From an uncultured virus (IMG/VR IMGVR_UViG_3300046386_000047) (Duplodnaviria > Heunggongvirae > Uroviricota > Caudoviricetes): a DNA stretch of 20,088 nt. Positions within the stretch are counted from its first letter, which is position 1. The number at the start of each line of letters is the position of its first letter. The notes beneath the pieces were generated by a model that saw only the letters and a program-made list of their open reading frames with translations, did not search any database and was not told the DNA's origin. This document shows positions 1 through 20,088 of this stretch, in pieces. Made by a program: the position numbers and the translations under genes. The DNA lies in the IMG/VR virus record IMGVR_UViG_3300046386_000047. The stretch is one strand, 5' to 3'.

Positions 1-698
1 ATGGCGCGGGCATAGTTGGGTATGTCTTCCCACACACCTCGGATGACGTTCTTCTCGTAGTGTGTCAGGTACTCTTGCCACCGTTCGTGCTCGGGCGCGT
101 AGCTGGCCTTCCGTTTGGAAAGCGTGAAGTCGCCGCGCATCTTCTTGAGGATTTCAAGGTATGCGTCACAGTACGCCTGAGTTCGTCCGTGATGCCGCCA
201 GTTTTCAAGGCGCTCTTTGTTTGTGCCCTTGGCCGCAAGACAGGTGCGTGCGTACTTCTGCTGCTGCCACACAGCCTCCATCTCCAGCCGGATAGCGTCG
301 AGCAAGGTCTGCCACTTGTTGACGCGCTTGATCTCGCCTGAATGCTTCCCGCTCGCCGTCAACGCTTCAGCTGCCGCTCGCTCACGCTGCTTGAGTACAC
401 TGGTGCCGAGGAACTCGCGCACATCACCCTTGGCCAGCTTTCGTTTTATCTCGGCGTTGGTCAGCTGGCTAAGCGGCTTCGTTCGTTTGGGGGTGCATAC
501 GTTGCAGCTCGCAGTCTCCACCTCAACACGGGCTTCGCCTGAGTAGCCATGTGACCGGGCTTCTGCGGGGGTCAGGTAGCGCTTGAACTTGGCCAAGAAC
601 TTGACTTGCCCACACTTGGCGCAGAATTTGGCCGATTTGAGAGGCCGCCCGTTGTGCCAGTACGCAGCACGCTCACAGAAGTCGTCAGGATTTTCCAT
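1..698 (-). CDS. Hypothetical early protein with CxxC...CxxC putative zinc finger (3' end outside the window)
   Basis: Not in the ORF track because it has no stop in the window. ATG at 698, GGAG at 708-705, open for 232 codons: MENPDDFCERAAYWHNGRPLKSAKFCAKCGQVKF...ETASCNVCTPKR... Confidence 0.8.
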   Translation of the reverse strand, partial: MENPDDFCERAAYWHNGRPLKSAKFCAKCGQVKFLAKFKRYLTPAEARSHGYSGEARVEVETASCNVCTPKRTKPLSQLTNAEIKRKLAKGDVREFLGTSVLKQRERAAAEALTASGKHSGEIKRVNKWQTLLDAIRLEMEAVWQQQKYARTCLAAKGTNKERLENWRHHGRTQAYCDAYLEILKKMRGDFTLSKRKASYAPEHERWQEYLTHYEKNVIRGVWEDIPNYARA

Positions 699-713
699 GT
701 AAATCTCCATAAA

Positions 714-740
714 AAGAACTGTAAATGTAGCACAGTTCTT
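714..740. promoter_or_regulatory. 9-bp inverted repeat (operator-like) enclosing a -10 element
   Basis: AAGAACTGT-N9-ACAGTTCTT, just upstream of the RBS of the 698 gene. Confidence 0.5.
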
Positions 741-751
741 GGTGCTGGCAA
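724..751 (-). promoter_or_regulatory. Putative sigma70 promoter for the 698 gene
   Basis: Minus strand TTGCCA-16bp-TACATT with an extended TGn (TGcTACATT). Confidence 0.5.
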
Positions 752-916
752 GCTGTTACAGGACACTTGCACCATGGTGGGGGACAGTCGCAAACCCTTG
801 CCAGATAAGGCTTCTCCGCGTACGCACCCACCACACCTACCGCGCAACCTATGTTCAAAAGTACGCGAAGGAAACAGGGCCTGCTTGGACGGAAAAAAGT
901 GTCCACCAAAACACGC

Positions 917-952
917 ATATATATTTACCAAGAGAAATCTATATATATATAT
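917..952. repeat. AT-rich (TA)n tract in a non-coding region
   Basis: atatatatttaccaagagaaatctatatatatatat within an otherwise GC-rich genome. Confidence 0.8.
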
Positions 953-1098
953 GTAGGTGTGGTGGGTGCGTGCCGGACAAACCACGTAACCACGCGGGTT
1001 AGAGAACGCCCACATGGGGTGCAACGGGCCTGTAACGTAGTGGGACAGCTGGACATGCAAATTTTGCATAGTTTCTCCACAACGTGTTGCCAAATAGT

Positions 1099-1123
1099 CC
1101 CGTGAGACGTGGTGTCTCACGGG
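1099..1123. repeat. Palindrome copy 1
   Basis: CCCGTGAGAC-GTGGT-GTCTCACGGG, perfect 10-bp arms. Confidence 0.9.
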
Positions 1124-1134
1124 TTCGAGCCGCT

Positions 1135-1326
1135 TCATTTGTAGTGCAGGGGGTGGGTGTCGGCTTTGTGTGTGTCCCACGCAGCGTCACGGGCTCGCGC
1201 CTCTTGGATGACCTTGCGCTTGTATGCTTTGTCAGTGGCGAGGTGTACGAAGTCCTCACGCAGGGCGCGCAGCTTGGCGCGTTCGGTTTCACGGATGCTG
1301 ATGGTGTAGCGGTTGCGGTGTGTCAT
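1135..1326 (-). CDS. Small hypothetical early protein (63 aa)
   Basis: ATG at 1326 with GGAG at 1338-1335; MTHRNRYTISIRETERAKLRALREDF... Confidence 0.7.
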   Translation of the reverse strand: MTHRNRYTISIRETERAKLRALREDFVHLATDKAYKRKVIQEARARDAAWDTHKADTHPLHYK

Positions 1327-1344
1327 GGTTGATTCTCCAAAGGT

Positions 1345-1363
1345 GTGAGACACGCTGTCTCAC
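1345..1363. repeat. Palindrome copy 2
   Basis: GTGAGACA-CGC-TGTCTCAC followed by GGA. Confidence 0.9.
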
Positions 1364-1367
1364 GGAT

Positions 1368-1392
1368 AAAAGAAAGCCCGGACATGCCGGGC
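1368..1392 (-). terminator. Intrinsic terminator (leftward)
   Basis: Minus strand GCCCGG-CATGT-CCGGGC followed by TTTCTTTT. Confidence 0.75.
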
Positions 1393-1501
1393 GGTTGGTG
1401 CGAGTGATTGCCAGCAAGAAGCTGGGTTGACAGTGTTTGGAACAGCAGGGCAACCCCGCGTTCACAGCTCATTGCAAAAACCTATCGGTTTCGCAACTCA
1501 A

Positions 1502-1894
1502 TTACAGCATCGCCAGAAAACGCTTCTTTTGCGCCGTGGTCAAACCCGCGTATGCCTTGGCGAGTTTGGCTACCGCATCGACCGGCTTGTGCTGACGTGT
1601 TGTGGGGCCAGTGCTGAAGTGAACGCCGACGTTACGACTCCACGACTTCTGTGCAGCAACGTGACGCGTGTCACGGGTTGACTCTGTGCCAGTGTGAAAG
1701 ACTGCCGTGCCCTTGGCACTCCACGTCGTGTTGCAGCCATAGTGCTTTGCGTGCACCTTGGCCAGTGCTGACAACAACTCAGGGTGAGACAGCGATGTCT
1801 CACGGACAGCGGCCTGAAGGGCGGCCCCATAAGACGTGCCTGCCTTGAGGAATGCTGAGTACTGTGCAGCGATTGTGTTGATAGTGTGTGTCAT
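1502..1894 (-). CDS. Hypothetical early protein (130 aa)
   Basis: ATG with upstream GGAG and an extended -10 promoter; terminator downstream. Confidence 0.8.
   Translation of the reverse strand: MTHTINTIAAQYSAFLKAGTSYGAALQAAVRETSLSHPELLSALAKVHAKHYGCNTTWSAKGTAVFHTGTESTRDTRHVAAQKSWSRNVGVHFSTGPTTRQHKPVDAVAKLAKAYAGLTTAQKKRFLAML
1784..1803. repeat. Palindrome copy 3 (inside CDS)
   Basis: GTGAGACA-GCGA-TGTCTCAC followed by GGA. Confidence 0.85.
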
Positions 1895-1952
1895 GTTGCG
1901 ATCTCCAGAGGATGTGTTGTCGTAAGTCTATGTGCCCCGAACCAACACCTAT

Positions 1953-1963
1953 ATTATACCACA
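1953..1963 (-). promoter_or_regulatory. Extended -10 promoter (leftward, early)
   Basis: TGTGGTATAAT on the minus strand (TRTGn plus consensus TATAAT), about 60 nt upstream of the 1894 ATG; no recognisable -35. Confidence 0.7.
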
Positions 1964-2194
1964 GCACGTTTCCAAATACCCTTTACAGCCCTGTAGACCC
2001 CACCGTGGGGGCACCAAGCCTTTATGAGGGCCGTGGTGCGATATGACATGAACACTGTTCCGCATCGAGTCTCAGAACTCAGTAGTACTTTGGTAAACGT
2101 TGGACACCCCCAACCCCACAGAGATAGTACCCCCGTACTAATTTTATAAAATTTCCAAGAAAACTCTGTCAAACTCTGGACACCCGGCCACCAT

Positions 2195-2225
2195 AAAAAA
2201 CCCCCGGGCCTTGTGGGCACGGGGG
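2195..2225 (-). terminator. Intrinsic terminator-like hairpin between the divergent units
   Basis: Minus strand CCCCCGtGCC-cacaa-GGCcCGGGGG followed by TTTTTT. Confidence 0.6.
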
Positions 2226-2264
2226 CTACAAATTCTCAACTCACCCAAGGAAAATAACATCGGC

Positions 2265-2294
2265 TTGCGCTTCTGTCGAAAAGCAGTGTACATT
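2265..2294 (+). promoter_or_regulatory. Putative promoter of the packaging/morphogenesis operon
   Basis: TTGCGC-18bp-TACATT; similar to the element at 10772-10800. Confidence 0.5.
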
Positions 2295-2336
2295 ACGGCC
2301 AACGAGGACACAAGCCGTTTTGGCTCCTACGCAAAA

Positions 2337-2927
2337 ATGTTTGAACACTTGGTGCAATTTGACCCGGAACCTTCACCGCCCGGGATGATGACAAGACTGG
2401 CCGACGCTGAGCCGGGAGAAGTCCTGTCTGCACAAGTGGCCACCGCCAGCTGGTTGCAAGAGCTGGGAGCTCCGCCGGATGACGAAGTCATTGACGCGCT
2501 GGAGAAGGCGGACGCCCGCAAGGCGTTCCAAGCACTGACCACGAACACGGACACGGCCGAGCAAAAAGCCGCGCTGGTCCAGTTGAAGACCCCGGAAGCT
2601 GTGCGCCACATCACCGGCATGCTGACAGCGTACGACTGGGAGTTCATCGAGCAGGCCAAGGAGCTTCGCGGCTACACGGTGGCCAAGCTGGTGGAGGAAA
2701 CACAGAACCCCAACGCCAACATCCGCCTCAAAGCGCTCGGCCTGCTGGGCAAAGTCACGGAAGTGGGCCTGTTCACCGACAAGATCGAGGTCAAGCAGGT
2801 GGAGATGTCCGACGCCGAGGTCGAGCAGCGGATCAAAGACAAGCTCAACAAGTTCATGGGCGTGATCGACGTGGTGGACATTGCCACCTCCGACGTGGAC
2901 CCGGTTGAGACCGGGGCAGCAGGATGA
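2337..2927 (+). CDS. Probable terminase small subunit (196 aa)
   Basis: First gene of the operon, upstream of TerL; helical, with a RLKALGLLGK-type segment. ATG 2337 is preferred over the TTG at 2211, which lies in the terminator/promoter region. Function assigned mainly by position. Confidence 0.6.
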   Translation: MFEHLVQFDPEPSPPGMMTRLADAEPGEVLSAQVATASWLQELGAPPDDEVIDALEKADARKAFQALTTNTDTAEQKAALVQLKTPEAVRHITGMLTAYDWEFIEQAKELRGYTVAKLVEETQNPNANIRLKALGLLGKVTEVGLFTDKIEVKQVEMSDAEVEQRIKDKLNKFMGVIDVVDIATSDVDPVETGAAG

Positions 2928-3091
2928 TCTATTTTGAAGCAAACCAACCCCATGTTACGGTGTGGCCGTATCTTGCTGTCGCTGTTGAGGGCGAGTTCTG
3001 GATTGGCCTTGGGTGGTTGAACTTTGAGTTTGGATGGCGCAGCGGCGATGGGGGTGACGGCGAACGTGATCCAGAAGGACAGACGTCGTGA
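2924..3091 (+). CDS. Small aromatic-rich hypothetical protein (55 aa)
   Basis: MIYFEANQPHVTVWPYLAVAVEGEFWIGLGWLNFEFGWRSGDGGDGERDPEGQTS; ATGA overlap with the upstream gene and GTGA overlap with terL. Confidence 0.75.
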   Translation: MIYFEANQPHVTVWPYLAVAVEGEFWIGLGWLNFEFGWRSGDGGDGERDPEGQTS

Positions 3092-4626
3092 ACCTTAAAA
3101 ACCTGACGTCGCTGACAAAGTTGGAGCTGCAGGCGCTTGAGCGCGCGCTGCCGACGATGTCCGTCAAGGAAAAGATGGAGCTGCTCGACGATCTGGAGAC
3201 GCGCGAGCGCCGCACGCGGCTGCTGTCGGCCCAAGACAACATGTTGGGCTTCGCCTCGTCGGTCTACCCGGGCTTCAAGATCGGGCCCCACCACCGCAAG
3301 CTGGCCAAAATCTTCACCGACGTGATTGAGGGGCGGAAAAAGCGTGTCATCATCAATATTGCGCCGCGTATGGGCAAGTCTGAGTTCAGCTCTTACCTGT
3401 TTCCGGCCTATTTCTTGGGGAAGTACCCACAGAAGAAGATCATCATGGGCACGCACACGGCGGGCCTGTCGGAAGACTTCGGACGGCGGATACGTAACTT
3501 ACTGGACGCGGAAGAGTACCGTGAGATTTTTCCCCAGACGATGGTCGCCGACGATCAAAAGGCGGCTGGCAAGTGGTCGACGAGCGCTGGCGGTCAGTAT
3601 TACGCTGCTGGTGTGGGCGGGGCGCTTGCTGGTCGTGGCGCTGATCTTTTTGTCATTGATGACCCCCATTCTGAACAGGACGTTAAGTCGAACAGCCGTC
3701 TGGCGTTCGATACGGCGTGGTCTTGGTTCCAAACGGGCCCGCTCCAGCGACTGATGCCGGGCGGCGCGATCATCATCATCATGACAAGGTGGTCGCTGCT
3801 GGACCTGACTGGGCGTTTGATGACGTACCAGATGAAGAACCCCGAGGCGCTGCCGTGGGAAATCGTCGAGCTGCCCGCCATCCTGAACCAAGACACGGAG
3901 AACGAGAAGTCGCTGTGGCCAGAACAGTGGCCGCTGGAGTCGCTCAAGGCAACGAAGGCCAGCTTGGACCCCCGGTATTGGAACGCGCAGTACATGCAGC
4001 AGCCCACGGCCGAGACCAGCGCGATCGTCAGCCGCAAACACTGGCGCATCTGGGAGAGCGAGGAGCCACCACGCTGCGATTACGTCATCCAGAGCTGGGA
4101 CACGGCCTTCGAGACCAAGAACAACTCCGACTACAGCGCCTGCACAACGTGGGGCGTCTTCTACAACGAGGAAGAGGGCGACTCGCCCCAGCTCATCTTG
4201 CTGGACGCGTTCAAGGACCGCATGGCCTTCCCGGAATTGAAGCAAGTCGCGCTGCGCCACTACAAAGAGTGGGAGCCAGACGCGTTCATCGTGGAGAAAA
4301 AGGCCGCTGGAGCACCTCTGATCCAAGAGCTGCGCAGCATGGGCATACCCGTGCAGGAATTTACACCCAGCCGGGGAAACGATAAGATGGTGCGCCTGAA
4401 CGCCGTGGCCGACTTGTTCTCTGCGGGCAAAGTCTGGGCACCGGACACGCGCTGGGCGCGTGAAGTGATTGAAGAAATAGCTGCCTTTCCTGTCGGCGAG
4501 CACGACGACTTCGTGGACACTACAACCCAAGCCCTGCTGCGGTATCGGCAAGGGGGGTTCATCCCGTTGGACTCGGACGAGAAGGACGACAGGTCGTTCA
4601 TACGCCGCCGGGCAGCGTACTACTGA
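3088..4626 (+). CDS. terL: Terminase large subunit
   Basis: Walker A IAPRMGKS, Walker B LFVIDDP, coupling motif MTRW, RNase H-like nuclease motifs SWDTA and HDDFVD. Confidence 0.97.
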   Translation: MNLKNLTSLTKLELQALERALPTMSVKEKMELLDDLETRERRTRLLSAQDNMLGFASSVYPGFKIGPHHRKLAKIFTDVIEGRKKRVIINIAPRMGKSEFSSYLFPAYFLGKYPQKKIIMGTHTAGLSEDFGRRIRNLLDAEEYREIFPQTMVADDQKAAGKWSTSAGGQYYAAGVGGALAGRGADLFVIDDPHSEQDVKSNSRLAFDTAWSWFQTGPLQRLMPGGAIIIIMTRWSLLDLTGRLMTYQMKNPEALPWEIVELPAILNQDTENEKSLWPEQWPLESLKATKASLDPRYWNAQYMQQPTAETSAIVSRKHWRIWESEEPPRCDYVIQSWDTAFETKNNSDYSACTTWGVFYNEEEGDSPQLILLDAFKDRMAFPELKQVALRHYKEWEPDAFIVEKKAAGAPLIQELRSMGIPVQEFTPSRGNDKMVRLNAVADLFSAGKVWAPDTRWAREVIEEIAAFPVGEHDDFVDTTTQALLRYRQGGFIPLDSDEKDDRSFIRRRAAYY

Positions 4627-4637
4627 AAGATTGACAC

Positions 4638-7133
4638 ATGGCCACGAACATTGACAAAGCGCTTTTCCAGCAACCCACAGGCATCGCCGCCGCAGGCGCG
4701 GCCGAGGAGCCGATCGAGATTGAGATCGTCGACCCTGAAGCGGTGCACATCGACGCGGGTGACTTGGAAATCGACATCGAGGCGGGTGAGCCCAGCATCG
4801 ACGACTTCGATGCCAACTTGGCCGAGTACCTGTCCGAGGGTGAGCTCTCCTCAATGGTCAGCGATCTGGACGGCGACATCGACAACGATCGCAACTCCCG
4901 CAAAGAGTGGGAGAAGGCATACGTCACCGGCCTGAAACTGCTGGGCCTGCAGATCGAAGAGCGCACAGAACCGTGGGACGGCGCGTCGGGCGTGTTCCAC
5001 CCGATGATTACCGAGGCGGTTGTCAGGTTCCAGTCAGAGACCATCACTGAGACATTCCCGGCCATGGGCCCGGTGCGCACGAAGATCGTGGGCAAAGAGA
5101 CCGCTGAGAAGAAAGAAGCCGCTGCCCGGGTGCAGGAAGACATGAATTTCCAGCTGACCGAGGTCATGCAGGAGTTTCGCCCAGAGCACGAGCGCATGCT
5201 GTGGAGCCTCCCAGCCACCGGCTCGGCGTTCAAAAAGGTGTACTTCGACCCCAACATTGGCCGTCAAACGTCTGTGTTTATTCCTGCCGAGGACATTTTG
5301 CTGCCGTACGGCACGTCGGACATCCAGTCTTGCTACCGCGTCACGCACGTCATGCGCAAGACCGAGAACGAGATCAAGAAGCTCCAGCAGGCGGGTTTCT
5401 ACCGCGACGTGGACATTGGCTCGCCGGACAAGCACATCGACGAGATCAACAAGGCCAAGGACAAAGAGACCGGGTTTGCTGACCTGAACGACGACCGCTA
5501 CACGCTGTACGAGTCCCATGTGGACCTGATCGTCAAGGGCGACCCCCGGGCCGAGTTGGATGACGATGGGGAGGCCACCGGCATCGCGCTGCCGTACGTG
5601 CTGACGTACATCCGTGGCAACAACACCGTGCTGGCCCTGCGCCGGAACTGGGAAGAAGACGACGACCTGCACTTGAAGCGCCAGCACTTCGTGCACTACC
5701 AGTACATCCCCGGCTTCGGTGCCTACGGCTTTGGCCTGTTCCACCTGATCGGCGGCTTTGCCAACTCGGCCACCAGCTTGATGCGTCAGCTGATCGACGC
5801 CGGTACGCTGTCGAACTTGCCCGGTGGTCTGAAGTCCCGTGGTCTGCGGATCAAAGGCGACGACACCCCGATCGCCCCGGGCGAGTGGCGCGATGTGGAC
5901 GTTGGCTCCGGCGCGATCCGCGACAACATCCTGCCCCTGCCGTACAAAGACCCGTCGGCCACCCTGTACAACCTGCTGAACACCGTGGTGGAGGAAGGCC
6001 GCCGGTTCGCCGCGACGGCCGACATGAAGGTCAGCGACATGGGTGCCAATGCGCCCGTGGGCTCGACACTGGCCTTGCTGGAGCGCCAGCTGAAGGTCAT
6101 GACGGCCGTGCAGGCCCGGGTGCACTTCACACTCAAGCAAGAGCTGCAGTTGCTGGCCGCGATCATCCGCGACTACACCGACGACGAGTACACGTACGAG
6201 CCGGACGGCGAAGAGGGCCCACGGGCCAAGAAGGGCGACTACCGTCACGTTGACATCCTGCCGGTGAGCGACCCCAATGCGGCCACACTCTCCCAGCGCG
6301 TGGTGCAGTACCAAGCGGTGATCCAGTTGGCCCAAGGCGCACCGGACATCTACGACCTGCCCAAGCTGCACCGTGGCATGCTGGAGGTGTTGGGCATCAA
6401 GAACGCCGACAAGCTCGTGCCTCTGGAAGAAGACCAGAAGCCGACCGACCCCGTGTCGGAGAACATGAGCGCCCTCAAAGGCAAGCCACTCAAGGCATTC
6501 CAGTACCAAGACCACCAAGCCCACATCCAAGTGCACACGATGGCCATGCAGGACCCGATCGTGATGCAGCTGGTTGGCCAGAACCCCCGGGCCCCGCAGA
6601 TCATGGCCGCCATGCAGGCACACATTGCCGAGCACGTTGGCTTCGCGTACCGCCAGAAGATTGAGCAGCAGTTGGGCATGCCCCTGCCGCCCGAAGGCGA
6701 GCAGCTGCCACCCGAGATCGAGATCGCCCTGTCCGGCATGATGGCCCAAGCCGCTCAGCAAGTGCTGCAGCAAAGCCAAGCCCAAGCCGCTCAGCAGCAG
6801 GCCCAGCAGCAACAGCAAGACCCTGTTGTGCAGATGCAACAGCAAGAGCTGCAGATCAAGCAAGGCGAGCTGGCCCTCAAGGAGAAGAAGCTCCAAGTCG
6901 ACGCGGCGGCCAAGGCTGACGAGCTGGAGCTCAAGAAGCAGGCGCTGGAAGGCAAGATGGAGCTGGACGGCTTCAAGGCGGGCCAGCAAGCCCAGCAGGC
7001 CGAGAAGAAGTTGCAGTCCGACCAAGAACGTGAAGGTGTCCGCATGGGCATCGACATCGCCAAGAGCAAGCAGCAAGCTGCTGCGCAAGCCCGCGCCAAG
7101 GCGCAACCACCAAAAGGACCTAGCAACCAATGA
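4638..7133 (+). CDS. Portal protein with Q-rich C-terminal coiled coil
   Basis: 831 aa directly after terL; podovirus (P22-like) portal size, GFGAYGFGL motif, long Gln/Ala helical tail. Confidence 0.9.
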   Translation: MATNIDKALFQQPTGIAAAGAAEEPIEIEIVDPEAVHIDAGDLEIDIEAGEPSIDDFDANLAEYLSEGELSSMVSDLDGDIDNDRNSRKEWEKAYVTGLKLLGLQIEERTEPWDGASGVFHPMITEAVVRFQSETITETFPAMGPVRTKIVGKETAEKKEAAARVQEDMNFQLTEVMQEFRPEHERMLWSLPATGSAFKKVYFDPNIGRQTSVFIPAEDILLPYGTSDIQSCYRVTHVMRKTENEIKKLQQAGFYRDVDIGSPDKHIDEINKAKDKETGFADLNDDRYTLYESHVDLIVKGDPRAELDDDGEATGIALPYVLTYIRGNNTVLALRRNWEEDDDLHLKRQHFVHYQYIPGFGAYGFGLFHLIGGFANSATSLMRQLIDAGTLSNLPGGLKSRGLRIKGDDTPIAPGEWRDVDVGSGAIRDNILPLPYKDPSATLYNLLNTVVEEGRRFAATADMKVSDMGANAPVGSTLALLERQLKVMTAVQARVHFTLKQELQLLAAIIRDYTDDEYTYEPDGEEGPRAKKGDYRHVDILPVSDPNAATLSQRVVQYQAVIQLAQGAPDIYDLPKLHRGMLEVLGIKNADKLVPLEEDQKPTDPVSENMSALKGKPLKAFQYQDHQAHIQVHTMAMQDPIVMQLVGQNPRAPQIMAAMQAHIAEHVGFAYRQKIEQQLGMPLPPEGEQLPPEIEIALSGMMAQAAQQVLQQSQAQAAQQQAQQQQQDPVVQMQQQELQIKQGELALKEKKLQVDAAAKADELELKKQALEGKMELDGFKAGQQAQQAEKKLQSDQEREGVRMGIDIAKSKQQAAAQARAKAQPPKGPSNQ

Positions 7134-7324
7134 TCTCCGAATTCGCACGCGTATTGCGCGACAAATTACGCACCGACATGAACAACTACGCCGATGACTT
7201 GGCGGGTGGGGCATGTCGCTCTTTCGACGATTACCAAAAACTCTGTGGTGTGATTCAAGGCCTAGCTACCGCAGAGCGTCACCTCCTCGACCTTGTAGAG
7301 AAAGTAGAGCAATCAGATGAGTGA
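7130..7324 (+). CDS. Hypothetical protein (64 aa) between portal and GroES
   Basis: ATGA overlap with the portal gene; helical, DDYQKLCGVIQGL. Confidence 0.8.
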   Translation: MISEFARVLRDKLRTDMNNYADDLAGGACRSFDDYQKLCGVIQGLATAERHLLDLVEKVEQSDE

Positions 7325-7751
7325 AATCATTCTGCCCCCGGGCATTAGCCTGCCGAAGCACATCCAACCGATCGACGCCCCCGAGGCCGATGCGGACAAC
7401 GAAACCAAAGCGTCAGCGCTGCCGGTCCCGACCGGGTACAAGCTGCTGTGCGTCGTGCCTGAAGTCGATGAAAAGATCGCCGGTACGAGCCTCGACCTCG
7501 TTCGAGACGCTGCGACCATGCGAGCCGAAGAACACGCCACCACGGTGTTGTTCGTGCTGCGGGTCGGACCAGACGCGTACAAAGACCCTGCCAAGTTCCC
7601 GTCGGGCGCATGGTGCAAAGAGGGTGATTTTGTGCTCGTGCGCACCTACACAGGTACGCGTTTCAAGGTGTTTGGTAAGGAGTTCAGGGTTCTGAACGAC
7701 GACCAGATTGAGTGTGTTGTGCAAGACCCACGCGGGTACACCCGCGCATAA
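7317..7751 (+). CDS. groES: GroES/Cpn10-like co-chaperonin
   Basis: PTGYKLL...VLRVGPDAY...CKEGDFVL...YTGTRFKVFGKEFRVLNDDQIECVV follows the Cpn10 pattern. Confidence 0.9.
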   Translation: MSEIILPPGISLPKHIQPIDAPEADADNETKASALPVPTGYKLLCVVPEVDEKIAGTSLDLVRDAATMRAEEHATTVLFVLRVGPDAYKDPAKFPSGAWCKEGDFVLVRTYTGTRFKVFGKEFRVLNDDQIECVVQDPRGYTRA

Positions 7752-7760
7752 GGAGCAGAA

Positions 7761-8738
7761 ATGGCTGGATACAAATTCCCGGACGAGCAGGACGATGACA
7801 ACATCACGTCCAAGCAAGAGCAGGACACTGATCTTGATGTGACCGTCTCAACTGACAACGATGTCGAGATCGAAATTGTCGACGACACGCCCGAGCGTGA
7901 CCGGGGCCGTAAGCCTCTGGACCGCGACGTGGCCGACCCCACGGACGACGAGATCGAGAGCTACTCCGACGGCGTCAAAAAGCGCATCAAGGAGCTGACC
8001 CACGCCCGTCACGACGAGCGCCGGGCCAAAGAGTCACTCTTGCGCGAGAAGCAAGAGTTGGAGCGCCTCGCCCAGCACATGGCGGCCGAGAACAACCGCC
8101 TCAAGCAATACGTCAACTCCGGCACCGAGCAGTACGCTGCTTCGCAGCTGCAGGTGGCCGAGTCTGAGGTCGAGAAGGCCAAGCGCCAGCTCAAAGAAGC
8201 GACCGAAGCGTTCGACACTGACGGCGTCATTGCGGCACAAGATGCCCTGATGGATGCCAAGATGAAGGTGCAGGCTGCAAAAAATTTCCGTCCAGCCTCT
8301 TTACAGGTTGAGGAAACTGCGGTACAAACTCAGCAAACGCAAGTACCACGTCAAGAACTGGACGACAAAACTGTTCGCTGGCAGGCAAAAAACCAGTGGT
8401 TCGGTTCTGCGGGGTACGAGGAAGTCACCAGCTTTGCACTAGGGCTGCACCAAAAACTAGTCAACTCCGGGGTTGATCCCCGCTCTGACGAATATTTCGA
8501 GCGCATTGATGCTCGCATGAAGTCGACGTTCCCCGAAGTTTTCGGTAAGGACGAAGACAAGCCAAAATCCGGCGACAGCTCCAAGCGACCTACCTCGGTT
8601 GTGGCTCCGGCGACTCGTTCGACTGGTGCCCGCAAAGTCCAGTTGACTCCCACGCAGGTTGCGTTGGCGAAGAAATATGGATTGACCCCGCAGCAATACG
8701 CTGCTGAAGTAGCAAAACTGGAGAAATCGAATGGCTGA
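7761..8738 (+). CDS. Probable capsid scaffolding protein
   Basis: Acidic N-terminus, long coiled coil, C-terminal LTPTQVALAKKYGLTPQQYA helix pair; located between portal and MCP; AAGGAG RBS. Confidence 0.7.
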   Translation: MAGYKFPDEQDDDNITSKQEQDTDLDVTVSTDNDVEIEIVDDTPERDRGRKPLDRDVADPTDDEIESYSDGVKKRIKELTHARHDERRAKESLLREKQELERLAQHMAAENNRLKQYVNSGTEQYAASQLQVAESEVEKAKRQLKEATEAFDTDGVIAAQDALMDAKMKVQAAKNFRPASLQVEETAVQTQQTQVPRQELDDKTVRWQAKNQWFGSAGYEEVTSFALGLHQKLVNSGVDPRSDEYFERIDARMKSTFPEVFGKDEDKPKSGDSSKRPTSVVAPATRSTGARKVQLTPTQVALAKKYGLTPQQYAAEVAKLEKSNG

Positions 8739-9189
8739 AACAACAACCCGGACCCCTCGTGCCCTTGAGGCACGCGAAAAGACGACTCGCTACGTGTACA
8801 CACCTGCGAGTGCACTGCCTGATCCAACCCCTGAACCCGGTATGGTGTATCGCTGGATTGCGACGCACGTACTTGGCGAAGCCCAAAACACGAACGTGTC
8901 TACCAAGATGCGCGAAGGTTGGGAACCGGTCAAAGCAGTCGACCATCCCGAGCTGATGCTTGAGGGTAATGCGAAAACCGGCAACGTCGAACTCGGCGGC
9001 CTCATGCTCTGCAAGATGCCACGCGAACGCGCCCAAGCCCGGGACGAGTATTACGCCAAACAGGCGCAGGCTCAGATGGAATCTGTTGATAACAGCTTCA
9101 TGCGAAACAATGACTCGCGGATGCCTCTGTTTGCGGAACGCAAGTCCACAACCAGTCGCGGAAGCGGTTTCGGTTCTGGTTCAAAGTAA
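8731..9189 (+). CDS. Phage head-module hypothetical protein
   Basis: Overlaps the scaffold gene; motifs YRWI, EGWEPV, GGLMLCK. Confidence 0.8.
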   Translation: MAETTTRTPRALEAREKTTRYVYTPASALPDPTPEPGMVYRWIATHVLGEAQNTNVSTKMREGWEPVKAVDHPELMLEGNAKTGNVELGGLMLCKMPRERAQARDEYYAKQAQAQMESVDNSFMRNNDSRMPLFAERKSTTSRGSGFGSGSK

Positions 9190-9203
9190 CAAGGAGTCCT
9201 TAA

Positions 9204-9806
9204 ATGGCTACCACTGCATCTCCCTACGGGCTGCGCCCCGTTAATCGCGTTGATGGCATGCCCTATGCTGGCGCAACTCAGACTTTTCTGATTGATCCTG
9301 CTGGCGAAGCCACCAACCTCTTCTATGGTCAGGTCGTCATCATTGGCGCAGACGGCTATTTGGCCCTCTCGACAGCCACTGGTGCTGACATCACGACCAA
9401 CAACCTCGGCGGCAGCGGCGTTGGTGCAATCGGCGTGTTCGTCGGTTGCGAATACGTCAACGCACAAGGTCAGGTGATTTTCAGCCAGTACTACCCCTCC
9501 GGTACAACCGGCGTGGTGTCGGCCAAGGTGATTACCGACCCCAACGTCGTGTTCCAAGCTCAGCTGGATGGTTCCGGCGCTCAGTCCGTTCTGGGCACCA
9601 ACACCTTCTTCGCCGCTGTGCAGAGCACCAGCACGGGTTCCACCCAGACTGGCAACTCGACCAGCGCGCTGGAGTCCACTGTGGTGACGACCGCTGCAGC
9701 TTTCCGTATTGTGGGCTTCGCGTCCACTCCCGGCGATGCGTTCACTGATGTGTTGGTTAAGTTCAACCCCAGTGCACACTCGTACTTGAACAACGTCGGC
9801 CTGTAA
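9204..9806 (+). CDS. Capsid-associated (decoration/cement-like) protein
   Basis: AAGGAG RBS; Gly/Thr/Ala-rich beta-type sequence immediately before the MCP. Function is positional inference. Confidence 0.6.
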   Translation: MATTASPYGLRPVNRVDGMPYAGATQTFLIDPAGEATNLFYGQVVIIGADGYLALSTATGADITTNNLGGSGVGAIGVFVGCEYVNAQGQVIFSQYYPSGTTGVVSAKVITDPNVVFQAQLDGSGAQSVLGTNTFFAAVQSTSTGSTQTGNSTSALESTVVTTAAAFRIVGFASTPGDAFTDVLVKFNPSAHSYLNNVGL

Positions 9807-9819
9807 GGAGTAACTCACC

Positions 9820-10752
9820 ATGGCAATTTCACGCGCACAACTGCTCAAAGAGCTGCTCCCCGGTCTGAACGCCTTGTTCGGTTTGGAATACGCACGCTAC
9901 GGCGAGCAACACAAAGAAATCTACGAAACAGAGAAATCTGAGCGTAGCTTTGAAGAAGAGACCAAGCTGTCCGGTTTCGGCGCTGCTCCTGTCAAGAGCG
10001 AAGGTTCCGCCATCGCTTACGACAACGCGCAGGAAGCCTTCACTGCACGCTACACCCACGAAACCATCGCTTTGGGCTTCTCCATCACTGAAGAAGCTGT
10101 GGAAGACAACCTGTACGACAGTCTGTCTGCCCGCTACACCAAGGCTCTGGCTCGCGGCATGGCCTACACCAAGCAAGTCAAAGCTGCTTCCGTGCTGAAC
10201 ACTGGCTTTGCCGGTACAGCTCTCGGCGGCGACGGCGTGTCTTTGTTCGGTAACAACTCCAGCGGCACTCGCGTTGGTCATCCTTTGGTTGGCGGTGGTG
10301 TGAACTACAACAGCCCAACCACTGGCGTTGACTTGAACGAGACATCGTTGGAAAACGCTACCATCCAGATCGCTGCTTGGACTGATGAACGTGGTCTGTT
10401 GATCGCGGCCAAACCAGTCAAGTTGATTATCCCTCCATCACTGATGTTCGTTGCCAAGCGCTTGCTGGACACCGAGCTGCGTGTTGGCACTGCTGACAAC
10501 GACATCAACGCGCTGAAGCAGATGGGCACGATCTCTGGCGGCTACACCGTCAACAACTTCTTGACCGACAACAACGCGTGGTTCCTGACCACAGACGTTC
10601 CGAACGGCCTGAAGCACTTCGAGCGTACCGCTCTGTCCACTTCCATGGACGGTGATTTCGATACCGGCAACGTGCGTTACAAAGCCCGCGAGCGCTACAG
10701 CTTTGGCTGGTCGGACCCGCTGGGTATGTGGGGCTCTTCGGGTTCGTCCTGA
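9820..10752 (+). CDS. Major capsid protein
   Basis: MAISRAQLLKELLPGLNALFGLEY...YKARERYSFGWSDP, recognised as an aquatic podophage MCP; AAGGAG RBS; followed by a strong terminator. Confidence 0.92.
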   Translation: MAISRAQLLKELLPGLNALFGLEYARYGEQHKEIYETEKSERSFEEETKLSGFGAAPVKSEGSAIAYDNAQEAFTARYTHETIALGFSITEEAVEDNLYDSLSARYTKALARGMAYTKQVKAASVLNTGFAGTALGGDGVSLFGNNSSGTRVGHPLVGGGVNYNSPTTGVDLNETSLENATIQIAAWTDERGLLIAAKPVKLIIPPSLMFVAKRLLDTELRVGTADNDINALKQMGTISGGYTVNNFLTDNNAWFLTTDVPNGLKHFERTALSTSMDGDFDTGNVRYKARERYSFGWSDPLGMWGSSGSS

Positions 10753-10759
10753 TGAGAAT

Positions 10760-10790
10760 GAAAAAGGGGCCTTGTGCCCCTTTTTCTTTT
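10760..10790 (+). terminator. Intrinsic (bidirectional-looking) terminator after MCP
   Basis: GAAAAAGGGGC-CTTGT-GCCCCTTTTTC-TTTT. Confidence 0.9.
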
Positions 10791-10800
10791 GGTGTATATT
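10772..10800 (+). promoter_or_regulatory. Putative promoter overlapping the terminator
   Basis: TTGTGC-17bp-TATATT. Confidence 0.55.
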
Positions 10801-10809
10801 GCCCCAACT

Positions 10810-10881
10810 CCCGGACTTTTCCGGTGTATCTGACGGCTCCGGGCCGACGACATGCAGACAGATACGCCTCAACTCGCATGT
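10810..10881 (+). ncRNA. Candidate pseudoknotted structured RNA (possibly Polynucleobacter-1-like motif)
   Basis: Three crossing helices: 10810-15/10838-43, 10823-32/10859-68 and 10850-55/10876-81; the family assignment is unverified recall. Confidence 0.65.
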
Positions 10882-10892
10882 GAGGAATCATC

Positions 10893-11126
10893 ATGGCAAA
10901 TACCACCTTCAACGGCCCAGTTCGTTCCGAAAACGGCTTTCAATCCGTCACCAAGAACGCCACTACCGGTGCTGTCACTGTGACCGCCACATTCGGCGCA
11001 GCCACTTCTGTGACCACCATCTCTGCCACTGGCACAGCCAACGTGATCGTCATCCCTACGGTTGACCCAGCTGTTGCTGGCGCGATCTGGAACAACGCTG
11101 GCACTTTGGCCATCTCCGCCGGTTAA
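10893..11126 (+). CDS. Small virion-type protein (77 aa)
   Basis: GAGG RBS; MANTTFNGPVRSENGF N-terminus, Thr/Ala-rich, ends GAIWNNAGTLAISAG. Confidence 0.85.
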   Translation: MANTTFNGPVRSENGFQSVTKNATTGAVTVTATFGAATSVTTISATGTANVIVIPTVDPAVAGAIWNNAGTLAISAG

Positions 11127-11133
11127 TTGATCT

Positions 11134-11151
11134 CAGGGGCTCCGGCCCCTG
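11134..11151 (+). other. Intergenic UNCG-tetraloop hairpin
   Basis: CAGGGGC-TCCG-GCCCCTG followed by only a short T run. Confidence 0.65.
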
Positions 11152-11169
11152 CTTTACAGGAGATTGATT

Positions 11170-11457
11170 ATGACGATGCAAACCGATGTCAGATCGCAGC
11201 ACCTGACAGCAAGCGGCGCTATTGCCAGCTCTGCCCGAAACCGCCTCAAGTCCATTTCGTATCGGGGCGATGGCACTGACGGGTACGTGAAATTGCGTGA
11301 TGGCAGCGCTGGCGGCACGGTTCTGTGCGAGCTTGATGTGGGCACGAGCGACACGTTCACCATCTACGTTCTGCTTCCGGGACAAGGAATTTTGTTTCCA
11401 AACGGAATCTACGTAGACATTTCGCACGTAAGTGCGACGACGGTGTTTTATGGCTAA
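11170..11457 (+). CDS. Hypothetical virion-type protein (95 aa)
   Basis: AGGAG at 11158-62, ATG at 11170; beta-rich, ends PGQGILFPNGIYVD...TVFYG. Confidence 0.85.
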   Translation: MTMQTDVRSQHLTASGAIASSARNRLKSISYRGDGTDGYVKLRDGSAGGTVLCELDVGTSDTFTIYVLLPGQGILFPNGIYVDISHVSATTVFYG

Positions 11458-11704
11458 GACTCCAGCATGGACACGCAAAGAAGGCAAGTCCGAGAAGGGC
11501 GGCTTGAACGCGAAAGGGCGGGCGTCTTACAATAAGGCGAACCCCGGCAAGCCCGGCCTGAAGGCTCCCCAGCCCGAGGGCGGCAAACGCCGCGACTCTT
11601 TCTGCGCCCGCATGGAAGGCATGAAGAAGAAGCTGACCGGCGAGAAGGCCAAGAAAGACCCGGACTCCCGTATCAACAAAAGCCTGCGGGCTTGGAAGTG
11701 CTGA
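11450..11704 (+). CDS. Basic protein, DUF6321-like (84 aa)
   Basis: MAKTPAWTRKEGK..GGLNAKGRASY...RRDSFCARM...SRINKSLRAWKC; overlaps the upstream gene. Confidence 0.8.
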   Translation: MAKTPAWTRKEGKSEKGGLNAKGRASYNKANPGKPGLKAPQPEGGKRRDSFCARMEGMKKKLTGEKAKKDPDSRINKSLRAWKC

Positions 11705-11705
11705 T

Positions 11706-11909
11706 ATGACACAGAACCACGACACCGTGAAGAACACGCTGGACATTCTTTCTGTGTTTGCAGCTATCGGGGCCTTTTTGCAAATGTTGACCCCTGTTTT
11801 TGGTTTGATTGGTGCCGTCTGGACCTTGATGCGGATCGCTGAAATGATCGCAGGCAAGCCGTTCGCGGAGATCATCCGCCGGAAGAAACCGGATTCGGAC
11901 CAAGCGTAA
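11706..11909 (+). CDS. Small membrane protein (holin-like candidate)
   Basis: Hydrophobic segments ILSVFAAIGAFLQML and VFGLIGAVWTLMRI, with a basic C-terminus. Confidence 0.7.
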   Translation: MTQNHDTVKNTLDILSVFAAIGAFLQMLTPVFGLIGAVWTLMRIAEMIAGKPFAEIIRRKKPDSDQA

Positions 11910-11957
11910 GATTTTTCAACTGCGGACAAGCGCCGCAAATTTAAAGAAGGTGGCGAT

Positions 11958-12149
11958 ATGAAAATGGGCAAACCAACAATGAAGAGCGGTATGGACAAGG
12001 CCAAGGACGGCATGAAGAAGCCTACACCCTTTGCCAAGGGCAAGATGCCTGCGTTCGCCAAGGGCGGCGCGATCGACGGTATCGCCTCCAAGGGCAAGAC
12101 CAAAGGCAAAATCATCACCATGGCTGGCGGCGGCAAAGCCTGCAAGTAA
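11958..12149 (+). CDS. Small Lys/Gly/Met-rich protein (63 aa)
   Basis: ORF in the operon; FAKGG and DGIASKGKTKG motifs. Confidence 0.75.
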   Translation: MKMGKPTMKSGMDKAKDGMKKPTPFAKGKMPAFAKGGAIDGIASKGKTKGKIITMAGGGKACK

Positions 12150-12151
12150 GC

Positions 12152-12427
12152 ATGATCGCCAGTCGCGGCATGGGGAACATCGCCCCCTCCAAGATGCCCA
12201 AAGGCGTGCGTAAAGCACGCCGGGATGACACCGACTTCACGCAGTACGCTGAAGGCGGCAAAGTCAATGCGGCTGGCAATTACACCAAGCCCAGTTTGCG
12301 CAAGCGGATTGTGAGCCAAGTCAAAGCGGCTGCAACGCAGGGCACAGGGGCAGGCCAGTGGTCAGCCCGCAAAGCACAGCTCGTGGCCAAGAAGTACAAA
12401 GCCGCTGGCGGCAAGTACAAGGACTGA
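12152..12427 (+). CDS. Basic protein resembling the N-terminal half of DUF5872-like proteins
   Basis: NYTKPSLRKRI...GQWSARKAQLVAKKYKAAGG. Confidence 0.75.
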   Translation: MIASRGMGNIAPSKMPKGVRKARRDDTDFTQYAEGGKVNAAGNYTKPSLRKRIVSQVKAAATQGTGAGQWSARKAQLVAKKYKAAGGKYKD

Positions 12428-12428
12428 C

Positions 12429-12662
12429 GTGAAAGCCCCGCAGAAGTCGCTCAAAGATTGGGGGGATGCTAAGTGGCGCACCAAGAGCGGCAAGCCGTCT
12501 TCAAAAACTGGCGAGCGCTACCTGCCGGAGAAGGCGATAAAATCGCTCAGCCCCGCAGAGTATGCGGCCACCACCAAAGCCAAGCGTGCTGGTAAGGCGG
12601 CGGGCAAACAGTTTGTGGCCCAGCCCAAGACCATCGCCAAAAAGACAGCGAGCTTCAGATGA
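12429..12662 (+). CDS. Basic protein resembling the C-terminal half of DUF5872-like proteins
   Basis: GTG start, AAGGA upstream; QKSLKDW...WRTKSGKPS..GERYLP...GKQFVAQP. Confidence 0.75.
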   Translation: MKAPQKSLKDWGDAKWRTKSGKPSSKTGERYLPEKAIKSLSPAEYAATTKAKRAGKAAGKQFVAQPKTIAKKTASFR

Positions 12663-13357
12663 CAACTTCCGGCACCTCTGCATTCAACCTCGACCTGACG
12701 GAAATCGTTGAGGAAGCGTTCGAGCGCAACGGTTCGGAGTTGCGCACGGGCTACGACCTGAAGACCGCACGCCGGTCTTTGAACTTGCTGTTTGCTGACT
12801 GGGCCAACCGGGGCATCAATATGTGGACGTTTGAGCAGGGCTCCCAAGTCCTGACCCCGGGCGTGGCCACGTACGAGCTTCCGGCCGACACGGTGGATTT
12901 GCTTGAGCACGTCATCCGCACGGGCGCGGGCAGCGCTTCGACGCAGGCAGACCTGACCATCACGCGTATCAGTGTTTCCACGTACGCCACGATCCCCAAC
13001 AAACTGCAGCAAGCCCGCCCCATCCAGATTTGGATTGAGCGCTTGAACACACCGCGCTACACCGTGTGGCCTGTGCCAGATGACAGCCAGACCTACACGC
13101 TCGTGTACTGGCGACTGCGCCGCATCCAAGACGCTGGCAACGGCGTCAACACGATGGACATGCCGTTCCGTTTCATCCCCGCGATGATTGCGGGCCTGTC
13201 GTACTACTTGGCCATGAAACTGCCCGGGGGCATGGAGCGTCTGGGTGTTTTGAAGGCTCAGTACGACGAGGCTTGGGACCTTGCCTCTTCCGAAGACCGC
13301 GAGAAGGCCGCTGTGCGCTTTGTGCCACGCCGCCAGTACATTGGAAGCGGGACCTAA
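12659..13357 (+). CDS. Probable head-tail connector/adaptor protein
   Basis: 232 aa; helical N- and C-termini (ARRSLNLLFADW, GLSYYLA) around a beta core with VWPVPD; ATGA overlap. Confidence 0.65.
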   Translation: MTTSGTSAFNLDLTEIVEEAFERNGSELRTGYDLKTARRSLNLLFADWANRGINMWTFEQGSQVLTPGVATYELPADTVDLLEHVIRTGAGSASTQADLTITRISVSTYATIPNKLQQARPIQIWIERLNTPRYTVWPVPDDSQTYTLVYWRLRRIQDAGNGVNTMDMPFRFIPAMIAGLSYYLAMKLPGGMERLGVLKAQYDEAWDLASSEDREKAAVRFVPRRQYIGSGT

Positions 13358-13747
13358 ATGGGCAATCGGTTTGCCAGTGCCAAGAACTCGATCGCCCAGT
13401 GCGATCGTTGTGGTTTCCGCTTTAAGCTCACAGAGCTGCGCAAGGAAATCATCAAGACCAAGACCTACAATCTCTTGGTTTGCGATTCTTGCTGGGACCC
13501 CGATCAGCCGCAGCTCCAGCTGGGCATGTACCCTGTGGACGACCCGCAAGCGGTGCGCAACCCGCGCCGGGACACCACATACGTCACAGCCGGGCCCAAC
13601 GTGGCAGGCTTCCCGACAGGCGGTAGCCGAGACATCCAGTGGGGTTGGAACCCTGTTGGCGGAGCCCGGTTCTTTGAAGACGAGCTAACCCCGAACTACT
13701 TGGTGTTGACTACGGCAGTCGGCCAAGTGACAATCTCAACATCCTAA
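13358..13747 (+). CDS. Hypothetical protein with CxxC...CxxC motif (129 aa)
   Basis: CDRCGF...LLVCDSCWDPDQPQL. Confidence 0.8.
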   Translation: MGNRFASAKNSIAQCDRCGFRFKLTELRKEIIKTKTYNLLVCDSCWDPDQPQLQLGMYPVDDPQAVRNPRRDTTYVTAGPNVAGFPTGGSRDIQWGWNPVGGARFFEDELTPNYLVLTTAVGQVTISTS

Positions 13748-13758
13748 AGGAGTTCATC

Positions 13759-13923
13759 ATGGACGCAAAGAAAGCAGTGCGCAAGCACGAAGCAAATATG
13801 CACCCCGGCCAAAAGCCCACCAAGCTGCGTGCTGGTGGCAAGACCAACAGCGACATGCTGAAAATGGGTCGTGGCTTGGCCAAAGTCGCCAACCAAAAAT
13901 CCCCCGGCCGCAAAGGAGCCTAA
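13759..13923 (+). CDS. Small basic protein (54 aa)
   Basis: Below the ORF-track cut-off; AAGGAG RBS; MDAKKAVRKHEANMHPGQKPTKLRAGGKTNSDMLKMGRGLAKVANQKSPGRKGA. Confidence 0.8.
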   Translation: MDAKKAVRKHEANMHPGQKPTKLRAGGKTNSDMLKMGRGLAKVANQKSPGRKGA

Positions 13924-13924
13924 T

Positions 13925-14128
13925 ATGGCAACGTACCGCTCCCCCAAGCCTGCTGCTACGCAGGCCGTTTTGCCTGACACGGACAACAAGAAGTACATGC
14001 GCGACATGAACGTCTCTGTTGGCACGAACCACAGCAACGACTACAAGCCAACCAAGACCTCGGGCATCAAGGTTCGCGGCACGGGTGCGGCCACAAAAGG
14101 TTTGCTTGCAAGAGGTCCGATGGCCTGA
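13925..14128 (+). CDS. Small basic protein (67 aa)
   Basis: AAGGAG upstream of ATG 13925; ends GIKVRGTGAATKGLLARGPMA. Confidence 0.8.
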   Translation: MATYRSPKPAATQAVLPDTDNKKYMRDMNVSVGTNHSNDYKPTKTSGIKVRGTGAATKGLLARGPMA

Positions 14129-14130
14129 TT

Positions 14131-14805
14131 ATGAGCACGCCTGTTGCTATCTACAAAATTCAAAATGCCGTTGACGGCAGGATGTACATCGGGCAATCGG
14201 TGAATCCTGCACAACGTGCAAAAAGACATTTTTGGAAAAACAACAAGTGCGTCAAACTTGGTAATGCACTCCAGCGTTACGGGCACGACTCTTTTTCTTT
14301 TTCCGTTTTGTACTGGTGCAAAGACAAGGCCGATGCAAACGAAGTTGAGGCGCTGCTGATTGATTTGGGCGACACACGCGCAAACGGCTACAACATAACT
14401 CCCGGTGGGTACGGAACAGGCGCAGGGCAGGATAACCCGTTCTTCGGTAGGCAGCACTCCGAAGAAACAAAAGCGCGTCTTTCGGACGGCAAGCGCGGCG
14501 TACCGATGCCAGAAAGCATGCGCCAAAAGATTGCAGACGCCAACAGAACCCGTACAATGGCGGAAGTTACCAAAGAAAAACTGCGGGCTCGACCAAAGTC
14601 CGAGTTGTGTAGTGCACGCACTGCGGAAGCAAACCGTGCGCGTGTTTGGACCCCAGAGGCCCGGGAAAAACTTGCTGTGCAAAACAGGGGTAAGAAAATG
14701 TCAGAAGAAACGCGTTTAAAAATTGCAGCTGCAAACAAACGCCGGGTTTGGTCTTCTGAATCCCGAGCTAAGCTGGCTGCCGCCAAGAGTAAGGTGCAGC
14801 CATGA
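14131..14805 (+). mobile_element. Free-standing GIY-YIG homing endonuclease with NUMOD3 repeats
   Basis: AIYKIQNAVDGRMYIGQS, conserved R/E/N (GYN), NPFFGRQHSEETKARLS and GKKMSEETRLKIA; more AT-rich than its neighbours. Confidence 0.9.
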
Positions 14806-15482
14806 ACTACACCCAGTTGACCGCTGCCATCTGCGATTACACGCAGAACTTTGAACAGGACTTTGTTGCGAACATCCCGGTGTTCGTGCAGCAGGCCGAG
14901 CAGCGCATCTACAACACGGTGCAGTTCCCCTCGCTTCGCAAGAACATGACAGGCACGCTCACCGCGAGCAACAAGTATCTGTCCGCCCCGGGCGACTTCT
15001 TGGCTGTGTATTCACTGGCGGTGGTGGACGCCACTGGCGCGTACGAGTACCTGCTGAACAAGGATGTGAACTTCATCCGGCAGGCATACCCAACGCCAAC
15101 GAGCACGGGGCTGCCGAAGTACTACGCTTTGTTTGGCCCCACCACGACCAACTCCGCACCGCCCGTCATCACAAACGAGTTGTCGTTTATTCTGGGCCCA
15201 ACGCCGGATGCCGCGTACACGGTGGAGTTGCACTTTTACTATTACCCTGAGTCGATCTCCACTGCGGCTTCTGGCCAGACATGGCTGGGCGACAACTTCG
15301 ACTCCGTGCTGCTGTACGGCTCACTGGTTGAGGCGATCACGTTCATGAAGGGCGAAGCCGACATGGTTCAGCTGTACAACACCAAGTACACCGAGGCGCT
15401 CGCACTGGCCAAACGTCTGGGCGATGGCATGGAAAGAACCGACAGTTATAGAACTGGTCAGTACCGACAGGCGGTGACTTGA
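14802..15482 (+). CDS. Probable tail/connector structural protein (226 aa)
   Basis: MNYTQL...FVQQAEQRI...LGPTPD...LLYGSLVEA, adaptor-like architecture. Confidence 0.65.
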   Translation: MNYTQLTAAICDYTQNFEQDFVANIPVFVQQAEQRIYNTVQFPSLRKNMTGTLTASNKYLSAPGDFLAVYSLAVVDATGAYEYLLNKDVNFIRQAYPTPTSTGLPKYYALFGPTTTNSAPPVITNELSFILGPTPDAAYTVELHFYYYPESISTAASGQTWLGDNFDSVLLYGSLVEAITFMKGEADMVQLYNTKYTEALALAKRLGDGMERTDSYRTGQYRQAVT

Positions 15483-15483
15483 T

Positions 15484-15900
15484 ATGGCGTTTGACCAAAC
15501 CCTCACCACGAGCTTCAAGCAGGACATCCTGCTTGGGGTTCACGACCTTGAGACAGACGACATCAAGATGGCGCTGTTCTTGGCCACGGCCGACTTGGGC
15601 GCAGCCACCACTGTTTACACAACAACCGGTGAAACGTCCGGCACAGGCTACACGTCCGGCGGCCAGACTTTGACTGGCGTGACTGTGATGACCTCGGGCA
15701 CAACCGCGTACGTGGACTTTGCTGACCCTTCGTGGGACCCGGCCAGCTTCACTGCTCGCGGAGCGCTGATCTACAACGCCAGCAAGAGCAACAAAGCGAT
15801 TGCGGTCTTGGACTTCGGGTCGGACAAAACGACGACCACAACATTCACGGTGCAGATGCCCGCCAACACAGCGACCAGTGCGCTGATTCGTATTTCCTAA
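15484..15900 (+). CDS. Virion structural (tail-associated) protein (138 aa)
   Basis: Thr-rich beta sequence, GYTSGG and FTARGALIYN motifs. Confidence 0.75.
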   Translation: MAFDQTLTTSFKQDILLGVHDLETDDIKMALFLATADLGAATTVYTTTGETSGTGYTSGGQTLTGVTVMTSGTTAYVDFADPSWDPASFTARGALIYNASKSNKAIAVLDFGSDKTTTTTFTVQMPANTATSALIRIS

Positions 15901-15912
15901 AAGGAGTTTCCA

Positions 15913-16434
15913 ATGAGTGCAGAAAAAGCAAAAGCTGGCGGCGTGTTCACCGTTCAGTGCTTCGACAAAGACGGCCAGCTGAAGTGGCAGGCCCAAGAAC
16001 ATAACCTCGTGGTCAACGTCGGCCTCAAGGACATGAACGAGAAATACTTCACCGGCTCCAGCTACACCGCTGCTTGGTACTTGGGTCTGTACGGCGCTGC
16101 CGCGACCAACGACCCGGCTGCTGGCGACACCATGTCTTCCCACGCTGGCTGGACAGAGATCACTGCGTACTCCGAAGCCACGCGCCCCCAGTGCAGTTTT
16201 GGCACGGCCACCACAGCTGACCCATCCGTTATCAGCAACTCTGCTTCTGTGGCGGTGTTCAGCGTCAACGGTACAGCTACGGTTGGCGGCGCGTTCCTGA
16301 CGTCCAACAACACCAAGGGCGGCACCACAGGCACTCTGTTCTCTGCTGGCGACTTCCAGTCCCCCGGCGACCGCGCAGTTGTTTCTGGTGACACGCTCAA
16401 CGTGACTTACCAATTCAGCCTCGACGCCGCGTAA
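15913..16434 (+). CDS. Virion structural (tail-associated) protein (173 aa)
   Basis: AAGGAG RBS; HNLVVNVG...VSGDTLNVTY. Confidence 0.75.
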   Translation: MSAEKAKAGGVFTVQCFDKDGQLKWQAQEHNLVVNVGLKDMNEKYFTGSSYTAAWYLGLYGAAATNDPAAGDTMSSHAGWTEITAYSEATRPQCSFGTATTADPSVISNSASVAVFSVNGTATVGGAFLTSNNTKGGTTGTLFSAGDFQSPGDRAVVSGDTLNVTYQFSLDAA

Positions 16435-16442
16435 GGGGCAGT

Positions 16443-17285
16443 GTGTTTGCAGGCTCTCCATTTGCCACCGCACCGTTTGCCGCTCTGAGCGGCAACGTGT
16501 ATTTGATCGCGGTAAACGAGGGCGCTGCAGGCACTGACACTTACCGGGCACTGGCGGCTTTTCGGTCTTCTGTGGCCGAGTCGGCGACAGGCGCTGATGC
16601 GGTTTTGGCCCGGGTAGTTTTTGTCTCGCTGGTAGCCGAGAGCGGTGCCGGGGCGGATCAGGTCAGCAGCCGCTTGAATGCCCGCACGGTGGTGTTTGAG
16701 TCGAGCACTGGGTTTGACCAAGCGTTTGCCAACGCGGACTTTGGCGCACAGGTGCAGGAGTTGGCCGCAGGGCTTGATGCCCCGAGCAGCCGCCCAGAAT
16801 ACGCGGTTCAGGTGTTCGAGGGGGCCACAGGCGACGAGCTTGTTTCTGCGCTGGCAGACCTCACCGCCACGGTGACTGAGAACTCCACGGCAGCCGATGC
16901 GATCTTCTCAATCAAAGCCACGATGTGTTACGTCGCTGAAGGCGCGGCGGGCGGCGACACGGTGTCGGCCAGCACGATTGTCTTGGTGAGCGTCGTTGAA
17001 GCGGCAACTGGCCAAGAGGTGGTGTCTGCTTCGGTGGATTTTGCGTCCCTGATTGAAGAGTCGGGGGCAGGCACCGAGATCGTCCGCACCAAAGCGCTGT
17101 TTTCCGTCCTGCTGAGCGAGCTGGGTGTGGCCGCTGACAGCGTTCAGGGCCGATTGCTCTGGGAAGTCATCAACGACAGCCAGTCCGTCACATGGCAAAA
17201 TGTGAGCAGCGATCCGGGCACGACATGGCAAGTGATCGCCACGGCTGATAACCCCGGCTGGCAGATCATCAAAACACAGCCGTAA
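16443..17285 (+). CDS. Repeat-containing fibre/shaft-like protein (280 aa)
   Basis: Eleven 20-aa VxE-x-x-x-G-x-D/E repeats and four Trp-spaced C-terminal repeats. Confidence 0.8.
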   Translation: MFAGSPFATAPFAALSGNVYLIAVNEGAAGTDTYRALAAFRSSVAESATGADAVLARVVFVSLVAESGAGADQVSSRLNARTVVFESSTGFDQAFANADFGAQVQELAAGLDAPSSRPEYAVQVFEGATGDELVSALADLTATVTENSTAADAIFSIKATMCYVAEGAAGGDTVSASTIVLVSVVEAATGQEVVSASVDFASLIEESGAGTEIVRTKALFSVLLSELGVAADSVQGRLLWEVINDSQSVTWQNVSSDPGTTWQVIATADNPGWQIIKTQP

Positions 17286-17294
17286 GGAAAGAAC

Positions 17295-17753
17295 ATGGCC
17301 CTCGTTGTAAAAGACCGCGTCAAGTCCAGCACCACCACAACAGGTACGGGCACGATCACGCTTGGCGCTGCAGCCATCGGGTTTCAGGCGTTTTCCGTCA
17401 TCGGGGACGGCAACACCACGTACTACACCATCGTTGACACCGTGAACGGCACATGGGAAGTGGGCATTGGCACATACACCTCGTCGGGCACAACACTGTC
17501 CCGGGACACCGTGCTGGAGTCATCCAACTCGGGCTCGCTGGTAAACTTCGCTGCAGGCAGCAAGGATGTGTTCGTGGCCTACCCGGCAGAGCGGGCAGTT
17601 ATTGGCGGCATGGGGTACATCGAGAACTCGGCCACAATCTCCCAAAGCTCGACCATCAACGCAGGCAACAACGCGATCAGTTCCGGGCCTGTGACCATCA
17701 ATTCCGGCATCACCGTTACGGTGCCGTCCGGCTCCCGGTGGGTTGTAGTCTGA
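17295..17753 (+). CDS. Tail-associated protein (152 aa)
   Basis: MALVVKDRVK...WEVGIGTY...; C-terminal SGSRWVVV module. Confidence 0.8.
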   Translation: MALVVKDRVKSSTTTTGTGTITLGAAAIGFQAFSVIGDGNTTYYTIVDTVNGTWEVGIGTYTSSGTTLSRDTVLESSNSGSLVNFAAGSKDVFVAYPAERAVIGGMGYIENSATISQSSTINAGNNAISSGPVTINSGITVTVPSGSRWVVV

Positions 17754-17790
17754 TGCGTTTACAGGCACAATCCGAACAAGGTGACATCTC

Positions 17791-18531
17791 ATGAGCACAT
17801 ACTCCCCAAGCCTTCGTATTCAACTCATCACCACTGGCGATCAGGCAGGTGTGTGGGGCGACACGACCAACACCAACCTCGGCACGCTGATTGAGTCAGC
17901 GATTGCCGGGTACACGTCTGTCTCCATCACGTCTGCTGCGCAGGCGCTGACTGCCAACGACGGAATTCCTGACGAGTCGCGTAACATGGTTTTGGCTTTG
18001 ACCACGACCACCACTGCGGCTTTTGCGGTTTACGCCCCTCCAGCCGAGAAGACCTACATCGTCTACAACGCCAGCGCGTACGCCGCCACGATTTACAACT
18101 CCACGGTGTTGGGCAACACAACCGCTGCTGGCACTGGGGCTTTGATCCCTGCTGGCAAGACTCTGGCCATTTGGTCGGACGGCACCAACTTTGATTTCCA
18201 AAACGACAACCTGCTGTTGACAACTCCGACAGGTTCTTTGGTTACGCCTGCAGGCACTGTTGCACAGCGCGATGTTTCGCCGCTGCCCGGTTATTTTCGG
18301 TTCAACACGGACACCGACAGCTGGGAAGGCTATGACGGCACTGTGTGGAAGGCCGTTGGCGGCGGTGCCACAGGCGGCGGAGCTGATGAAGTCTTTGTTG
18401 AAAACGGCCAGAACGTGACCGTGGACTACACCATCCCGTCCACACGAAACGCCATGAGCACCGGGCCAATCACGGTAGACTCGGGCATCACAGTGACAGT
18501 TTCCAGCGGATCACGCTGGGTGGTCCTTTAA
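17791..18531 (+). CDS. Tail fibre-associated protein (246 aa)
   Basis: WGDTTNTN, PAGTVAQR, FRFNTDTDSWEGYDGTVW fibre motif; C-terminal SGSRWVVL module. Confidence 0.8.
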   Translation: MSTYSPSLRIQLITTGDQAGVWGDTTNTNLGTLIESAIAGYTSVSITSAAQALTANDGIPDESRNMVLALTTTTTAAFAVYAPPAEKTYIVYNASAYAATIYNSTVLGNTTAAGTGALIPAGKTLAIWSDGTNFDFQNDNLLLTTPTGSLVTPAGTVAQRDVSPLPGYFRFNTDTDSWEGYDGTVWKAVGGGATGGGADEVFVENGQNVTVDYTIPSTRNAMSTGPITVDSGITVTVSSGSRWVVL

Positions 18532-18541
18532 GGGGTAAGAC

Positions 18542-19459
18542 ATGGCAATTGTTTTGAACGGAACAACGGGCATCACCAACGATGGTGGCTACACAGGTGA
18601 CGGCGTGAGCTTTGCCGACACGACCCCTGCAAACACGCTGGTGACAACCGCTGGCGGTAACGTGGGTGTTGGGACTGCTTCCCCGACAAACATAGGGGGC
18701 TATAAGAGCGTAACCGTATCGTCAACAACGGGCGGATGGGTTGAAGTCACAAACGGAACCGTGCGCGGCGTTCTGCAAAACGGATCGGGCGATGTCACGC
18801 TTGAAGCCAGATCAAACCACCCGCTTATTTTCGGCATTAACGGTGCTGAAAAAGGCCGCTTCGATACCGGCGGTAACTTTCTGGTGGGCGGGACATCACA
18901 ACTTCCCGGTGCGTCAGCGCCGTCCATTAACGTCGGCACTTCCAGCGGCGGTATGCAACTCTCCGGCAATGGAAACCAAGGGTATTCTGGGTCCATATTT
19001 CCATCATCCCGAGGGATCGAACACTTCAATTCGGCGTCTGCTGGCGCCCCAAGGAACTACTATTTCACAACGCAAGGCGGCGGTTCGTATGCCGCTCTTA
19101 ACGCAGCGGCATTCACCATCGGTTCCGATTACCGCCTAAAAGAAAACATCACCCAAATCTCAGGCGCATTGTCTCGTGTAAACCTGTTAAAGCCTTCGCG
19201 CTTTAAGTACAAACGCGACATTGAAACGGCAATGCCATTTGGCACCGACACGGTAGATGGCTTTATCGCGCACGAAGTTCAGGAGGTTGTTCCAGAAGCT
19301 GTTTATGGCGAAAAGGACGCTGTAGACGCCGATGGAAAAATAATTCCGCAATCAATGGATGCGTCAAAACTTATCCCGCTTTTGACCGCAGCCATGCAAG
19401 AGCAGCAAGCCCTCATCCAAACCCTGACCGCCCGAGTTGAAGCACTGGAGGCCAAATGA
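18542..19459 (+). CDS. Tail fibre with C-terminal peptidase S74 intramolecular chaperone
   Basis: GNVGVGTASP fibre motif; GSDYRLKENI...GFIAHEVQEVVPEAV...coiled-coil end. Confidence 0.9.
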   Translation: MAIVLNGTTGITNDGGYTGDGVSFADTTPANTLVTTAGGNVGVGTASPTNIGGYKSVTVSSTTGGWVEVTNGTVRGVLQNGSGDVTLEARSNHPLIFGINGAEKGRFDTGGNFLVGGTSQLPGASAPSINVGTSSGGMQLSGNGNQGYSGSIFPSSRGIEHFNSASAGAPRNYYFTTQGGGSYAALNAAAFTIGSDYRLKENITQISGALSRVNLLKPSRFKYKRDIETAMPFGTDTVDGFIAHEVQEVVPEAVYGEKDAVDADGKIIPQSMDASKLIPLLTAAMQEQQALIQTLTARVEALEAK

Positions 19460-19806
19460 ACCCGCACAGCACAAACGGCCTGATCTACATCGGCTTGGCC
19501 CTCGCCATCACCTACGGACTTTACGTCTTTTATGCAGCAGTCATGAACATCAAGCGCGTGCGTGACGCGGGCAAGCTCACAACGCTGGGCGTGGTGTTTG
19601 GGTATCCCACGCTGGTGATTGGTCTGGTGCTCGACCTGCTGGTCAACGTGTTCGTCATGTCCATCATCTTGCTTGAAATCCCGCAAGAGTTGACCGTGAC
19701 CAGTCGCCTGAAGCGTCACCAGAGCAGCACCGGCTGGCGCTTGGCGGTGGTTAAATTTTTTGAGCCTGTGCTCGACCCGCTGGACCCGTCCGGCGACCAT
19801 GTTTAA
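19456..19806 (+). CDS. Membrane-associated hypothetical protein (116 aa)
   Basis: Two hydrophobic stretches, then LTVTSRLKRH...LDPLDPSGDH; ATGA overlap. Confidence 0.75.
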   Translation: MNPHSTNGLIYIGLALAITYGLYVFYAAVMNIKRVRDAGKLTTLGVVFGYPTLVIGLVLDLLVNVFVMSIILLEIPQELTVTSRLKRHQSSTGWRLAVVKFFEPVLDPLDPSGDHV

Positions 19807-19817
19807 GGAGACATAAA

Positions 19818-20088
19818 TTGTCCAAAGTAGCCCTCTCCGGCAATGCCCTCGGCACAGGCACGTTCACGATTGCCAGCCCAAACGGCAACACCGACCGAAC
19901 ACTGACGCTGCCTGACGCAACCGGGACTTTCCTGACCACAGCAACACCGGGTGTGCCTGTGAACGGCCCTGCGTTTAGTGCTTATCTCGGGACTACGCAG
20001 AACCTTTCCACGAGCGTAACGACAAAGCTTCAGATCAACACAGAGTTGTTTGACACAGCAAACTGCTTTGATACGTCTACCTACCGCT
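19818..20088 (+). CDS. Tail fibre protein with probable C1q-like domain (partial)
   Basis: AAGGAG plus TTG start; MSKVALSG...DRTLTLPDATGT...GPAFSAY...LFDTANCFDTSTYR; open to the window edge and absent from the ORF track. Confidence 0.75.
   Translation, partial: MSKVALSGNALGTGTFTIASPNGNTDRTLTLPDATGTFLTTATPGVPVNGPAFSAYLGTTQNLSTSVTTKLQINTELFDTANCFDTSTYR

Follow-up and report, generated by a model that had tools for sequence, protein, structure and literature searches.

Between the major capsid protein gene and a 77-residue gene of an uncultured virus (IMG/VR IMGVR_UViG_3300046386_000047) lies a predicted four-helix knotted RNA which, judged by comparison of related sequences, is conserved in many aquatic phages. 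Its fold, its conservation and its fixed place before one gene family agree with the general idea of a cis-acting element, as proposed in an earlier sequence-only reading of this DNA. We suggest, with a probability of roughly 0.55, that the knot controls in cis the translation of a capsid-accessory protein, and possibly also the stability of its mRNA.

The knotted leader and its surroundings

The stretch of DNA analysed, 20,088 nucleotides in full and called the window throughout, contains the following features around the RNA:

9820..10752, + strand: major capsid protein gene, the upstream neighbour (PF25209 Phage_capsid_4 at 2.6e-13, with a weaker Mu-like_gpT match; phrog_371 major head protein)
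10760..10790, + strand: intrinsic-terminator-like hairpin with 11 pairs in its stem (10760-10786) and a T run behind it, ending the capsid message, from a terminator scan
10772..10800, + strand: promoter-like site read from the sequence, TTGTGC (10772-77), a 17-base spacer and TATATT (10795-10800)
10808..10895, + strand: whole leader RNA, the extent of the covariance-model match
10810..10815, + strand: helix h1, 5' strand (CCCGGA), pairing with 10838-43
10811..10824, + strand: competing local hairpin CCGGA-CUUU-UCCGG, used by the nested minimum-energy fold
10823..10832, + strand: helix b, 5' strand (GGTGTATCTG)
10832..10834, + strand: first GAC, whose G closes b, whose A is unpaired and whose C opens d
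10834..10836, + strand: helix d, 5' strand (CGG), its first C being part of the first GAC
10838..10843, + strand: helix h1, 3' strand (TCCGGG), inside the loop of helix d
10844..10846, + strand: helix d, 3' strand (CCG), its last G being part of the second GAC
10846..10848, + strand: second GAC, whose G closes d
10850..10855, + strand: helix c, 5' strand (ACATGC)
10856..10859, + strand: AGAC, with AGA unpaired between c and b and C opening the 3' strand of b
10859..10868, + strand: helix b, 3' strand (CAGATACGCC), with a single U-G pair
10876..10881, + strand: helix c, 3' strand (GCATGT), adjoining the ribosome-binding site
10882..10886, + strand: ribosome-binding site GAGGA, with the ATG at 10893
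10893..11126, + strand: 77-residue gene served by the leader, an open reading frame with a product starting MANTTFNGPVRS (phrog_36974, unknown function)

The sequence-only reading had placed three helices here in the strand order a-b-a'-c-b'-c', and a read of the sequence confirms both the pairings and the order by coordinates, with helices h1 (its a), b and c mutually crossing. It was equally right that GAC recurs at the junctions and that strand c' stands next to the ribosome-binding site, GAGGA following directly after c'. Its wording "triple-helix" is wrong, as the elements are three, and with the additional 3-bp helix d (closing a loop that holds strand a') really four, ordinary crossing helices with no base-triple helix. 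The knotted RNA comprises about 75 bases (about 10808-10881), with the ribosome-binding site adjoining its 3' end, and the full leader to the ATG is 88 bases long. Covariance model R1 scored 73.9 bits on the leader, its sole strong match in the window with filters off, and model R2 scored 76.3 bits on the same 88 bases. The window alone is suggestive only, in that the helix statistics are modestly unusual: shuffling matched the length of the anchored helix in 192/5000 cases for a, 48/5000 for c and 20/5000 for b (0.4-3.8%), and the nested-fold z-score of -1.0 is uninformative because the fold is knotted.

A promoter nested in the capsid terminator had also been proposed. Both boxes are present, and TTGTGC does lie inside the terminator hairpin, but a consensus scan made no call and the -35 box matches at only 3/6 positions. 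Among relatives, a hexamer with at least 5/6 matches to TATAAT was found in 56/105 upstream stretches, against a mean of 23.3 and a maximum of 34 in 200 shuffles, and the end of this -10-like box falls mostly 6-10 bases before h1 (mode 9). Transcription is thus predicted to start just before h1. In the window no terminator was found between the RNA and the start codon; another hairpin is present at 11134-11152, after the 77-residue gene. The sequencing runs in which the stretch occurs carry the label freshwater metagenome. Four runs filed as RNA-Seq (X15 being RNA only by guess) yield contigs that are 85-99% alike and cover about 10759-10975; these contigs display neither starts nor ends, may be DNA and have no bearing on transcription or on the 5' end.

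In relatives, the distance from the 3' end of c to the ATG is 7-19 bases, mostly 11-15. For the window's type and type C, 0-3 bases separate the 3' strand of c from the ribosome-binding site, whereas this strand contains the site in the L054 group, with UGAGG, and in type D, with CUAGGAGG. Since the ribosome-binding site lies outside the helices in the window and in type C, simple sequestration fails as an explanation for these two types. Between the end of the outer helix b and the site, the window has 13 bases.

Conservation and covariation among relatives

Compensatory changes among homologues are present and strong in the three helices of the sequence-only reading, which had named their absence as one outcome that would speak against it. 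In 96 diverse homologues, 90.0% of the pairing cells hold a pair as opposed to 62.0% in shuffles, and the covariation score of 0.678 (0.207 in shuffles) was reached by 0/500 shuffles, where many of the aligned sequences are close kin and the cell counts accordingly overstate the number of independent changes. Across alignments of 96 to 124 homologues, the observed pairing or covariation was matched by 0/500 shuffles, and registers slid along the alignment score at most 0.18 against 0.57-0.68 in the true register. The covariation supports all four helices.

Helix h1 occurs in relatives as CCGGG/CCCGG, CUAGG/CCUAG, CCUAG/CUAGG, CUGGG/CCCAG, CCAAG/CUUGG, CCCCG/CGGGG, CUCGG/CCGAG and ACUAUAC/GUAUAGU, and is paired at 91.9% and 86.0% in an alignment whose model left h1 out. 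Both-sided changes are seen at all 10/10 pairs of helix b, with 77 distinct strand pairs among relatives and 92.5% pairing in an alignment whose model left b out. The short helix d is 96.2% paired in the 96 homologues, its middle pair being AU in 34/96, UA in 27/96, GC in 23/96 and CG in 11/96. For helix c, 26 distinct strand pairs were counted, among them ACAUGC/GCAUGU, ACAUAC/GUAUGU, UCAUGC/GCAUGA, GUAGCAG/CUGCUAC and CCUAG/CUAGG, and with the position of the partner left free, own partners form 5.20 bp on average as opposed to 2.67 for swapped partners. The support for c comes from these anchored script counts and not from alignment columns: the MAFFT alignments A2 and A3 do not place the h1 5' strand and the c 3' strand of different types in one register, and a second covariance model that includes h1 and c as pairs fixed the register for h1 and not for c. 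The 67.5% obtained for c in a shifted register is a mixed count.

In the 146 parsed relatives the first GAC reads GAC in 129 and AAC in 14, while AGAC is kept in 114 and reads AGAU in 14. The AC and GAC columns are invariant in alignment A2, the invariance being partly by construction, as the parser that chose the A2 sequences requires the second GAC. G-U pairs occur only on the gene's strand (for example, U-G 18 times at one pair of b), which points to RNA rather than DNA as the conserved molecule. The same strand order is retained in types C and D despite unrelated helix sequences.

The alternative hairpin at 10811-24, described by the sequence-only reading as a competitor of a and b, does exist, but a general two-state switch does not follow, the hairpin being kept in some lineages only. 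It reaches at least 5 bp only where the h1 strand in the d loop is CCCGG, CCGGG, CCCAG, CGGGG, CCGAG or GCCCU, and is mostly limited to 4 bp or fewer in the CCUAG, CUAGG, CUUGG and GUAUAGU classes.

The downstream gene family and its two leader forms

Protein-led searches yielded 183 distinct upstream regions. The regular expression for Mu-gpT-DE (RF03012), an RNA family discussed below, fits 26 of these (Rfam run on five of the 26 gave 48.7 to 73.6 bits), and in the 157 regions failing it the GAC core of the knot was parsed in 146, where 28 parses are weak and two of them (L234, L239) are Mu-gpT-DE-like by eye. Covariance-model matches were found in 8/11 of the unparsed regions; L099, L105 and L292 hold reduced or divergent forms only. 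A scan with the RNA core only returned 108 usable distinct loci, and in 103 a start of the form MA.TTF.GP follows 24-40 bases downstream, with one further locus showing this start with one residue changed. The remaining 4/108 (L374, L388, L397, L399) precede genes without the conserved N-terminal arm (MA.TTF.GPV in the family), which weakens the idea that the arm itself is the ligand. At loci such as L052, L074, L077 and L080 the upstream gene is not the capsid gene, and box, RNA and gene are still found together; in Pelagibacter phage HTVC027P, the RNA immediately precedes gp62 and is two genes downstream of the capsid gene. The RNA travels with the downstream gene. HTVC027P is an isolated phage and a relative of the abundant HTVC023P-type pelagiphages.

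The product of this gene is a putative capsid-accessory protein, going by the names "cement protein" or "minor capsid protein" that GenBank depositors gave to relatives sharing the N-terminal arm; no functional name occurs among 2073 relatives of the 77-residue protein itself. The GenBank phage relatives were reached via the capsid gene, tblastn of the 77-residue protein against GenBank phages having given no match, possibly through low-complexity filtering. Sequence searches of the PDB with the 77-, 151- and 172-residue proteins returned nothing at or below 0.001, with two chance-level matches for the 151-residue protein (E 0.13 and 0.24) and none for the other two, and no Pfam family was found for the 77-residue protein or for five longer relatives. 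The nearest named cluster in the ESM Atlas, a "phage tail-like trimerisation region" at 0.87, should be taken as a lead only, and the AlphaFold monomer of the 77-residue protein is a poor model (pLDDT 74.7, pTM 0.34). Matches in the genome collection comprise only three metagenome-assembled contigs labelled Sphingobacteriales, Armatimonadetes and Bacteroidota, too few to indicate a host.

The Rfam model scan proposed by the sequence-only reading matched the RNA to no Rfam 15 family: none reached its gathering score in the whole window, none matched over 10800-10895 at E<=10, and the sole weak matches of the region fall on the terminator hairpin at 10760-10786. Mu-gpT-DE, with a gathering score of 49 bits, had no match at E<=10 in 10600-11250, while its model gave positive controls 48.7 to 73.6 bits. 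In the reverse direction, run with default filters at E<=10, the knot's covariance model picked up 0 of 25 leaders of the Mu-gpT-DE type. As neither model finds the other form, we rejected the window RNA as a detectable member of Mu-gpT-DE.

Both RNAs nevertheless sit behind a Mu gpT-like capsid gene and immediately ahead of the start codon that comes next, and both precede the same gene family, down to orthologues that are 71-74% identical. The L001-L007 products share 65-74% identity with the protein encoded in the window. Rfam assigned the leaders of L001 and L004 to Mu-gpT-DE, the others fitting by regular expression only; the L001 product is 74% identical and its leader is Mu-gpT-DE at 73.6 bits. 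Likewise, DSL-LC04 and CRP-902 encode 151-residue proteins with 71% identity to each other, the former being preceded by the knot (54.7 bits) and the latter by Mu-gpT-DE (72.3 bits). The two forms share a junction consisting of outer helix, G-AC, hairpin, GAC, about 9 bases, GAC and outer helix again, as seen from the Rfam consensus of Mu-gpT-DE (CCCUGACAG...CUGACAcUAGCCAcGACAGG) and the window (...CUGACGG...CCGACGACAUGCAGACAG...). They differ in that Mu-gpT-DE has a 4-bp outer helix CCUG/CAGG and a long inner hairpin, with no h1 or c in the Rfam structure, whereas b in the window RNA is 10 bp and d 3 bp long, with two additional helices that cross. The outer strand CAGG of Mu-gpT-DE lies inside CAGGAG, which places the ribosome-binding site within the helix. 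Place, junction and gene family are thus shared, while the model score and the short outer helix are not, and by position, gene and junction the window RNA is, in our reading, a knotted relative of Mu-gpT-DE that has gone unrecognised, a common descent of the two resting on context and about ten junction bases.

Knot and Mu-gpT-DE appear to be interchangeable between close orthologues. Since both lead one gene family and replace each other there, Mu-gpT-DE itself would be a cis-acting leader and not a free sRNA, although Rfam types it as "Gene; sRNA" in a row without function. By-eye comparison gave no convincing covariation for a GCCA/UGGC pairing of the start region in Mu-gpT-DE. The family reportedly stems from the 2017 survey by Weinberg. 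Its name is absent from the main text of PMC5737381, and among papers naming Mu-gpT-DE none on its function was found.

Proposed role and comparison with known systems

From these observations we infer an action on translation, a protein partner and a direction of effect. The stretch would represent the complete 5' leader of the capsid-accessory mRNA, folded into a compact four-helix knot in which helix b (10 bp) stacks on the short hairpin d. In this knot the extreme 5' end of the RNA pairs with the loop of d (h1), and the 3' tail pairs with the single strand that links d to b (c). The three central strands carry the only invariant unpaired bases, G-A-C, G-A-C and A-G-A-C, and the 3' strand of c ends directly at the ribosome-binding site. 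The folded knot could limit or tune access of the small ribosomal subunit in cis. The folded form is probably stabilised by a protein at the GAC core, the most economical partner being the unassembled accessory protein itself in an assembly-coupled self-regulation, and pairing of the very 5' end may in addition protect the message. A bolder and tentative extension is that the GAC-junction strands form the pocket of a knotted RNA sensor, new and very widespread, which reads the unassembled accessory protein or a small molecule and couples synthesis to head assembly, with Mu-gpT-DE as a stripped-down version.

Alternatively, the knot could be constitutive and without regulatory input, burying the transcript start and shielding an abundant late message from 5'-end-dependent decay, much as 5' stem-loops do in stable bacterial mRNAs or, on a bolder comparison, as nuclease-resistant viral RNA knots do. 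The -10-like box at a fixed short distance would put h1 within a few bases of the transcript 5' end, and the ribosome-binding site is left free in the window's type. However, a plain hairpin would suffice for protection, the invariant unpaired junction and four covarying helices suggest specific recognition, and the ribosome-binding site is found inside a helix in three lineages, which makes pure protection possible but doubtful. Protection and translation control are compatible and not exclusive.

None of the ribozyme, ligand-sensing and virion-assembly roles offered by the sequence-only reading gains support from the analysis. That the RNA acts beyond its own gene is unlikely. The put RNA of phage HK022 modifies the transcribing polymerase to read through terminators, and phi29 pRNA serves in the virion; a role of either type, or as a small RNA in trans, would suit the position right behind a promoter-like site and a terminator, the hairpin that follows the 77-residue gene and the Rfam label of Mu-gpT-DE, but none of these roles requires the fixed short spacing to, or overlap with, the ribosome-binding site, and the RNA lacks a terminator of its own ahead of the start codon. 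Quite unlikely is a riboswitch, in which a small molecule or ion bound at the GAC junction would tip the equilibrium between knot and local 5' hairpin. The conserved unpaired core amid covarying helices would fit, as would the covariation of the competing hairpin with h1 in six classes of h1 sequence, yet this alternative pairing is absent from four others and so not general to the members, a capsid-accessory gene offers no obvious metabolite logic, and no Rfam 15 riboswitch family matched. For a self-cleaving ribozyme, the compact pseudoknotted fold with few invariant bases would fit, but no match to an Rfam 15 ribozyme family was found and the 5' strand finds its partner within the d loop, not after it as in the nested double pseudoknot of HDV-like ribozymes, leaving this very unlikely. 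Chance complementarity without function, to which the z-score and the single-helix frequencies of the window alone would lend themselves, is refuted by the shuffle and register comparisons on homologues.

The significance of the knot lies in a compact four-helix fold with only about ten invariant bases that Rfam 15 lacks, although hundreds of contigs from uncultured aquatic phages carry it, as does the isolated HTVC027P. The orphan Mu-gpT-DE gains a context as leader of a capsid-accessory gene family. Should the core bind a protein or ligand, the RNA would represent a recognition fold of a new kind and provide a rare example of phage head formation under assembly-coupled control. The system is testable, offering an RNA of 88 bases, natural variants that serve as compensatory mutants and isolated phages with each form; RNA-seq of HTVC027P infection has also been published (PMC12753301).

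No paper on the knot RNA was found by title, and a prior bulk listing may exist in supplementary data. According to PMC10690425, 8,495 candidate structured RNAs from IMG/VR, the same source collection, form a bulk catalogue, and the knot may be among its unnamed "DNAVirus_n" candidates; four short core strings are absent from six of its supplementary files. The sequence-only reading had suggested the Polynucleobacter-1 motif (RF01718), which PMC2864571 describes as likely cis-regulatory and found in Burkholderiales and in fresh water and estuary. The likeness extends to the freshwater setting and the presumed 5' leader role, and the identity was rejected, with no match to the model in the window at gathering score, over 10800-10895 at E<=10 or in 15 related loci at E<=1.

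In topology, the exact strand order of h1, b and c is A-B-A'-C-B'-C', which we take to be that of kissing-hairpin pseudoknots. The difference is that here the "kiss" b is the longest helix and that h1 itself forms a pseudoknot with the d loop; the class denotes topology only and carries no function. A possible likeness in function is to autogenous operators, in that a 5' leader pseudoknot touches the ribosome-binding site of a protein presumably consumed in assembly, no similarity of sequence or fold being claimed. As in such operators, the leader structure touches or covers this site, with c' abutting GAGGA in the window and the site inside a helix in the L054 group, type D and Mu-gpT-DE.

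The knotted RNA in the gap behind the capsid gene

The window is a tailed-phage head module with terminase, portal, capsid and adaptor genes, and the locus of our finding is the 140-base gap between the capsid gene and a gene for a 77-residue protein.

3088-4626, large terminase
4638-7133, portal
9820-10752, major capsid protein (PF25209 and a weaker Mu gpT match)
10760-10790, strong hairpin resembling a terminator, with T run, at the end of the capsid gene
10893-11126, 77-residue gene, next after the capsid gene; product starts MANTTFNGPVRS
12659-13357, SU10-type adaptor

The 77-residue product belongs to a large family, with 2073 related proteins (E<=0.001), and no source gives a functional name for any of them; the protein falls in a PHROG of unknown function and has neither a Pfam family nor a relative by sequence in the PDB. 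Between its stop codon (11124-26) and the following gene, which has the ribosome-binding site ACAGGAGA (11156-63) and an ATG at 11170, lies a GC-rich hairpin, CAGGGGC-UCCG-GCCCCUG (11134-11152), with no T run on its 3' side, a candidate attenuator, processing site or stabiliser.

The sequence-only reading had described three crossing helices in the gap, and all are present where it placed them: a (here h1) pairs 10810-15 with 10838-43, b pairs 10823-32 with 10859-68 and includes one U-G pair, and c pairs 10850-55 with 10876-81, in the strand order a-b-a'-c-b'-c'. Its finer details were likewise borne out, with GAC recurring at 10832-34 and 10846-48 and AGAC at 10856-59, the ribosome-binding site GAGGA (10882-86) directly adjoining c', and the hexamers TTGTGC and TATATT separated by 17 bases (10772-10800), the first of them within the terminator hairpin. 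An additional 3-bp helix, d (10834-36/10844-46), closes the loop carrying a'. The single window sequence makes a weak case for these helices; its nested fold has z = -1.0, and among 5000 shuffles, anchored helices equally long arose 192 times for a, 48 times for c and 20 times for b.

Leader types and covariation among relatives

An IMG/VR search with the 77-residue protein as query yielded 579 confirmed relatives, 80 of which were kept, and three more protein queries (the whole L079 and L041 products, and that of L054 as far as its contig holds) added 240 rows, with a few loci repeated. The 310 upstream regions extracted, 183 of them distinct, were sorted by eye and regular expression into four types: A, the window's form; B, which is simpler than the others; C, where the window's strand order is built from unrelated helices (e.g., CUAGG/CCUAG, CCCGCACC/GGUGUGGG, GUAGCAG/CUGCUAC); and D (ACUAUAC/GUAUAGU, GAACAUAG/CUAUGUUC, CCUAG/CUAGG). 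One plan is common to all non-B types. Its 5' half runs from the h1 5' strand through a variable linker, the b 5' strand, G|A|C, d and a loop with the h1 3' strand back to d, and its 3' half comprises G|AC, the c 5' strand, AGA|C, the b 3' strand, a variable linker, the c 3' strand and the ribosome-binding site.

A core-anchored script parsed 146 of the 157 distinct regions failing the type-B regular expression (two of the 146, L234 and L239, are type-B-like by eye). Helix b has at least 7 bp in 135 of these, h1 at least 5 bp in 130 and c at least 5 bp in 133, and the distinct strand pairs number 77 for b, 15 for d, 30 for h1 and 26 for c. Eleven of the 16 shorter h1 helices pair only CU/AG at the anchor; three short cases read directly (L038, L049, L066) have CU(A)GGG/CCCAG with a single bulged A. 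Eight of the 11 unparsed regions are strong covariance-model matches.

Some loci depart from the common pattern. L105 (333-403) has a reduced form that keeps b (AACACAG/CUGUGUU), three GACs and a CCUC/GAGG pairing over the ribosome-binding site, without h1 or d, and L099 has just a small hairpin with flanking GAC. In Planktothrix phage Pag-Yong1 a 104-base GC-rich gap (1807-1910) precedes a 'minor capsid protein' gene starting MSTTLFPAPV; it matches neither the knot model nor Mu-gpT-DE, looks strongly self-complementary and may be a further leader form. The gene also occurs on three contigs (L081, L082, L083) binned as Sphingobacteriales, Armatimonadetes and Bacteroidota genomes, probably binned phage contigs or else prophages; the second has the knot as its leader (68 bits) and the first has Mu-gpT-DE (64.1 bits).

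The knotted leader RNA is real, and the compensatory changes among homologues by which the sequence-only reading had proposed to judge it are found in the relatives, in pair counts as well as in an anchored strand comparison. The paired fraction with a sequence's own partners, as against those of other sequences, is 0.973 vs 0.510 for b, 0.988 vs 0.537 for h1, 0.986 vs 0.549 for c and 0.958 vs 0.647 for d. With partner position left free (70 representatives), own partners give 8.69 bp for b, 5.41 for h1 and 5.20 for c, and swapped partners 3.59, 3.42 and 2.67. In a MAFFT alignment of the 124 sequences that passed the first parser (b at least 7, c at least 5, h1 at least 3; others dropped), 85.5% of cells, which are not independent events since many sequences are kin, are paired against 59.8% when shuffled, and the covariation score is 0.566 against 0.186 (0 of 500 shuffles as high; slid registers at most 0.165).

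Because MAFFT does not align the outer h1 and c strands correctly across types, two covariance models were built, R1 from b and d only and R2 from h1 and c only. R1 matched 96 of 100 diverse sources (L099, L105, L239 and L292 were unmatched), and on its alignment h1, which lies outside the model, is 91.9% and 86.0% paired, with pairs CG 50 / UA 35, GC 42 / AU 32 and GC 58 / AU 16. On the R2 alignment b, outside that model, is 92.5% paired with both sides changing at 10 of 10 pairs, and d is 96.2% paired, its middle pair being AU in 34, UA in 27, GC in 23 and CG in 11. Overall, this alignment, which like the other favours the helices included in its own model, has 90.0% of cells paired vs 62.0% shuffled and a covariation score of 0.678 vs 0.207 (0 of 500 shuffles as high; slid registers at most 0.176). 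Column counts are lower for c (68.7-86.1% paired) because its 3' strand occupies two registers in different types, and support for this helix is taken from the anchored strand analysis. G-U pairs are frequent on the gene's strand, where the opposite strand would read A-C mismatches, so the folded molecule is an RNA in the gene sense. R1 has a weak second match in the window (13687-13761; 15.8 bits, E 0.035, six non-standard pairs), which ends at the ATG at 13759 and is probably driven by the model's AGGA...AUCAUG tail.

The proposed competing hairpin (10811-24) is also present; six of the h1 sequence classes keep it in covariation with h1 and four others lack it, so that a switch operating through it is not universal.

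Genes served and a possible role in translation

Helix c has its 3' end 11-15 bases upstream of the start codon in most cases. The ribosome-binding site is 0-3 bases 3' of c in types A and C, within c in the L054 group and type D, and within the outer helix in Mu-gpT-DE. A -10-like hexamer matching at least 5/6 occurs in 56 of 105 upstream stretches (shuffled mean 23.3, maximum 34), its end mostly 6-10 bases before h1 (mode 9), and given this short distance transcripts are predicted to start within a few bases of h1. Box, RNA and gene remain together where the upstream neighbour is not a capsid gene, and in Pelagibacter phage HTVC027P gp62 (start MANTTFSGPV) is immediately preceded by the knot (52.8 bits), two genes downstream of the capsid gene.

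A scan of IMG/VR with just the type C RNA core returned 120 loci, leaving 108 usable after removal of 7 duplicates and 5 truncated ones. A conserved N-terminal arm, MA.TTF.GP, starts 24-40 bases downstream of the core in 103 of the 108, and in a further locus with a single residue changed. The first codons of the arm vary at synonymous positions (GCA/GCU/GCC/GCG, AAU/AAC), which argues that it is conserved as protein and not as RNA. The remainder of the protein varies in sequence and length (69, 77, 134, 151 and 172 residues; the L054 product breaks off at residue 126, where its contig ends). Two longer arm-bearing proteins were named by their GenBank depositors 'cement protein' (phage DSL-LC04) and 'minor capsid protein' (Pag-Yong1); the DSL-LC04 ORFs were annotated via database and HHpred comparison, and 'cement' is absent from the main text (PMC10611076). 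The downstream product is likely to be a capsid-accessory protein. The other four cores (L374, L399, L388, L397) precede genes without the arm, and the first two of these have products with a different common start, M..A[ST]HLG, suggesting that the same RNA may serve a second gene family.

Since the knot is conserved, takes up the entire leader and contacts the ribosome-binding site of a single gene family, we infer that it acts in cis on translation initiation. The junction, with its conserved unpaired bases, would be a likely recognition site for a factor, with stability through the buried 5' end as a likely second benefit, and self-regulation by unassembled protein would be the most economical version. 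Precedents for self-regulation include S4, S15 and P22 scaffolding. T4 gene 32 is another (PMC10690425). Simple models have against them that the ribosome-binding site lies outside the helices in the window's type, and that 4 of 108 cores serve genes lacking the arm.

Relation to Mu-gpT-DE and other known RNAs

The suggested identity with Polynucleobacter-1 (RF01718) has to be abandoned, as the RNA matches no Rfam 15 family: the window has no match at gathering scores, only the terminator hairpin is matched at E<=10 over 10600-11250, and ten non-B loci gave no match at E<=1. Type B is assigned by Rfam to the orphan motif Mu-gpT-DE (RF03012, gathering score 49), with 73.6 bits for L001, 70.4 for L004, 59.3 for L029, 58.6 for L069 and 48.7 for L019.

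The knot and Mu-gpT-DE substitute for each other before orthologous genes. L001, whose leader is Mu-gpT-DE, encodes a product 74% identical to the window's protein, and the 151-residue proteins encoded by DSL-LC04 and by Roseobacter phage CRP-902 share 71% identity, the former preceded by the knot (54.7 bits) and the latter by Mu-gpT-DE (72.3 bits). Different leader forms before orthologues of 71-74% identity argue that the leader was exchanged or remodelled repeatedly. The two RNAs also read alike at the junction (outer helix-G, AC, hairpin, GAC, about nine bases, GAC-outer helix). R1 matched 0 of 25 Mu-gpT-DE-type leaders (E<=10, default filters) and the RF03012 model did not match the window, so the window's RNA is not filed as a member; it occupies the same place as Mu-gpT-DE, and the two probably have a common origin.

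Mu-gpT-DE loci (L001, L004, L039, L325 and others) carry an invariant single-stranded GCCA complementary to UGGC in the start region (AUG GCN). This putative pairing would cross the outer helix in the manner of the knot's helix c; at its flanking positions a single case compensates (L039) and mismatches are many.

The knot has the strand order of kissing-hairpin pseudoknots, unlike the nested double pseudoknot of HDV type. Literature searches turned up no paper describing it, though PMC10690425 may list it among its bulk candidates, which are unnamed, or the supplement of PMC5737381 may contain it. The knot is a new structural form among orphan phage leader RNAs of a known kind, with a putative role in translation.
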